A stretch of 64,000 nt of DNA from Gemmatimonadota bacterium (GCA_016177465.1 JACOVF010000072.1:3083-67082); one strand, 5' to 3'. Positions 1 through 64,000 are shown, numbered from the stretch's first letter. The notes: generated from the sequence alone by a model not told the origin. Program-made: numbers and translations.

Positions 1-107
1 GGAACGAGCGGGAGCACGCCGCCGAGCTCTGGCGCAAGGCGCTCGAGCTCAACCCGAAGCACGAGCTGGTGCGAGCCAATCTGGAGACGCTAAGCGCACT
101 GCCGTGA
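1..107 (+). CDS. 3' end of an upstream TPR-like protein (partial, begins before window)
   Basis: Frame open from window edge, reads ...ELWRKALELNPKHELVRANLETLSALP; TGA 105-107 overlaps the cheR GTG at 104 (GTGA coupling). Confidence 0.4.
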   Translation, partial: NEREHAAELWRKALELNPKHELVRANLETLSALP

Positions 108-922
108 CCGCGGAGCAGGACGACCTGGCGTTCAAGGCGCTCACCCAGAAGATCTCGCGGGCGCGCGGGGTCAGCTGCGATGCATACAAGGACAAGTGCA
201 TGCGGCGGCGCATCGCGGTCCGGATGCGCGCCCGCGGCGTCCACACCTACGAGGACTACAGTCGTCTGCTCGACCAGGACGCGCACGAGTACGAGCTCCT
301 GCTCGACGCGCTCACGATCAACGTCACCAAGTTCTACCGTAACCCGGAAACCTGGAACGCGCTGGCGAAACCCTACCTGGCCGACCTGTGGCACGCACGG
401 CGGGGGCAGGTGCGCGTGTGGTCGGCGGGATGCGCCTCGGGGGAGGAGCCCTACACCCTCGCCGTACTGCTCTGCGAGACCGCCCGCAGCGCCGGGGACG
501 ACGCCGCGACGCGCGCCCGCGTGGACGCGACCGACGTGGACCGGCTGAGCCTCGAGCGGACCCGTGCCGCGCAGTATCCGGAGACGGCGTTCACCGAAAT
601 GCCCGCCGCCCTGGTGCGGCGCTACTTCACGGCCGCGCCACCGCGCCGTCCGCTGCCCGCTGTGCAGCGCCTGGTGCACATCCTGAAGCACGACCTGACC
701 CGCGAGCCGCCGCCAGACCCGCCCTATGACCTGATCGTCTGCCGCAACGTGGTCATCTACTTCGACCGGCCGACCCAGGAACGGCTCTTCGCCACCTTCG
801 CCGACGCGCTGACCCCCAACGGCATCCTCCTGCTCGGCAAGGTCGAGACCCTCTTCGGCCCCGCGCGCGACCGCCTGGTGCTCCAGGAACCGCGCGAGCG
901 CATCTACCAGAAGCCCGTGTGA
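104..922 (+). CDS. cheR: chemotaxis protein methyltransferase CheR
   Basis: 272 aa; CheR-type N-terminal helical region (AFKALTQKISRARGV...CMRRRIAVRM) and SAM-binding VWSAGCASGEEPYTLA motif. Confidence 0.9.
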   Translation: MTAEQDDLAFKALTQKISRARGVSCDAYKDKCMRRRIAVRMRARGVHTYEDYSRLLDQDAHEYELLLDALTINVTKFYRNPETWNALAKPYLADLWHARRGQVRVWSAGCASGEEPYTLAVLLCETARSAGDDAATRARVDATDVDRLSLERTRAAQYPETAFTEMPAALVRRYFTAAPPRRPLPAVQRLVHILKHDLTREPPPDPPYDLIVCRNVVIYFDRPTQERLFATFADALTPNGILLLGKVETLFGPARDRLVLQEPRERIYQKPV

Positions 923-1416
923 TCCGCCTGCCCACGAGACCCGAAACGATCGTCAAGGTCGCCGACTGGGCGGTCGAGCGCGGCAGCGTGCTCACCACCC
1001 TCGGGCTCGGGTCATGCGTCGCGATCATGCTGCACGATGCGGAGACTCAGGCGGGCGGGATGGCGCACGTGCTGCTCCCCTCGAAGAGCCTGGCTCGCGA
1101 CCAGAATAATCCTGCCAAGTTTCCTGAGACCGCCGTGCCGCTGCTCGTGGAGCGGCTCAAGGCGCTAGGCGCCGACCCGCGCCGCCTCGTCGCGAAGCTC
1201 GCGGGCGGGGCCAGTATGTTCGCCCAGCTGATGACGCCGGGCACCGTACAAATGGGCGAGCGTAACATCGTGGCGTCGCGCAACGCGCTGCGGGCTGCGG
1301 GGATCCCCGTCCTGCGAGAAGCCGTTGGCGGCGATGTCGGGCGGACGGTGCGCTTCAATCTCACGGACGGCCAAGTGGAGATCCGTTCGGTCGGCGCCGA
1401 GAGCTATGTCATCTGA
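919..1416 (+). CDS. cheD: chemoreceptor glutamine deamidase CheD
   Basis: 165 aa; GLGSCVAI ... GMAHVLLP signature of CheD; GTGA overlap with cheR stop. Confidence 0.85.
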
Positions 1417-2491
1417 CCGGCGGCCGACCGTCCTCGTGGTGGACGACAGCGCCCTGATGCGCCGGGTGCTGAGCGACGTGCTGGGGGGGAAGGTGGGGCA
1501 GGAAGAGTTCCGAGTGGTGGCCACCGCGCGCGACGGGTTCGACGCCGTGCGCAAGGTGCACCAGTACGGCCCCGACGTGGTGACGATGGACCTCGAGATG
1601 CCGGAGCTCGATGGTCTCGGTGCCATCGGGTACATCATGTCGGAGGCGCCGCGCCCCATCGTGGTGGTGAGCGCACACGCCGGGCCGGGGACCGCCGCGG
1701 CCATCCGCGCCCTCGAGCTCGGCGCGGTCGAAATCGTCGCGAAGCCGGACGATGCGACCCGCGAGTCGCTCGCGGCGATGGCACCGCGGCTCATCGCAGC
1801 GGTGAAGCAAGCCCTCGCCGCCGACCTGTCGCACGTGACGGTGATGGTGCGGCCTCCCGTGGCCGCTCGCCCGGCCCCTGAGTTCGCGTTGCGCAAGCGG
1901 GCGCAGCTCGCGGTGGCAGTGGCGGCCTCGACCGGCGGCCCCCGGGCGCTGGCCGAGTTCCTGCCCCAACTGCCTACCGGCCGGGACGCCGCTGTGCTCG
2001 TCGTGCAGCATATGCCGCCCAAATTCACGCGCAGCTTGGCTGAGCGGCTCGATTCGATGAGCCTCCTGCAGGTTGTGGAGGCGGACCACGGCACTCCGGT
2101 CGTTGCCGACACGGCGTACGTAGCGCCGGGCGATTATCATATGCGGGTGACGGCAGGGGAGGACGGGCCTGTGATCATTCTCGACCAGGCGCCGCCGGTC
2201 TGGGGGGTGCGGCCCGCCGCCGATCCGCTGTTTCGCTCGGTGGCGCAAGTGTTCGGGCCCCGCGGCCTTGGCGTCGTGCTCACCGGCATGGGCCGTGACG
2301 GTGCCGAGGGCCTGCGCGCGATTCACAACGCCGGCGGTGGCGGGTTCGCCCAGGACCGGGAATCGGCCGTGATCGCGGGCATGCCGATGGCGGCGGTGCA
2401 GGCGGGGGGAGTGGACGCCATCCTGCCCCTCACCCAGATTGCCGACCGCGTCTGGGCCGAGTTAGCGCGGCGGCACCCGGGGCGGCCGTGA
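1406..2491 (+). CDS. cheB: chemotaxis response regulator protein-glutamate methylesterase CheB
   Basis: Track ORF 1325..2491; ATG 1406 chosen ([20 protein letters not shown] receiver-domain start, overlaps cheD stop); C-terminal esterase motifs AASTGGP and GMGRDGA. Confidence 0.9.
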
Positions 2492-2895
2492 GCCGGGGCT
2501 ATCTCCTGGTGCGGGTGGCGGGCGCGCCGTTCGGGCTGCCGGTGAACCGGGTGCTCGAAGTGGGGGACATCGGTGAGGTGCTTGACGTGCCGCGAGCCCT
2601 GCCGGCCGTGCGCGGCCTCACGCCGCTGCGGGGGCGGCTCGTCCCGCTGATCCATCTCGGGGCGCTGCTCGGCGGGCGCTCGGCGCCCCCCGAGCGCGGC
2701 CGCTCCGCTGTGCTCGTGGAGTTGGGGGCCCGCCAAGTGGCGTTCGAAGTGGATGACGTGGACGAGGTCGTGCGGGAAGACCCGCTCCAGGTGCCGCGGG
2801 GGGAAGACCTCCCGTGGGCTGCGGGCGTGGCGCAGCAGGAGGGTGCGCTGGTGCCGATCCTGGATCTTGACGCGCTGGAGGACCGCATCGGATGA
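2488..2895 (+). CDS. cheW: chemotaxis coupling protein CheW
   Basis: 135 aa single CheW-like domain ([12 protein letters not shown] ... [10 protein letters not shown]); GTGA overlap with cheB stop. Confidence 0.8.
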
Positions 2896-3374
2896 GCGGC
2901 GGCGACGACGTACAACTGGTGACCTTCCGGATCGCGGGCCAGGACTTCGCCTTCAACATCTTTCAGGTGGAGCGGATCCTGCGCTACGAGTCCCCGGCGC
3001 CCCTTCCCAAGGCGCCGGAATACCTGGAGGGCGTGTTGCAGTACCAGGGGGCCGCGGTCCCGCTGATCGACCTGCGCAAGCGCCTCGGCGCCGCCGCGCC
3101 GCTGCGCGACGACACGCGGACGATCATCCTCGAGTGGGACGGCGGGAAGGTCGGGGTGGTGGTGGACGCGGTGACGGAAGTGCTGCAGCTGGCGGCCACG
3201 GAAGTCACGCCGCCGCCCAGCATCGTGAAAGGCCTGGCCGCCGAATACATCACGGGGCTCGTCGTGAAGGACAAGCGGACGATCATCGTCTTCAACACGA
3301 CGAAGCTGCTCACCTCCAAGGAGAAACTCGCGCTCGAGGCGGCCGTGCAGTCGCGCGAGCAGGTGAAGGTGTAA
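2892..3374 (+). CDS. cheW: chemotaxis coupling protein CheW (second copy)
   Basis: 160 aa CheW domain (LVTFRIAGQDFAFNIFQVERIL ... VPLIDLRKRLG); ATGA overlap with previous cheW. Confidence 0.85.
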   Translation: MSGGDDVQLVTFRIAGQDFAFNIFQVERILRYESPAPLPKAPEYLEGVLQYQGAAVPLIDLRKRLGAAAPLRDDTRTIILEWDGGKVGVVVDAVTEVLQLAATEVTPPPSIVKGLAAEYITGLVVKDKRTIIVFNTTKLLTSKEKLALEAAVQSREQVKV

Positions 3375-4237
3375 TGGCCGATGCCCACGTGGCCGCCCTG
3401 CGGGCGGAATACAACGCCATCGCCAAGCGCCTCGAAACCGTGACCGGCACGGCCGAGCGCGAAGCCGTCAAGCGGGAGATCGTCGGTTTCTTCAAGCTGG
3501 TCGACGGCCAGCTCGCCGAGCTGACCCAGCTGAAGGAGGACATTCGCCAGCTCGTCGACAAGTACAAGCAGCTCGCCTCCGAGGCCAAGGAGGCGTCGGC
3601 CCCCGAGTTCACCGGCACCCGCCCCCTCGTGCACGCCGACCACATCGGCGCGTCCACGTTCATCGAGAAGGGGTGGAGCCTGATCTCACTCGGCGACCAC
3701 GCCGGCGCGATCCAGTCGCTGCAAAAGGCGCTGCAACTCTCGCCCGGCGAGACGCAGGCGGAGTCGCTGCTCGGCTGGGCGCAGATGCTGCACGAGGACT
3801 ACGACGACGCGCTCCAGACCTTCTCCAAGGTCCTGATGAAGGAGCCCGCCAACTCGCTGGCGCGCATCAACGTCGGATACATCTGCCTGAAGAAGCGGAT
3901 CTTCGGCGAAGCGATCGAGCACCTGTCCAAGGCCATCCGCCTCGACAACGACAAGAAGGCGACCCTGTACGCGCACTTTTACCTCGGGCTGGTCTACCTC
4001 CAGCGCGAGATGTACGAGGACGCGCAGACGTTCTTCCAGAAGACACTCCAGCTCGGGCCCAATTTGATCGAGGCGTATTACGAGCTGGCTCGCGCCTACT
4101 GGTTCGCCGGCGACCAGGAGCAGGCAAAGCAGACCTGGGAGCAAGGCTTCAAGGCGAACAAGTTCAATCCCTGGGGCAAAAAGTGTCAGGAGACGTTGGA
4201 GCTCGTAGCCCAGGGCCAGGAGCCGCCGCGCACCTAG
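3374..4237 (+). CDS. coiled-coil + TPR repeat protein, last gene of the che block
   Basis: In-frame part of track ORF 2753..4237; ATG 3374 overlaps cheW stop (TAATG); N-terminal coiled coil then TPR-like helices (AIQSLQKALQLSPGE..., AIEHLSKAIRLDNDK..., AQTFFQKTLQLGPN...). Confidence 0.8.
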   Translation: MADAHVAALRAEYNAIAKRLETVTGTAEREAVKREIVGFFKLVDGQLAELTQLKEDIRQLVDKYKQLASEAKEASAPEFTGTRPLVHADHIGASTFIEKGWSLISLGDHAGAIQSLQKALQLSPGETQAESLLGWAQMLHEDYDDALQTFSKVLMKEPANSLARINVGYICLKKRIFGEAIEHLSKAIRLDNDKKATLYAHFYLGLVYLQREMYEDAQTFFQKTLQLGPNLIEAYYELARAYWFAGDQEQAKQTWEQGFKANKFNPWGKKCQETLELVAQGQEPPRT

Positions 4238-5106
4238 CGCTCCTCGCCCTGCTGGTGCAGGGTCCCCCGGCGGCCCCCCAGGCGACGACGATCGGCCGCG
4301 TGGCGGTCATCGCCTGGCCCGAACAGGCAGCGCTCGCCGCCGGGCTCGCGGAGGCCATCGATCATGCGCCGGCGTTCCCGGGGGTCGGCCTGCTCCCCGA
4401 CCGGCCGATCCGCCTCGTCCTCGCGCCCACCCGCACGATCTTCGATTCGCTCACCCGCCGCCGCATGCCGGCCTGGAGCGAAGGCGCCGCCTTCCCCGAC
4501 CTGGGCACTGTCGTGCTGCTGTCCGACCGTCCGGCCGTTCGACTGTCCGGTGCTCTTAGACATGAGCTTGCCCACGTCGCCCTGCGTTGGCGCGTCGGGC
4601 GGCGCCTGCCGCTATGGTTCGAGGAGGGCTACGCGGCGTACGCCGCAGCGGAGTGGGGCCGGCTGGACGCCCTGCGATTGAACTGGCAGATCGCCCGCGG
4701 CGTGCGGATGGATCTTGACCAGGTGGACCGCGCCTTGCGCGGCGACGCCGCCGACGCGGGGACCGCCTACGCGCTCGCGACCACGGCGGTGCTGCTGCTC
4801 GACCGTTGGGGACGGGAGCGCGGACTCACGCCGCTGATCCAAACCCTGGCCCGTGAGCCTGGGTTCGACGCGGCGCTGCGCGCAACCTATCACGTGACGG
4901 CGGGAGACTTCGAGGCGCGCTGGCAACGAGAGGTGGCGTCCCGGTACGGCTGGCTGGCCTGGGCCGGGGCGGTGGGGCTGTTCTGGGCGGCGGCCGGGAC
5001 CCTGATGGTGATTCTGGTCACCTTGCGGCGGCGGCGCGACCGGGTCCGCAAGGCCGGGCTGGACGAGGGGTGGACGGCACCATCCGACGATACGCCAACT
5101 GCTTGA
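4180..5106 (+). CDS. membrane-anchored HExxH zinc-metallopeptidase-like protein
   Basis: 3' part of track ORF 3673..5106; HELAH followed shortly by WFEEGYA (HExxH...E zinc-site-like arrangement), hydrophobic N-terminus (LALLALLV), C-terminal TM helix (WLAWAGAVGLFWAAAGTLMVILV). Start uncertain (GTG 4180 or GTG 4255). Confidence 0.6.
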   Translation, partial: KVSGDVGARSPGPGAAAHLALLALLVQGPPAAPQATTIGRVAVIAWPEQAALAAGLAEAIDHAPAFPGVGLLPDRPIRLVLAPTRTIFDSLTRRRMPAWSEGAAFPDLGTVVLLSDRPAVRLSGALRHELAHVALRWRVGRRLPLWFEEGYAAYAAAEWGRLDALRLNWQIARGVRMDLDQVDRALRGDAADAGTAYALATTAVLLLDRWGRERGLTPLIQTLAREPGFDAALRATYHVTAGDFEARWQREVASRYGWLAWAGAVGLFWAAAGTLMVILVTLRRRRDRVRKAGLDEGWTAPSDDTPTA

Positions 5107-5131
5107 CGAGCTAGGGGTTGCAGGGTAAACT
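5103..5131 (+). promoter_or_regulatory. sigma70-like promoter (TTGACG-17 nt-TAAACT) for the DUF3098-like gene and probably tRNA-Val
   Basis: TTGACG 5103-5108, 17-nt spacer, TAAACT 5126-5131; the predicted start site would lie only a few nt before ATG 5141 and no SD is visible. Confidence 0.4.
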
Positions 5132-5140
5132 CCGTCGCCT

Positions 5141-5326
5141 ATGCCCGACCAGACCGTTGTCCACGCGCGCTTGCGGTTCGGCCCGAGGAACTACGTGTTC
5201 CTCGCGGCGGCGGTCGTGTCCCTCGCGGCGGGCTACTGGCTGCTCTCGAAAGGTTCCACTACCGCCGCGCCGATCCTGCTCGTCCTTGGCTACTGCGTTT
5301 TCTTTCCGGTAGGCTTGGCCCTCTAA
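5141..5326 (+). CDS. small two-TM membrane protein, DUF3098-like
   Basis: 61 aa; FGPRNYVFLAAAVVSLAAGYWLL ... APILLVLGYCVFFPVGL, two hydrophobic helices resembling the small DUF3098 proteins I recall from Bacteroidota. Confidence 0.55.
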   Translation: MPDQTVVHARLRFGPRNYVFLAAAVVSLAAGYWLLSKGSTTAAPILLVLGYCVFFPVGLAL

Positions 5327-5344
5327 CGCGATCCGGTGTGGGAC

Positions 5345-5419
5345 GGGCGAATAGCTCAGCTGGTTCAGAGCGCCTGCCTTACACGCAGGAAGTCGGGGGT
5401 TCGAATCCCTCTTCGCCCA
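5345..5419 (+). tRNA. tRNA-Val (anticodon TAC)
   Basis: Hand-folded cloverleaf: acceptor GGGCGAA/TTCGCCC, D arm GCTC/GAGC, anticodon stem CCTGC/GCAGG with loop CTTACAC, T arm GGGGG-TTCGAAT-CCCTC; 75 nt, CCA not encoded. Confidence 0.9.
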
Positions 5420-5453
5420 CTGGGGTACCAGACTGCAACGGAGGACTGACCGC

Positions 5454-7247
5454 GTGAGAATGCTCCGATTGGCAGGGGGGCTGATGCTCGTGGCGACTGC
5501 TGCGCGGGCACAGCTCGCCGTCACCCAGCCCACGGAACGGCTGCTCCTGCTGCCGCTTGGGGTCACGACGCCCGCGGACTCGGCAGCCAGCGTCCAGGTG
5601 ATGGACGCGGTTCGCGAGAGGCTGGCGACGCTGGCCCGCTACAAGGCCCTGATCATCTCCAAGGCGAAGCTGTGCGAGGCGCTGCAGGCTTCCGGGTTCC
5701 CGTGTGACGGGCTGCTCGACGAGCAGCAGGCGCAGCAGCTTGCTCGCTTCCTCACGGCGCACGCGTACACGACGGGTGCCCTCGCGAAGTCAGGCACTAC
5801 CTGGACCGCCCGCATGCGGGTAGTGGACATCAGCAGCTCGGGCTTCGCCTCCTCGTTCACCGTGAGCAACGGCAACCCGGGCTCGACCGCTTCGCTGTCC
5901 GAGGCCATCGCCCAGCGGATCTTCACCGTGATCAAGGCCGGCGAACACGCGCGGCAGTGCAACACCGAGCGGCAGCGAGGCGGGTTCGTGAGGGCCGCGC
6001 AGGCGGCGCAGAAAGCGTTCGCGCTCGACTCGAACGCCATCGCGGCGCACCTGTGCATGCTGAACACCTACGAGGCGCAGCGCATGCCGCCCGACAGCCT
6101 CATCGCCGCGGCGTCGCGCGCCATCAAGGGCGACTCCCTCTATGCCACCGCGTGGGAGCGCCTCGCCAGCGCCTACCAGCAGAAGGGCGACACCGCTCGC
6201 TCGGTCGAGGCGTTCATGGGCCTGCTACGGGCCAACCCCAGGCACATCGGACGCCGCCTCGGCCTCGCCCAGCTGCTCTTCCAGCAGAAGCACTACCGGG
6301 AAGCCGCCGATCTGCTCACCGAGGGGTTGGTGACGAGCCCCGGGGACCAGGCGATGCTCGAGTTGCAGCGGCGGGTCTGCATCGAAGGCTCGCTATGGCG
6401 CTGCGCGCTCGAAAGCCTCAAGCAGCAACGGGAGCAGGACACGACGGTACTGGGCGACTCGACCTGGCTGAAGACCGTGCTCGGCGCCGCGCAGCAGGTC
6501 TCCGACACGGCCGCGCTGCTCGACTTCAGCACGGCGGCCACGAACCACTTCCCGAGCTCCGCCAGCTTCTGGAAGGCGCGCGGCTCGGCCTACGAGCTCG
6601 CGGGCAAGCCCGATTCGGCCATCTGGGCGTACCGCAAGTCACTGGACATCGATCCGAGTGACTTGCCGAGCGCGCTGCTCGTGGCCAAGGCGATGGTGGA
6701 GGGGGCCGTCTGGGATACCGCGGGGGCACGTCGGGCCGCCGCTGATAGCGTCCGCATCAACGCGATGCGCGCCGCGTTCGCCGACCGGCTCGACACGGCG
6801 AAGGTGTATCTCAACCGCGGTCTGGCGTCGCCCGACTCGGGGCTCCGGCTGAGCGCCACGGTGATTATGCTGACTGCCGGTTCCAAGCTGGCCCAGATTC
6901 AAACGTACGCCCGCGCCTATCCCTGGCTCGAGCAGACGCTCCAGCAGGTGGCGCCCCGTTCGCCCGGGGATACGCTGGGACCCCGCAAGCAGATCCGGGT
7001 CAACGCCGGCTTCTGGTTCGGACTGTCGTCCGTGCAGACGCTCGTGCCGGCCTATCAGGCGATGATCACCTCGAAGGATTGCAGCGAGGCCAGGGCCATC
7101 AACGACCGCATCGCCCAGACCAAAGAGGCCCTCATCACCGGCGCCCGGGTCCATCCGCCCACGGCGAACTCGCTGCTCCAGAACCTGTCGCGCTTTGAGG
7201 ATCTCATGCCGCGGGTGAAACAGCAGTTCAAGTGCACGAATTTCTGA
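5454..7247 (+). CDS. secreted TPR-repeat protein
   Basis: 597 aa; signal peptide MRMLRLAGGLMLVATAARAQ, GGAGGA 7 nt upstream of GTG 5454; multiple TPR-like helices (AWERLASAYQQKGDTARSVEAF..., FWKARGSAYELAGKPDSAIWAYRKSLDIDP). Confidence 0.75.
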   Translation: MRMLRLAGGLMLVATAARAQLAVTQPTERLLLLPLGVTTPADSAASVQVMDAVRERLATLARYKALIISKAKLCEALQASGFPCDGLLDEQQAQQLARFLTAHAYTTGALAKSGTTWTARMRVVDISSSGFASSFTVSNGNPGSTASLSEAIAQRIFTVIKAGEHARQCNTERQRGGFVRAAQAAQKAFALDSNAIAAHLCMLNTYEAQRMPPDSLIAAASRAIKGDSLYATAWERLASAYQQKGDTARSVEAFMGLLRANPRHIGRRLGLAQLLFQQKHYREAADLLTEGLVTSPGDQAMLELQRRVCIEGSLWRCALESLKQQREQDTTVLGDSTWLKTVLGAAQQVSDTAALLDFSTAATNHFPSSASFWKARGSAYELAGKPDSAIWAYRKSLDIDPSDLPSALLVAKAMVEGAVWDTAGARRAAADSVRINAMRAAFADRLDTAKVYLNRGLASPDSGLRLSATVIMLTAGSKLAQIQTYARAYPWLEQTLQQVAPRSPGDTLGPRKQIRVNAGFWFGLSSVQTLVPAYQAMITSKDCSEARAINDRIAQTKEALITGARVHPPTANSLLQNLSRFEDLMPRVKQQFKCTNF

Positions 7248-7251
7248 GCCA

Positions 7252-7280
7252 TTGAATTGGCTCCAGCGCGGGCCTATATT
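7252..7280 (+). promoter_or_regulatory. sigma70-like promoter (TTGAAT-17 nt-TATATT) in front of tRNA-Asp
   Basis: TTGAAT 7252-7257, exactly 17-nt spacer, TATATT 7275-7280; tRNA starts at 7298. Confidence 0.5.
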
Positions 7281-7297
7281 GCGGCGCTCCGTCGCAG

Positions 7298-7371
7298 GGG
7301 GCTGTAGCTCAGCTGGTTAGAGTGCCGGTCTGTCACACCGGAGGTCGCGGGTTCGAGCCCCGTCAGCCCCG
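7298..7371 (+). tRNA. tRNA-Asp (anticodon GTC)
   Basis: Hand-folded cloverleaf: acceptor GGGGCTG/CAGCCCC, anticodon stem CCGGT/ACCGG with loop CTGTCAC, T arm GCGGG-TTCGAGC-CCCGT; 74 nt. Confidence 0.9.
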
Positions 7372-7400
7372 CCTGAACCCGCCCCGCGGGACGATTGTCA

Positions 7401-7430
7401 CGGCTCCGCCTGCTTCGGCAGGCGGGGCCG
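7401..7430 (+). terminator. 13-bp GC-rich hairpin with UUCG tetraloop between tRNA-Asp and rsmH
   Basis: CGGCTCCGCCTGC-TTCG-GCAGGCGGGGCCG pairs 13/13 (one G-U); only a weak T run (CCTTTC) 8 nt downstream, so terminator, processing or attenuator role is unresolved. Confidence 0.35.
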
Positions 7431-7450
7431 TCGTCCTTTCGGGACAAGCT

Positions 7451-8377
7451 ATGGGAGAAGCGCCCACGACCACCTACCACGTGCCGGTGCTGGCCGACGC
7501 GGTGCGCGCCTGGGCGACCGGGAGTCGGCGCGCCGTGGATGCCACGGTGGGTGGCGGCGGTCACGCCGCCCTCTTGCGGGCCGCGGGCGCGGAGCTGCTG
7601 GTGATCGACCGCGACCCGGTGGCGATCGCTGTGGCGCGTGCGCGCCTTGGGGACGAGGGCGTCCGCTATGTGACGGCGCCGTTCGCCGCTGCGGCGGCCC
7701 TGGCCGCCGCGCGCGCCTTCCGGCCGGATCGGATCCTCCTCGACCTCGGCGTCTCCTCCCACCAGCTCGATGACGCCGAGCGCGGGTTTACCTTTCGGGA
7801 GGGCGCGCCGCTCGACATGCGGATGACCCCGGGGCAGGGGCCGAGCGCGGCCGACGTGCTGAACTCGTGGCCGGAGGAGCGGCTGGCTGCGGCGTTCCGG
7901 GACTGGGCGGACGAGCCGCGGGGGCGTGCGCTGGCGCGTACGGTGCTCCGGCGGCGGTTGCGCGAGCCGTTCCTCGTGAGCGACGACTTCGTGAACGCGA
8001 TCCGGGAGACGCTGGGGCCCCGCTCGGGCCCGTCCGACTTCGCGCGCCTCTTCCAGGCGCTGCGCATCGCCGTGAACGCGGAGCTCGACCAGCTCGCCGC
8101 GGCGCTTCCTGCGCTGCGCGACGCCCTGGTTCCCGGCGGCCGCATCGGCGTGATCACCTATCACTCGGGGGAGGACCGGGTCGTAAAGCACACCTTCCGC
8201 GAGTGGGGCCAGACGTGCATCTGCCCGCCGCGCCAGCCGGTGTGCACCTGCCGCGGTCGCGCGCTGGGGCGCGTGCTCACGAAGAAAGCGATCCGGCCCG
8301 ATCCAGCGGAGACCGCGGCCAACTCGCGGGCGCGCTCGGCGCAGTTCCGGATCTTCGAGGTGGCGCATGGCGCTTAA
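7451..8377 (+). CDS. rsmH: 16S rRNA (cytosine1402-N4)-methyltransferase RsmH (MraW)
   Basis: Track ORF 7322..8377 overlaps the tRNA, so ATG 7451 chosen (MGEAPTTTYHVPVL...); motifs HVPVL, DATVGGGGHA, DLGVSSHQLD, SGEDRVVK. Confidence 0.9.
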   Translation: MGEAPTTTYHVPVLADAVRAWATGSRRAVDATVGGGGHAALLRAAGAELLVIDRDPVAIAVARARLGDEGVRYVTAPFAAAAALAAARAFRPDRILLDLGVSSHQLDDAERGFTFREGAPLDMRMTPGQGPSAADVLNSWPEERLAAAFRDWADEPRGRALARTVLRRRLREPFLVSDDFVNAIRETLGPRSGPSDFARLFQALRIAVNAELDQLAAALPALRDALVPGGRIGVITYHSGEDRVVKHTFREWGQTCICPPRQPVCTCRGRALGRVLTKKAIRPDPAETAANSRARSAQFRIFEVAHGA

Positions 8378-8654
8378 GGGGCGGCACTGGATTGCCACGT
8401 GGCTGCTGCTCGTGCTCACCGCCCTGTGGGCGGTGGTTGCCCGGCAGACCTCCGCGCTCAGTGCGGCGCGGGAACTGACCGAATTCCGCGCCGGTCGCGC
8501 CACGCTCGAAGGCCGCCGCGCCGACCTCGAGCGACGGATCCGCGTCGCCACGAGCCGCGCCGTACTGGTGCCGCGCGCGCAGCGGCTCGGACTCCGGGCG
8601 CCGGCCGATTCGGAAATCGTCCTCCTCCCCGTGCCCGGCACGCCGGCGCACTGA
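8367..8654 (+). CDS. ftsL: cell division protein FtsL-like
   Basis: 95 aa, one TM (WIATWLLLVLTALWAVV) then a coiled coil, in the canonical position between rsmH and ftsI. Confidence 0.7.
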   Translation: MALKGRHWIATWLLLVLTALWAVVARQTSALSAARELTEFRAGRATLEGRRADLERRIRVATSRAVLVPRAQRLGLRAPADSEIVLLPVPGTPAH

Positions 8655-8655
8655 T

Positions 8656-10584
8656 ATGGCGAAGCCCGTCGTCCGCTTGCAGGTGGTCCAGGCATTGATG
8701 TTCGCAGGGCTTGCCGCGCTCGTGGGCCGGGCGGCGCAGGTCCAGCTCGTGCGGGGGGCGCGTTATGCCGCGGAGGCACAGGCCCAGCGCACCCAGCGGG
8801 TCGTCTTGGAGGCGCGGCGGGGGACGCTGTACGATCGTCACGGCACGCCGATCGCGCTCACCCAGGAGACGTATCACGTCGGGGTCGCGCCGAACGAGCT
8901 GCGCGACCCGGTGCGCGACGGCCGGCTCATCATGCGCCAGCTGCGCCTCACCCTCCGGCGGTGGGAGCACGGCCTGCGCAAGCGGTATGCGTACTTCCAG
9001 GGCCCGTACAGCGCGCTCGAGATCCACCCGCTCCGCGCGGTACAAGGCGTGCACCTCGAGCCTGTGCTCAACCGGTTCTACCCGTCGCCCGACTTCGCCC
9101 GCGCGGTCATCGGCCGGGTGGGCGCGGACGGGCGCGGCGCCTCGGGGCTCGAGCGCACCCTCGACAGCCTGCTAGCCGGAACGCCGGGAGCGGCGGTCGT
9201 GCTGCGCGACCGTGCGGGCCTGGAATACGAGTCGCCCGCGCGGCTTATCGCCGGGCCGGTCGCGGGGCACGACGTCGTGCTCACCCTCGACGCCGAGTTG
9301 CAGGAGATCGCGCAGCGCGCGCTCGATGAGGCGTTACGCCGCATGGACGCGGAGGGCGGGGACGTACTGATGCTCGACCCGGTCTCCGGGGAGGTGCTCG
9401 CCGTCGCCGCGCGGCATGACGACGGCGGCGCCCGCCCCAGCGCCTTCAGCGACGTGTTCGAGCCCGGCTCCACCGCCAAGATCTTCGCCGCGGCGGCGTT
9501 GCTCACGGGGAACCTGGTACGCCCCGACGAGCGGGTCTCGGGCGAGGGAGGCAAGTACCGGCTGGCCAGCCGTACCATCGAGGACGAACACCCGCTGCCG
9601 ACGCTCACCCTCGCGGACGCGATCCGCGTCTCCAGCAACATCGCGTTGGTCAAGTTCGCCGCCCGCCTCGCTCCGGAGGAGCAGTACAGGATCTTACGCG
9701 ACTTCGGCTTCGGCGCGCCCACGGGGATCGAGTTCCCGGCCGAGTCGCCGGGGCGGCTGCGCTTTCCGAAGGACTGGACCCGCCCCAGCGCGGCGAGCCT
9801 CGCGATGGGCTACGAGCTGTCGGTGACGCCGCTGCAACTCGCCGTCGCGTACGCCGCGCTCGGGAACGAGGGTGTCTTGCTCCAGCCGTCCCTGCTGCGC
9901 GAGATCCGCACCCCGGATGGGAAGGTGATCTACCGGCATCGTCCCGAGCCGGTCCGGCGCGTCGTGCCGCCCGAGGTGGCGGCGCAGCTGCGCGACCTCC
10001 TGCTCGGTGTGGTCGAAGGTGGCACCGGCGCCGAGGCGGCCCTCACCACCTTCCCGCTCGCAGCCAAGACCGGCACCGCGCGCCGCGTGGTCGATGGCCG
10101 CTACGCCCCGGGACAGTACACCGCGTCGTTCGCGGCGCTGTTCCCGGCCGACCAGCCCCAGCTCGTCGTGGTCGTGAAGATCGACAGCCCGCGGAGGGGC
10201 AGCTTTTTCGCCGCCCAGACGGCGGCGCCGGTGACCCGCTCGATGCTCGAGCAGGCGCTCGCGGCGCGCACCGTGGCGCTCGACCGCGCCCGGCTCTCGA
10301 CCAGCGTCCCGGCGCCCGAGTCCGCGCCGCTGAAAGGCGACGGCGGCGTGGTACCCTACGTCGTGGGCTGGCCCTACCGGCCCGACAGCGCCGCCACGGG
10401 CCCCGAGCGCGCCGTGCCGGACGTCGGCGGCCGCCCGATCCGCGAGGCGGTACATGCACTGCACCGGCGCGGCTTCCGCGTGGTGCTGAAGGGCTGGGGC
10501 GCGGTCGATCACACTTGGCCCGCGGCGGGGGAACGCGCCCGCGCAGGCTCGACGGTGACGCTGTTCGCGACGGATCGTCCATGA
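8656..10584 (+). CDS. ftsI: penicillin-binding protein / peptidoglycan transpeptidase FtsI with C-terminal PASTA-like domain
   Basis: 642 aa; SxxK (PGSTAKIF), SxN (VSSNIA), KTG (AKTGTA) motifs; C-terminal VPDVGGRPIREAVHALHRRGFRVVL resembles PASTA. Confidence 0.9.
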   Translation: MAKPVVRLQVVQALMFAGLAALVGRAAQVQLVRGARYAAEAQAQRTQRVVLEARRGTLYDRHGTPIALTQETYHVGVAPNELRDPVRDGRLIMRQLRLTLRRWEHGLRKRYAYFQGPYSALEIHPLRAVQGVHLEPVLNRFYPSPDFARAVIGRVGADGRGASGLERTLDSLLAGTPGAAVVLRDRAGLEYESPARLIAGPVAGHDVVLTLDAELQEIAQRALDEALRRMDAEGGDVLMLDPVSGEVLAVAARHDDGGARPSAFSDVFEPGSTAKIFAAAALLTGNLVRPDERVSGEGGKYRLASRTIEDEHPLPTLTLADAIRVSSNIALVKFAARLAPEEQYRILRDFGFGAPTGIEFPAESPGRLRFPKDWTRPSAASLAMGYELSVTPLQLAVAYAALGNEGVLLQPSLLREIRTPDGKVIYRHRPEPVRRVVPPEVAAQLRDLLLGVVEGGTGAEAALTTFPLAAKTGTARRVVDGRYAPGQYTASFAALFPADQPQLVVVVKIDSPRRGSFFAAQTAAPVTRSMLEQALAARTVALDRARLSTSVPAPESAPLKGDGGVVPYVVGWPYRPDSAATGPERAVPDVGGRPIREAVHALHRRGFRVVLKGWGAVDHTWPAAGERARAGSTVTLFATDRP

Positions 10585-12029
10585 ACCAGCTCGAGGGAAT
10601 CGTCGCGGCGTTGCGGCAGGCGCAGCAGCTCGTGGAGGCTCCTGCGGGGCTTCCCGAGATCACGGGCCTCACCGCGGACACGCGGAAGCTCCAGCGCGGG
10701 ATGCTCTACTGCGCGGTCCGCGGCGCGGTGCAGGACGGGCATCAGTTCGTGGGTGCCGCGGCGGCGAGCGGCGCGGCGGCCGCGCTGGTCGAGATGCAGC
10801 AGCAAGCGGCGCTGCCGCAGATTGTGATCCGGGACGGGCGCCGCGCCGCCACCGTCGCCGCCGAGGCGTGGTTCGGCCGGCCGGCGGCCCGCCTCAACCT
10901 GGTCGGCGTCACCGGCACCAACGGCAAGACGACCACCGTCACGCTCTCACGCCATGTCCTCAACGCGCTAGAGCCGACGGGCTCGATCGGCACCCTGGGC
11001 GCGTTCGACCCCCAGGGCGAGCCGGTGCCGAGCGAGGCGGGGACCCTCACGACTCCCGGCCCGATCGACCTCCAGGCGACCCTCGCCGCGCTAGTCGCCC
11101 GCGGCGCGCGCAGCGCCACGATGGAAGTTTCGTCGCATAGCCTCGACCAGGGGCGGGTGGACGGCCTCGTGTTCCGCGCCGCCATTTACACCAACCTGAC
11201 GCGCGACCACCTCGACTATCACAAGACGCTCGAGGACTACTTCAAGGCCAAGGCGAGGCTCTCGACCTACGTCGCCAGCAACGGGCTCGAGGTCGTGAAC
11301 GCCGACGACCCGGCGTGGCAGCGGCTGCGGCACGAGCGCCGCCGCGTCACCTTTGGCGAGCGAGGCGGGGAAGTCACGGCGAGGAAGATCACCGCCGATG
11401 CGCTCGGGTCGCGCTTCACCCTCGTCATGCCCGCCGGCAGCGCCGACGTGCGCCTGCCCCTGCTCGGCCGCTTCAACGTGGTGAACTCCCTCGGCGTCGC
11501 GGCGTGCGCCTGGGGGCTCGGACTCGCGGTCGAGGAGATCGCCGAACGGCTGACCGGAGCGCCGCAGGTGCCGGGGCGGATGGAGCGGATCGCGACCATG
11601 CCGTGCACCATCTTGCGCGACTACGCCCACACCCCCGACGCGCTCGAGCGGGCGCTCGAGACCGTGCGGCCGCTCACACCGGGACGGGTGATCGTCGTGT
11701 CGGGCGCCGGGGGCGACCGGGACCGCGGCAAGCGTGCCCCCATGGGCGAGAGCATGGTCCGCCTCGCCGACGTGGCGATCCTCGCATCCGACAACCCGCG
11801 CACCGAGGACCCGAACCGCATCCTCGACGAGGTCGCCGCGGGCATGGGCGGCCGGCCGCACGAGCGCTTCGTGGACCGCCGCGAGGCGATCGCGCGCGCG
11901 CTCGCGATCGCCCGGGCGGGCGATACGATCCTCCTCTGCGGCAAGGGGCACGAGACCTACCAGGTGATCGGCACCGAGAAGCTGCCGTTCGACGAACGCG
12001 CCATCGTGCGCGAGCTGGGGGCGCAATGA
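10581..12029 (+). CDS. murE: UDP-N-acetylmuramoyl-L-alanyl-D-glutamate--2,6-diaminopimelate ligase MurE
   Basis: Track ORF 10515..12029; ATG 10581 overlaps ftsI stop (ATGA); VTGTNGKTTT P-loop, DNPRTEDP motif. Confidence 0.9.
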   Translation: MNQLEGIVAALRQAQQLVEAPAGLPEITGLTADTRKLQRGMLYCAVRGAVQDGHQFVGAAAASGAAAALVEMQQQAALPQIVIRDGRRAATVAAEAWFGRPAARLNLVGVTGTNGKTTTVTLSRHVLNALEPTGSIGTLGAFDPQGEPVPSEAGTLTTPGPIDLQATLAALVARGARSATMEVSSHSLDQGRVDGLVFRAAIYTNLTRDHLDYHKTLEDYFKAKARLSTYVASNGLEVVNADDPAWQRLRHERRRVTFGERGGEVTARKITADALGSRFTLVMPAGSADVRLPLLGRFNVVNSLGVAACAWGLGLAVEEIAERLTGAPQVPGRMERIATMPCTILRDYAHTPDALERALETVRPLTPGRVIVVSGAGGDRDRGKRAPMGESMVRLADVAILASDNPRTEDPNRILDEVAAGMGGRPHERFVDRREAIARALAIARAGDTILLCGKGHETYQVIGTEKLPFDERAIVRELGAQ

Positions 12030-12133
12030 ATCCAGAATGCAGAATGCAAAAGGCGGAATTGAAAGGGGAGCTCGTGCCGCCGCGGGAACGCCGATCGATC
12101 CATTCTGCATTCTGCGTTTTGCATTCTGAATTC
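12028..12133. repeat. heptamer-periodic inverted repeat element E1 (GAATGCA units) filling the murE-murF gap
   Basis: Left arm GAATCCA GAATGCA GAATGCA AAAGGCG GAATTGA (12028-12062); right arm TCCATTC TGCATTC TGCGTTT TGCATTC TGAATTC (12099-12133) is its reverse-complement heptamer; shares the 9-mer CGGAATTGA (12054-12062) with E2. Confidence 0.8.
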
Positions 12134-12147
12134 GGGGAGGGGTGGTG

Positions 12148-13485
12148 ATGGTGTGGGACTCGGAAGCCATCTGCCACGCCCTCGGCGTGCCGGGGCACCC
12201 CGGCCTGCGCTTCACCGGGGTGTCCACCGACACGCGGCAACTCAAGGGCGGCGAGCTGTTCGTCGCGTTAACAGGCGACCGGTTCGACGCGCACGATTTC
12301 CTCGCGCAGGCAAGGGCCGCGGGCGCCGCGGGCGCCGTCGTGCGGCGTGGCACCACGCGCGTGGACGGGCTGGCGTTCTTCGAGGTCTCGGATACCCTGG
12401 TGGCCCTGGGACAGCTCGCGCACGCGCGGCGACGGCTCCTGCCGCCGGGGAGCCCCGTGGTCGCCGTCACGGGGTCGAGCGGGAAGACCAGCACCAAGGA
12501 GATGATCCGGGCCGCCCTGGCCTCGAAGTACCGCACCCACGCCACCACCGGCAACCTCAACAACCTGGTCGGGGTGCCGCTCACGATCCTTGCCGCCCCG
12601 GACGACGCGGCAGCGTTCGTCATCGAGGCCGGCGGCAGCCTCCCCGGGGAGATCCCGCGGCTGCGTGCCATCATCGAGCCGACGGTCGCGGTGATCACGA
12701 ACGTCGGCTACGCCCATGTGGAGGGCTTCGGGTCGTTCGAGGGGGTGTTGCGGGAAAAGGTCGCGCTCGCGGACGGTGTGGCCGTGGCGGTCGTGGGCAC
12801 CGATCCACCCGCGCTCGCCGCGGAGGTCCGGCGGCGCGCGCGCACCGTGGTGGCCGGGCGTCACCGGCCGGCAGACGTGCGGCCGGGCACCGCGGAGCTG
12901 GACGACGCGGGACGCCCCCGGATCCGCTGGAGGGAGCAGGAGGTCACGATCCCGGTCGCGGGCTTCCACCAGATCGACAACGCGATGCTCGCCCTGGCGG
13001 TGGCCGAGCAGGCGGGGATCGAGCCGTCCCGGGCAGTCCCGGCGTTGGCCGGCGTCCACCTGCCGGGCGGGCGGGGGGGCGTGACCGAACTCGGTCGGCT
13101 GACGGTTATCGACGACACCTACAACGCCAACCCGGCGTCGCTCCGGGCCGCGGTGGAGTTCGCTCGCTGGCTCGCCGCGCGGCGCGGCCGGCCGCTCGCC
13201 GTCGTGGTCGGCTCGATGTTGGAGCTGGGGCCGGAGAGTGACAAATTGCACGCGGCGGCGGCGCGCGAAATCGCGGCGCTGGACCCCGCGCTCGTGGCGG
13301 CCGTCGGCGCGTTCGCGCCGGCCTTCGAACCCGAACGCCGCGTGCTGGGCGGCCGGCTCATCACCGCGCCCGACGCCGAAGCGCTGGGGCCGAAGCTCCA
13401 GCAGGCGCTGCAGGGGAACGAAGTCGTCCTGCTCAAAGCGTCGCGCGGTGTCGCCCTCGAGCGGGTACTGGGCTACCTCCACTAG
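12148..13485 (+). CDS. murF: UDP-N-acetylmuramoyl-tripeptide--D-alanyl-D-alanine ligase MurF
   Basis: VTGSSGKTSTKEM P-loop; GGAGG 12136-12140 precedes ATG 12148 (GTG 12142/12145 also possible). Confidence 0.9.
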   Translation: MVWDSEAICHALGVPGHPGLRFTGVSTDTRQLKGGELFVALTGDRFDAHDFLAQARAAGAAGAVVRRGTTRVDGLAFFEVSDTLVALGQLAHARRRLLPPGSPVVAVTGSSGKTSTKEMIRAALASKYRTHATTGNLNNLVGVPLTILAAPDDAAAFVIEAGGSLPGEIPRLRAIIEPTVAVITNVGYAHVEGFGSFEGVLREKVALADGVAVAVVGTDPPALAAEVRRRARTVVAGRHRPADVRPGTAELDDAGRPRIRWREQEVTIPVAGFHQIDNAMLALAVAEQAGIEPSRAVPALAGVHLPGGRGGVTELGRLTVIDDTYNANPASLRAAVEFARWLAARRGRPLAVVVGSMLELGPESDKLHAAAAREIAALDPALVAAVGAFAPAFEPERRVLGGRLITAPDAEALGPKLQQALQGNEVVLLKASRGVALERVLGYLH

Positions 13486-13503
13486 CGGCGGGGATCACCA
13501 GAC

Positions 13504-14625
13504 GTGCTCTATCATCTGCTCGCACCGCTCGCCCGGCAGCACATCCTGTTCAATCTCTTCAATTACATCACCTTCCGGGCCGCCGGCGCGACCGTCACGG
13601 CGCTGTTGTGCGCGTTCGTGCTGGGACCGTGGATCATCCGGGCGCTGCGGGAGCGGAAGGTGGGGCAGGTGGTGCGGGCGGAGGGCCCGAGCAGCCACCA
13701 AGGCAAGCGCGGCACGCCCACGATGGGGGGCCTGATCATCCTCCTCGCGACCGTCGTGCCCACGTTGCTGTGGGCGCGGCTCGATACCCGCTACGTGCTC
13801 GTCGCGGTGGGGGCCACGCTCTGGATGGGGGCCATCGGCTTTATTGACGACTACCTGAAGATCGTGCGCGGCAAGTCGCAGGGGCTCGTCGCGCGGTGGA
13901 AACTCACGGGGCAGGTGTCGTTCGGCCTCGCGCTGGGGCTGGTCCTGATCCTCGCACCGCTCGCTGTGCGAGTCCCGCCGACCGGTACCCAGCTGCCGCT
14001 CCTCAAGTACATCCTGCTCGTGCTGCCGTGGCCGCTCTACTTGGGCTTCGTAACGTTCGTCGTCACGGCGAGCTCCAACGCCGTGAACCTCACCGACGGC
14101 CTCGACGGCCTCGCCACCGGGCTTACGGCGATCGTGGGGGGGACCTTCGCGGTGTTCGCGTACCTGTTCGGCCGCGTGGACGCCGCGCGCTACCTCGGCG
14201 TCCTCTACTTGTCTGGGGCGGGGGAGCTGGCTGTCTTCTGCGGCGCGCTGATGGGGGCGGCGCTCGGCTTCCTCTGGTTCAACGCGCACCCCGCCCAGGT
14301 CTTCATGGGGGACACCGGATCGCTCGCCATCGGTGGCGCGCTCGGCGCGGTGGCGATCATGCTCAAGGCCGAATTCCTGCTGCTGATCGCCGGCGGCGTC
14401 TTCGTGGCGGAGACGGTATCGGTGTTGCTCCAGGTCTACGTCTACCGCTGGAACAGGAAGCGCCGCGGCAAGGAATACGCCGACTCGCACAAGGTGTTCC
14501 GCATGGCTCCGCTGCACCATCACTTCGAGAAACTCGGCTGGGCGGAGCCGCAGGTGGTGATGCGGTTCTACATCCTCGGCGTGCTGTGCTCCCTGATCGC
14601 CCTCGCGACGCTCAAGATCCGATGA
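13504..14625 (+). CDS. mraY: phospho-N-acetylmuramoyl-pentapeptide transferase MraY
   Basis: 373 aa polytopic membrane protein, MLYHLL start, KRGTPTMGG and NAVNLTDGLDGLA motifs. Confidence 0.92.
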   Translation: MLYHLLAPLARQHILFNLFNYITFRAAGATVTALLCAFVLGPWIIRALRERKVGQVVRAEGPSSHQGKRGTPTMGGLIILLATVVPTLLWARLDTRYVLVAVGATLWMGAIGFIDDYLKIVRGKSQGLVARWKLTGQVSFGLALGLVLILAPLAVRVPPTGTQLPLLKYILLVLPWPLYLGFVTFVVTASSNAVNLTDGLDGLATGLTAIVGGTFAVFAYLFGRVDAARYLGVLYLSGAGELAVFCGALMGAALGFLWFNAHPAQVFMGDTGSLAIGGALGAVAIMLKAEFLLLIAGGVFVAETVSVLLQVYVYRWNRKRRGKEYADSHKVFRMAPLHHHFEKLGWAEPQVVMRFYILGVLCSLIALATLKIR

Positions 14626-15980
14626 TCGTTCCCGAGGCGTGGCGTCGTGGCGTCGTGGCCGTCATCGGGTTGGGCAAGAGCGGGGTGGCCGCGACGCAAC
14701 TGCTCGCGCGCGAGGGCGTGCGGGTCTACGCCAGCGACGCCTCGGACCATCCGTACGGCGGCGACGCGATCGCCGCGCTGCGCGCGCTGCCGGGCGTCGA
14801 GGTGGACGTGGGCCGCCACGACCTCGCCAAGATCCGTGCCGCGGCGGGGGTGGTGGTCTCCCCGGGGGTGCCGCCTGGCGCGCCGCCGCTCGCCGCGGCG
14901 CGCGAGGCGGGGGTCCCGATCGTCTCCGAGATCGACCTCGGGTTCCTCGTCCTGGAGCCGCAGGGCGTCCGCTGCATCGCGATCACCGGAACCAACGGCA
15001 AGACCACCACCACGGCGCTCGTGGCGCACCTGCTCCGGGTCGCCGGGCTCTCGGTCGAAGCGGCGGGGAACATCGGTCGGCCGCTCGCCGACATCGCGGT
15101 GTCGCCCGACCGCTACGCGTGGCTCGCCGTCGAGGTCTCGTCGTTCCAGCTGCACGACAGCCCCCACTTCGCGCCCGCGATCGGGATCGTCACGAACCTC
15201 GCCCCCGACCATCTCGATCGCTATCGGTCGGTGGAGGCGTATTATGCCGACAAGCGACTGCTCTTCCGCAACGCCGCGGACGACCACGTCTGGGTCCTGA
15301 ACGGCGACGACGCCGCCGTGCTGGAGCTCGCGCGCAGCGCCAAGGGGCGGCACGCCCTGTTCTCGCTCGCCCGACCCGCCGACGCCTGGTTCGACCGCGG
15401 CGAGCGGCGGCTGATGCTCGGTGGGACGGGCCTCGTGCCGCGCGATGCCCTCGCGCTCATCGGCGACCACAACGTCGCCAACGCCCTCGCCGCGGCGCTG
15501 GCGGTGCACGAAGCCGGTGTGTCGCCCGTCCTTATCGGGGAGGGGCTGCGCTCGTTTCACGCCCTGCCGCACCGCCTCGAGCCCGTGCGCGAGGTGAGCG
15601 GCGTGTTGTGGATCAACGACTCCAAGGCAACGAACATCGCTTCGACTGTCGTCGCCGTGGAGGCGATGTCTCGGCCGTTCGTCCTGTTGCTGGGCGGCCG
15701 GCACAAGGGGGAGCCGTACACCCGGCTCGCGCCGCTGCTCCAGGGGAAGTGCAAGCTCGTCATCGCCTACGGCGAGGCCGGCCCGCTTGTCGAACAGGAC
15801 CTCAGGGGCGCCCTGCCGCTCGAGGGCGGGGGCAGCTTCGAAGACGTGGTCGCGCGGGCGCGGCGCGCGGCGGCGCCGGGCGACGCGGTGCTGCTGTCGC
15901 CCGCCTGCTCGAGCTACGACATGTTCAACAACTATGAGGAGCGCGGCGCCGTGTACCGCCGTCTGGTGGAGGCGATGTGA
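14622..15980 (+). CDS. murD: UDP-N-acetylmuramoylalanine--D-glutamate ligase MurD
   Basis: In-frame part of track ORF 13896..15980; ATG 14622 overlaps mraY stop (ATGA); VIGLGKSGVA and ITGTNGKTTTT motifs. Confidence 0.9.
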   Translation: MIVPEAWRRGVVAVIGLGKSGVAATQLLAREGVRVYASDASDHPYGGDAIAALRALPGVEVDVGRHDLAKIRAAAGVVVSPGVPPGAPPLAAAREAGVPIVSEIDLGFLVLEPQGVRCIAITGTNGKTTTTALVAHLLRVAGLSVEAAGNIGRPLADIAVSPDRYAWLAVEVSSFQLHDSPHFAPAIGIVTNLAPDHLDRYRSVEAYYADKRLLFRNAADDHVWVLNGDDAAVLELARSAKGRHALFSLARPADAWFDRGERRLMLGGTGLVPRDALALIGDHNVANALAAALAVHEAGVSPVLIGEGLRSFHALPHRLEPVREVSGVLWINDSKATNIASTVVAVEAMSRPFVLLLGGRHKGEPYTRLAPLLQGKCKLVIAYGEAGPLVEQDLRGALPLEGGGSFEDVVARARRAAAPGDAVLLSPACSSYDMFNNYEERGAVYRRLVEAM

Positions 15981-17089
15981 CCGAGCTGCGCTGGGAAACC
16001 CGGCTGCTGGCCGTCGTCGCCGCCGTGCTCGTCGTGTTCGGCTTGGCGGCAGTGTACGGCGCTTCGAGCCTCCTCACCACCTCGGGGCGCCAGGTCGGGG
16101 CGTCGTTCGCGCTGCGTCAGGCGTTGGGCGCCGTGATCGGTGGGCTGCTCGCCACGATCCTCGCCCGGCTGGACTACCATGTCTGGCAGCGAGCGGCGTG
16201 GCCGCTCGTGGCGATCGTGGCTGTGCTGCTGGTGATCCCGCTCTTGCCGTTGACCCACGCGATTGCCCCCACCATCAACGGCGCCCGCCGCTGGGTGGAC
16301 CTTGGCGTGATGACGCTGCAGCCCTCCGAGTTCGCCAAGTACGCCGTGGTCGTGTGGACCGCGATGCTCGCCGCCAAGAAGGGCGACCAGATCCGGACGT
16401 TGCGCCGCGGTGTGCTGCCGTTCCTCGTGATCATCGGGCCCATCGCCGGCCTCATCTTCCTCGAGCCCAACCTTTCCATGGCGCTCCTCGTGGCGATGCT
16501 GGCCGGTGTGGTGCTGTTCAGCGCCGGTGCCCGCATCGGCCACTTCCTGGCGCTCGCCGTGGCGGCGATGCCGCTCCTCTATGGGGCCGTCGCGAACGCG
16601 CAGTACCGCCTCGCACGCGTGCTCAGCTTCCTCAACCCCGGCAGCGCGCCGAGCGAGGCGACCTGGCAGGTGCACCAGTCCCTGGTGGGTATCGGGGCGG
16701 GACAGGTGTTCGGCGTCGGCTTCGGCCAGGGACAGCAGAAGCTCGGCTACCTGCCGTACGCGTACTCGGACTTCATCTTCTCGACGATTGGCGAGGAGTG
16801 GGGACTCGTCGGCGTGGTGCTCATCGCCCTGCTGTTCGGCGTGTTCGTGTGGCTCGGCTTCCGGATCGCCAAGTCCGCGCCCGATCCGTTCGGGCAACTG
16901 CTCGCGGTCGGCATCACCGCGCTCGTGGGACTCGGCGCCGTGCTGCACATCGGCGTGAGTCTCGCCGTGATCCCGGCGACCGGCATCACCCTGCCGTTCA
17001 TTTCGTACGGCCGCTCGAGCCTCATCGTCTCCCTCGCCGCCACGGGCGTGCTGGCGAGCGTCGGGCATGCGCGGCGGAGGGCGGGATGA
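15977..17089 (+). CDS. ftsW: SEDS-family peptidoglycan glycosyltransferase FtsW
   Basis: 370 aa, about 10 TM; PSEFAKY and YAYSDFIFSTIGEEWG SEDS motifs; GTGA overlap with murD. Confidence 0.9.
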   Translation: MTELRWETRLLAVVAAVLVVFGLAAVYGASSLLTTSGRQVGASFALRQALGAVIGGLLATILARLDYHVWQRAAWPLVAIVAVLLVIPLLPLTHAIAPTINGARRWVDLGVMTLQPSEFAKYAVVVWTAMLAAKKGDQIRTLRRGVLPFLVIIGPIAGLIFLEPNLSMALLVAMLAGVVLFSAGARIGHFLALAVAAMPLLYGAVANAQYRLARVLSFLNPGSAPSEATWQVHQSLVGIGAGQVFGVGFGQGQQKLGYLPYAYSDFIFSTIGEEWGLVGVVLIALLFGVFVWLGFRIAKSAPDPFGQLLAVGITALVGLGAVLHIGVSLAVIPATGITLPFISYGRSSLIVSLAATGVLASVGHARRRAG

Positions 17090-17108
17090 CTACACTCCAA
17101 TCCGTCGC

Positions 17109-18197
17109 ATGAGGGTCCTCATCGCGGGCGGCGGGACCGGCGGCCACCTGATGCCCGCCCTCGCCCTCGCCCGCGCCCTTGCCGAGGCGCGTCCCGATGT
17201 CCAGCCGGTGTTGGTCGGCGCCCAGCGGGGAATCGAATCCCAGGTGCTACCGCGCTATCCCTTCCGCTACCATCTCCTCCCGCTCGAGCCGATCCACCGT
17301 CGCGCCTGGTGGCGCAACGTACGCTGGCCGCTCGTCGCGTGGCGAGTGTGGCGCGCCGTGTCGCGCGTGCTGGACGCAGAGCGGCCGGTACTCGTAATCG
17401 GCACCGGCGGGTACGCCGCCGGCCCGGTGCTGTGGCTCGCCCAGCGCCGCGGCCTCCCCATCGTGCTGCAGGAGTCGGATGCGTTTCCGGGGATCACGAC
17501 GCGCTGGCTCGCCCGGCGCGCGCGGCAGGTGCACCTCGGCTTCCCGGAAGCGCGGGCCCGGCTCCGACTCGGCCCGGCGACCGAGGTATTGGTGCACGGC
17601 AACCCGATTCGCCCGCCGGAGCCCGGAACGGGGGACCGCGCGGCAGCGGTGCGCGAGTTCGGGCTCGATCCCGTTCGGCCCTGCGTACTCGTGTTCGGCG
17701 GGAGCCAGGGAGCGCGGGCGATCAACGAAGCGCTCGCCGGCGCGCTCGCGCGCGGGCTGCTCGATCGGGTCAATGTGTTGTGGGGAACCGGCACCACGCA
17801 CGCCGAGCGCTACACGCCGTTCGCGCGGTCGGGGCAGGTGGCCGTGCGCGGATTCTTCGATCCGATGGCCCCGGCGTATCGGGCCGCCGACCTCGTCGTG
17901 TGTCGCGCCGGCGCGCTGACGGTCGCGGAGCTGTGCGCGTGGGGCAAACCGAGCGTGCTGGTGCCGCTGCCGACGGCGGCGGCGGATCACCAGGCGCACA
18001 ACGCGCGCGCGCTCGCCGCAGCCGGCGCGGCGATCCACTTGCCGGAGAAGGAGCTGACGCCGGGGGCCCTGGCAGAGCTGGTCAACGGACTTGCCGCAGA
18101 CCGGACACGGCTCGAGGCACTCGCGGCCGGCGCCCGGGTCCGGGGACATCCGGAGTCGTCCAAGGCTATTGTGTCAAGTATTTTGACGCTACTTTGA
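17109..18197 (+). CDS. murG: UDP-N-acetylglucosamine--N-acetylmuramyl-(pentapeptide) pyrophosphoryl-undecaprenol GlcNAc transferase MurG
   Basis: MRVLIAGGGTGGHLMPALALA start at ATG 17109 (track start 17067 also possible); the last ~12 codons are unusually AT-rich. Confidence 0.9.
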   Translation: MRVLIAGGGTGGHLMPALALARALAEARPDVQPVLVGAQRGIESQVLPRYPFRYHLLPLEPIHRRAWWRNVRWPLVAWRVWRAVSRVLDAERPVLVIGTGGYAAGPVLWLAQRRGLPIVLQESDAFPGITTRWLARRARQVHLGFPEARARLRLGPATEVLVHGNPIRPPEPGTGDRAAAVREFGLDPVRPCVLVFGGSQGARAINEALAGALARGLLDRVNVLWGTGTTHAERYTPFARSGQVAVRGFFDPMAPAYRAADLVVCRAGALTVAELCAWGKPSVLVPLPTAAADHQAHNARALAAAGAAIHLPEKELTPGALAELVNGLAADRTRLEALAAGARVRGHPESSKAIVSSILTLL

Positions 18198-18211
18198 TAA
18201 CTTCAAGCACT

Positions 18212-18239
18212 TTCGCAAGTTTAGTAGAATCCCTATATT
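18212..18239 (+). promoter_or_regulatory. putative internal dcw promoter (TTCGCA-16 nt-TATATT) in an AT-rich island at the murG 3' end
   Basis: 18183-18240 is a striking AT-rich patch with several -35/-10-like hexamers (TTGACG 18183, TTGATA 18194, TAGAAT 18225, TATATT 18234); ATG of murC at 18252 lacks an SD. Confidence 0.4.
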
Positions 18240-18251
18240 AGGCCCCCACAG

Positions 18252-19628
18252 ATGACCTTGTTTGCACCTGGGGATCCCCGTCCGATCCACTTTGTGGGCA
18301 TCGCCGGCGCGGGGATGGGTGCTCTGGCGCTGATCGCCGAGCACCAGGGTGTGAAGATAACCGGTTGTGATACTGACACTTCCGGGGCGGCTGATCTGAC
18401 CGCCCTGGGAGTGGAGGTCTGGCAGGGGCACGATGCCCGGCACGTGGAAGGCGCCCGGGCGGTAGTGGTCACTGCCGCAGTGGGCCGGGAGCACCCGGAG
18501 CTGGCGCGGGCCCGCGCTTTGGGGATTCCGGTCGTGCGCCGGGCGGATGCGCTGAGCGCGGCGGTAGCCGGCGGGACCGTCGTGGGGGTCGCAGGGACCC
18601 ACGGAAAGACGACCACCACGGTGATGGTCACGGAGGCGCTGGCGGCCGCCGGGCGGGATCCCACGGGACTCGCCGGCGGCCGCGTCGCAAAGTGGCGCGG
18701 CAACGCCCGGGTCGGAGGGCGGGACCTGTTCGTGGTCGAAGCGGACGAGTTCGATCGCGCGTTCCTGGCGCTCACGCCGGCGGTGGCGGTGATCAACAAC
18801 GTCGAGGCCGACCACCTCGAGTGCTACGGCACGATGACGGCGCTCGAGCAGGCATTCGGAGAGTTCGCGGGGCGGGCGCGGCGGGTGATCGCGGGGGCCG
18901 ACGATGCGGGCGCGGCGCGCGTGGCCGCGATGCTGACGGTGCCGGTGTGGCGGGTCGGGTTGGGCGTAGGCGCCGATGTGCGCATCCGGGAGCCGGAGTT
19001 CGATCCTTCCGGGTCCCGTGCGACCATCGAGGTGCCCGGCGGCCGGTCCGTCGGGTTGCGGCTGCGGGTGCCGGGGTTGCACAACGTGCGGAATGCCGCG
19101 GCGGCGCTGGCGGTGGCGCACGAGCTGGGCGCGGACGTGGATGTGTGCGCCGGCGCCCTCGCGGAGTTCAGTGGTGTGGGCCGACGCTTCGAGCGGCTTG
19201 GGGAGGCGGGAGGCGTCGTGGTGGTGGACGATTACGCGCACCACCCGACGGAGGTGGCCGCGACGGTCGCGGCGGCCCGGCAGGTGTTTCCCGGGCGCCG
19301 GTTGGTCGCGGTGTTCCAGCCGCATCTCTACTCGCGGACGGCGCTGCACGGTACGGCGCTGGGCCAGGCGCTCGCGGCGGCAGACGTGGTCGTGGTGGCG
19401 CCGATCTACGCGGCGCGCGAGGCACCGCTGCCCGGCGTGACGGCCGAGCTGGTCGCGCGCGGCGCGATCGCGGCGGGCGCGGCGACGGTGGCGGTGCGCG
19501 AGCGGGCCGAGCTCGCGGATCGGGTCGCCGAGGCCGTGCGTCCGGGCGACGTGGTGTTCACGCTGGGCGCGGGTGACGTGACGCGAGTGGGGCCTGAGCT
19601 GCTCGAACGGCTGGGGAAGGACCGGTGA
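18252..19628 (+). CDS. murC: UDP-N-acetylmuramate--L-alanine ligase MurC
   Basis: 458 aa; HFVGIAGAGMGALA and GTHGKTTTT motifs. Confidence 0.92.
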   Translation: MTLFAPGDPRPIHFVGIAGAGMGALALIAEHQGVKITGCDTDTSGAADLTALGVEVWQGHDARHVEGARAVVVTAAVGREHPELARARALGIPVVRRADALSAAVAGGTVVGVAGTHGKTTTTVMVTEALAAAGRDPTGLAGGRVAKWRGNARVGGRDLFVVEADEFDRAFLALTPAVAVINNVEADHLECYGTMTALEQAFGEFAGRARRVIAGADDAGAARVAAMLTVPVWRVGLGVGADVRIREPEFDPSGSRATIEVPGGRSVGLRLRVPGLHNVRNAAAALAVAHELGADVDVCAGALAEFSGVGRRFERLGEAGGVVVVDDYAHHPTEVAATVAAARQVFPGRRLVAVFQPHLYSRTALHGTALGQALAAADVVVVAPIYAAREAPLPGVTAELVARGAIAAGAATVAVRERAELADRVAEAVRPGDVVFTLGAGDVTRVGPELLERLGKDR

Positions 19629-20341
19629 AACCCCGCTTCCGGTTCCCCGCGCTCTCGCACCGCGCGTGGGTTGCGATCGTCGGCGGCGTCGGCGTCGTGG
19701 GGATCTGGTTCGGCGCGCCGCGCGCGCTGCGGCACCTCGAGTTCTTTCGGGTGCGACAGATCGAGCTCGTGGGGATTCGGAACCTCTCGCCCGACGCGGT
19801 GATCGGGGTGCTGCGACTGCAGCCCAGGGCGAGCGTATTCGACGACACGCGACTCCTGACTGCGCGCGTGCGCGGGCTGCGCGGCGTCGCCGACGCGAGG
19901 GTGGTGCGGCGGCTCCCGGCGGCGCTGAAGGTGATCGTGCGGGAAGTGGACGCGGTGGCGCTCGTGCCCGGCCCCCGGGGAATGGTGGTGGTCGACGCCG
20001 CCGGGCGCGCGTTGCCGTTCGATCCGGCGCGCTCGGGGCTCGATCTCCCGGTGGCGGCCGCGGCGGACTCCGCGGTGATCGGTGTCGTGGCGCTGGTCCA
20101 GGCGGTGGACCCGGCGCTGTTTCAAGACATCACCGCCGCGCGCCGCTGGCGAGGCAGCCGCGGCGACGTGCTCCTGGAACTGGATGCCCGCCGCGTCCTG
20201 CTGCGACCGGACGCCGGGCCGGAGGTCATTCGAGCCGTGGTGCAGGTCGCGCAGGATCTGGCCGCGAAAGCGCGCCCGTATGTGGAGCTCGACGCGCGCT
20301 ACGCCGGCCAGGTGGTCGTGCGGCGGAAGGCGAGCGCCTGA
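19625..20341 (+). CDS. ftsQ: cell division protein FtsQ
   Basis: 238 aa; N-terminal TM then POTRA-like FFRVRQIELVGIRNLSPDAV; GTGA overlap with murC. Confidence 0.8.
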   Translation: MKPRFRFPALSHRAWVAIVGGVGVVGIWFGAPRALRHLEFFRVRQIELVGIRNLSPDAVIGVLRLQPRASVFDDTRLLTARVRGLRGVADARVVRRLPAALKVIVREVDAVALVPGPRGMVVVDAAGRALPFDPARSGLDLPVAAAADSAVIGVVALVQAVDPALFQDITAARRWRGSRGDVLLELDARRVLLRPDAGPEVIRAVVQVAQDLAAKARPYVELDARYAGQVVVRRKASA

Positions 20342-21594
20342 TGGCGGAGCGCCAGCTGGTGGCGGGGCTCGACATCGGCAGCACCAAGACCTGCGCCGTG
20401 ATCGCGGAGGTCGTGGGCGACCTGCCGCGAACGCCGCTCGCCAAGGTGCTCGGCGTCGGGCTCGCCAAGAATGCGGGCGTGCGGCGCGGCGTGGTGCGTG
20501 ACATCGAGGAGACCACGCGCTCGGTCACGGCCGCGTTGCGGGACGCCGAGCGGATGGCGGGCGTGAAGGCGGCCGCCGTCACCTGCGGCATCGCGGGCGA
20601 GATGATCGCGACGCGGACTGAGGCGGGCGTCGTCGCGGTGACGGATGAGGAAATCGTGCCGGATGACGTGAAACGCGTTCACGATGTCGCCCGGGCGATC
20701 TCGATGGCGCGCGACACCGAGCTCCTGCACGAGATCCCGCAGGAGTACACGGTCGATCGACAGGGCAAGGTCAGTGACCCGGTCGGGATGACCGGGATGC
20801 GGCTCGAGGTGGAGATGTACCTGGTGACCGTGCAGTCCACGGCTGCCCAGAATCTCCGCAAGAGCGTGCAGCGCGCCGGCTACCGCGTCGCGGGCTTGGT
20901 GCTCGAGCCGCTCGCGGCGTCGTACGCGGTGCTGACCGACGACGAGAAAGAGCTGGGCGTCGCCTTGGTGGAGGTGGGCGGCAGCTCGACCGGCGTGGCG
21001 ATCTTCCACGAAGGAAAGATCCGCCACCTCGCGTCGCTCAAGTTCGCCGGAGCGCACGTCACGAACGACCTGGTGCAGGGGCTCGGCGTGACACACGTGG
21101 ACGCGGAGCGGCTCAAAGAACGCTACGGCGTCGCGTACGAGCCGCTCGTGGACGCGTCGGAGATGGTCAACCTCCCGTCCACCCCGGGCCAGGGCGCGCG
21201 TCAGGCGTCGCGGCAGCTCCTGGCGCACATCATCCACCAGCGTGTGGACGAGGTCTTCCAGCTGGTGGGGCGCGAGTTCGAGCGAGCGGGGTATGCGGGC
21301 GGACGGCTGCCGGCCGGCGTAGTGCTGACAGGCGGCACGGCGCACCTGCCGGGGATGGTGGAGCTCGCGCGCGAGGCGTTCGCCGTGCCGGTGCGCACCG
21401 GCACGCCCGAGCTCGGCATCTCGGGGCTCGTGGACAGTGTGCAGGCACCGCGCTACGCGGTGCCGGTGGGGCTGGTGCTGTACGCGGCGCGGAAAGTGGC
21501 GCAGGGCGCCGCCCCCGGCGGGCTGTTGGTCGGGGGGGCGGGAGTGGACAGATGGATCGGACCGCTCAAGCGGTGGCTGCAGGACTTCTTCTGA
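20341..21594 (+). CDS. ftsA: cell division protein FtsA
   Basis: In-frame part of track ORF 19666..21594; ATG 20341 overlaps ftsQ stop; actin-fold VAGLDIGSTKTCAVIAEV. Confidence 0.9.
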   Translation: MAERQLVAGLDIGSTKTCAVIAEVVGDLPRTPLAKVLGVGLAKNAGVRRGVVRDIEETTRSVTAALRDAERMAGVKAAAVTCGIAGEMIATRTEAGVVAVTDEEIVPDDVKRVHDVARAISMARDTELLHEIPQEYTVDRQGKVSDPVGMTGMRLEVEMYLVTVQSTAAQNLRKSVQRAGYRVAGLVLEPLAASYAVLTDDEKELGVALVEVGGSSTGVAIFHEGKIRHLASLKFAGAHVTNDLVQGLGVTHVDAERLKERYGVAYEPLVDASEMVNLPSTPGQGARQASRQLLAHIIHQRVDEVFQLVGREFERAGYAGGRLPAGVVLTGGTAHLPGMVELAREAFAVPVRTGTPELGISGLVDSVQAPRYAVPVGLVLYAARKVAQGAAPGGLLVGGAGVDRWIGPLKRWLQDFF

Positions 21595-21613
21595 TCGGGG
21601 ACCCGAGGGAACC

Positions 21614-22792
21614 ATGATCTTCGAGCTCGAAGAGACCGTATCGCAGAACGCGCGGATGAAGGTCGTCGGCGTCGGGGGCGGCGGCGGCAACGCCCTGAAC
21701 CGCATGGTCGATGAAGGCGTCACCGGCGTCGAGTTCATCTCGGTCAACACCGACGCCCAGGCCCTCCTCAACAACAGGGCCGACGTCAAAGTCCAGATCG
21801 GCAAGAAGCTGACGCGCGGCCTGGGCGCCGGCGCGCGGCCGGAAATCGGCCGCCAGGCGATCGAGGAGAATCGCGACGAGGTGCTGCACGCCCTCCAAGG
21901 CGCGGACCTGGTGTTCGTCACCTGCGGCATGGGTGGCGGCACCGGCACGGGCGCGGCCCCCATCATCTCCCAGATCGCCAGGGACCTGGGGACGCTCGCG
22001 ATCGGCATCGTCACCAAGCCGTTCCTGTTCGAGGGCCGCAAGCGGATGCGCCAGGCGGAAATGGGCATCGCCGAGATGCGCAAGCACGTGGACACGATGA
22101 TCGTGGTGCCGAACGAGCGGCTGCTCGCGGTGGTCGGCAAGGGGATCCCGTTCCAGGACGCCCTCAAGAAGGCGGACGAAGTGCTGCTCCACGCCACACA
22201 GGGGATCTCCTCGCTCATCTGCGTGACGGGGCTTGTGAACGTGGACTTCGCCGACGTGCGCACCGTGATGCAGAACGGCGGCTCGGCTCTGATGGGCACG
22301 GGCACCGGCCGCGGCGAGAACCGCGCGATGGAGGCTGCGCAGCAGGCGATCTCGAGCCCGCTGCTCGACAACGTCTCGATCGCGGGCGCCACGGGAGTGC
22401 TCATCAACATCACCGGTGGAGAAGACCTCACCCTGGGCGAAGTGACCCAGATCAGCGAGGCGATCCATGACGCCGCGGGCGATGAGGCGGAGATCATCTT
22501 CGGCGCCGTGAACGACCCCGCCATGCACGGCGAGGTGCGGATCACCGTCATCGCGACCGGCTTCGACCGGCAGACGGCTATGGCGGCAGAATCCGTCATC
22601 GGGAGCCGCGTCACGCCGGGCGTGCTGCCGTTCCAGCATCGGGTCTCCCGGCCCACGCCGGTGCCGCCGCCGGGATATGTGAAGCCAGCCGAGGCCCCGG
22701 TGCGCCGGTCCTCGGGCGGGAGCGCGTCCTCTGCCCCGCCTGAGGTGAATGAGATGGAGATCCCGACCTTCATCCGCCGTCAGATGGACTAA
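21614..22792 (+). CDS. ftsZ: cell division GTPase FtsZ
   Basis: ATG 21614 within track ORF 21437..22792; GVGGGGGNALNRM and tubulin signature GMGGGTGTGAAP; C-terminal IPTFIRRQ peptide. Confidence 0.95.
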   Translation: MIFELEETVSQNARMKVVGVGGGGGNALNRMVDEGVTGVEFISVNTDAQALLNNRADVKVQIGKKLTRGLGAGARPEIGRQAIEENRDEVLHALQGADLVFVTCGMGGGTGTGAAPIISQIARDLGTLAIGIVTKPFLFEGRKRMRQAEMGIAEMRKHVDTMIVVPNERLLAVVGKGIPFQDALKKADEVLLHATQGISSLICVTGLVNVDFADVRTVMQNGGSALMGTGTGRGENRAMEAAQQAISSPLLDNVSIAGATGVLINITGGEDLTLGEVTQISEAIHDAAGDEAEIIFGAVNDPAMHGEVRITVIATGFDRQTAMAAESVIGSRVTPGVLPFQHRVSRPTPVPPPGYVKPAEAPVRRSSGGSASSAPPEVNEMEIPTFIRRQMD

Positions 22793-24060
22793 TGGCCTGG
22801 CGCGTGAGCCACTACGTCGCCGCGAGCGCCGTGGTGGCGGGTGGGATGTACTGGGCGGCGAGCGCCGTTTGGGCGGCGCGCCGCCTTCCGGTGGCGCGCG
22901 CGATCGTCGTCACCGACGCCTACGAGCATTTCGGCGACTCGCTGGGCCGCCGCGAGATTCTGGCTGACGTGCTGGCGCGCGCCGGGATCGCCGGGCGGGA
23001 CTACGGCAACCTCCTCGTCGCCGCCACCGCGCTGGAGCCGCGCCGGCTCCGCCAGGGACAGCGCTTCGAGTTCCGCCGCGTGAAGCACGCGCGGGTCGCC
23101 GACCGCGTGATGATCCGCCCCTCGCCCGAGCGGCGCATCTGGCTCACCCGCCGCGGTGGCGACACCGGCTGGGTGCAGACGGAGGAGGTCATTCCCTGGG
23201 TCGCGACCCGCTCTCGCATCGAGGGCGGCATCGAAACGTCGCTGTACGACGCGCTCGACCAGGCGGTGGCCGAGACGCTGCTCCCCGCGAATGAGCGCCG
23301 CGAGCTCGCCTGGGCGATCGCCGACGTGTACGACTGGGAAGTGGACTTCACCCGCGACATCCGACCGGGGGACCGTTTCACGGTGCTGTTCGAGCGGCTC
23401 GAGTCGCCGGAGGGGGAGCGCCGCTTCGGCCGCATTCTCGCCGCGCGCGTCGACGTGGCGAAGACCCCCAGCTTCGCGTTCTACTTCGAGGGCGATTCCG
23501 CGCGCGGGGCATTCTACGATGAGCGGGGGCGGTCACTCCGGCGCGCGTTCCTGCGGAACCCGCTGGAGTTCCGCCGCATTTCGAGCCGGTTCGGGGGGCG
23601 TTTCCATCCCGTTCTGAAGACGTGGCGCAATCACCAGGGGATCGATTATTCGGCATCGGCCGGCACGCCCGTGCGCGCGACGGCCGACGGGGTCGTGACC
23701 CAGGCCGGCCGCGAGGGTGGGTATGGCAACCTGGTCGAGCTGCGCCATGCCAACGGGATCCGTACGCGCTACGGCCACCTGTCCCGCTTCGGCGCGAGGC
23801 TCCGCGTGGGGGCGCGGGTCAAGCAGCAGCAGACGATCGGATACGTCGGCTCCACCGGACTCTCCACGGGCCCGCACCTCCACTACGAGTTCCTGGTGAA
23901 CGGCCGCGCCACCAACCCGCAGCGCAAGAGCGTGGGGGAGGGCACTCCGGTGCCGGCGAGGTACAAGACCCGCTACGAGCAGGTGCGCGCGGCGCTGCTG
24001 GCCGAGCTCCTGCCCCCCGCGCCGCCGGGATCGCCGTCCGTCTCCGCGCGCGACGATTAA
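22792..24060 (+). CDS. M23-family peptidoglycan endopeptidase
   Basis: 422 aa; N-terminal TM; HQGIDYSASAGTPVRATADG ... GLSTGPHLHYEF metal-ligand motifs; start overlaps ftsZ stop (TAATG). Confidence 0.85.
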   Translation: MAWRVSHYVAASAVVAGGMYWAASAVWAARRLPVARAIVVTDAYEHFGDSLGRREILADVLARAGIAGRDYGNLLVAATALEPRRLRQGQRFEFRRVKHARVADRVMIRPSPERRIWLTRRGGDTGWVQTEEVIPWVATRSRIEGGIETSLYDALDQAVAETLLPANERRELAWAIADVYDWEVDFTRDIRPGDRFTVLFERLESPEGERRFGRILAARVDVAKTPSFAFYFEGDSARGAFYDERGRSLRRAFLRNPLEFRRISSRFGGRFHPVLKTWRNHQGIDYSASAGTPVRATADGVVTQAGREGGYGNLVELRHANGIRTRYGHLSRFGARLRVGARVKQQQTIGYVGSTGLSTGPHLHYEFLVNGRATNPQRKSVGEGTPVPARYKTRYEQVRAALLAELLPPAPPGSPSVSARDD

Positions 24061-24074
24061 GTTTCCCCACAATC

Positions 24075-24773
24075 GTGGACCTGTATCCCGCCGTCGACGT
24101 GCAGGGCGGGCGCATGGCGCGCGTGCCGCCGGGGCATCCTGACGACCCGCTCGCTGTGGCGCGCGCCTTCGCCGCGGCCGGGGCACGCTGGGTGCACTTC
24201 GTGGACCTGGACCGCGCGTACGGCCGGGGGGACAACCGCGCGCTGGCGCGCCGCTTCCTTGCGGATGCCGACCTCCGCGTGCAGGTGGGCGGCGGCCTCG
24301 CCACGGAGGAGGCGATCACGGAAATGCTCGACTGGGGCGCGGCGCGCGTCGTGGTCGGCGCCGCGGCGGCCGCCGACGCCGCGCGGCTCACCCGTCTCCT
24401 CTCCCGGCACGGGGCGGAGCGGGTGGCCGTCGCGATCGACGCGAAGGGCGGCCGCCTGGTGCCGCGCGGCGCGGCGGGTACCGGCGCGCTCGACCTCACC
24501 GTCGCGGAGTTGGCGCGACGCGTGCGCGCCCAGGGAATCCACACCGTGGTGTACACCGATGTGACACGCGACGGCGCGCTGGCCGGGCCGGACGTGGACG
24601 GCGCGCGCGCGATCGCAGCCCTGGGGCTCGACGTCGTCGCGAGCGGCGGCGTGGCGTCGCTCGAGGACCTGGCGCGCGTGCGGGCGGCGGGGCTCGCCGG
24701 CGCCGTCGTCGGGCGCGCGCTGTACGAAGGCCGCTTCACCCTCGCGCAGGCGCTCGCGTGTCTCACCGCCTGA
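24075..24773 (+). CDS. hisA: HisA/PriA-type phosphoribosyl isomerase
   Basis: In-frame part of track ORF 23622..24773; GTG 24075 gives (M)DLYPAVDVQGGR; VQVGGGL and ASGGVASLEDL phosphate-binding motifs; no other his genes nearby. Confidence 0.8.
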   Translation: MDLYPAVDVQGGRMARVPPGHPDDPLAVARAFAAAGARWVHFVDLDRAYGRGDNRALARRFLADADLRVQVGGGLATEEAITEMLDWGAARVVVGAAAAADAARLTRLLSRHGAERVAVAIDAKGGRLVPRGAAGTGALDLTVAELARRVRAQGIHTVVYTDVTRDGALAGPDVDGARAIAALGLDVVASGGVASLEDLARVRAAGLAGAVVGRALYEGRFTLAQALACLTA

Positions 24774-26536
24774 CCCCCGGGCTGGTCCTGCTGCGGGCCG
24801 CCGCCGTGCTCGCGTTGATGCTGCTGCTCTGGAACCCGGCACGCTCGCGCGCGCTTCCCGAAGACGCCCAACCGCTCGTCCTGCTGGACGCCTCGCTCAG
24901 CATGGCCGGCCAGGGTGGAGCGTGGCGCGCGGCGCTCGACACGGCGCGGGTACTCGCGGCCAAGGGCAGTGAAGGGGGCGGCGTGATCTGGCGGTTCGGG
25001 GGGGGCGTCGCGGGGTTCGATTCAGCGCCCCCCGGCGACGGGGCGAGCCGCCTGGGCCCGGCACTCGAGGCGGCTGCGGCCCGCGGCGGTGCCATCACGG
25101 TCGTGACCGACGGCGCCGTCGAGGATGTCGCCGACTTGCCGCCGGACCTGCGGCGGCGGCCGCGAGTCGTGCTCCTGCCCCGGGACGACTTCCCTGACGC
25201 GTTCGTCGCGGGCGTCGCAGGACCGCGGCGCGTCAGCGCCCAGGACACGGTTCGGCTCAGCATCGCCTATGGAACGGCCGGGAAGCGGGAACGGGGAAGC
25301 GGGAAGCGTGCAACGCTCGTCGTCAGCGCCGGTAGGCGGCTCGCGTCGCGCGATGTCACGTTGCCCGACAGCGGTACGGTATCCGCGGAACTGACGCTTC
25401 CCGCTTCCCGCTTCCCCTTTCCCGGTTGGCACGCCCTTGAGGTGCGGCTGGTAGGGACGAACGATCCCGAGCCCCGGGACGACGCCCGCCTGTTCCTGAT
25501 CGAGGTGAGCCCTCTGCCCGCCGCGGTGATCCTCGCCGCGCCGCCTGACTGGGAGACGCGCTTCCTGGCGCGCGCGCTGGGCGAGGTGGCACGCGTCCCG
25601 GTGAAGACCTTCGTCGAAGCCGAGCCGGCCCGTGGCTGGCGCGATGGAGCGACGCTCGCGGCGGTGGCGGTGAGTGACGTGCAGCGCGCCGTGGACGCCG
25701 CGCGGCTCGTCGTGCTCGCCGGGGACCCGGCGCGTCACGGGCGCATCCGTCTCGCCCCGCGCGCGGCGGTGCTGGCGTGGCCCACGACGCGCGGACGGGA
25801 GGGCGACTGGTACGTCCAGCCGCCGCCGCCCTCGCCGCTCGCCGGGCTGCTCGCGGGGCTGCCGTGGGATTCGCTGCCCCCCGCGAGCTCGGCGGTGGAC
25901 CTGCTCCCCGACAGCAGCGCGATCGTCGTGCTGACGGCGCGTCTCGCGCGCCGCGGCACTCCGCAGCCGATCGTGCTGCTCACCCGCCGCGACGGGGGGG
26001 GCGCGCGTCAGGCGACAGTCGCGGCCAGCGGGCTGTGGCGGTGGAGCTTCCGGGGCGGCGCAGCGGGGCTCGCCTATCGGTCGTTCATCGCCTCGCTGGC
26101 GGACTGGTTACTCGGTGGGGGAGAGGGGAGAGGGGAGAGGTTCGTGCCGGTGGCCCTGGAAACTCCCAATGGCTTGCCTTTGGTCTGGCGCTGGACGGGG
26201 ATGGGGTCGCCGCAGGACGTGAGGATCAGCCTTCAGGCCGGCCCCGCCGAGCGGGTCGACACCGTGCGCTTCGATGCCGACGGCCGCGCCGAGCTGCGGC
26301 TCCCGCCGGGGGTGTACCGCTACGCGGCGGACGACGGCGGCGAGCGCGGCCTGGTTGCGGTGGAAACCTACTCCGCTGAGTGGCGGCCGGCCGCGGCGGT
26401 GCTCACGGCGCAGGCGGGACTCCCGGCCGAGCGGCGGGAGAGCGTGGGGTTGCGGGACCGCTGGTGGCTGTTCGTAATCGCCGTCGCCGCGTTCGCGGCG
26501 GAATGGGCGTGGCGGCGGCGGATGGGGCTGCCCTGA
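24758..26536 (+). CDS. membrane protein with degenerate vWA/MIDAS-like N-terminal region (BatA-like), repeat-laden
   Basis: 592 aa; N-terminal TM (LVLLRAAAVLALMLLLWNP), LVLLDASLSM (DxSxS), C-terminal TM (WWLFVIAVAAFAAEWAW); contains E3, a (GGGGAGA)x3 run and two G8 runs. Confidence 0.65.
   Translation: MSHRLTPGLVLLRAAAVLALMLLLWNPARSRALPEDAQPLVLLDASLSMAGQGGAWRAALDTARVLAAKGSEGGGVIWRFGGGVAGFDSAPPGDGASRLGPALEAAAARGGAITVVTDGAVEDVADLPPDLRRRPRVVLLPRDDFPDAFVAGVAGPRRVSAQDTVRLSIAYGTAGKRERGSGKRATLVVSAGRRLASRDVTLPDSGTVSAELTLPASRFPFPGWHALEVRLVGTNDPEPRDDARLFLIEVSPLPAAVILAAPPDWETRFLARALGEVARVPVKTFVEAEPARGWRDGATLAAVAVSDVQRAVDAARLVVLAGDPARHGRIRLAPRAAVLAWPTTRGREGDWYVQPPPPSPLAGLLAGLPWDSLPPASSAVDLLPDSSAIVVLTARLARRGTPQPIVLLTRRDGGGARQATVAASGLWRWSFRGGAAGLAYRSFIASLADWLLGGGEGRGERFVPVALETPNGLPLVWRWTGMGSPQDVRISLQAGPAERVDTVRFDADGRAELRLPPGVYRYAADDGGERGLVAVETYSAEWRPAAAVLTAQAGLPAERRESVGLRDRWWLFVIAVAAFAAEWAWRRRMGLP
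25278..25425. repeat. heptamer-periodic inverted repeat E3 (GGGAAGC units): 32-nt arms around an 84-nt core, inside a CDS
   Basis: Left arm 25278-25309 CCGGGAAGCGGGAACGGGGAAGCGGGAAGCGT; reverse complement of right arm 25394-25425 is CCGGGAAAGGGGAAGCGGGAAGCGGGAAGCGT (28/32 identical by my count). Confidence 0.85.
26118..26138 (+). repeat. tandem heptamer run (GGGGAGA)x3, one-armed
   Basis: Three perfect GGGGAGA units inside the vWA-like ORF (encodes GGGEGRGER); no inverted partner seen nearby. Confidence 0.8.
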
Positions 26537-26751
26537 TGGGGCTGTGGGCGACGTTGGCCAGCGTGTTCACGCGTCGCGATCCGGCAGCGCGCGACGAGGC
26601 CGAGCGGGTGTTGCTCGAGGCCGACTTCGGCGTCGCCGCGACCACGGCGATCATGGACCGGCTCGCCCACGTGCCGGATGCGGAGCTCGAGCCCGCGCTG
26701 GAGCGCATCGTGTCGAAGCTGGTCGCGGCGGCGGGGGATCCCGCGGGCTGA
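26536..26751 (+). CDS. 71-aa ORF resembling only the N-terminal helical part of FtsY/SRP54 N domain
   Basis: In-frame part of track ORF 26380..26751; ATG 26536 overlaps upstream stop (TGATG), its stop overlaps the recG ATG (CTGATG); LWATLASVFTRRD...AERVLLEADFGVAATTAIMDRL resembles the FtsY segment ...SLFRGKKIDDDLFEELEEQLLIADVGVETTRKII... Confidence 0.45.
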   Translation: MGLWATLASVFTRRDPAARDEAERVLLEADFGVAATTAIMDRLAHVPDAELEPALERIVSKLVAAAGDPAG

Positions 26752-28814
26752 TGCCACTCGACCTCGCGACGTCCGTCAAATACCTCAAAGGGGTCGGTCC
26801 CAGGCGCGCCGAAGCGCTCGGCCGCCTCGGCGTGCGGACGGTCGGCGACCTCCTCTATCACGCGCCCCACCGTTACCTCGACGCCACCACCATCACTCCG
26901 CTGGCGCGGGCCCAGATGGGCACAGAAGTGAGTTGCGTCGGGCGGGTCGTCACGACGGGGATCCTCCCCACGCGTCGCGGACTGCGCGTGTTCCGCGCGG
27001 TGCTCAAGGACGACAGCGGGCTGCTCGAGTGCGCCTGGCCCGGCCAGCCGTTCCTCGAGCGGACCATCAAGAAGGGGCAGCTGCTGCTCGTAACCGGCCC
27101 GGTGCGCTATTACCACGGCCGCCAGGTGGTGCCGCGGGAGTTCATCGTCCTGGCGGAAGAGGGCGAAACGGGCCCCGATCGTGGCTTGATCCTCCCGGTG
27201 TATCCCGCCACCGCGGGCCTCTCCCACAAGCAGATCCGCGCCCTGATCAACCAGCACCTCGAGGCGTTGCTCGCCCTCGCCCGGGACCCCCACCCGAAGC
27301 CGCTGCGCGAGCGCGTCGGGATCTCCGAGCTTCGCACCGCCCTCGCCGCCGTCCATCGCCCCGAGACGTTGCCCCAGGCCGAGGCCGGGCGCCGGCGGCT
27401 CGCGTTCGACGAGTTCTTCGATCAGCAGCTGGTGCAGGCGCGGGCGCGGTTCCTGGCGAAGCGAGCCCGGGCCGGGATCCGGTTCGAGCTGAAACGCGAG
27501 CTGACGACCAGGCTCAAGGAGCACCTCCCCTTCGAGCTGACCGCGGACCAGCGCCAGGCGATCCGGGAGATCGCCGACGACATGACGGCGCCGCTGCGGA
27601 TGCACCGCCTGTTGATGGGCGACGTCGGCACGGGGAAGACCGTGGTCGCGTTGTTCGCGATGCTGCTCGCGGTGGAGAACGACTACCAGGCTGCGATCAT
27701 GGCGCCCACCGAGCTCCTGGCCGAGCAGCACTTTGCCACGCTTACCCAGCTGCTCGAGCCGCTCGCCATCCGGCCCGAGCTCCTGATCGGCCGCTTCACG
27801 GCGGCGGAGAAGGCGGCGGCGCGGGAGCGGATGGCCCGCGGAGCCTCGCGCGTGATCGTCGGCACGCACGCGCTCATTCAGGAATCGGTGACGTTCCAAC
27901 GCCTGGGGCTCGCGGTGATCGACGAGCAGCACCGCTTCGGGGTGGAGCAGCGAGCGGCGCTGGTCGAAAAGGGCGATGCCCCCGACGTCCTGCTCCTCAC
28001 GGCCACGCCGATCCCACGCTCCCTTGCGCTGACACTCTACGGCGATCTCGATGTCACGCAGCTGCGCGAGCGCCCGCCAGGGCGGGGGGCGGTGAAGGCC
28101 GCGCTCCGCACCGACGAAGCGCGGGCGCGAATCTACGAGTTCATCCGCAGCGAGTGCGCCGCCGGGCGGCAGGCGTACGTCATCTATCCCGTGATCGACG
28201 AGTCGGAGAAGGCCGACCTCAAGGCCGCCACCACGATGGCGGACAAGCTTACGAAGGTCTTCCGGGAGTTCACGGTGGGGCTGGTACACGGCCGCCTGAG
28301 GGCGGAGGAGCGGGACGACACGATGCGCGCCTTCCGCGACAACCAGGTGCACGTCCTGGTTGCGACGAGTGTCATCGAAGTCGGGATCGACGTCGCCAAC
28401 GCGACGGTGATGCTGATCGAGCACGCGGAGCGCTTCGGGCTCGCGCAGCTGCACCAACTGCGCGGCCGGGTGGGCCGCGGCAGCGCGCCGAGCCACTGCA
28501 TTCTGCTGAGCGACGTCCCGGAAGCGGCCACCCGGCTCGAGGCGTTCACGAAGACCACCGACGGTTTCCGAATCGCGGAGCTGGACCTGCAGGAGCGTGG
28601 CATGGGCGAGCTGGCCGGCGCGCGACAGTCGGGCGGGATGGCGCTTCGTTACGCCGACTTCGGCAGGGATCTTGACTTGCTGGAAGCCTCGCGGCGCGCC
28701 GCGGCGGGGATCATCGAGCGGGATCCGGCGCTGACCCGGCCGGAGCACGCGGTCTACCGGGAGCGGATCCTGCAGCGATATGAACGCGGGTTTGAGCTGT
28801 TCAGGGTCGGGTGA
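26751..28814 (+). CDS. recG: ATP-dependent DNA helicase RecG
   Basis: In-frame part of track ORF 26544..28814, start MPLDLATSVKYLKGVGPRRAEAL; helicase motifs GDVGTGKT, DEQHRFG, TATPIPR, QLRGRVGRG. Confidence 0.92.
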   Translation: MPLDLATSVKYLKGVGPRRAEALGRLGVRTVGDLLYHAPHRYLDATTITPLARAQMGTEVSCVGRVVTTGILPTRRGLRVFRAVLKDDSGLLECAWPGQPFLERTIKKGQLLLVTGPVRYYHGRQVVPREFIVLAEEGETGPDRGLILPVYPATAGLSHKQIRALINQHLEALLALARDPHPKPLRERVGISELRTALAAVHRPETLPQAEAGRRRLAFDEFFDQQLVQARARFLAKRARAGIRFELKRELTTRLKEHLPFELTADQRQAIREIADDMTAPLRMHRLLMGDVGTGKTVVALFAMLLAVENDYQAAIMAPTELLAEQHFATLTQLLEPLAIRPELLIGRFTAAEKAAARERMARGASRVIVGTHALIQESVTFQRLGLAVIDEQHRFGVEQRAALVEKGDAPDVLLLTATPIPRSLALTLYGDLDVTQLRERPPGRGAVKAALRTDEARARIYEFIRSECAAGRQAYVIYPVIDESEKADLKAATTMADKLTKVFREFTVGLVHGRLRAEERDDTMRAFRDNQVHVLVATSVIEVGIDVANATVMLIEHAERFGLAQLHQLRGRVGRGSAPSHCILLSDVPEAATRLEAFTKTTDGFRIAELDLQERGMGELAGARQSGGMALRYADFGRDLDLLEASRRAAAGIIERDPALTRPEHAVYRERILQRYERGFELFRVG

Positions 28815-28824
28815 AATGATAATG

Positions 28825-28919
28825 GGAATGTGGAGTGCGGAATGCGGAATTGATGTGTCAGGTCGCTCGGTATTCGACCGTCCATTGACATTCCGCAATC
28901 GCATTCCGCACTCCGCATT
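28825..28919. repeat. heptamer-periodic inverted repeat element E2 (GGAATGC units) in the convergent gap after recG
   Basis: AATGTGGAGTGCGGAATGCGG (28827-28847) pairs with (T)CGCATTCCGCACTCCGCATT (28899-28919): 19 Watson-Crick pairs, one G-U and one T-G mismatch over 21 positions; the right arm overlaps the stop codon of the minus-strand gene; shares CGGAATTGA (28845-28853) with E1. Confidence 0.85.
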
Positions 28920-29421
28920 AGAAGGTGAACCGAAGCCCCACGCGCGCTCCGTCCCCTGCCGGGCTTGCCGTCACCTCCAAGGGTGCAAATGGAATGTTCT
29001 CCGGCCCGTTCTTCTCGTGGCGCAGGTCGGCGATGAACATCGCGGCGGTGGCGAGCAGGGAAAGCTGGCCGCCCAGGAGGCGGCGGTTGGCGCGGCGGTC
29101 GTAATACAGCGCGAGCTGGTAGTGATACTCCGCGGTCGCGTTGACGTAGCGACCGTCGGAGCCGGTCATGCAATCGGCGCTGTTGGCCTGGCAGATGGCG
29201 AGTAGCCGGTCCCACGCGCGGGCGGAGCGGCGGTGCTCGTTCGCGCCGAGCACGGTCAGGCCGACAGTGGCCCCGGCCGTCACCCATTTCCCGTAGTGAA
29301 TCACGCCACGCGTCCACGACGCGCGGTCGCGGGGGACGCCCGGCCCTTGGGCCGAGGCCATCGTGGCTCCACCCGTTAGAGTGGGGCCAATGGCGAGCAA
29401 AACCCACCACGGGCGTTTCAT
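28918..29421 (-). CDS. secreted hypothetical protein (ends ...VGLRFTF)
   Basis: 3' part of track ORF 28918..29760; start MKRPWWVLLAIGPTLTGGATMASAQ (signal peptide); aromatic C-terminus as in outer-membrane proteins; ATGA-type overlap with the upstream gene. Confidence 0.6.
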   Translation of the reverse strand: MKRPWWVLLAIGPTLTGGATMASAQGPGVPRDRASWTRGVIHYGKWVTAGATVGLTVLGANEHRRSARAWDRLLAICQANSADCMTGSDGRYVNATAEYHYQLALYYDRRANRRLLGGQLSLLATAAMFIADLRHEKNGPENIPFAPLEVTASPAGDGARVGLRFTF

Positions 29422-30554
29422 CGATAGGTATGAATATCGCCGCGGCCCGCGATCACGAACAGCTGTCGGTCGCGTACCAGTGGCGGCTGCTCGATCGGGC
29501 CGTCGAGGTGGGCGCGCCACACAACGGCGCCGCTCGCGTGGTCCACGAGCAGCACCTGGCCGTTCACCCCCGCCGCCAGGACCCCCGTCGCGATCGGGGT
29601 CGGCCCCGCCGTCGTCACGAGGTCGAGCGGGAGCGACCGGGCCGCGTCGGGGTCGGCGGTCGGGATGATCCACAGGGTGCCGTTGCGCGCCAGGGCGTAC
29701 AGCGTGTCGCCCGCGAGGGCGGGGGAGCCGTACACGGCGTCGCCAGCCGCGCGGTCCCAACGCACGGCGAGGGACGGCAGCTCTACCTCGAGCAGGCGCC
29801 CGGCGGTGGTGCCGAAGAAGAGGCGTCGGCCATCGAGGGCTGGACCGCCGAGAACCGCCCCCGGGGTGGGCAGCCGCCCGCGGATCTGGCCGGTGGCCTT
29901 GTCGAGCAGGTACAGTGTGTCGTTCGTGGTGGCGACCGCGATCCCTTCCGACGTGACCACCGGGGCGGCGCGCACCGCGCCCGAGACCTGACGCCGCCAG
30001 GCCACCGTGCCCCGTTCGGCCTCAAGCCGCAGCACGAGTCCCTCCTCGGTCCCGACGAACAGCGCGTCGCCGTCGAATCCGAGCGGCGCCTCGACGCTAC
30101 CGGTCGTCGTCTTCCAAAGGATGCGGCCGTCCTTGAGCCGCAGGGCATAGACCCGGCCCTCGGGGTTCGTCTCCGTGCCGAAGTACAGCCGGTCGCCGTC
30201 GAGTAGGGGGCCGCTGTGGATCGTGCCGTGGACGCGGGAGCGCCAGATCACCTCGCCCGTGTTCCGGTCGAGCAGCACGATGTACCGCTCGGCGATGCCC
30301 ACGGCGACCACCGTCTCGCCGAGCGCGGGGCTACCGCGGATGGCGCGGCCCACATCGGTATGCCACAAGGGCCGCGGGTCGGGGTTGAGCGTCTCGGCGG
30401 CGGAGACGTCGTGGCGCGGCGTGCCGAGGTAGGCAGGCCACGCCAGCTCCTGGCGCGCTGGCCCGAATCGCAGCGGGACGGTGCCGGTGCAGGCGATCGC
30501 GTTGACAGCCCACAGGGCCGCCACTATGATGCCGCGCCTATGCCGGATTCTCAT
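29418..30554 (-). CDS. PQQ-like beta-propeller lipoprotein (BamB-like)
   Basis: 3' part of track ORF 29418..31862; start MRIRHRRGIIVAALWAVNAIAC (lipobox-like); repeated blades (GEVIWR, GRILWK, GTVAWRR, GAVVWRA). Confidence 0.75.
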   Translation of the reverse strand: MRIRHRRGIIVAALWAVNAIACTGTVPLRFGPARQELAWPAYLGTPRHDVSAAETLNPDPRPLWHTDVGRAIRGSPALGETVVAVGIAERYIVLLDRNTGEVIWRSRVHGTIHSGPLLDGDRLYFGTETNPEGRVYALRLKDGRILWKTTTGSVEAPLGFDGDALFVGTEEGLVLRLEAERGTVAWRRQVSGAVRAAPVVTSEGIAVATTNDTLYLLDKATGQIRGRLPTPGAVLGGPALDGRRLFFGTTAGRLLEVELPSLAVRWDRAAGDAVYGSPALAGDTLYALARNGTLWIIPTADPDAARSLPLDLVTTAGPTPIATGVLAAGVNGQVLLVDHASGAVVWRAHLDGPIEQPPLVRDRQLFVIAGRGDIHTYR

Positions 30555-31838
30555 CGTATCGAAGCGCTGCCGAAGCTCGTGGGCCAGACCGTGGCCGTCC
30601 GCGGCTGGGTGATGACCACCCGGTCGAGCGGGAAGATCGCGTTCGTGGTCCTGCGGGACGGAACAGGTTACTTGCAAGCGGTCGTCTCCAAGAAGGACGT
30701 TCCGGACGCGGCCTGGGAGGCGTTTGGGAGGCTCACCCAGGAGACCTCGATCGAAGTCCGTGGCGCGCTCCGCGCCGACGCGCGCGCGCCGGGTGGCGTG
30801 GAACTGCAGGCCAGCGACCTCGGGATCCTTGGGGCCTCGGCGGATTTCCCCATCACGCCCAAGGAGCACGGCACCGCGTTTCTCTTCGAACACCGCCACC
30901 TCTGGCTCCGCAGCCGCCGCCAGGTGGCGATCGCCCGCGTGCGCCACGAGGTGATCCAGGCGATTCGCGACTTCTTCCACGAGCGCGGCTTCGTGCTCGT
31001 CGACACTCCGATCCTCACCGGCTCGATCGGCGAGCACGCGGGCACGCTCTTCGCCACCGACTACTTCGACCTCGGCAAGGCGTATCTCGCCCAGACCGGA
31101 CAGCTGTACGTCGAGGCGGCCGCGGCGGCGCTCGGCAAGGTCTATTGCTTCGGGCCCACGTTCCGCGCCGAGAAGTCGAAGACCCGGCGGCACCTCACCG
31201 AATTCTGGATGGTGGAGCCCGAGGTCGCCTGGAACGACTCCAACGACAATATGAAGCTCCAGGAAGATTTCGTCTCCTACATCATCGCCCGCTGCCTGGA
31301 GCGCCGGAAGACCGAGCTGGCGGAGCTGGAGCGGGACACCGCGCCCCTCGAGCGTGTCGCTCCGCCGTTCCCCAGAGTGTCGTACACCGAGGCGGTGGAA
31401 AAGCTCAAGGCGTTGGGTAGTGAGATGGAATGGGGGCGGGACCTGGGGGGGGACGAGGAGACGCTGCTCGCCAAGCAGTTCGACCGCCCGGTGATGGTCT
31501 ACGACTACCCCCGGGCCGTCAAAGCCTTCTATATGAAGGCCAACCCGGCCGACCCCCGCACGGTGCTGAACAACGACTGCCTGGCGCCGGAAGGGTACGG
31601 GGAGATCATCGGGGGGAGCCAGCGCGAGGACGACTACGACAAGCTGCTGGCGCGGATCCGCGCCGAAGGGCTCCCCGAAGAGGCCTACGGCTGGTACCTG
31701 GACCTGCGCAAGTACGGCACGTTCGTGCACTCGGGCTTCGGCCTCGGAGTCGAGCGGACAGTCGCCTGGATCTGCGGCATCCCCCATATCCGCGAGGCGA
31801 TCGCATTTCCGCGGACCTTGTATAAGCTGTGGCCATGA
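30540..31838 (+). CDS. asnS: asparagine--tRNA ligase
   Basis: In-frame part of track ORF 30216..31838, start MPDSHRIEALPKLVGQTVAVRGWV; class II motifs FRAEKSKTRRHLTEFWMVE and GFGLGVERT. Confidence 0.9.
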   Translation: MPDSHRIEALPKLVGQTVAVRGWVMTTRSSGKIAFVVLRDGTGYLQAVVSKKDVPDAAWEAFGRLTQETSIEVRGALRADARAPGGVELQASDLGILGASADFPITPKEHGTAFLFEHRHLWLRSRRQVAIARVRHEVIQAIRDFFHERGFVLVDTPILTGSIGEHAGTLFATDYFDLGKAYLAQTGQLYVEAAAAALGKVYCFGPTFRAEKSKTRRHLTEFWMVEPEVAWNDSNDNMKLQEDFVSYIIARCLERRKTELAELERDTAPLERVAPPFPRVSYTEAVEKLKALGSEMEWGRDLGGDEETLLAKQFDRPVMVYDYPRAVKAFYMKANPADPRTVLNNDCLAPEGYGEIIGGSQREDDYDKLLARIRAEGLPEEAYGWYLDLRKYGTFVHSGFGLGVERTVAWICGIPHIREAIAFPRTLYKLWP

Positions 31839-31874
31839 GCGTCGGACAGTCGGACGACCCAACGGACTGTTTCT

Positions 31875-32651
31875 TCAGGGTGAGTTCCGTCCGACCGTCC
31901 GCCCGACCCGTTTCACCTCATCCCACAGCTTGTCCAGCTCCTCCAACGTCGCCCGCCCCAGCTCCAGCCCCCGCTCGGCCGCGACCCGCTCTACCTCTCC
32001 GAACCGCCGCACGAACTTGTCGTTCGCCTGCTCCAGTGCCTGACTTGGCTCCACGCCGAGCTTCCGCGCGAGGTTCACCACGGCGAACAACAGGTCCCCG
32101 ACTTCCTCCGCAACCTTTTCGGCATTCCCCTTTCCCCATTCCCCTTCGAGCTCCGCCGTCTCCTCTTTTACTTTGTCGAGCGGCCCCTTCGCATCCGGCC
32201 AGTCGAACCCCACCCCCGCCGCCCGCTCCTGCAACCGATACGCCATCAGCAGCGCCGGCAGGGTGGGGGGTAATCCGGACAGCGTCTTACCCATCCTCCT
32301 TCCCGTTTCCCCCTTCCCGAGCTCCCAGGACTCCGGCCGGTCTCCGAGACCGAAGAGGTGTGGGTGCCTTCGCCACATCTTTTCCTCGAGTGCGCGCGTC
32401 ACCGCCTCGGCGTCGAATTGGTTGCGCTCTTCGCCGATCACGATCTGGAACGCGACGTTGAGGAGCAGGTCACCCAGCTCGTCGCGGATCTTGATCGGGT
32501 CATCGTGGCGGATCGCCTGGTCGAGCTCGTGGGCTTCCTCGACGAGGTAGGGGCGGAGTGTCTGGGGGGTCTGCCCGCGGTCCCAGGGACAGCGGTGCCG
32601 CAGGTCGCGGACGAGCCCGAGGGCGCGTCCAAGCGCTGAATCGCCTTGCAT
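31875..32651 (-). CDS. mazG: nucleoside triphosphate pyrophosphohydrolase MazG
   Basis: 258 aa; LVEEAHELDQAI and AEEVGDLLFAVVNLAR MazG motifs; carries two G-rich heptamer runs on its coding strand. Confidence 0.88.
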   Translation of the reverse strand: MQGDSALGRALGLVRDLRHRCPWDRGQTPQTLRPYLVEEAHELDQAIRHDDPIKIRDELGDLLLNVAFQIVIGEERNQFDAEAVTRALEEKMWRRHPHLFGLGDRPESWELGKGETGRRMGKTLSGLPPTLPALLMAYRLQERAAGVGFDWPDAKGPLDKVKEETAELEGEWGKGNAEKVAEEVGDLLFAVVNLARKLGVEPSQALEQANDKFVRRFGEVERVAAERGLELGRATLEELDKLWDEVKRVGRTVGRNSP

Positions 32652-32696
32652 TTAGCCTCCGGGCGGGGTATCATACCCGCGCCTGTGAACCTGTCA

Positions 32697-33761
32697 ATGA
32701 GCGGGCGCGACAGCCGCGCTTGGGTCGAGGTGGACCTCGCCGCCGTCATCGAAAACGCCCGCACCGTGGCACAGGCTGCGGGTACCCGGCTCCTGCCTGT
32801 CGTCAAGGCGAATGCCTACGGGGTGGGAGCCGTCGCCGTGTCCAGGGCCCTCGAGACGGTCGATCCGTGGGGCTACGGCGTCGCGACTGTCGATGAAGGC
32901 GCCGAGCTGCGCGCGGCGGGGATCACCCGGCCGGTGCTGGTGCTCACGCCGGGCCGGCCCGAGTGGTTCGACGGCTATCGCGCCCACCGGCTGACCCCGT
33001 CGTTCGAGGACGCTGCGGTCATCCGCGCCTGGAGGGCGAGCGGCGGCGGATTCTTCCACGTCGAGATCGACACGGGAATGTCGCGCTCCGGCGTGCGCTG
33101 GGATGCGGTTGAGAGCCTGCGCGATGTGCTCGACACGCCCGACTTCGAAGCGGCGTTCACTCAGTTCCACTCCGCCGACCGCGCCGACGACTCCGCGGAG
33201 CGGCAGCGCGAGCGGTTCCTCGAGAGCGTCGGGCGCCTACCGCGGCGGCCGGCGCTGCTCCACGCGGCGAACAGCGCCGCTTCGCTGCGGGATCGGCAGT
33301 TCGCCTTCGACATGGTGCGGCCGGGGATCTACCTGTATTGCGGCTCGACCGTCGGCCAGCCGCAGGGGCGGCAGGTCGTGAGCCTGCGGTCCCGGGTCGT
33401 GAGCGTGCGGCCGCTGCGTCGCGGCGAAACGGTGAGCTACGGCGCGAGCTGGATGGCGCCACAGGACACGACCGTTGCGACGCTCGGCATCGGGTATGCG
33501 GACGGAGTGCGCCGCTGCCTCGGCGGCCGGGCCCACGTTCTCTTGCGCGGGCGCGTCTGCCCGATCGTCGGCGTCGTGACGATGGACCTCACTATGGTGG
33601 ACGCGGGCGATCGTCCGGTGGCGGTGGGCGACGTGGCCACGCTCATCGGGGAAGACGGCGGGCGACGGATCACGGTCCAAGATGTCGCCGGTTGGGCGAA
33701 GACGATCACCTACGAGGTGTTGACGGGGCTCGGCCCTCGGCTGCCGCGGATCTACGGATGA
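32697..33761 (+). CDS. alr: alanine racemase
   Basis: ATG 32697 within track ORF 32646..33761 (TTG); AWVEVDL start and PLP-lysine motif VVKANAYGVGA. Confidence 0.88.
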   Translation: MSGRDSRAWVEVDLAAVIENARTVAQAAGTRLLPVVKANAYGVGAVAVSRALETVDPWGYGVATVDEGAELRAAGITRPVLVLTPGRPEWFDGYRAHRLTPSFEDAAVIRAWRASGGGFFHVEIDTGMSRSGVRWDAVESLRDVLDTPDFEAAFTQFHSADRADDSAERQRERFLESVGRLPRRPALLHAANSAASLRDRQFAFDMVRPGIYLYCGSTVGQPQGRQVVSLRSRVVSVRPLRRGETVSYGASWMAPQDTTVATLGIGYADGVRRCLGGRAHVLLRGRVCPIVGVVTMDLTMVDAGDRPVAVGDVATLIGEDGGRRITVQDVAGWAKTITYEVLTGLGPRLPRIYG

Positions 33762-34921
33762 AGCGCGCAGCGATCATCGTGCTGGATGGGCTGGGGATCG
33801 GCGAAGCGCCGGACACGGCGGCCTACGGCGATGCGGGGAGCGACACGCTGGGCAACGCGCTCCGGGCCGCGGGTGGGCTGCCGCTGCCGCAGCTCGAGCG
33901 GCTCGGGCTCGGCTGCTGCCGCCCCCTGACCGGCATCGCCTGCCCGGCGAAACCGGTCGCTGCGCATGGCGTCGCGTTACCCGCGTCGCAGGGGAAGGAC
34001 AGCACCACCGGCCACTGGGAGATCTGCGGCATCCTGCTCGAGCGGCCGTTCCGCACGTATCCGGACGGCTTCCCCGAGGACCTGCTCGCGGAATTCTCCC
34101 GGCGGACCGGCCACGGCATCCTCGGCAACAAGGCCGCTTCGGGGACGGCGATCATCGCCGAGCTGGGGAAGGTGCACCAGGGCACGGGGCAGTGGATCGT
34201 GTACACCTCGGCGGACTCCGTCTTCCAGGTGGCGGCGCACGAGGACACAATTGCGCTGGACGAGCTGTACGCGGCGTGCCGGATCGCCCGGGAGATGCTC
34301 GTGCGGGAGCACGCGGTGAGCCGGGTGATCGCGCGGCCGTTCACCGGCCGGCCGGGGGACTATCGCCGAACGCCGAATCGGAAGGATTTCTCGATCGCGC
34401 CGGTGGGAACGACGCTGCTCGACTGCTTGGCCACGGCGGGCGTTCCCCGCGTCGGCATCGGGAAGGTGGACGACCTGTTCGCCGGCCGGAACATCGCCAG
34501 CGAGCACACCCCGACCAACAGGGACGCATACCGGCTGATCGAGCGGGCGCTGGACGAGGTGGCGACGGGCTTCATCTTCGTCAACGTGATCGAGTTCGAC
34601 CAGACGTGGGGGCACCGGAACGATGTGGTGGGGTTTCAAGAGGGGTTGCAAGAGCTCGATGCTTGGCTGCCCCGGCTGCTCGGTCGGCTGCGGGCGAACG
34701 ACCTCGTGATCCTGACGGCGGACCACGGCAACGACCCAACCACGCCGTCCACGGACCATTCGCGCGAGGCGGTGCCGGTGCTCGTGGTCGGTCCGCGCGT
34801 CGCGGCGCAGCCGCTCGGGGTGCGCCGCACGTTCGCCGACATGGGGGCGACGGTGGCCGAGTACTTCGGCGTGCCGCCGCTTGCAGCGGGCACGTCCTTC
34901 TTGCGGGAGATCTGGGTGTGA
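33758..34921 (+). CDS. deoB: phosphopentomutase
   Basis: In-frame part of track ORF 33338..34921; MKRAAIIVLDGLGIGEAPD start, ADHGNDPT motif; ATGA overlap with alr. Confidence 0.88.
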   Translation: MKRAAIIVLDGLGIGEAPDTAAYGDAGSDTLGNALRAAGGLPLPQLERLGLGCCRPLTGIACPAKPVAAHGVALPASQGKDSTTGHWEICGILLERPFRTYPDGFPEDLLAEFSRRTGHGILGNKAASGTAIIAELGKVHQGTGQWIVYTSADSVFQVAAHEDTIALDELYAACRIAREMLVREHAVSRVIARPFTGRPGDYRRTPNRKDFSIAPVGTTLLDCLATAGVPRVGIGKVDDLFAGRNIASEHTPTNRDAYRLIERALDEVATGFIFVNVIEFDQTWGHRNDVVGFQEGLQELDAWLPRLLGRLRANDLVILTADHGNDPTTPSTDHSREAVPVLVVGPRVAAQPLGVRRTFADMGATVAEYFGVPPLAAGTSFLREIWV

Positions 34922-35307
34922 GCGCGGAGTTGATCCAGCGGGCGCGTGAGGCGATGGCGAACGCCTACGCCCCCTACAGCAAGTTCCACGTCGGCGCGGC
35001 TATCGAGGCCGAGGACGGGCGGATTTTCGTGGGGTGCAATGTGGAGAATGCGTCGTACGGTCTCACGATCTGCGCCGAGCGGATGGCCGTGGGCGCGGCG
35101 GTGGTCGCGGGGGCGCGCAAGTTCCGGCGCCTCGCGGTGACGACGGCGGTCGAGCCGCCGGCGTCGCCGTGCGGGGCATGCCGCCAGCTCCTGATGGAGT
35201 TCGGGCCCGACATGGAGATCCTCGGGGTCGGCCCCCGGAGCGAGCGGCGCTGGACGCTGCGCCAGCTCCTCCCCGACGCGTTCAACCGGGAGTCGCTCAA
35301 ACAGTGA
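34918..35307 (+). CDS. cdd: cytidine deaminase
   Basis: GTG 34918 (GTGA overlap with deoB); YSKFHVGAA, CAERMAV and PCGACRQ zinc-ligand motifs. Confidence 0.85.
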   Translation: MSAELIQRAREAMANAYAPYSKFHVGAAIEAEDGRIFVGCNVENASYGLTICAERMAVGAAVVAGARKFRRLAVTTAVEPPASPCGACRQLLMEFGPDMEILGVGPRSERRWTLRQLLPDAFNRESLKQ

Positions 35308-36557
35308 ACCGCTCCCGACTGCTCCTCGGTGCGCTCGTGTTCGCCGGATCCTGCACTGAGAACGTCACGGCGCCGGGGCAGTACCCCGAGTGCTGCCCGG
35401 GCGGGCAGATCACGGTCATCGACACGGTGCTCCAGACGGTGATCGGCCGCGACTCCGCGTACCGCGGGTTCGTGCTGCCACGAGAAGCCGCGGCGATGCT
35501 CGCCGCCGACCTTCCCGGCATCGTCGACAGCCGGCCGATCTTCCGCACCGTGGCCCTGCCGACCCGGGTCCGCGTGGGCGGGGGTGCCGACACCACGACC
35601 GGCGCCATCCTGAGCCACGATTCCGCCCAGCTCAGGATCCTCATCACCCGTCGGGACACGGCGGCGCACAACCTGACCCTGCGGCTCTACCGGCTGCCGC
35701 TGGCGATCGACTCGAGCACCACGTTCGCGGCGCTCGCCACGCCGTTCACGGATTCGCTGCTGCGCACGGTAAACATCGACAGCTTGATCGCGAAGAAGCA
35801 GGACCCGGTCACCGGGGACAGCGCCCGGGTGGACAGCGCTGCGGGCCGCCTCGAGGTCGTGATTCGCCTCGACACCGCCCAGGCCCGGTTCGTCACGGCC
35901 GACTCGGGCAAGGTCGCCTACGGTCTGCGCGTCTCCGCCGACAGCCTGGCCAGCATCGCCATCGGCGCCAACGAAGGCGGGGGCGACCCGTTGCTCACCT
36001 GGTTCGTCACTGTCGACTCCGCCGGGGTGAAATCGACACCGGACACGATCGTGCGCGGCGTGACCTTCGACAGCTTCGTCTTCGATCCGCCGCCCGCGGC
36101 GCTCGATTCGACCCTCGCCGTAGGCGGCGTCCCCTCGGCCCGTAGCCTGCTCCGGATGACCATCCCGGACGGCATCCGCGATTCCACGCAGATCGTCCGC
36201 GCCACGCTCGTGCTGGTGCCCGCCTCGCCGGCTCAAGGCGTGCCGGCCGACTCGTTCTTCGTCGTGGCGCACGGCGTGGACGCGGATTTTGGCGGCAAGT
36301 CGCCGCTCGCCGCCGACTCGACGCGCCGCGGCAGTGTCCAAGTGAAGATCGGCCAGACTGACACGGTGCGCATCGACCTGACCCGCCTCCTGCGCGTCTG
36401 GTCGGTCGATACGACTGCCATTACAGCCGTGATGCTCCGCATGGTGCCCGAGGGGAGTACCCTCGCCGAGATCCGATTCCAGCCGTCGGACAACGCCGCC
36501 TACCGGCCGGCGCTGCACCTGACGTACGTCCCCCGCTTCCCGTTCGGGATCCCATGA
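35304..36557 (+). CDS. hypothetical lipoprotein
   Basis: GTG 35304 (GTGA overlap with cdd) within track ORF 35034..36557; LLLGALVFAGSC lipobox; no recognisable domain. Confidence 0.6.
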   Translation: MNRSRLLLGALVFAGSCTENVTAPGQYPECCPGGQITVIDTVLQTVIGRDSAYRGFVLPREAAAMLAADLPGIVDSRPIFRTVALPTRVRVGGGADTTTGAILSHDSAQLRILITRRDTAAHNLTLRLYRLPLAIDSSTTFAALATPFTDSLLRTVNIDSLIAKKQDPVTGDSARVDSAAGRLEVVIRLDTAQARFVTADSGKVAYGLRVSADSLASIAIGANEGGGDPLLTWFVTVDSAGVKSTPDTIVRGVTFDSFVFDPPPAALDSTLAVGGVPSARSLLRMTIPDGIRDSTQIVRATLVLVPASPAQGVPADSFFVVAHGVDADFGGKSPLAADSTRRGSVQVKIGQTDTVRIDLTRLLRVWSVDTTAITAVMLRMVPEGSTLAEIRFQPSDNAAYRPALHLTYVPRFPFGIP

Positions 36558-37675
36558 CCGCCTGGCGCCGCGTCCCTTCGGTTGCACTAGGCGTGCTCGC
36601 TGCGCTCAGCGCCGCCCGCGCGCTGGCCGCGCAGGATTCGCAGTTCGGCGTCCGCGGCCTCGGCACCCCCGGCCGCTGGGAGAGCGTGCGGGCGCGCGCC
36701 ACCGGGGGCGCTTTCGGCGCCTTCGACGTCCTGTCCCCGCTGACGGAGGTCGGGCTACTCGACCTGCGCCGCCTCACCGCCTCGGCGGCGGAGGCGACCT
36801 CGTACCGCACCGCCGAGCTCCTGGGGCAGAGCGTCTCGCTGCGCACGTCGCGCTTCCCGGTGATGTCGATTTCCGGCCCGCTGGGCGGGCGGCTGGTCTT
36901 GAGCGGCGGGTTCACGACGTATCTTGACCGCAGCTTCCACACGACTATCCGGGACTCCGTCGTCCTCCCTCTTCGAGGGACCACCGAGCGCTACACCGAC
37001 GAGATAGCGGCCGACGGCGCGGTGAGCGACATGCGACTCGCCGCGGCGCTGCGCCTCACACGGCGCGTCGCCGTCGGCGCGGCGGTCCACCTGCTGGAGG
37101 GCTCGACGCGCTCCACGGCCACCCGTCGCTTCGACGACTCGACGACCTACCAGAACACCTTCGAGCGCCAGGAAGTCCGCTACGACGGGTTCGGCGTGTC
37201 AGCGAGCGCCGCGGCCGACATTGCCCCCGAGCTCAGGCTCGCCGGCTGGATGCGCAGCGATACCCGGCTCCGTACCTCGGTCAACGAGATCGAGACGAGC
37301 CGCAACGACTTGCCCACCGGGGTCGGGGGGGCGGTGCGCTGGATGCCGTCGCCCAACGCGCGGTTCGCGGGCGCGGTCGCGTGGCGCTCCTGGTCGGACG
37401 CCGGCCCGAACGCCCACGACGCCTTCGGGTGGTCGCTGGGCGCCGAGCTGGGGTCGCAGGACTTCCCGCTGCGCGTCGGCGCACGCGGTGGGCAGATGGC
37501 GTTCGGGCCCGGCAGCCGCGCGCCCACCGAGGTAGGGTTCGCCGTCGGCACCGCGCGCAGCTTCTCGGATGGCCGGGCCCGCATCGACGTCGCGGTCGAG
37601 CGCCTCAACCGCACAGGCGGGGGGTTGCAGGAGAGGGTGTGGACCATCCTCGTGGGACTGACCGTGCAGCCGTAG
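36554..37675 (+). CDS. hypothetical outer-membrane beta-barrel-like protein
   Basis: 373 aa; signal peptide ...LSAARALAAQ; alternating beta-strand-like pattern throughout; ATGA overlap with the lipoprotein gene. Confidence 0.55.
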   Translation: MTAWRRVPSVALGVLAALSAARALAAQDSQFGVRGLGTPGRWESVRARATGGAFGAFDVLSPLTEVGLLDLRRLTASAAEATSYRTAELLGQSVSLRTSRFPVMSISGPLGGRLVLSGGFTTYLDRSFHTTIRDSVVLPLRGTTERYTDEIAADGAVSDMRLAAALRLTRRVAVGAAVHLLEGSTRSTATRRFDDSTTYQNTFERQEVRYDGFGVSASAAADIAPELRLAGWMRSDTRLRTSVNEIETSRNDLPTGVGGAVRWMPSPNARFAGAVAWRSWSDAGPNAHDAFGWSLGAELGSQDFPLRVGARGGQMAFGPGSRAPTEVGFAVGTARSFSDGRARIDVAVERLNRTGGGLQERVWTILVGLTVQP

Positions 37676-37676
37676 C

Positions 37677-38918
37677 ATGAACGTCTACTTCCACACCTTC
37701 GGCTGCAAGGCGAACCAGTACGACACCGAGGTCGTGCGCCAGGCGTTCGCCGACCGGGGGGCCGTCGTGGTCGACGATCCTGCCCGAGCCGACCTCGCCG
37801 TCGTCAACTCCTGCACCGTCACTCACACGAGCGAAGCGAAGCTGCGCACCTTCGTGCGGCGCCTCGCGCGCGGCGGCCAGGGACTCGAGACGGTGGTAAT
37901 GGGCTGCGCCGCCGCCCTCGACGACGGCACCATCGTCGCGCTGCCGTCGGTACGCGCCGTGGTTGGCGGAGCCGATCCCGGGGCGGTGCTGCGCGCCGCA
38001 GGCCTCCCCGCCGAGGCCTCACTCCCGTTCCCCCTCTCCGCGACGCGGAGCGGGGGTCAGGGGGTGAGGTCCCGCGGCTGGCTCAAGATTCAGGACGGCT
38101 GCGACGAGCACTGTACGTTCTGCGCGACGACCATCGCCCGCGGGGCGAACCGGTCGCGGCCGGTTGCCGAGATCGTCGCCGAGGCGAGGCTCCTCGCGGC
38201 ACACCACGCGGAGCTGGTGCTGACCGGCGTCCACATCGGCACCTACGGGCGGGATCGCACGTCGCACGACACACGACGCACGACCCTGGGCGAACTCCTG
38301 GAGGCGCTGGTGCGAGCGGTGCCAGCGGTTCGGTTCCGCCTCTCCTCCATCGAGGCCACCGAAGTGGACGACCCGATCGCGCGTCTCCTGATCGAGGCGC
38401 CGCGCCATCTCGCCGCACACCTGCACGCGCCGCTGCAGTCGGGCTCCGACCGCGTGCTCCATCGGATGGGGCGGCACTGGTACACGGCCGCTACCTACCG
38501 GAAGAGGATTGAATGGCTGGCGGAGCGGCTCCCGATCCTCGGCCTCGGCGCCGATCTCATCACCGGGTTCCCGGCGGAGACCGAGGCGGACCACCGGGCG
38601 ACCGTCGAGCTGGTCCGGGCCCTCCCGTTTACTTACCTCCATGTCTTCCCCTTCAGCGTGCGGCCGGACGCCCCCGCGGCACGGCTACGCGACCAGCTGC
38701 CGCCGGCGCCGATCCGGGATCGGGCGGCGGAGCTGCGGGAACTGGGGGAGGCCAAGGCCACCGCCTATCGCGCCGCCCGCAGGGGCGCCCGGGCCGACGG
38801 GGTAGTGAGCGGGCGGCAGGGCGGGAAGGTCGAAGTGCTGACAGAAGACTACCTGTCGGTCTATCTTCCTACCGCTGGGTGGGACCTGCGCCCCCGCTTC
38901 GAGGTGACTGTCGACTGA
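37677..38918 (+). CDS. radical-SAM methylthiotransferase, MtaB-like (MiaB/RimO family)
   Basis: 413 aa; FHTFGCKANQYDTE N-terminal domain, radical-SAM cluster DGCDEHCTFCAT, TRAM-like C-terminus; contains hairpin E6. Confidence 0.85.
   Translation: MNVYFHTFGCKANQYDTEVVRQAFADRGAVVVDDPARADLAVVNSCTVTHTSEAKLRTFVRRLARGGQGLETVVMGCAAALDDGTIVALPSVRAVVGGADPGAVLRAAGLPAEASLPFPLSATRSGGQGVRSRGWLKIQDGCDEHCTFCATTIARGANRSRPVAEIVAEARLLAAHHAELVLTGVHIGTYGRDRTSHDTRRTTLGELLEALVRAVPAVRFRLSSIEATEVDDPIARLLIEAPRHLAAHLHAPLQSGSDRVLHRMGRHWYTAATYRKRIEWLAERLPILGLGADLITGFPAETEADHRATVELVRALPFTYLHVFPFSVRPDAPAARLRDQLPPAPIRDRAAELRELGEAKATAYRAARRGARADGVVSGRQGGKVEVLTEDYLSVYLPTAGWDLRPRFEVTVD
38017..38069. repeat. 25-position imperfect hairpin E6 (C-rich / G-rich heptamer-like arms) inside the mtaB-like ORF
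   Basis: CCTCACTCCCGTTCCCCCTCTCCGC (38017-38041) - GAC - GCGGAGCGGGGGTCAGGGGGTGAGG (38045-38069); by hand 20 Watson-Crick pairs plus 1 G-U out of 25. Confidence 0.75.
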
Positions 38919-38919
38919 T

Positions 38920-40239
38920 ATGCCGCGCATCTACATCGAAACGTACGGCTGCCAGATGAACGTCTCGGACTCCGAGCTGATGGTTGGGGTCCTGGGGCGG
39001 GAGGGGTACGTCCGCACCGACGACCCCGCCGAGGCGGACGTGCTGCTCGTGAACACCTGTGCGGTGCGGGCCCACGCCGAACAGCGGGTGCTGGGGCGGA
39101 TGGGGGAGCTGAAGCGTTACAAGCGCCCCGGCGACGTGCTGGGCGTGGTGGGATGCATGGCCCAGCGCCTCGGCCCCAAGCTGCTCGAGCGGGTGCCGCA
39201 GGTGGACCTGGTGATCGGACCGGACGGCTACCGCGGTCTGCCCGAGCTGATCGCTCGGGCCCGCCAGGGCCAGCGCGCCGCCGACGTCGCGTTCAAGAGC
39301 TGGGAGCACTACGAGGATGTCCCTCCCGTGCGCGGGGGCGCCGTGTCGGCGTTCGTGACTGTGCAGCGCGGCTGCGATTATCGGTGCACCTTCTGCATAG
39401 TTCCGATGACGCGCGGACCGGAGCGGAGCCGCAAGTTGACCGACGTGGTGCGTGAGGTGACGGACCTCGCCGCGAACGGCACCACGGAGGTCACGCTCCT
39501 TGGCCAGACGGTCAACAGCTACCACGACGGCGAGCACGATTTCGCCGATCTGCTGCGCGCGGTCGGGGGGGGGGCGGTGCCGGGCATCCGCCGCGTCCGC
39601 TTCACCTCCCCCTATCCCACAGACTTCACCGACCGCGTGCTCGCCGCGATGGCCGAGACGCCCGCGGTGTGCGAGCACGTCCACCTGCCGGCGCAGAGCG
39701 GCAGCAACCGCACCCTCAAGCGGATGCTGCGGCGCTACACGCGCGAGCGGTTCCTCGAGGTGGTGGCCGCGCTCCGCACCGCCGTGCCGGGGATCGCGCT
39801 CACGACCGACCTCATCGTTGGGTTCCCGGACGAGACGGAGGAGGACTTCCTCGACACGATCTCGCTCGTGGAGCAGGTGGGCTTCGACGACGCCTATACC
39901 TTCAAGTACTCCCCGCGCGAGGGGACGCCCGCCGTGCGGCTCAAGGACCATGTGCCGGACACGGTGGCGGGGGAGCGCCTCGAGCGGCTCATCGGCGTCG
40001 TCCGCGGCGTGGCGCGGCGGCGCAACATGGCGTTGGTCGGCACGACGCACGAAGTGCTCGTCGAGGGGCGGGCCAAGCGCGGCGGCCTGCTGCAGGCCCG
40101 CACGCGTACCAACAAGATCGCCCTGGTCGAGGGGCCCGAAGGGTGGATCGGGTCCTACCGGCGCGTCCGCTTCACCGGCACGACCGGGTCGACCTTCACC
40201 GGGTGGCCGGTGGAACAGGAGCTGGCAACCGTGGGGTAA
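38920..40239 (+). CDS. miaB: tRNA-2-methylthio-N6-dimethylallyladenosine synthase MiaB
   Basis: 439 aa; IETYGCQMNVSDSE, radical-SAM GCDYRCTFCIVP, TRAM C-terminus. Confidence 0.9.
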   Translation: MPRIYIETYGCQMNVSDSELMVGVLGREGYVRTDDPAEADVLLVNTCAVRAHAEQRVLGRMGELKRYKRPGDVLGVVGCMAQRLGPKLLERVPQVDLVIGPDGYRGLPELIARARQGQRAADVAFKSWEHYEDVPPVRGGAVSAFVTVQRGCDYRCTFCIVPMTRGPERSRKLTDVVREVTDLAANGTTEVTLLGQTVNSYHDGEHDFADLLRAVGGGAVPGIRRVRFTSPYPTDFTDRVLAAMAETPAVCEHVHLPAQSGSNRTLKRMLRRYTRERFLEVVAALRTAVPGIALTTDLIVGFPDETEEDFLDTISLVEQVGFDDAYTFKYSPREGTPAVRLKDHVPDTVAGERLERLIGVVRGVARRRNMALVGTTHEVLVEGRAKRGGLLQARTRTNKIALVEGPEGWIGSYRRVRFTGTTGSTFTGWPVEQELATVG

Positions 40240-40250
40240 CGAACGTCACC

Positions 40251-40517
40251 ATGGAAGTCGTGCAGCGCGAGTACGAGGCGCTGCGCCCGCAGTTCAGCGC
40301 CTTCTGCGGCTGCGACACCTGCCGGGGGGACGTGTTGGTGTTCGCCCTGAACCGGCTGTCGCCGCACTACGTCTCCACCCGCCAGGGGGAGATCCTCACC
40401 GAGCTGTCGCTCGCCTCCGACCAGGAGAAGGCGAAGCTCAGCGTGATCCTGCTCGAGGGGTTCCGCAAGGTCGGCATGGCGCCGCGTTGCGGCGCGAAAC
40501 CGGCGCACATCGTGTAG
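40251..40517 (+). CDS. ComFB-like small protein
   Basis: 88 aa, in-frame part of track ORF 39669..40517; CGCDTCRGDVLVFALNRLSPHYV matches my recollection of the ComFB (late competence development) Cys-rich signature. Confidence 0.6.
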   Translation: MEVVQREYEALRPQFSAFCGCDTCRGDVLVFALNRLSPHYVSTRQGEILTELSLASDQEKAKLSVILLEGFRKVGMAPRCGAKPAHIV

Positions 40518-40712
40518 CACATCCCGCTTCCCGCTGCTTTGCAAACGCGAATGAACTCGCGGCTCGGCACCTGCCCGTAAACGGGCTCGCCCCCGCTACA
40601 GCGGGAGCTACCGGGTCGCGGCGTTCAGCCGTGTTTGAAAGGGAACCGGCCGCCGCCCTTGAACAGGGCCTCGTTCGGACCCCTCTCGTCACACTTACCC
40701 GCTGAGGCGGCC

Positions 40713-42938
40713 GTGCGGCCGCCGATTCTGTGGATCGCCGCAGGTTTCGGGGTCGGCCTCTGGGTCGGCCTCGTCCTGTTTGGGGAGTGGGGAGTGGGGA
40801 TGTGGGGTGTGGGTCTGCCGGTGCTGGTTGGCGGGGCGGTCCTCTGGCGGCGGGCGCCGGTCGGGACGGCGGTGGGAATCGCGGCGGTGGCGGGGCTGGT
40901 CTGGGCGGCGGCCGCCATGCGCGTGCGCGAAGCGACGTGTGCGGGACAATGGGGAGGGGGGGAGGGAGAAGGGGGAAGTGTCGCCGCGATCATCCGGCTG
41001 GCGGATCCTGCGCCCGCCGCCGGTGGCGTGGTCGACGGCCGGGTGCTCGGCGGCTCCTGCGGCGGGACCCTGCGGCTGCGGTGGCCGGAGGGGACGGCGG
41101 CTCGCGGCGGCACGACGTGGGTCGTCGCGGGGCGATGGCTCGGGACGAAGGACCGCGGCGTCCTCGTCGCGCGGCGCACCCGCCTCCTCGACACCGAGCG
41201 GCGCGGCCGCGGCGCGCTGCGGGACCGGATCGCGGAGCGCAGCGCGGCGCTGTTCGGGGCGCGGGCGCCACTCGTGGATGCACTGGTGATCGCGCGCCGC
41301 GCGGAGCTCGAGCCCGAGATCCGGGAGCGCTACACTCGCTCCGGCCTCGCCCATCTGCTGTCAATTTCCGGTCTGCACGTCGGGTTCATCGCGGGATGGC
41401 TAGGAGTCCTCCTAAGGCGCTGTAGGCTGTCGGCTGTCGGTGGCTTCGGAGCCGGTGCGGCACTGGTGTTCGGGTACGTGTGGATGCTGGGGTTGCCGCC
41501 TCCCGCGCTGCGCGCGGCCGTGATGCTCGTGCTGCTCGATTTCGCCCGGCTGCACCAGCGCGTGGTGGCGCCGCGCGGCACCATCGGGCTCGCCGCGCTC
41601 GCGGTGATGCTCGTGGACCCCTGGGCCGTGCGCTCGGTGGGGGCGTGGCTCTCGGTCGCCGCGGTGGCGGCCGTAATCTGGGCGGGGCGCGCCACGGCTG
41701 GAAAGCCGGTCGTGGTCCGCCTCCTCGCGCCGGCGCTCGCCGCGACGTTGTTCACCGCGCCGATCACGGCCCTCGCGTTCGGGATCGTCGCGCCGATCGG
41801 CGTGGTTGCGAACCTTGTCGCCATCCCGCTTGGCGCCATCGCCGTACCTGGGCTCCTCATCGCGCTGATCCTGTCGTGGATCGTGCCGACCGCCGCTGCG
41901 CTGATCGCCGCCGGCGCGGGGCTCGGCCTCGCCTTGCTCGACGCTGTGGCGGGGATCGCGGCCGCCGTCCCGGGCGGGCACGTCGTCGCGACGCCCGGCT
42001 GGGCTACCGCGTTGGCATGGACGGGGGTGACCGCCGTGGCCTGGTGGCTGTGGCATTCACCGCGCCGGCCGTGGCTGATCGCGGCCCGCCTGGCGTTCGT
42101 CGCCACGCTGTCGTCGTGGACACTTGCCATCCGCGATTTTTCCCTCGACGGGGGCAAGGGCTTAACAGTACATTTCCTCGAGGTGGGGCAGGGGGACGCG
42201 GCGGTCCTGCGGACGCCGGGGGGACGCTGGATCGTGATCGATGGCGGGCCCCGCACCCCGGACCGGGACGCTGGGCGGCGCGTCGTGGTCCCCTTCTTGC
42301 GAAAGCGCGGGGTAGCGCGGTTGGCACTGCTCGTGGCGACCCACGGCGACGCCGACCACTTGGGCGGGCTTCCGGCCGTGATCGACGCATTCCCGCCAGG
42401 ACTCGTACTCGAGCCGGGGGAACCACTCGGCCGGCCGCTGTACCTCGAGTTCCTGGCGGCCGTAGAGGGCTCGGGGGCGGCGTGGCATCCGGCGCGCACG
42501 GGCGACCGCATCGAGCTGGACGGCGTCCTGCTCGAGGTGCTCAGCCCGGACAGCGCCTGGCTCGCTCAGCCGCTCGATGCCAACGAGCACTCGGTCGTGC
42601 TGCGGGTGACTTATGGCGGGGTGCGGCTGCTGCTCACGGGCGACGCCGGCGTGCCGGTCGAGGCGCGGTTGGCGGGACGCGTCGGCGCCGTGGACCTGCT
42701 CAAGGTGGGGCACCACGGCTCCCGCAGCGCCTCGTCGGAGGAGTGGCTGGCTGAGCTGCGCCCGGCGTGGGCGGTGATCAGCGTGGGACGGCGCAACCGC
42801 TACGGGCATCCGGCGCCCGAGGTCCTGGAGCGGCTCGCGGCGCAGGGCGTGACGATCTTCCGGACCGACCAGTCCGGCACCATCACCTTCGGCTTCGACG
42901 GGCAGCGTGCACACACAAACATCCGTCATCACGATTGA
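40713..42938 (+). CDS. comEC: DNA internalization-related competence protein ComEC/Rec2
   Basis: Polytopic competence domain plus C-terminal metallo-beta-lactamase domain ([29 protein letters not shown]); start uncertain (GTG 40713 preferred over TTG 40635). Confidence 0.85.
40782..40813 (+). repeat. tandem heptamer run GGGGAGT GGGGAGT GGGGATG TGGGGTG TGGG in the comEC 5' region
   Basis: Five G tracts of 3-4 nt separated by 3-nt loops (canonical G-quadruplex pattern); encodes [12 protein letters not shown]. Confidence 0.8.
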
Positions 42939-43943
42939 GCGGTTCATCATGGAGCAGGAACGGCTCCACCCCGAGGCGACCGGGGAGCTCTCGAACCTGC
43001 TCTACGACATCTGTCTCGCCGCCAAGATCATCTCGCGCCAAGTACGACGGGCGGGGCTCACGGACATCCTGGGCGCCGCCGGTACGGTCAACGTCCAGGG
43101 CGAGGTTCAGCAAAACCTGGACGTCTTCGCGAACGAGACCGTGCGGAACGCCGTGCAGCACACCGGTCGCGTTTGCGTAATGGCGTCGGAGGAGGACGAG
43201 GACCCCATCCCCGTCCCCGTGCCGGACGACCGGCGGGCCGGCAAGTACGTCCTGTTGTTCGACCCGCTCGACGGCTCGACGAACATCGACGTCAACGTGT
43301 CGATCGGCACGATCTTCTCGATTCACAAGCGGGTCACGGTTGGGGGGCAGCCCGGCATGCTCGAGGATTGCCTGCAAGTGGGCCGCCGACAGGTAGCCGC
43401 GGGCTACATCCTGTACGGATCGAGCACGATGCTGGTCTACACGACCGGCCGCGGCGTCCACGGCTTCACGCTCGACCCCACGATCGGGGAGTTTCTGCTG
43501 TCCCATCCACAGATCACCACTCCTGAAGTCGGCAAGTACTACAGCGTCAACGAGAGCAACTGGAACCGCTGGACGCCGCCGGTGCAGCGCGTGGTAATGG
43601 CGTTCAAGAACGGCGACGGCAAGGTGCAGTCGAAAAACGCGCGCTACATCGGGTCGCTGGTCGCCGACTTCCACCGTAACTTGATCTCAGGCGGCATCTT
43701 CCTGTATCCCGCGGACACGAGATCGCCGCAGGGGAAGCTCCGCCTGTTGTACGAGGCCGCCCCGCTCGCCTTTGTGGTGGAGCAAGCGGGGGGCGCAGCG
43801 ACTGATGGCCGCCGACCGATCCTCGACACCGTCCCCGAGAGCCTGCACCAACGCGCGCCGCTCGTCATTGGCAGCAAGGCGGACGTCGACTTCGCCACGA
43901 GTATCCTGCGGGCGGAGCCGGCCCCCGCCGTCCCCGCATCCAG

Positions 43944-43947
<4 letters not shown>
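42907..43947 (+). CDS. fbp: fructose-1,6-bisphosphatase class I
   Basis: 346 aa; [21 protein letters not shown] and [21 protein letters not shown] motifs; GTG 42907 overlaps the comEC 3' end. Confidence 0.88.
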
Positions 43948-45494
<1,547 letters not shown>

Positions 45495-45635
45495 TGAATC
45501 CCGGGGATGCGACTGCACAGGGAACGAGACTGCGCGCGTCGCGGTCTCCGCAGTCATCTACCCGCACGTATTTGTGCCGAGGCGGGTTCGGGGTCCGGAG
45601 TCCTGCCGACAGCCTGTAGGGGGCGCGAGCGTAAC

Positions 45636-45660
45636 TAGACAGCGCCCGGCTCGCTGTCTA
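45636..45660. other. perfect 9-bp hairpin TAGACAGCG-N7-CGCTGTCTA at the left edge of the island
   Basis: Seen directly; flanked by GCGTAAC (45629) and followed 86 nt later by GTTAGCC (45746-45752), a GTTRRRY-like box just before the first cassette. Confidence 0.4.
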
Positions 45661-45769
45661 AACCACAGGCGGCGGGGTGGAGAACGCGGATTAGATGGCA
45701 GGAACGGCTCGCAGTCTGTGCTTTCGACTGGTCAATCCAATTCACGTTAGCCGAACGACCCGGGCATCG

Positions 45770-45778
45770 TGTTATATT
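45770..45778 (+). promoter_or_regulatory. extended -10 promoter TGTTATATT for the TA cassette (leaderless-type)
   Basis: TGT-TATATT at 45770-45778; ATG 45789 lies about 10 nt downstream with no SD. Confidence 0.4.
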
Positions 45779-45788
45779 GACGGCAGCT

Positions 45789-45989
45789 ATGAGCAAGATC
45801 GAGTCGCTTGAACGCGAGATTCGCAAACTCTCTTCCGAGGAACTGTCTCAGTTCCGCCGGTGGTTTGCGGCATTCGACGCCGCCGTCTGGGATCGGCAGC
45901 TGGAAGCGGATGCCGCAGCGGGGAAGCTTGACGCCCTGGCGGACGCCGCGCTCGCGGATCATCAGGCAGGCCGTTCGCGCAAGCTTTGA
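45789..45989 (+). CDS. type II antitoxin-like protein
   Basis: 66 aa from ATG 45789 (track start TTG 45777); MSKIESLEREIRKLSSEELSQFRRWFAAFDAAVWDRQLEADAAAGKLDAL, a pattern I associate with antitoxins paired with RelE/ParE-superfamily toxins; stop overlaps the toxin start (TTTGA). Confidence 0.65.
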   Translation: MSKIESLEREIRKLSSEELSQFRRWFAAFDAAVWDRQLEADAAAGKLDALADAALADHQAGRSRKL

Positions 45990-46239
45990 ACCACTATGCG
46001 GCGCCGAGCTTCTGGAAATGCTATGAGGCTCTGCCAGAAGCCATTCGGACTCTCGCCGACAAGCAGTTTGAGCTTATCAAGACCAATCCCCGCCATCCAT
46101 CACTCCACTTCAAACGGATTGGTCGCTTTCACTCAGCCGGTGTTGGGCACACTACCGGGCGCTCGCCGTAGACGCCCAGGACGGGGTACTGTGGTTCTGG
46201 ATAGGCACACATGCGGAGTACGATCGCGTCGTCGGCTAA
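45986..46239 (+). pseudogene. RelE/ParE-superfamily-like toxin, frameshifted
   Basis: Frame 1 reads ...LPEAIRTLADKQFELIKTNPRHPSLHFKRIGRFHSAGVGH then stops at 46171; shifting the frame around 46150-46156 continues YRALAVDAQDGVLWFWIGTHAEYDRVVG to TAA 46237-46239. Confidence 0.6.
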
Positions 46240-46371
46240 CCAGCGGCTGAAGCTGGCGCCGCCCGGCCTTGGCAGAATTCCGTTTGTGCCCCAACGTAGA
46301 GCTGTGCTCACTCCATCCTTGCGGCTCGCCCGCCCTATGAGGCGGCGCAGCTTAGCCGCGATCCGTTAGGC
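46234..46371 (+). repeat. attC-like site 1 (138 nt)
   Basis: R'' GGCTAAC 46234-46240, R' GTTAGGC 46365-46371; hand pairing GCGGCT/AGCCGC, AAGCTG/CAGCTT, CGCCGCC/GGCGGCG with unpaired G at 46249 and 46256. Confidence 0.65.
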
Positions 46372-46422
46372 GTCGCTGATTAACGCGAGTCTTGAGGTTG
46401 AGGAGCTAAGGGAGGCGCGATC

Positions 46423-47250
46423 ATGTCAAACACAATGCAGAGCCAGCTTGGTTCGGTGGTTGGCCTGTGGCGCTATCCTGTCAAGTCAATGATGGGAGAG
46501 GAGCTAAACGCCGCCCACGTTACGGAACGCGGGCTGCTCGGGGATCGCGCGTACGCGCTTGTCGACCCGTCCAATGGGAAAGTTGCCAGCGCCAAGAACC
46601 CGCGGAAATGGGCGAAGCTCTTCGATTGCCGGGCCGCCTTTGCCGGGTCCCCGCGCCTTGGCGAGAAGATACCTCCAGCCCGGATCACCCTTCCGGACGG
46701 AACCATCGTCACCAGTGAGCAGAGTGACGTCACGCAAATCCTGTCGAAGGTGTTTGGTCGGGAGGTGACCCTTGAGACCACGGCGCCCCAGACGCCCAGC
46801 CTCGAGGAGTACTGGCCGGACATGGAGGGCCTGGCCCACAGGGAAACGACCACCGATGAGACTATGCCGGCCGGCACATTCTTCGATCTGGCCGTCATCC
46901 ATGTGTTGACGACTGCCACGATCGACCGGCTTCGGGAGCTCTATCCGCAAGGGCGCGTCGAGGTGCGGCGGTTTCGTCCTAACATAGTGGTAGAGGTTGC
47001 CTCCGGCGAGAAAGATTTCGTTGAAAACGCTTGGGTTGGCCACACGCTGGCCATCGGGAACGAGCTTCGCCTGAATATCAGTGGCCCCTGCCCCCGCTGC
47101 GTGATGACGACCCTGCCGCAGGGGGACCTCCCAAAGGACCCGGGGATCTTGCGTACGGCGGCCCACCATAACCAAGTCAACGTCGGTGTTTATGCCGCTG
47201 TGGTCCGGGGCGGCGCGATCCGCCGCGGTGATCCGGTCAGGATCGATTAG
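46423..47250 (+). CDS. MOSC domain-containing protein (YcbX-like)
   Basis: 275 aa; LWRYPVKSMMGEEL N-terminal beta-barrel and C-terminal ...GPCPRCVMTT MOSC cysteine motif; GGGAGG 8 nt upstream. Confidence 0.8.
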   Translation: MSNTMQSQLGSVVGLWRYPVKSMMGEELNAAHVTERGLLGDRAYALVDPSNGKVASAKNPRKWAKLFDCRAAFAGSPRLGEKIPPARITLPDGTIVTSEQSDVTQILSKVFGREVTLETTAPQTPSLEEYWPDMEGLAHRETTTDETMPAGTFFDLAVIHVLTTATIDRLRELYPQGRVEVRRFRPNIVVEVASGEKDFVENAWVGHTLAIGNELRLNISGPCPRCVMTTLPQGDLPKDPGILRTAAHHNQVNVGVYAAVVRGGAIRRGDPVRID

Positions 47251-47279
47251 CCTGACCAAGTCGACGTTGACGACGCGAC

Positions 47280-47512
47280 GCCTAACCAGCGCAGAGGCTG
47301 TGTGAAAACGCCACCTTGGCAGAAGTGGCAGCGCGCAAAATCAACGACTTAAGGGTGCTCAGAACCAGGTTTTCGCACAGGCTCCGCATGGAGCTGGCGG
47401 CGCCGTGTTCTGATGGAAGCGTTATGTTGTTCGCCAACGACCCTGCGGTGATGGCTGGGCGCACGGTGCGCCAGCGAGCTCGGCGTCGCAGCTCATGCGC
47501 GATTCGTTAGGC
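47280..47512 (+). repeat. attC-like site 2 (233 nt, atypically long)
   Basis: R'' GCCTAAC 47280-47286 and R' GTTAGGC 47506-47512 (7/7 complementary); GCGCA/TGCGC and GAG-CTG/CAGCTC inner stems; same CA vs GATTC spacer asymmetry as site 1. Confidence 0.55.
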
Positions 47513-47550
47513 AGCGCAGGCGAGTCTTAGGCCTAAACGAGGAAGGCCAC

Positions 47551-47799
47551 ATGGACCCTGCTGTGTTCCTTGTCGCACTCGTAACAGTCGTGGGGACCGC
47601 TGCTTTCACGATTGTCAAGGTTGCTCGTCTGTGGACCACTCGTCCAGAATCACCATCGGTCGACGTCACTGCGCGGGTCGAGGAGCTTGAGCGTAGTGTC
47701 CTGGGCCTCCAACAGGAGTTAGCGGAAACACAGGAGCGGCTCGATTTCGCAGAGCGTTTACTCAGCACCGCACGGGAAGAGCGGCGGATTGGCAGCTAG
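47551..47799 (+). CDS. TM + coiled-coil miniprotein, ERLDFAER family (paralog 1)
   Basis: 82 aa; N-terminal TM (VFLVALVTVVGTAAFTIV), coiled coil, C-terminal ETQERLDFAERLL motif shared with 50237..50584; GAGGAAGG upstream. Confidence 0.7.
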   Translation: MDPAVFLVALVTVVGTAAFTIVKVARLWTTRPESPSVDVTARVEELERSVLGLQQELAETQERLDFAERLLSTAREERRIGS

Positions 47800-47865
47800 A
47801 GACAACTCCGCCGACTTGAGCAACCGGGAACATAGCTGACAGAATGTCCGGGGACATGGTTAACA
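47800..47865 (+). repeat. possible short attC-like site 3
   Basis: AGACAAC 47800 / GAGCAAC 47818 ... GTTAACA 47859-47865; CCGCCGAC vs GTCCGGGG partial pairing; weak. Confidence 0.3.
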
Positions 47866-47982
47866 CTTGTCCTTGAGGGAGAGGGCCCCGGTGATGGTGT
47901 GGGTGTGTTCGTTGAAGCGACCGAGGAGCGTGTCGTAGTAGAGGAGGTTCCAGAGGCCGTCCTTGAAGCGGTCCCGGTTTTC
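47860..47982 (-). pseudogene. orphan C-terminal gene fragment (40 codons) abutting the IS end
   Basis: Reads ENRDRFKDGLWNLLYYDTLLGRFNEHTHTITGALSLKDKC-stop on the minus strand, in frame right up to the IS terminus; the plus-strand reading is antisense-like (EATEERVVVEEVPEAV). Confidence 0.35.
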
Positions 47983-48002
47983 TGGACAGGGGGGCGGCTT
48001 AA

Positions 48003-49279
48003 TCACGCCGCCCGCCGCGTGAGGCTCAAGCGGACGTCGGCCGGGGTCCGGTAGCCGTGCCGCTCGAGCAGCCACGCCTGATTGTAGCGCTCGATGAACT
48101 CTCCGATCACCTGCCGCGCCGCGTCGAGCGTCGCGAAGTCGTGCAGGTACAGACATTCCTCTTTCAGCGTCCGGATCCAGCGCTCCATGATTCCGGTGCA
48201 CTCGGGCTCGCCCACGTAGCTGGGACTCGGCCGGATGCCCAGCCAGCGGAGCTCGCCCAGGAACTGATGCGCCGTGTACTGCGGGCCCCAGTCCATCCGG
48301 AGCCCCAAGCCGAGGGCGATCTTCGGCGCATACTGCCCGTGTGTCCGCTGCACGCCCTGGCGGATCGGCTCGAGCGCCGCCCACCGATCCCCGACCTTGG
48401 CCACGTGCCAGCCCACGATGTCCTCGACACCGTGGTCGATCGCGCCGAAGAACCAGCACCACCCCTCCCGCCGGGTGTAGAACCGCGTCGCGTCCGTCCC
48501 CCACAGCTCATCGGGGCGCGGCGTCGTGATCGTGCCCGCGTGCGCCCGATCCCCGCGCCGATGGCGCCGGCGGGTCGGGGCCAAGAGATTCGCCTGCCGC
48601 ATCAGCCGCAGCACTCGCGCCTTGCCGACCCGGATCCCGCGCGGCCGCAGGCGCGCCCGCACTTTCCGATGCCCCTCGGTGCAGAACCCACTGGCCTTGA
48701 GCACCGCCCGGATCTCGACGAGCAGCGTCGCGTCGTCCAGCGGCGTCCGCGGCCCCCGTTTCGCGGGGGTACCCCGATCCCTCCCCCCGTGGCGATCGTC
48801 GCTCTGCGAGGCGCGCAGTGCGTCGCGGTTGAGACCAGTCTCAGCCAGCCGCCGCGCGTACACCGTCGAGCGCGCCACCCGCCACATCGTGCAGATCATC
48901 GTCACGGGATACCGCTGTCCCGTCGCTGGGCTCACCAGCCGCGCGCCTTCTTCAACCTCGCCAGCTCCTCCCCGTACCCCCTTTTTTCGAGGAGCAGCTC
49001 GACGAGTTCCAACTGCATCGCGAGCTCCCCCACTTTCGCCTGCGCCTGCTTCAGCAACCGGGCTTCGCCCTCCCCATGCCGCTTCTTCAACCCTTCGCCC
49101 CCGGCCTCGAGAAACGTCCGCCGCCAGGCCCCAAGTTCGTGCGCCGGCACCTGGACCTCGCGACTCACGACGTCCACGGCCTCGCCGCGCAACAACCGGA
49201 GCACGATCTCGGTCTTCGCCTTCGCAATCCACCGCTCAGGCAAGTCCGCCGCCTGCTCCCGCTCGCTCACCACCGTCAT
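48003..49279 (-). CDS. IS3 transposase OrfAB (programmed -1 frameshift fusion; OrfB has the DDE/rve core)
   Basis: -1 slip at A AAA AAG joins ...LVELLLEK to KGVRGG...; OrfB has WGTDATRF, LRMDWGPQYTA, GIMERWIRTLKEE (D, D, E regions) and YNQAWLLERHGYRTP tail. Confidence 0.8.
48932..49279 (-). CDS. IS3 transposase OrfA (HTH + leucine zipper)
   Basis: 115 aa; WIAKAKTEIVLRLLRGE...VSREVQVPAHELGAWRRTF HTH, then heptad Leu region; contains AAAAAAG (minus strand of 48981-48987). Confidence 0.85.
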   Translation of the reverse strand: MTVVSEREQAADLPERWIAKAKTEIVLRLLRGEAVDVVSREVQVPAHELGAWRRTFLEAGGEGLKKRHGEGEARLLKQAQAKVGELAMQLELVELLLEKRGYGEELARLKKARGW

Positions 49280-49327
49280 GGCCCTCGCTCCTCGGACCCC
49301 TCAGAGATAGTCCAAATGCCTGTCCAA

Positions 49328-49813
49328 GGAAATCGGGGGCTCTATACCACGGGCTACGCCGACCGCGCCGATTCGACGGTGAGGCGCGACCTTGCATCGG
49401 TCGGGATCCAGGTTCGCGACGCCCCGGGGTACGTCCGGCTCGTCCGGAACTCGCCACACTACGGGGGTAGCGGCGTCTTCAGCACGGTGGAGGATCTGGC
49501 GAAGTGGGACGCCACTTTCGAGACGCACGTGCTCGGCGGACCAGCCTTGGCCGCCCAGATGCTCCAAACGCACCGCTTCGCACACGACAAAGACAACGAC
49601 GCGTTCGGTCTCGTCTTTGAGCGCTTCATGGGTCGTGAGATGATCTGGTTCTCAGGCGGCGACTTGGACGCCTCCACCTTCATGGCCCGCCTGCCCGCGG
49701 AGCGGCTGACCATCATCTGCCTCTCGAACATGCCGAAGGGCGATGCCGAGGGAAGGGCCCAGGCGGTGCTCCGGCTGGTCCTCGAGTCACGGACGACAGA
49801 CCAGGGGCCGTGA
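49328..49813 (+). pseudogene. C-terminal third of a beta-lactamase-family serine hydrolase, 5'-truncated at the IS
   Basis: In-frame part of track ORF 49076..49813 after the IS end: ...NSPHYGGSGVFSTVEDLAKWDATF...ERLTIICLSNM; the N-terminal SxxK-bearing two thirds are absent on both sides of the IS. Confidence 0.6.
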
Positions 49814-49828
49814 TCGGATCGATGGCGC

Positions 49829-49921
49829 GCGCAACGGCGCCTGAAGCTGGCGGCGCCTGCCTTCAAAGGAACCCGTATGTTTGTGCGCCTGGAGAGTGGG
49901 CGCCGCAGCTTTCTGTGAGGC
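49829..49921 (+). repeat. attC-like site 4 (93 nt, degenerate R boxes)
   Basis: GCGCAAC 49829 ... GTGAGGC 49915-49921; AAGCTG-(G)-CGGCGCC pairs with GGCGCCG-CAGCTT(T), homologous to the inner stems of site 1 including the bulged G. Confidence 0.5.
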
Positions 49922-50236
49922 GGCGCACCCTGTCAAGCCCGGCCCCCCGGTCGGGTTTGTCTTTCCTCTGTTGTCGGGCCGCGTGCGGCCCGTTTCAGCT
50001 GGTGCCCTCGAGGTGCCGCTCAGCCTTCTGTACGCGCTCTCGGTGACGAGGCATCCTCGTCGGCGCAAATGGGAATCCGAAAGAGCGGCGGCGCCAACTA
50101 AGCGACGACCTCAGCGGCGGTCATCAGCTGCAACGCGCTCACAGCGAGGAGCCGCGGAGTCCTCGTCTAACCAAGATCGGGAAGGCTTGACAGATTAGAC
50201 CTCATAGAAGGCGGTTGGCGACACTAGGAGGAATAC

Positions 50237-50584
50237 GTGTGGTTCAAGCACCGAGCTTGGATACCTGTCGCGTGGCTCCTCTGTTTCGGGAACCTTATCG
50301 CCGTCTGGTTCGCCGCTCGGCCGGCTGAGCCTTGGCATGCGACAGTCCACGCGCTACTGGCGGTGCTGTTTGGTCTCGGGGCACAACGCCTTGCGCTGGG
50401 GAAAAAACCCACCGCTGACGCAGACGTGGTGGGAAGGTTGGGGGAACTCGAAGCACGGCTTGCCGACCTAGACAAGTTGCAGGACGTGGAAGGCCGACTT
50501 ACCGAGCTAGAGGAGCGCCTCGACTTTACTGAGCGAGCATTGGTGAACGTCCGGACTCGCGCTCAACTTCCGCCCAAAGAGTGA
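50237..50584 (+). CDS. TM + coiled-coil miniprotein, ERLDFTER family (paralog 2)
   Basis: 115 aa; GTG start with AGGAGG 50226-50231; two N-terminal TM helices, coiled coil, LEERLDFTERAL motif. Confidence 0.7.
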   Translation: MWFKHRAWIPVAWLLCFGNLIAVWFAARPAEPWHATVHALLAVLFGLGAQRLALGKKPTADADVVGRLGELEARLADLDKLQDVEGRLTELEERLDFTERALVNVRTRAQLPPKE

Positions 50585-50624
50585 ACGGTGCATTGCGGTG
50601 GGGTGAGCAACCGGGGCGCGGTGG

Positions 50625-50768
50625 GGCGGTGTACCGCCCGCTGGGTGTCTGGCCGTCGAGGGCGGCGTGCGGCCGCTCGTCATTGTACAGCGCCCGAAAG
50701 CGATTGAAGGCGCGCTGCCAGGCGGCGAGGGTGGCTCCCAATGCCCACACGATTTCCTGAAGCGCCAT
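50625..50768 (-). pseudogene. C-terminal scar of an rve-type (IS3/IS481-like) transposase
   Basis: ...AWQRAFNRFRALYNDERPHAALDGQTPSGRY, the conserved YN..RPH..L.G.TP tail of DDE integrase-core transposases; no upstream catalytic part (stops within 30 nt). Confidence 0.5.
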
Positions 50769-50799
50769 ATTCTCTACTCAGCGCGCGACAAGGCTACAG

Positions 50800-51309
50800 G
50801 TGAATAGGCGCTCCCTCGATTCTCAGGCCTTGCTCCAGCGACCCCGCCAAGCCCCGCCAGTGGGGCGCGCACTCCGCATCCTGCTCGGCCTCGCCCTGAC
50901 TGTTCACGTGGTGCCCATTTACCTCCGAGTGGACCTGCCACTTGCCGTCGGGGCCTTGCTGCTGATGCTTGGGTTGATTGGCGTCTACAGCCTGATCCAT
51001 GTCATTGCATCGCGACGCATCGTTGGCTTTGGCCCCGGCCTCGGGGCGGTCGTGGCGCTGGGGTTGCTCGTCGCGCTGTATGTTGCCGGCGCCCCCGGGT
51101 CACCGATCCTTGGTCGCGGAGAGGGTGAGCTGGCGGCAGTCACCTTCCTGAGTATCTCGTTGGTGGTTGCTGGCGTGCGCGCCGATCCCGGTTGCGAGGT
51201 GATGGCAATCCCGGGGGCCCTTTGGGGAACGCACAGCGAACTGGCGTGTCTCGTCTTCTCCCCCCTCGACCGACTTGAGCGCAAGTTGCGGAGCAAGCGC
51301 GCCGCCTGA
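50800..51309 (+). CDS. hypothetical 4-TM membrane protein
   Basis: 169 aa; four hydrophobic helices, C-terminal ADPGCEVMAIPG...ELACLVFSPLD; weak SD, GTG start. Confidence 0.5.
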   Translation: MNRRSLDSQALLQRPRQAPPVGRALRILLGLALTVHVVPIYLRVDLPLAVGALLLMLGLIGVYSLIHVIASRRIVGFGPGLGAVVALGLLVALYVAGAPGSPILGRGEGELAAVTFLSISLVVAGVRADPGCEVMAIPGALWGTHSELACLVFSPLDRLERKLRSKRAA

Positions 51310-51448
51310 TATCAACTTTGAACGCAACACCGAGTCTCAACGGGCATAGCATCCTTGCCGGCGCGAGGCCTGCTGCTCACTCGCCTTGTGCCGGACTTCA
51401 CGGAGTCATAGCTTGGCCATCGCCCACCACATACGCCGGAGACATTCC

Positions 51449-51934
51449 ATGCGCACGTTCACTGCTCCCGCAGCCTTGGTGCTCGGGATCGCCGCGGCGG
51501 CCTGTGGCCGCCAGCCGCCACCAGTTGATCTCGAGGCAGCGCGTGCCTCGCTGCGCACCGCGGACAGCGGATACTCGCAAACGGCATCTGGTAAGAACCT
51601 CGAGGCGTTCGTGGCGCTCTATGAGCCCAGCGCGACCATGTACCCACCCGCAGAGGCGCTTGCTCAAGGCACCGAGGCCATCCGCGCCTTCGCGGGCGCG
51701 TTCCTGAAGGATCCGGCTTTCGCGGTCAGGTTTACCCCGGTAGCCGTGGAAGTTGCGGCCAATGGCGACATGGGCTACACGCTGAATACCGTGGACATCA
51801 CCGTAACCGGTCCTGACGGGAAGCCAGCGACCGAGCGAATTCGCGATTTCCACCTTTGGCGGAAGCAGGCCGACGGCCGCTGGAAGGTTGTGGTCGATAT
51901 CTGGAACGCCGAACCGCCACCGCCTACCAAGTGA
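51449..51934 (+). CDS. NTF2/SnoaL-like (DUF4440-like) lipoprotein
   Basis: ATG 51449 within track ORF 51386..51934; signal + lipobox (LGIAAAAC); ...FVALYEPSATMYPP...DFHLWRKQADGRWKVVVDIWN, typical NTF2-like fold signature. Confidence 0.65.
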   Translation: MRTFTAPAALVLGIAAAACGRQPPPVDLEAARASLRTADSGYSQTASGKNLEAFVALYEPSATMYPPAEALAQGTEAIRAFAGAFLKDPAFAVRFTPVAVEVAANGDMGYTLNTVDITVTGPDGKPATERIRDFHLWRKQADGRWKVVVDIWNAEPPPPTK

Positions 51935-51983
51935 CGTGTGACGCCACTAGCACACCAACCACCCCTCGCTGTGAGGCCCCTCG

Positions 51984-52220
51984 ATGGTCGACACGCTCAC
52001 CCCACCGTACCTACCGCCGATTCCACCTCACCTGCCCGAGGTTCGGGTCCAGCCCCTGCTTGTCTACGTCCAGCCCGTCTGGGAGTACAAACATGTCGTC
52101 GCCCAGATGGCTCCCGACGAGGTTGCACTCAACGCCCTCGGGGCTGAAGGCTGGGAACTCGTCGGCGTGGTCCCTGCGCCTGATGCCATGCACTTCTACT
52201 TGAAACGCTTGGTGCGCTGA
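51984..52220 (+). CDS. DUF4177-like small protein
   Basis: 78 aa; ...LNALGAEGWELVGVVP...FYLKR resembles the GWELV core of DUF4177. Confidence 0.5.
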   Translation: MVDTLTPPYLPPIPPHLPEVRVQPLLVYVQPVWEYKHVVAQMAPDEVALNALGAEGWELVGVVPAPDAMHFYLKRLVR

Positions 52221-52262
52221 GACCGCGAGTCCCGTTGACGAAGCAGCCGCAGGAGGTTGACC

Positions 52263-53588
52263 ATGACACGACGGATCCCCGCGCACGCCGTCTGCCTCGC
52301 CTCGCTCGTGACAGCGGCGCTCGCCGCCCCCGCCACGGCCCAGGACGAGCGGCCGGCCCCCGAGAACCTCGCGGCGCGCACTTGGTTCCAGGACGCGAAG
52401 TTCGGGATGTTCATCCACTGGGGCATCTCCAGCTTGCTGATGGACGGCGAGTGGGTGATGGAGGACCGCCGCATCCGTGCGGCGGACTACGAGCGCATCG
52501 CGTCCTCGTTCACCCCGACGCGGTTCGACGCCACCGCATGGGTCGCCCTCGCGAAGGCGGCCGGGATGCGGTACGTGACCCTGATCACCAAGCATCACGA
52601 CGGCTTCGCGCTCTTCGATTCGCGCGTCACCGACTGGGATGTGATGGACCGCACGCCGTTCCGGCGCGACATCGTGCGGGAGATGGCTGAGGCGTGCCGG
52701 CGCGAAGGGCTTCGCCTGTTCGTCTACTACTCGCAGCTCGACTGGCATCACCCCGACTACTGGCCGCGGGGGCGGACCGGTCGTTACACCGGACGAGCCG
52801 ACCGCGGCGACTTCGGGCGCTACCTGGACTTCATGGACGCACAGCTCACCGAGCTATTCAGCAACTACGGACCGCTCGGCGGGGTGTGGTTCGACGGGAT
52901 GTGGGACCGGCCGGACGCGGAGTGGCGGCTCGAGCGCACCTACCGGATGATCCACGGGCTGCAACCCGGTGCGCTCATCGTTCCGAACCATCACCAGACG
53001 CCGCTCCCCGGCGAGGACGTGCAGACTTTCGAGAAGGACCTTCCGGGTGCCAACACCGCGGGCTGGAACACCACCGCGATCGGCGCGTTGCCGCTCGAGA
53101 CCTCCCAGACCATTAACGACAGCTGGGGCTTCCGCCTGCACGACCGCAACCACAAGAGCGTGAGCCAGCTCGTGCGCGAGCTGGTCGGCGCGGCGGGGCG
53201 AAACGCGAACTACCTGCTGAACATCGGCCCCATGCCGGACGGCTCCATCCAACCCGAGTTCGTGGAGCGCTTGCAGGCAGTGGGGAACTGGATGGCCCGC
53301 TTCGGCGCGAGCATCTACCGCACGCGTGGCGGGCCCGTGCCGCCGCGCCCCTGGGGTGTCACGACCCAGCGAGGCGACACCGTCTACGTCCACGTGCTCG
53401 AATTGACCGACCGGCAGCTCGCCCTGCCGGCCCTGCCGGGGCGCGTGCGGTCGGCGCGGGTGCTGATCGGCGGAAGGACCGTGTGGTTCGCGGACACCCC
53501 CGATGGCGTCACGCTGACGCTCCCGCCGCGCGCCACGGACGAGATCGACCAGGTGATCGCGCTCGTCATCGAGCGGGGAACGCGCTGA
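52263..53588 (+). CDS. alpha-L-fucosidase, GH29
   Basis: AGGAGG 52251-52256 then ATG 52263; signal peptide; WFQDAKFGMFIHWG, ITKHHDGFALFDS motifs. Confidence 0.88.
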   Translation: MTRRIPAHAVCLASLVTAALAAPATAQDERPAPENLAARTWFQDAKFGMFIHWGISSLLMDGEWVMEDRRIRAADYERIASSFTPTRFDATAWVALAKAAGMRYVTLITKHHDGFALFDSRVTDWDVMDRTPFRRDIVREMAEACRREGLRLFVYYSQLDWHHPDYWPRGRTGRYTGRADRGDFGRYLDFMDAQLTELFSNYGPLGGVWFDGMWDRPDAEWRLERTYRMIHGLQPGALIVPNHHQTPLPGEDVQTFEKDLPGANTAGWNTTAIGALPLETSQTINDSWGFRLHDRNHKSVSQLVRELVGAAGRNANYLLNIGPMPDGSIQPEFVERLQAVGNWMARFGASIYRTRGGPVPPRPWGVTTQRGDTVYVHVLELTDRQLALPALPGRVRSARVLIGGRTVWFADTPDGVTLTLPPRATDEIDQVIALVIERGTR

Positions 53589-53621
53589 CGCTGCCGCCGG
53601 CCGGCCAAGGAGGGTGGAATT

Positions 53622-55076
53622 ATGAAGCGACGTGACTTCCTCGCCGCCGGCTCGGCCCTCGCGCTCAAGCTCGGAGTGCGCCGGCGGAACCGGAGCTTCG
53701 ATGCCGGGCCGCAGGGTGCGTACACCCGACCCATCCCCACCCGGCAACAGTTCGCGTGGCAGCGCGACGAGCTGGCGATGTTCATTCACTTCGGCGTGAA
53801 CACGTTCATGAACCGTGAGTGGGGGGATGGCAAAGAAGACCCCCGGGTGTTCGACCCCACTCGCTTCGATGCGCGACAGTGGGCGCGGATCGCCAAGGCC
53901 GCCGGCTTCCGGGCAATGATCCTCACGGCGAAGCATCACGACGGGTTCTGTCTCTGGCCAACCGCATCCACCAACCATTCCGTGCGCTCGAGCCCCTGGC
54001 GCACGGGGGCAGGGGACGTCGTCCGTGAGTTCGTAGACGCCTGTCGGGCCGAGGGACTGGGCGCCGGCCTGTATCTGTCTCCGTGGGATCGGCACGAGCC
54101 GTCCTATGGCGACTCGCCGCGGTACAACGATTTCTACATCGACCAGCTCACGGAACTGCTCACCCAGTACGGGCCCATCACCGAGGTGTGGTTCGACGGT
54201 GCGAATGGGGAAGGACCGAACGGGAAGCGCCAGCTGTACGACTGGCCGCGGATCCACCGCACGGTCCATTCGCTGCAACCCGGAGCCGTCATGTTCTCCG
54301 ACGCCGGGCCCGATGTCCGTTGGATCGGCAACGAGCGCGGAATCGCCGGTGAGACATCCTGGTCGATGATGGACCCCGAACGGGTGCCGTACGCCGGGTT
54401 CGATGGCCCCGGTGTCCGGGATGCCCTCCTACGTGGTGACGCAAGAGGCACCGTCTGGCGCCCCGGGGAGGCCGACGTATCGATCCGCCCGGGATGGTTC
54501 TGGCACCCGGAGGAGGACGACAACGTCCGTTCGGTGGAGAATCTGCTGGACCTCTACTTCGCGTCGGTGGGACGAAACAGCAAGCTGCTGCTCAATGTCC
54601 CTCCGACGAACGCGGGGCTCCTTCCCGACACGGATGCGAGGCACCTCACCGCATTCGGCGAGCGACTCAGAACCATCTTCGCCACGAACTACGCCAGCGG
54701 CGCGCGCGTGCGGGCCAGCGGGTCGGGGGGCACTCGCCTCGCTCCAGCACAGGTGGTGGACGGCGACCCTGAAACGTTCTGGAGCGCACCGACAGGCGCG
54801 CAGTCGGGGTGGGTCGAGCTCGAGCTCGCCGCGCCGGCCACCTTCGACATCGTGTGCCTTCAGGAAGCGATCGCGCACGGGCAACACATCGCCAACTACC
54901 GCGTGGAAGGGTGGATGGGCGCGCGGTGGACCACGCTGTCGTGGGGAACGACGATCGGGTACAAGAAGCTCGACCGGATCCCGCAAGCGACCACACCACG
55001 CGTTCGCGTCACCGTTGAGTTCGCGTACGACACGCCGCGGCTCGCGACTGTGGCCCTGTACCGCAGTAACACGTGA
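53622..55076 (+). CDS. alpha-L-fucosidase, GH29, with C-terminal F5/8 type C (discoidin/CBM32-like) domain
   Basis: 484 aa; Tat-like MKRRDFLAAGSALA; MFIHFGVNTF, TAKHHDGFCLWPT; C-terminal VVDGDPETFWSAP...YRVEGW. Confidence 0.88.
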   Translation: MKRRDFLAAGSALALKLGVRRRNRSFDAGPQGAYTRPIPTRQQFAWQRDELAMFIHFGVNTFMNREWGDGKEDPRVFDPTRFDARQWARIAKAAGFRAMILTAKHHDGFCLWPTASTNHSVRSSPWRTGAGDVVREFVDACRAEGLGAGLYLSPWDRHEPSYGDSPRYNDFYIDQLTELLTQYGPITEVWFDGANGEGPNGKRQLYDWPRIHRTVHSLQPGAVMFSDAGPDVRWIGNERGIAGETSWSMMDPERVPYAGFDGPGVRDALLRGDARGTVWRPGEADVSIRPGWFWHPEEDDNVRSVENLLDLYFASVGRNSKLLLNVPPTNAGLLPDTDARHLTAFGERLRTIFATNYASGARVRASGSGGTRLAPAQVVDGDPETFWSAPTGAQSGWVELELAAPATFDIVCLQEAIAHGQHIANYRVEGWMGARWTTLSWGTTIGYKKLDRIPQATTPRVRVTVEFAYDTPRLATVALYRSNT

Positions 55077-55204
55077 CGTCGGCGGCGGGCGTCACGGCAC
55101 CCCACCGCCAGCGACTACTCTCGCTTCTTCGAACTCATCGACTGTCTTGACAGCGCTCGAGGCGGGGCGCACACTAACCGTTCCTCACGTTCGGAGCCTG
55201 CTCC

Positions 55205-55621
55205 ATGAAGCAGACAGGCATTCTGGCCGTCGCGCTCGCCGCTCTCATGGCGACGCCTGCGGCGGCCCAAGTAAAGTTTGCGGCGACGCCCATCCTACAG
55301 AGTGGCGCCACGGTTGGGGGCGCGCCCATCGCCTACCCAACGACCGACAGCGCCGAAGTCACCGCACTGCTGCTGGACATCGGCCCAGGGGGCGAAACAG
55401 GCCGCCACATGCATCCGTACCCGACGTTCGTCTACGTGCTCGAGGGAGCGATCGACGTTGAGATGGATGGCGGCATGATTCACAGCTACAAAGCTGGGGA
55501 TTCGTTCCTCGAGGTGGTCAACACCTGGCACAACGGCAAGAACAAGGGGACGGCGCCTGCAAAGGTGCTGGTGGTCTTTGCTGGAGTGCATGGGAAGCCG
55601 AACCTCATGCGGCCCCAGTAG
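55205..55621 (+). CDS. secreted cupin-domain protein
   Basis: 138 aa; signal peptide; GRHMHPYPTFVYVLEGAIDVEMDGG...GDSFLEVVNTWHNGKN cupin motifs. Confidence 0.8.
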   Translation: MKQTGILAVALAALMATPAAAQVKFAATPILQSGATVGGAPIAYPTTDSAEVTALLLDIGPGGETGRHMHPYPTFVYVLEGAIDVEMDGGMIHSYKAGDSFLEVVNTWHNGKNKGTAPAKVLVVFAGVHGKPNLMRPQ

Positions 55622-55756
55622 AGACTGCGAGCGTCGCACGATCTGGCAACCTGCCCGAAGTCGTGGGTGGCTGGTGCCGGGGGTAGGAGGTGGGGGGCCC
55701 CCGGGCCTTGACCATGCACCGGTCGGGGGCAGGCGATCGACTTGCCCCCGCCCACC

Positions 55757-58700
55757 TCAGCGAACGCCCGCTCTCACCTCCCGCGGCGCTCGGTCGCGCC
55801 ACGGCAACGCCGGCATCGGTTGCTGCCTTGGCCAGACCTCGTTCAGCGTTTCCGCTTCGTAGAGCCGTCCGTTCTTCATCACGTAACGGAGGCTCGTCGT
55901 GTGCCGCAGGCTGTCGAGCGGGTTCCGATCGAGCACCAGGAGGTCCGCGAGCTTCCCGGGCTCGAGCGACCCCAGATCACTGCCTAGGCCGATCGCCTCC
56001 GCGCCGACGATCGTCGCCGCCCGGAGCGCGTCATGGTTCGAGAGCCCGCCCGATGCCATCGCCCATAGCTCCCAGTGATAGCCGAGGCCCTGGAGCTGGC
56101 CGTGGCTCCCCACGGCGGCCCGCGCCCCGCCCTCGAGCAGTCGCCGCACGAACTGGGCGTGCCGGGGGAACACGTATTCCTCGTCGAGGAACCACCCGGC
56201 CTGGCCCGGGCTGCCGCCCGCTCCCGGCCCGCGGCGCCGGCTGCGAGCGTCGAGGTTGTCCTCCGGCACGAAGCGCCGCAGCTTGGCGTCGTCGTGCACC
56301 TCCTCCCGGGCGTAGAAGTAGTTCTCGCCGAAGGGGCCGCCGTAAGACACGAGCAGCGTCGGGGTGTTGGTCGTCTGTGACGCCTTGAACAGCTCGACGA
56401 CGTCGTCGAAAATCGGCGCGATCGGGAGCGCGTGCTCGATCCCGGAATAGCCGTCCAGCGCGTGGGTCAGCTCGAGCTTGAAGTCGAGCCCGCCCTCGGT
56501 CGTCGGCATCAGCTGCAGCTCCTTCGCCGCCTGGATGATCCACTGCCGCTGCTGCCGGTTCCCCGTCATATACATCTTGAGCGTGTTGGTGTGGAAATAC
56601 TGGCTGTAGCGCTTGAGGACGCTCTTCGCGTGCTCGAGGTTCCGGATGTTTTCCCTGATGAACACCCCCGGCCCCGTCGAGTAGACGCGTGGGCCCACCA
56701 TCCCCCCGGTCTCCACGCGGTCCTGGTAGCTCAGGACGTCGGTGCTCCCGGTCTGGGGATCCCGGGTGGTCGTCACCCCATAGGCCAGGGTCGTGAGGTA
56801 CTGCCAGGTCAGGCCGGGATGGATTTCCGGAATCAGCCACATGGTGTGGTAGTGGGTGTCCACGAATCCGGGGAGCAGTGTCTTGCCGGAGACGTCCACC
56901 ACGTGGGCCCCGGCCGGGATCTCCACCTGTCCGCGCGCGCCGATCGCCACGATCCGATTGTCGCGAACGACGACGTCGGCGTCCTCGATGATCTCCGTGC
57001 CCTTCATCGTGACGGCCCGACCGCCGCGGAGCACCACCACGCCGCGCGGGACGTCGCGCGGGAGCGTGACCTCGATCCGCCGCTCGTTGGGCTTGTACCC
57101 CTTCGTCGTGTCGGCCTTCGCCTTGGCCGTGTCCAGCCCGGCCCGAATGGAATCCGCCTTGGCCTTGAGGGAGTCGGCCCGGGCCTTCAACGAGTCCGCA
57201 CGCGCCAGCAGTGAATCCGCCCGGAGCCTGACGGAGTCCGCCCGGAGCGCGTTCAGCCTCGCCCTGAGTGAGTCGGGCACGGTCGCCTTCGCCCGGGTCA
57301 GGCTGTCGACCATGGACCGCACGCGCTTCAGACTGTCGACCACCGCTTTGGCCCTGGCGGCGCTGTCGGCCCGGGCGCGCGTCGCGGCTTTCGTGCTGTC
57401 GTCCAGGAACTTGGCGCGGTCGAGATCGTAACTCACGAAGGCGTTGCCGATCGCCCAGTACACCGTGCGCCCGTCCGCGCTCCACGAGGGGAACTCCCCG
57501 CCGACATCAGTGAGCTTCCGCACCGGCACGGGGGCGGTTTCCGGGCTCGCGACTGAGACGGAGGGCGGCGGCCCGCCGACCCTCGGAATGGTCACCGAAT
57601 AGAGCTGCATCCCGACCTGAGCCACGGCCTGGTCTCCTTTGGGCGCGACGAGGATCAGGCCCGCCGGTGGCGGCTGACCCGGCGGCTCGGCCGCGCCGAC
57701 CCGCGAAGCATCGGCGGCCACCGGGAAGACCCGTCGCGGGAGCACCTCCGCCTCCTCCGGGTGCGGATCGCCGACGGTCGGCGGCGGCGGGCCGGTCACC
57801 TGGAGATGGCGCCGGATGTCGGTGCCGTCCCAGCGGAACGACACCAGGCCCTCGACCGGGCTGTAAGCGTAGATCCGGTCCGGCTCGTCGGTCCGGAACT
57901 GGGCCACGTCGCGCGAGCCCGTCGGCGAGATGAGGGTCACCTCCCTGCCCGCCGCCGGCACCCACACGAACTCCGCGCCGAGCGGACCGAAGAAGATGCC
58001 CGCCGCCTCCTTGAGGTCGCGCGCCGCGCCCCGCGTCGCAACGATCCGATTGCCGTCGGGGGACCAGGCGAGGTTGTAGTAGAGGGCCGCCGTGCGCGTG
58101 AGCTGCACGGCGTGGCCGCGCCCGCCCACCGGAGCCTTCCAGATGTGGCCCCCGGCGCGGTCGTCCCACGCCACGAACGCCACCCACTGCCCGTCGGGCG
58201 ACCAGGCGGGGTGGAACTCGCCTACCTCGGCTGTGGTGACCCGGCGCGCCGGCCCGTCGGGCAACTCCTTCACCCACAACCGGTCGAATGCGGTGAAGAC
58301 GACACGCTTGCCGTCGGGGGAGACGGCGGGGTTCCGGATTTGGCGCGCAGTCACCAGCGCCGCCGTATCCACGTGGTAGGCGAACCTGACCTCGGGCCCG
58401 ATGTCGAGCTTCACTTCGGCTTGGAAGGGGATCTTCGTCGCGGCGCTCCGGTCGAGCGGCACGCGCCAGATCTCGCCGCCATAGGAGACGACGACCGCCC
58501 GGCTGTCGGGCGTGAACGCGTAGCCCGGCAGCACGTCGAGCGGCGCGCGCGACTCCATCTCGTCCCGCTGGACCGGGTGCGCGAGCCAGTCCTCCTCGCC
58601 GTTCTCGAGGTTGCGGAGCCGGAGGCCGGTCTCGCTGTGGTGCCGGGTGCCGTACACGAGCCATTTCCCGTCGGGGGACACGGCGGGCCGGAATCCCGAC

Positions 58701-59437
58701 CCGTAGCGGGTGGTCATCAGGATCGACGTGCCGCGCTCGCGGTCGTAGACGAACAGCTGGTACTGCGGGAAGAGCGCGTTGTACGACCAGTCACCGTTGC
58801 GCCCGGCGAACCAGATGTACCGGCCGTCCGGAGAGAACGCCGCGCCCAGGGTCTTGAACGGCTGCGGCCCGCGGATCACGGGCAGCGGCCCTTTCCCGTC
58901 GGCGTGATACATCGTGAGCTTGGCCGCGCCTCCCAGGCCGCCGCTGCGGCTCACCACGATGTAGCTCCCGTCCGGGGTCCATTCGGGTGAGACGTAGAGA
59001 CTGGTATTGCCCTGGGTGATCTGCGTCGTGTCCTTGAGATCGAGCGACATCGTCCAGACGTTGTCTCCGCCGCTCCGGTCAGATACGAAGACGATCTTCT
59101 TCCCATCGGGGCTGAGGCGCGGCTGGGCGTCGTAGGCCAGGCCGCTGGTGAGCCGGGTGGCCGTCCCGCCCGCGATCGGGACGGTGTAGAGATCGCCCAG
59201 CAGATCGAAGACGATGGTCTTCCCGTCGGGGCTCACGTCGAGCGAGAGCCAGGTGCCCCGGGTGGCGGTGAACTCGGCGTTGCGGCTCGGCTCGAGCGGC
59301 AGCGGCTTCTGTTGCTGGCCACCCGGACCGCCGGGACCGCCCGGCCCCTGCGCCGGGAGTGCCGGCGTGGTGGTGAGACCGAAAAGCGCCACCGCCACCG
59401 CGGCGCGGCGAATCGAGCAAATGGATGGAGTGGTCAT
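55757..59437 (-). CDS. TolB-like beta-propeller + amidohydrolase fusion protein (paralog A, 1226 aa)
   Basis: 3' part of track ORF 55757..59752, start MTTPSICSIRRAAVAVALFGL (signal); repeated SPDGK... propeller blades; C-terminal LPGFVDTHYH metal-binding amidohydrolase domain. Confidence 0.85.
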   Translation of the reverse strand: MTTPSICSIRRAAVAVALFGLTTTPALPAQGPGGPGGPGGQQQKPLPLEPSRNAEFTATRGTWLSLDVSPDGKTIVFDLLGDLYTVPIAGGTATRLTSGLAYDAQPRLSPDGKKIVFVSDRSGGDNVWTMSLDLKDTTQITQGNTSLYVSPEWTPDGSYIVVSRSGGLGGAAKLTMYHADGKGPLPVIRGPQPFKTLGAAFSPDGRYIWFAGRNGDWSYNALFPQYQLFVYDRERGTSILMTTRYGSGFRPAVSPDGKWLVYGTRHHSETGLRLRNLENGEEDWLAHPVQRDEMESRAPLDVLPGYAFTPDSRAVVVSYGGEIWRVPLDRSAATKIPFQAEVKLDIGPEVRFAYHVDTAALVTARQIRNPAVSPDGKRVVFTAFDRLWVKELPDGPARRVTTAEVGEFHPAWSPDGQWVAFVAWDDRAGGHIWKAPVGGRGHAVQLTRTAALYYNLAWSPDGNRIVATRGAARDLKEAAGIFFGPLGAEFVWVPAAGREVTLISPTGSRDVAQFRTDEPDRIYAYSPVEGLVSFRWDGTDIRRHLQVTGPPPPTVGDPHPEEAEVLPRRVFPVAADASRVGAAEPPGQPPPAGLILVAPKGDQAVAQVGMQLYSVTIPRVGGPPPSVSVASPETAPVPVRKLTDVGGEFPSWSADGRTVYWAIGNAFVSYDLDRAKFLDDSTKAATRARADSAARAKAVVDSLKRVRSMVDSLTRAKATVPDSLRARLNALRADSVRLRADSLLARADSLKARADSLKAKADSIRAGLDTAKAKADTTKGYKPNERRIEVTLPRDVPRGVVVLRGGRAVTMKGTEIIEDADVVVRDNRIVAIGARGQVEIPAGAHVVDVSGKTLLPGFVDTHYHTMWLIPEIHPGLTWQYLTTLAYGVTTTRDPQTGSTDVLSYQDRVETGGMVGPRVYSTGPGVFIRENIRNLEHAKSVLKRYSQYFHTNTLKMYMTGNRQQRQWIIQAAKELQLMPTTEGGLDFKLELTHALDGYSGIEHALPIAPIFDDVVELFKASQTTNTPTLLVSYGGPFGENYFYAREEVHDDAKLRRFVPEDNLDARSRRRGPGAGGSPGQAGWFLDEEYVFPRHAQFVRRLLEGGARAAVGSHGQLQGLGYHWELWAMASGGLSNHDALRAATIVGAEAIGLGSDLGSLEPGKLADLLVLDRNPLDSLRHTTSLRYVMKNGRLYEAETLNEVWPRQQPMPALPWRDRAPREVRAGVR
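57150..57404 (-). repeat. in-frame tandem repeat (four 21-nt units, then 30-36-nt units) encoding ADSLKAR-type heptads in paralog A
   Basis: Plus strand units GAATCCGCCTTGGCCTTGAGG / GAGTCGGCCCGGGCCTTCAAC / GAGTCCGCACGCGCCAGCAGT / GAATCCGCCCGGAGCCTGACG (57150-57233), then longer CTGTCG...-initiated units. Confidence 0.8.
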
Positions 59438-59445
59438 GGCGTGCC

Positions 59446-62400
59446 TCACCGGATGCCGTTCTGAACGTTGGGCGCGGTGTGGCGCCACGGTTCGTCGGGG
59501 GCCGGGCGCTCGCGGGGCCAGATCTCGTTCAGGGTGTCGCCCGCGTAGAGCCGGCCGTTCTTCATCACGTACCGGATCGTGTTGGTGTTGCGGATGTTGT
59601 CGAGCGGGTTCGCGTCGAGCACGATCAGGTCGGCGAGCTTCCCGGGCTCGATCGACCCCAGGTCTTTGCCGAGCCCGATCGCTTCCGCTCCGGAGATGGT
59701 GGCGACCCGCAACGCGTCGTGCGGAGTCATGCCGCCGCTCTGGATCGCCCACAGCTCCCAGTGATAGCCCAACCCCTGCAGCTGCCCGTGGCTCCCGACG
59801 CCCGCCCGGCCGCCTCCCTCCACCAGCGCCCGCAGCCAGCCGGCGTGCTTCGGGAAGGCGTATTCATCCTCGCGGAACCAGCCACCGGGTCCGGGGCCCG
59901 GATTCCGGCGCCGCGCCTTCGGATCAAGCTCGCCCTCGGGAGTGAAGTGGTTGAGCTTCGCGTCCCCCACCACGTTCTCGTGGGTGTAGTACCAGTTCTC
60001 GGCCCACGGCCCGCCGTAGGAGACGAGCAGGGTCGGAGTGTTCGTGGTCTGCGACGTCTTGAAGAGCTCGATCACGTCGTTGTAGGCCGGGATGATCGGC
60101 ATCGTGTGCTCGATGCCGGGGTAGCCGTCCATGGCATGGGTCATGTTGAGCCGGTAGTCGAGGGCGCCCTCGGTCGTGGGCATGAGCTTGAGCTCGCGGG
60201 CCGCCATGATCAGCCACTGTCGCTGCCGGCGGTTGCCCGCCACGTACATCTTGAACGTCTTGGTGTCGTAGTAGTCGCTGTAGCGGCGGAGCACGTTCCG
60301 CGCGTGGTCCAGGTCGCGGATCCCCTCGAACCAGAACACGCCGGGGCCGGTGGAGTAGACCCGTGGACCCGGGATCGCCCCGGCCTCGACGCGGTCGGCG
60401 TAAGCGAGCACGTCGGTGGTGGCGGTCTGGGGATCGCGCGTCGTCGTGACGCCGTAGGCCAGGTTGGCGAGATAAATCCAGGGGCGGGTCCAGTGCAACC
60501 CCCACAGGTTCCACATGTGGGAATGGGTGTCCACGAAGCCCGGGATGATGGTCTTGCCGCTCACGTCGATCACCCGCGCCCCGGCCGGCGCCGACCCGTG
60601 CGGGCCCACGCTCGTGATCCGGTTGTTCTGTACCACGACGTCCGCGTTCTCGACGATCTCGCGGTCCCGCATGGTGATGACCCGTGCGCCGCGCAGTACC
60701 ACCGCCCCCTGCGGGACGTCCCGCGAAGCGCTCACCTGGATGCGCCGCTCCTCCGGCCGGTAGGCGAGCCGCGCGCGGGTGGCCGAGTCGGCCCGCGCGG
60801 CCCGGAGGCTGTCATCCACGGCCTCGGCGCGGTCGAGCCGGTAGGTGACGAACGCGTTGCCGATGGACCAATGGACCGTGCGGCCGTCCGCGCCCCAGGC
60901 CGGGAACTCACCGCCGATGTCGGTGAGCTTCCGGACAGGGACGGGCGCGCTGTCGGGCTTGGTGACCATCACCGTCGGCGGCGTCGCGCCGGTCTTGGGC
61001 ACGGTGACCACGTAGAAGTCGTTGTTCACCTGCGCCAGCGCGAGGTCCCCCTTCGGGGCCATGATCACGACGTCGGCCGGGATCTGCGGGATGGCGGGCT
61101 CGCGGTCGAAGTCTCGCGGCATGGGGAGGTCCGAGGTCCGGGAGAACTCGAAGCCGCCGGGGTTCAAGGGAAGCCGCCAGGTGACTCGCAGGTGCTGCTT
61201 CAAGTCGGTGCCGTCGAGGCGCGTGGAGACCAGCGCAAAGGTCGGGATCCCGAACGGCGCCCCCGGCGGGGGCGGCGTCTCGCTGGGCACGAAGCCGTAG
61301 CTGTAGAGCCGCTCCGGGTCGCTGGTGAAGTGAGGTGCGAAGCGACCTCCGGTGGGGCCGATCACCGTGACATCTCCGCCCTCGGCCGGGACCCAGACGA
61401 ACTCCGCGCCGAGCCCGTTGAAGACGAACGGATCCACCGCCTCCTTGAGGTCGCGCGCGGCCGCGCGCATGGCGACGATCCGCCTCCCGTCGGGCGACCA
61501 CACGGTGCGTTGGTAGTACGCGGCGACGCGGGTGAGCCGGGTGGGCGCCCCGCCCGTGGCCCGTAGCTTCATGATGTGTCCCCCCTGGTCGTCCCAGGTG
61601 ACGTACGCGATCGCCTGGCCGTCGGGCGACCAGGCGGGGTGGTACTCGCCCATGTCCTGGTCGGTGAGCCGCCGCGGCGCGCCGTTCGGGAGATCCATCA
61701 CGTACAGGCGGTCCAGCGCGGTGAACGCGATCCGCCGGCCGTCGGGCGAGGGCACCGCGTCCCGGATCTGTTTCAGGGTGAAGGTGGGTGTGTCCTCGAT
61801 CGGGTAGTCGAACCGGACCTCCGGGCCGACCGCGACCTCCGCGTCCACGGTGAACGGAATCTTCGTCGCGGGCGTGCCGTCCACCGGCACGCGCCAGATC
61901 TCGCCGCCGTAGGAGATGACGACCGCGCGGGTGTCGGGCGTCCAGGAGTAGCCGGGCAGGACGTCCATGTTGGCGATGGACTCCTGCTCGTCGCGCTGGA
62001 TCGGGTAGGCGAGCCAGCGCTCTTCCCCCGTGGCCAGTTCGCGGAGCCGGAGGCCAGTCTCGGCGTCGTGACGCGAGCCGTAGGCGAGCCACTTGCCGTC
62101 GGGCGAGACCGCAGGCCGGATGGCCGATCCATAGCGCGCGGTCATCGTCGTCCGCGTGCCCGTCTCGCGGTCGTACACGCCAAGCTGGTACTGGGGGAAC
62201 ACGGCGTTGTACTGCCAGGCGCCGTTCCGCTGCGCGTACCAGAGGTACCGCGGGTCGGGACCGAAAGCGGGGCCCATCATGCGCAGTGCGGGGAACCCTT
62301 CGACCAGCGGTAGTCCGCGGCCGCCCTTCACATGGTAGAGCCACAGCTTCTCGTTCGAGAAGGGAATGCCCTTGGCGACAACGATGTACTGCCCGTCGGA

Positions 62401-62850
62401 CGACCAGTCGGGGGAGAGATAGGTCGCGTCCACGCCGGTGGTCAGCTGCAGCGTATCGCGGCCGTCTACCGAGATGATCCACAGGTTATCGTCTCCGCTT
62501 CGATCGGAGACGAACACGATCTTCCTGCCGTCCGGACTGAAGCGCGGCTGCATGTCATGGGAGATTCCGTGGGTCAGTCGGGTCGCCTTGCCGCCCGTGA
62601 TGGGCAGCGTGTAGAGATCACCGAGCAGGTCGAAGACGAGCGTCTGCCCGTCGGGACTCACGTCCAGGGAGATCCAGGTCCCCTTGCTAGTCGTGAACCG
62701 AGCCCACCGCGACGCGTCAAGCGGGAGGCCTTTTTGGGTCGTGTCCGCGAGAACGTCTGTGGATCCGGCCGCCCGCGCGGACGGAGGGGGGGACGTGACC
62801 AGCAGGGCGAGCGCGGCGCAGAGCGCGGTGCCGAACGACGGCTGTCGCAT
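59446..62850 (-). CDS. TolB-like beta-propeller + amidohydrolase fusion protein (paralog B, 1134 aa)
   Basis: 3' part of track ORF 59446..62997, start MRQPSFGTALCAALALLV (signal); same architecture as A (IPGFVDTHSH); only 8 nt separate its stop from the start of A. Confidence 0.85.
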   Translation of the reverse strand: MRQPSFGTALCAALALLVTSPPPSARAAGSTDVLADTTQKGLPLDASRWARFTTSKGTWISLDVSPDGQTLVFDLLGDLYTLPITGGKATRLTHGISHDMQPRFSPDGRKIVFVSDRSGDDNLWIISVDGRDTLQLTTGVDATYLSPDWSSDGQYIVVAKGIPFSNEKLWLYHVKGGRGLPLVEGFPALRMMGPAFGPDPRYLWYAQRNGAWQYNAVFPQYQLGVYDRETGTRTTMTARYGSAIRPAVSPDGKWLAYGSRHDAETGLRLRELATGEERWLAYPIQRDEQESIANMDVLPGYSWTPDTRAVVISYGGEIWRVPVDGTPATKIPFTVDAEVAVGPEVRFDYPIEDTPTFTLKQIRDAVPSPDGRRIAFTALDRLYVMDLPNGAPRRLTDQDMGEYHPAWSPDGQAIAYVTWDDQGGHIMKLRATGGAPTRLTRVAAYYQRTVWSPDGRRIVAMRAAARDLKEAVDPFVFNGLGAEFVWVPAEGGDVTVIGPTGGRFAPHFTSDPERLYSYGFVPSETPPPPGAPFGIPTFALVSTRLDGTDLKQHLRVTWRLPLNPGGFEFSRTSDLPMPRDFDREPAIPQIPADVVIMAPKGDLALAQVNNDFYVVTVPKTGATPPTVMVTKPDSAPVPVRKLTDIGGEFPAWGADGRTVHWSIGNAFVTYRLDRAEAVDDSLRAARADSATRARLAYRPEERRIQVSASRDVPQGAVVLRGARVITMRDREIVENADVVVQNNRITSVGPHGSAPAGARVIDVSGKTIIPGFVDTHSHMWNLWGLHWTRPWIYLANLAYGVTTTRDPQTATTDVLAYADRVEAGAIPGPRVYSTGPGVFWFEGIRDLDHARNVLRRYSDYYDTKTFKMYVAGNRRQRQWLIMAARELKLMPTTEGALDYRLNMTHAMDGYPGIEHTMPIIPAYNDVIELFKTSQTTNTPTLLVSYGGPWAENWYYTHENVVGDAKLNHFTPEGELDPKARRRNPGPGPGGWFREDEYAFPKHAGWLRALVEGGGRAGVGSHGQLQGLGYHWELWAIQSGGMTPHDALRVATISGAEAIGLGKDLGSIEPGKLADLIVLDANPLDNIRNTNTIRYVMKNGRLYAGDTLNEIWPRERPAPDEPWRHTAPNVQNGIR

Positions 62851-63210
62851 GTGGTGACTCCGTGTTCCGATTCGCAGTGGGGCGGGCCCCAAGGGACGGT
62901 GGTGCCGGGTAGTGCCGTGTCGAGACTCAAGCACGGTAGTAAACGGGCAACGCGACCTATTATATCCCGGCGCGAGTGACGTCGCCACTACGGCCAAGGT
63001 GGTGGTGGGTGTTTCGGTCTAACGAGCGCCAGGTGCCCGCAGCGCGCGTAGATTATGGTATGGCTTTTTCACCGGCGGGCAGCAGGCACCCGGGGCAGCA
63101 TGCCCTCGCGTGCGCCGAATCGCCGGCCCGAGCAGGCCGTTCCGCACGGGAGGGCTGCTCGTTTCGGCGTATCCTCTGGCTCGTGGTCGCGGCTGGCGCG
63201 CCGAGCGGAC

Positions 63211-64000
63211 TCAGAGCCGACCCCGCGGCGATAGCGTCGCTGGAAGGGTGAGGCGGCGGATGTCGGCGGCTACCCCGGGGAACGCTTGCAGCAGCGGTGC
63301 CGCGCGCTCCTCCCCCAGGACCGTCAGCGCCGTCGCGAGCCCGTCGGCGGTGATTCCGTCGGGGGCCACGACCGCCGACTGAAGGCGGTTCGTGAGCCCG
63401 AGCCCGGTGCGCGGGTCCACGATGTGGGAGTACCGCACGCCGTCGATCACGACGAACTGCTCGGTATCGCCTGAGGTCGCAACTGCCGCGTTGGCGAGCG
63501 CCGCCGCCCGCGCCGCGAGGGCGGGGCCCGCCCCGGGGACGGCGATCCGCCAGCCAGGCTCGCCGGGTGGGGCATCGCCCACCAGGATGTCGCCGCCGGC
63601 CTCGAGGAGCGCGCGGGTCACCCCGTGCCGTCGCAGCTCGGCGAGCGCCTGGTCGAGGATGTACCCCTTCGCGATGCCGCCCAGGTCGAGTCGCATGCCG
63701 GGCGCTTCCAGGCACACGGCGCGAGTCGCGGGATTCAGCCGCACCTTGCGCCAGCCGACGCGGGCGGCCGCCGAATCGAGGGCGTCCCGCGAAGGCAGCC
63801 GCCCCGTCCGGCGAGCATCGCGCCACAGGGCGACGTACGGTCCCACGGTGGGGTCGAACGCGCCATCCGTCCGCGCCGCGAGGTCGAGGGCGCGCGCGAG
63901 TACCGTGTACAGCTCCGCGCTTGCGGCGAGCGGCGCCGCTCCGCACGACGGCAGCCGCCGCACCTCGCTCTCAGGGCGATAGTCGCTCATCTTATCCTCG
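63211..64000 (-). CDS. apbE: FAD:protein FMN transferase ApbE (partial, continues past window end)
   Basis: ...DPTVGPYVALW..., LDLGGIAKGY, ATSGDTEQF motifs; the first listed Met (63990) aligns to an internal ApbE position, so the 5' end is outside the window. Confidence 0.8.
   Translation of the reverse strand, partial: EDKMSDYRPESEVRRLPSCGAAPLAASAELYTVLARALDLAARTDGAFDPTVGPYVALWRDARRTGRLPSRDALDSAAARVGWRKVRLNPATRAVCLEAPGMRLDLGGIAKGYILDQALAELRRHGVTRALLEAGGDILVGDAPPGEPGWRIAVPGAGPALAARAAALANAAVATSGDTEQFVVIDGVRYSHIVDPRTGLGLTNRLQSAVVAPDGITADGLATALTVLGEERAAPLLQAFPGVAADIRRLTLPATLSPRGRL

Follow-up and report, generated by a model that had tools for sequence, protein, structure and literature searches.

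Two short reading frames lie on the plus strand of the window, the whole 64,000-nucleotide stretch of Gemmatimonadota DNA that was analysed, and each is followed by a copy of the same 12-mer, TGAGCAACCGGG. The two genes stand 2.4 kb apart, with insertion sequence (IS) debris and a gene fragment between them. The region comprises the following features:

47551..47799, plus strand: ORF1, ATG start, 82 aa, a stray representative of the ERxDFxER family of Gemmatimonadota, in a subfamily of fixed length (82 aa)
47817..47828, plus strand: 12-mer copy 1, the outermost letters of the right terminal inverted repeat in remnant A (IS481 family)
47817..47982, minus strand: IS481-family remnant A, comprising terminal repeat (about 50 nt) and the last transposase codons, with the stop at 47860-47862
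47983..49327, minus strand: IS3-type insertion sequence with ends TGGACAGG ... CCTGTCCA (assigned by eye) and no target duplication
about 48003-48930, minus strand: orfB of the IS3-type element, with HTH_21, rve and rve_3 domains
48932-49279, minus strand: orfA of the IS3-type element
49331..49813, plus strand: 3' fragment of a beta-lactamase-family gene (PF00144, E 8.5e-8, profile positions 216-322 of 329)
50237..50584, plus strand: ORF2, GTG start, 115 aa, a member of a dispersed subfamily of the ERxDFxER family with two transmembrane (TM) helices
50604..50615, plus strand: 12-mer copy 2, the IS481-family repeat tip of remnant B
50604..50741, minus strand: IS481-family remnant B, in which the repeat tip joins directly onto an internal piece of the transposase (...YNDERPHAALDGQTPSGRYTAPPRP) with an rve_3 match

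Two conserved genes for small membrane proteins

Both frames had been picked out by the first-pass annotation, and the coordinates and peptides that it quoted are present in the sequence. A Shine-Dalgarno-like GAGGAAGG or AGGAGG precedes each start, with AGGAGG standing before the GTG of ORF2. A scan of positions 47250-50700 for sigma-70-type promoters returned 0 sites, and Rfam gave 0 matches at E <= 0.1 within 45500-52000. Compared directly by BLASTP, the two proteins share 36% identity over 56 aa (E 5e-6). AlphaFold2 predicts helices at residues 3-29 (TM) and 35-81 (cytoplasmic) of ORF1, with a mean pLDDT of 85, and at residues 8-26 and 33-55 (both TM) and 60-110 (cytoplasmic) of ORF2, with a mean pLDDT of 74. 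Lysine or arginine residues follow the TM helix of ORF1, and the sequence places positive residues after the last TM helix. The cytoplasmic helix of ORF1 ends in the box QERLDFAERLL, whose counterpart in ORF2 is EERLDFTERAL. BLASTP, AlphaFold2 and the family profile described below agree on the paralogy, the TM part, the coiled coil and the conserved C-terminal box that had been claimed at the outset.

Near-full-length relatives, mostly of equal length, fill 1,564 clusters at 90% identity for ORF1 and 620 for ORF2. All 16 orthologue pairs compared for ORF1 have a dN/dS ratio below 1, within a range of 0.20 to 0.77. Mean column identity reaches 82% in the ORF1 subfamily, compared with 19% among the array members introduced below, and the ORF2 subfamily carries three invariant residues, N19, H34 and H38, in or beside the TM helices. 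Judged from these comparisons, ORF1 and ORF2 are conserved chromosomal genes, each encoding a predicted small inner-membrane protein. They are not the mobile cassettes of the earlier description, as shown by their fixed length across so many clusters and by the dN/dS of ORF1.

Origin of the shared 12-mer

The 12-mer occurs exactly twice in the window (0.03 copies expected) and twice in the entire 1.97 Mb assembly; a copy with one mismatch lies at 49051-49062, inside orfA of the IS3-type element. The presence of identical copies after both stop codons, as first reported, is confirmed, with measured gaps of 17 nt for ORF1 and 19 nt for ORF2. The sequences filling these gaps are unrelated to each other, and the 12-mer itself is part of inserted IS DNA, so the two genes cannot be said to have homologous 3' ends.

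Comparison with full-length relatives shows that the 12-mer terminates the right inverted repeat of an IS481-family element. These relatives encode transposases of 397-400 aa with LZ_Tnp_IS481, HTH_32, rve and rve_3 domains, and are bounded by imperfect terminal inverted repeats of about 47 nt that are 79-85% complementary. Their right end finishes in ...CCCGGTTGCTCA, the reverse complement of the 12-mer, and the same 12-mer stands at the element end downstream of the transposase at 7 of 11 relative IS loci, which lie in other Gemmatimonadales genomes and have unrelated flanks. In remnant A, the last approximately 170 nt of the IS are kept up to the junction at 47982/47983, where the IS3-type element cuts it; the tip and sub-terminal sequence of copy 1 match the full-length relatives, and the encoded C-terminus resembles their ...GIWSIYF..VLL.+LDERD..I. 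Remnant B has lost about 100 codons and the sub-terminal repeat, and shows up to 75% identity to 397-aa transposases. Its transposase frame continues into and through copy 2 of the 12-mer, and a transposase scar placed about 10 nt beyond that copy is therefore incorrect. Membership of the IS481 family fits the full-length relatives, while the window holds only fragments in which no target duplication is readable. No further copies of the remnants were found in the genome outside the window.

The related miniprotein loci were compared at the same positions. Past 47816, 0 of 80 related ORF1 loci align and 17 end exactly there, and the native sequence that follows ORF1 in relatives is a different, REP-like element. 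On the ORF2 side, homology with relatives stops at 50606, and the uninterrupted relative L019 also has TGA, the first three letters of copy 2. The 12-mer was found at 0 of 160 related miniprotein loci. The only 3' sequence common to the two genes is the IS481-family repeat tip, and the idea of a shared attC-like site loses its basis. Two decayed copies of one IS481-family element landed downstream of the two genes, one behind each, and the first of them was struck later by the IS3-type element. A target preference of the IS for family genes was considered and rejected, since a family ORF occurs at 0 of 11 IS loci, whose flanks are unrelated.

The IS3-type element also truncates the PF00144 gene. 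Logan contigs from four DNA runs were short; they bridge only the junctions of remnant A with the IS3-type element and of the latter with the beta-lactamase fragment, and do so in runs of one study that may represent the source sample. A low-support Logan joint, 47512>49837 (side 28), falls within repeated elements and was disregarded. As to an integron integrase, general Pfam scans of the neighbouring ORFs yielded only IS transposase domains.

The ERxDFxER family, its arrays and PspB

Members of the ERxDFxER family possess one or two TM helices followed by a cytoplasmic coiled coil, formed by the C-terminal 45-50 residues or so, and a near-invariant box, E-R-x-D-F-x-E-R-x-L. In an alignment of 60 sequences, F66 and R69 of the box are invariant, and E62, R63, D65, E68 and L71 are at least 90% conserved. 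Searched against 1.84 billion proteins, a family profile retrieved 4,111 representatives (clusters at 50% identity) with E <= 1e-3, and 77 of the best 80 genome loci bear Gemmatimonad* names. A second profile was built from 57 array proteins, all from other genomes and with the query sequences left out; this array-only profile gives 66.3 bits for ORF1, 41.8 bits for ORF2 and 39.6 bits for a third paralogue from their own genome, on contig C52. By sequence similarity, then, ORF1 and ORF2 are dispersed members of a large unnamed family that appears almost restricted to Gemmatimonadota. The papers searched contain no description of the ERxDFxER family. The first-pass annotation had named two outcomes that would count against it, namely a motif that proved to be a ubiquitous low-complexity coiled-coil feature and a 12-mer missing beside other family members; the motif is in fact lineage-restricted with a conserved array context, and it is the 12-mer that fails, at all 160 loci.

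In relatives, family members form tightly packed tandem arrays upstream of pspA and on its strand, usually with a cesT/ybjN-like gene in between. Eight such arrays contain 9, 9, 8, 7, 6, 8, 5 and 5 members. Scans of their flanks found uvrA upstream at 1 locus; downstream they found CesT_Tir_1 (E about 1e-27; 3 loci) and then PspA_IM30 (E 1e-46 to 1e-49; 4 loci). ERxDFxER matches lie upstream of pspA on the same contig and strand in 21 of 24 genomes of the same family, a count that takes in the unpublished genome G014, and in 6 of the 8 f3-family genomes. Family f2 differs: an array precedes pspA in 0 of 8 genomes, yet the cesT-like gene and pspA are kept. These genomes retain pspA without any array, and therefore PspA works without the array proteins. 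PspC was found in only 6 of 41 genomes.

A dyad of a CesT/Tir-like chaperone with PspA has been described (Ravi et al. 2024, mSystems, PMC11237479), and the arrays of the relatives end in exactly this order, CesT_Tir_1 followed by PspA_IM30. For the dyad the paper names other partners, including band-7/flotillin, AAA+ ATPase, YqiJ/YuaF and polyamine genes. Its main text contains 'Gemmatimon' 0 times, and its two passages with 'tandem' concern PspA or Snf7 repeats; the supplementary tables could list neighbourhoods of the present kind.

Several features recall PspB (PF06667 / TIGR02976), including a size of about 75-85 aa, an N-terminal TM helix, a cytoplasmic C-terminal coiled coil and the linkage of the family to pspA. 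ORF1 fits the bitopic plan of PspB with its one TM helix, whereas ORF2 departs from it with two. The ERxDFxER box is not PspB-like, being missing from the consensus of the PspB alignment, and the 5-9 tandem paralogues upstream of pspA contrast with the single PspB gene downstream of pspA. Among 60 family members, TIGR02976 is the commonest sub-threshold match (27 of 60, best E 1.4e-4), while Pfam PspB matches 5 of 60, all below its cut-off. One box-bearing relative, from G014, exceeds the Pfam PspB cut-off (27.2 vs 25.6 bits). ORF1, ORF2 and the C52 paralogue gave no PspB match in Pfam or NCBIfam even at E <= 10.

In the opposite direction, the array-only profile gives E. coli PspB 17.2 bits, a value reached by 0 of 2,000 shuffled sequences (1,000 full-length and 1,000 of the cytoplasmic part), whose maximum was 14.7 bits. 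An hhalign comparison of family A1 with an 18-sequence enterobacterial PspB alignment, narrow in its sampling, covered 26 columns, with E 0.0012 and a probability of 19%. Among named ESM-Atlas clusters PspB comes closest, at 0.77; this serves as a lead only. The similarity between the family and PspB is weak, but it exceeds that of shuffled controls and depends on residue order. The ERxDFxER family probably arose from PspB by strong divergence and multiplication.

Candidate roles of ORF1 and ORF2

PspA, IM30 and Vipp1 are bacterial ESCRT-III-like membrane-repair proteins. LiaI of Bacillus subtilis and PspM of Mycobacterium are small proteins of the membrane, each serving a PspA homologue as anchor or partner. 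The routes known to bring the repair proteins to damaged membrane, PspBC, LiaI and PspM, come from no more than a few model lineages. The ERxDFxER proteins resemble LiaI and PspM in being lineage-specific small membrane proteins encoded with a PspA homologue, a likeness of functional idea only; LiaI and PspM are single genes, whereas ERxDFxER genes form multi-paralogue arrays with one common cytoplasmic box.

With moderate confidence, ORF1 and ORF2 are read here as conserved miniproteins dispersed from a pspA-linked, PspB-like family, whose likeliest role is that of membrane partners of PspA, the 12-mer being an IS tip. The family profile and the pspA-linked arrays thereby bear out the original suggestion of an undescribed family with a plausible role in membrane stress. 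Gene order suggests that ERxDFxER proteins may bind PspA. Their TM parts would sit in the membrane and sense its state, while the cytoplasmic helices would pair through the common box and bring in PspA or control it; ORF1, the His/Asn-bearing ORF2 and other strays could supply further inputs. PspA (residues 1-225) was also modelled in complex with the cytoplasmic segment of an array protein encoded by the same relative; the scores, obtained without controls, were 0.02 and 0.00 and speak neither for nor against binding.

The setting of the two genes differs from that of the arrays. PspB sits in the pspABC operon, whereas ORF1 and ORF2 lie outside any psp operon and in no tandem array upstream of a cesT-like gene and pspA; genes of their types were beside pspA in none of the relatives examined. 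No pspA, pspC, cesT-like gene or array was found in the 1.97 Mb assembly (87.5% complete), and therefore the PspA link is not demonstrable for this organism. A control search of the genome with CesT_Tir_1 returned no match anywhere, so the cesT-like blank weighs little; for uvrA, there is one partial UvrA-type match only, on C25. The absence of pspA is probably an assembly gap, because all 24 same-family relatives have the gene.

An ORF2-type gene lies within 3 kb of an ORF1-type gene at 9 of the 73 loci with at least 1.5 kb of downstream sequence, or at 10 at most, since locus L103 was missed by the threshold used; such rare pairing weakens the idea of an ancestral ORF1-ORF2 operon. At ten ORF2-type loci the neighbours are unrelated. 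A PspC-domain gene directly follows the ORF2 orthologue in G009, the single relative with this pairing. The idea that ORF2 has a conserved beta-lactamase-family gene upstream was rejected: although the pairing recurs in G002, no relation links the two proteins (E 3.4).

Such a setting could also suit generic membrane-anchored coiled-coil scaffolds of array ancestry that took up another job, for instance in envelope growth or division, with no tie to PspA. This explanation is rather unlikely. In its favour, both genes are dispersed among non-conserved neighbours, no pspA was found in the assembly, and the C52 paralogue lies directly upstream of a murJ-like gene (named by eye from its translation). 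The far stronger conservation of ORF1 than of array members likewise fits a role of its own. Against it, the invariant box is the same as in array members, which argues for a common partner or pairing, and the presence of pspA in all 24 same-family relatives makes its absence here a probable assembly gap.

The preferred assignment as PspA membrane partners can be extended, at present speculatively, to a PspB-derived, massively multiplied adaptor set, in which a range of sensors embedded in the membrane would share one cytoplasmic docking helix and feed different membrane insults into a single PspA/ESCRT-III repair polymer. Strays would then act outside the operon, and ORF2, which carries an invariant Asn and a His-x3-His, would serve as a dedicated sensor; pH, metal and proton-motive force are examples of what it might detect. 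This extended version is unlikely as it stands.

A very unlikely alternative makes the miniproteins small toxins of the membrane or effectors of phage exclusion, of the type I toxin, holin-like or abortive-infection kind, kept beside mobile DNA. Small, membrane-inserted proteins adjoining IS remnants would suit such a function, but the neighbours scanned offer no partner antitoxin or defence-gene context, the IS neighbours are specific to the window, and vertical conservation of the genes at fixed length extends over many genomes, while paralogues share an apparent operon with a stress gene of housekeeping type. Least credible of all are mobile cassettes, integron-like or similar, with the 12-mer as a recombination site: the identical copies after both stops and the transposase debris nearby gave rise to this idea, which fails on the core-like conservation of both genes, the end of homology with relatives at 47816 and 50606, the REP-like sequence native after ORF1, and a 12-mer that marks IS ends but none of the 160 related family loci.

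The window itself is a modest case, with two stray copies, no pspA in the assembly and a striking repeat that proves to be IS debris. What ORF1 and ORF2 add is that solitary conserved members exist outside the psp operon, and that one subfamily, of the ORF2 type, carries invariant polar residues in or beside its TM helices. More broadly, abundant soil bacteria of an entire phylum appear to employ a distinct, multi-paralogue set of small membrane proteins with a common docking-type helix, which intermediate sequences tie weakly to PspB.

Two conserved membrane miniprotein genes

The two TM/coiled-coil miniprotein genes of the window lie in a source assembly of 1.97 Mb (160 contigs, 87.5% complete, 69.6% G+C), of which the window covers contig C19, positions 3083-67082; both exist as the first-pass annotation described them, in coordinates and length. 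The features of this stretch are as follows.

47551-47799: ORF1, 82 aa, good ribosome-binding site upstream
47817-47982: IS481-type remnant A
47983-49327: IS3-type element with orfA and orfB (HTH_21, rve), inserted into the IS481-type remnant
49331-49813: 3' fragment of a beta-lactamase-family gene
Also between ORF1 and ORF2: non-coding DNA with a REP-like element
50237-50584: ORF2, 115 aa, GTG start, good ribosome-binding site upstream

The proposed paralogy of the two proteins is borne out by direct alignment (36% identity over 56 aa, E 5e-6), and no Pfam or NCBIfam model attains its cut-off with either. In AlphaFold2 models built on orthologue alignments, ORF1 forms a TM helix (residues 3-29) and one long helix (35-81), with a mean pLDDT of 85 that rises to 92-97 over residues 41-80; ORF2 forms two TM helices (8-26, 33-55) and a long helix spanning 60-110, with a mean pLDDT of 74. 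Since the last TM helix of each protein is followed by basic residues, the positive-inside rule would place the long helix in the cytoplasm. Both orthologue groups are large and nearly fixed in length, with 1,564 clusters at 90% identity for ORF1 (mostly 82 aa) and 620 for ORF2 (mostly 115 aa). ORF1 orthologues are very conserved, with a mean column identity of 82%, and dN/dS lies at 0.20-0.77 across all 16 orthologue pairs. The high value of 0.77 belongs to the window ORF1 and its closest relative, L060, and the window protein differs from its subfamily consensus at a number of positions that are conserved elsewhere, such as V44, S50 and L52; constraint on ORF1 could be relaxed in the source lineage. 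ORF2 orthologues retain F3, W8, N19, H34, H38, A49 and L52, together with R94, D96, F97, E99 and R100 of the terminal box. Across 46 sequences of this subfamily, N19 in the first TM helix and H34 and H38, a His-x3-His at the start of the second, are invariant, a pattern uncommon in plain membrane anchors.

Insertion-sequence debris beside the genes

The 12-mer TGAGCAACCGGG has two copies in the window, and the assembly as a whole contains no others; copy 1 lies 17 nt past the stop codon of ORF1 and copy 2 lies 19 nt past that of ORF2. In 80 metagenome loci whose encoded proteins are 65-87% identical to ORF1, DNA homology with the window never extends beyond 47816, and 17 of these loci stop exactly there. 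After the stop codon, the native sequence of the relatives runs ...CCGACT followed by GCGCTGCCTAACAAGCGCTTGAAGCTGGCGGCGC, a REP-like element; in the window, ...CCGACT is followed instead by TGAGCAACCGGG. An 88%-identical ORF2 orthologue locus is likewise collinear with the window to 50606 and divergent beyond.

The minus-strand fragment directly past copy 2 is a piece of an rve_3 transposase with relatives in 16 of 120 same-family genomes. These include open frames of 397-400 aa with the domains LZ_Tnp_IS481, HTH_32, rve and rve_3. After the transposase stop, such IS481-type elements terminate in ...GTTACC.AT...CCCGGTTGCTCA, where CCCGGTTGCTCA is the reverse complement of the 12-mer; the flanks outside it differ from element to element, and the terminal inverted repeats are imperfect and about 47 nt long. 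None of the 11 fetched IS loci carries a miniprotein family gene. Copy 1 retains the tip and about 50 nt matching the sub-terminal repeat of the relatives (TGAGCAACCGGGAACATAGCTGACAGAATG versus, for example, TGAGCAACCGGGAACATAGATGACAGAATT in L149), as well as the final transposase codons, and copy 2 is a tip fused to an internal transposase piece and so represents an internal deletion. Among all 240 fetched loci, the 12-mer is confined to those of the source genome and seven IS loci; it is therefore IS debris and no part of a cassette. The first-pass annotation was right about the two genes themselves, and its view of them as mobile cassettes marked by the 12-mer is refuted, since the 12-mer is found in 0/80 ORF1-relative loci and forms, in exact copy, the transposase-stop end in 7/11 IS loci.

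On its far side, the IS3-type element runs into the truncated beta-lactamase-family gene and no target duplication is present, indicating a later deletion or an IS-mediated rearrangement. The REP-like palindromic element, with arms ...GCGCTTGAAGCTGGCGGCGC / GCGCCGCAGCTTAAGCGC...GTTAGGCAGCGCAG, is present in the window at 47389-47520, 49837-49911 and about 46230-46380, and recurs in many related contigs. It also lies directly before and after the ORF1 orthologues of L060-L102, where inverted copies flank the gene, with one arm in contact with the ribosome-binding site and the other just past the stop. Remnant A occupies the exact expected start of the downstream copy.

Family arrays upstream of pspA and the stray window genes

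ORF1 and ORF2 were used to search 40 related genomes. Each of the two proteins has matches in all 24 genomes of the same family (f1), in none of the eight of f2, and, within f3, in 7/8 genomes for ORF1 and 4/8 for ORF2. Many matches are stacked a few hundred bases apart, and eight fetched stacks contain 9, 9, 8, 7, 6, 8, 5 and 5 genes, tightly packed and often overlapping. Each product has at least one TM helix and a coiled coil and carries the tail ELEERLDF(A/T)ERLLA..RE..LP.G; a G(K/R)A(I/L)A.RI.G stretch is usually present as well. Across 60 aligned sequences (ORF1 numbering), F66 and R69 never vary, and E62, R63, D65, E68 and L71 show at least 90% conservation. Members of the family share a membrane anchor, a cytoplasmic coiled coil and a near-invariant terminal box. 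Searched against 1.84 billion proteins, the 60-sequence profile matches 4,111 representatives at E <= 1e-3, of which 1,566 lie at <= 1e-10. When 185,579 species genomes are ranked in this way, 77 of the top 80 loci carry a Gemmatimonad- label, and the other three belong to MAGs recorded as Streptosporangiaceae, NC10 and 'uncultured bacterium'.

Where the flanks were scanned, uvrA lies upstream of the array (one locus), and a CesT_Tir_1/YbjN-like gene (three loci) and then PspA_IM30 (four loci) lie downstream. In G003, the cesT-like gene appears to be missing between array and pspA, judging from a coordinate gap of 43 nt.

Genomes in which pspA is preceded by family genes on its own contig and strand
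f1 (same family): 21/24, including the unpublished genome G014
f3: 6/8
f2: 0/8

In the three f1 exceptions, pspA and the family matches are on separate contigs, and none of the four f2 loci inspected has a family gene upstream of pspA. As these sister genomes possess pspA but no array, the array was either added or lost within the order. The same f2 loci (L237-L240) have the cesT-like gene before pspA where resolved; uvrA and pspA are within about 600 nt in L237, and L-serine-dehydratase-like genes separate them in the other three. Subtypes and their order, judged by eye, recur across the arrays of L029-L036 ('GILAI..FGGGT', a proline-rich N-terminus and a 2-TM 'G(M/L)DWFD' form, the last adjoining the cesT-like gene in several), a pattern that speaks for an ancient set in fixed order and not for recent duplications.

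A profile built from array members only, leaving out all three source-genome paralogues, scores 66.3 bits with ORF1, 41.8 with ORF2 and 39.6 with the third paralogue (87 aa, box EELQFVNRLLE; contig C52, about 8039-8299; L005 1489-1752, minus strand). This more distant member lies at a contig end, and the gene immediately downstream of it, named by eye, resembles the lipid II flippase gene murJ. ORF1 and ORF2 are stray family members. An ORF2-type gene lies within 3 kb downstream of an ORF1-type gene in only 9 of 73 loci with enough sequence, and the two are immediate neighbours in L104 and, according to tblastn, L103; three family genes stand in a row in L065, L073, L079 and L080, and the neighbours of ten ORF2-type loci are unrelated. 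In G009, an 81%-identical ORF2 orthologue is followed immediately by a PspC-domain gene (E 2.5e-22; L020 1845-2060, 72 aa) starting at its stop codon, the sole such pairing seen. Only 6 of 41 genomes have PspC at all, and outside G009 it is located elsewhere. No pspA, pspC, cesT-like gene or array was found in the 87.5%-complete source assembly; this absence is read as a putative assembly gap, because pspA is present in 24/24 same-family relatives and repeats assemble badly.

Probable kinship with PspB and proposed function

By curated tests, ORF1 and ORF2 are not PspB members, and neither matches PspB models at all, which counts against kinship, as does an hhalign comparison with an 18-sequence enterobacterial PspB alignment (19% probability, 26 columns). 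Among 60 family members, TIGR02976 (PspB) is the commonest sub-threshold match (27/60, best E 1.4e-4) and Pfam PspB matches five, also sub-threshold; many weak Pfam PspB matches in a six-frame scan of 41 genomes coincide with family genes. One box-bearing 86-aa relative from G014 exceeds the Pfam PspB cut-off (27.2 vs 25.6 bits, model positions 9-72 of 73); on the array profile it reaches 47.2 bits. The array-only profile gives E. coli PspB 17.2 bits, a value attained by none of 2,000 shuffles (maximum 14.7). In the ESM Atlas, Gemmatimonadota clusters come first (0.95-0.96), and the nearest named one, a half-PspB cluster at 0.77, is a lead only. We lean, with some reserve, towards the family being a divergent offshoot of PspB.

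The CesT/Tir-PspA dyad has been described with other partners (Ravi et al. 2024, PMC11237479). The string 'Gemmatimon' does not occur in the main text of that paper and is likewise absent from Popp et al. 2022 (PMC9239133). Judged by titles and abstract starts, none of the papers found whose full text combines Gemmatimonadetes, Gemmatimonadota or Gemmatimonas with 'phage shock protein' or PspA deals with the miniprotein family.

Overall, the two window genes are solitary representatives of a so far undescribed family that is linked to PspA and probably derived from PspB. Gene order places the array paralogues before pspA, on the same strand and tightly packed, as if in one putative operon. Their coiled-coil helices would pair through the common box and would recruit or regulate PspA, and the variable TM and N-terminal parts would diversify the sensed input. 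Stray copies such as ORF1 and ORF2 would feed into the same PspA system.
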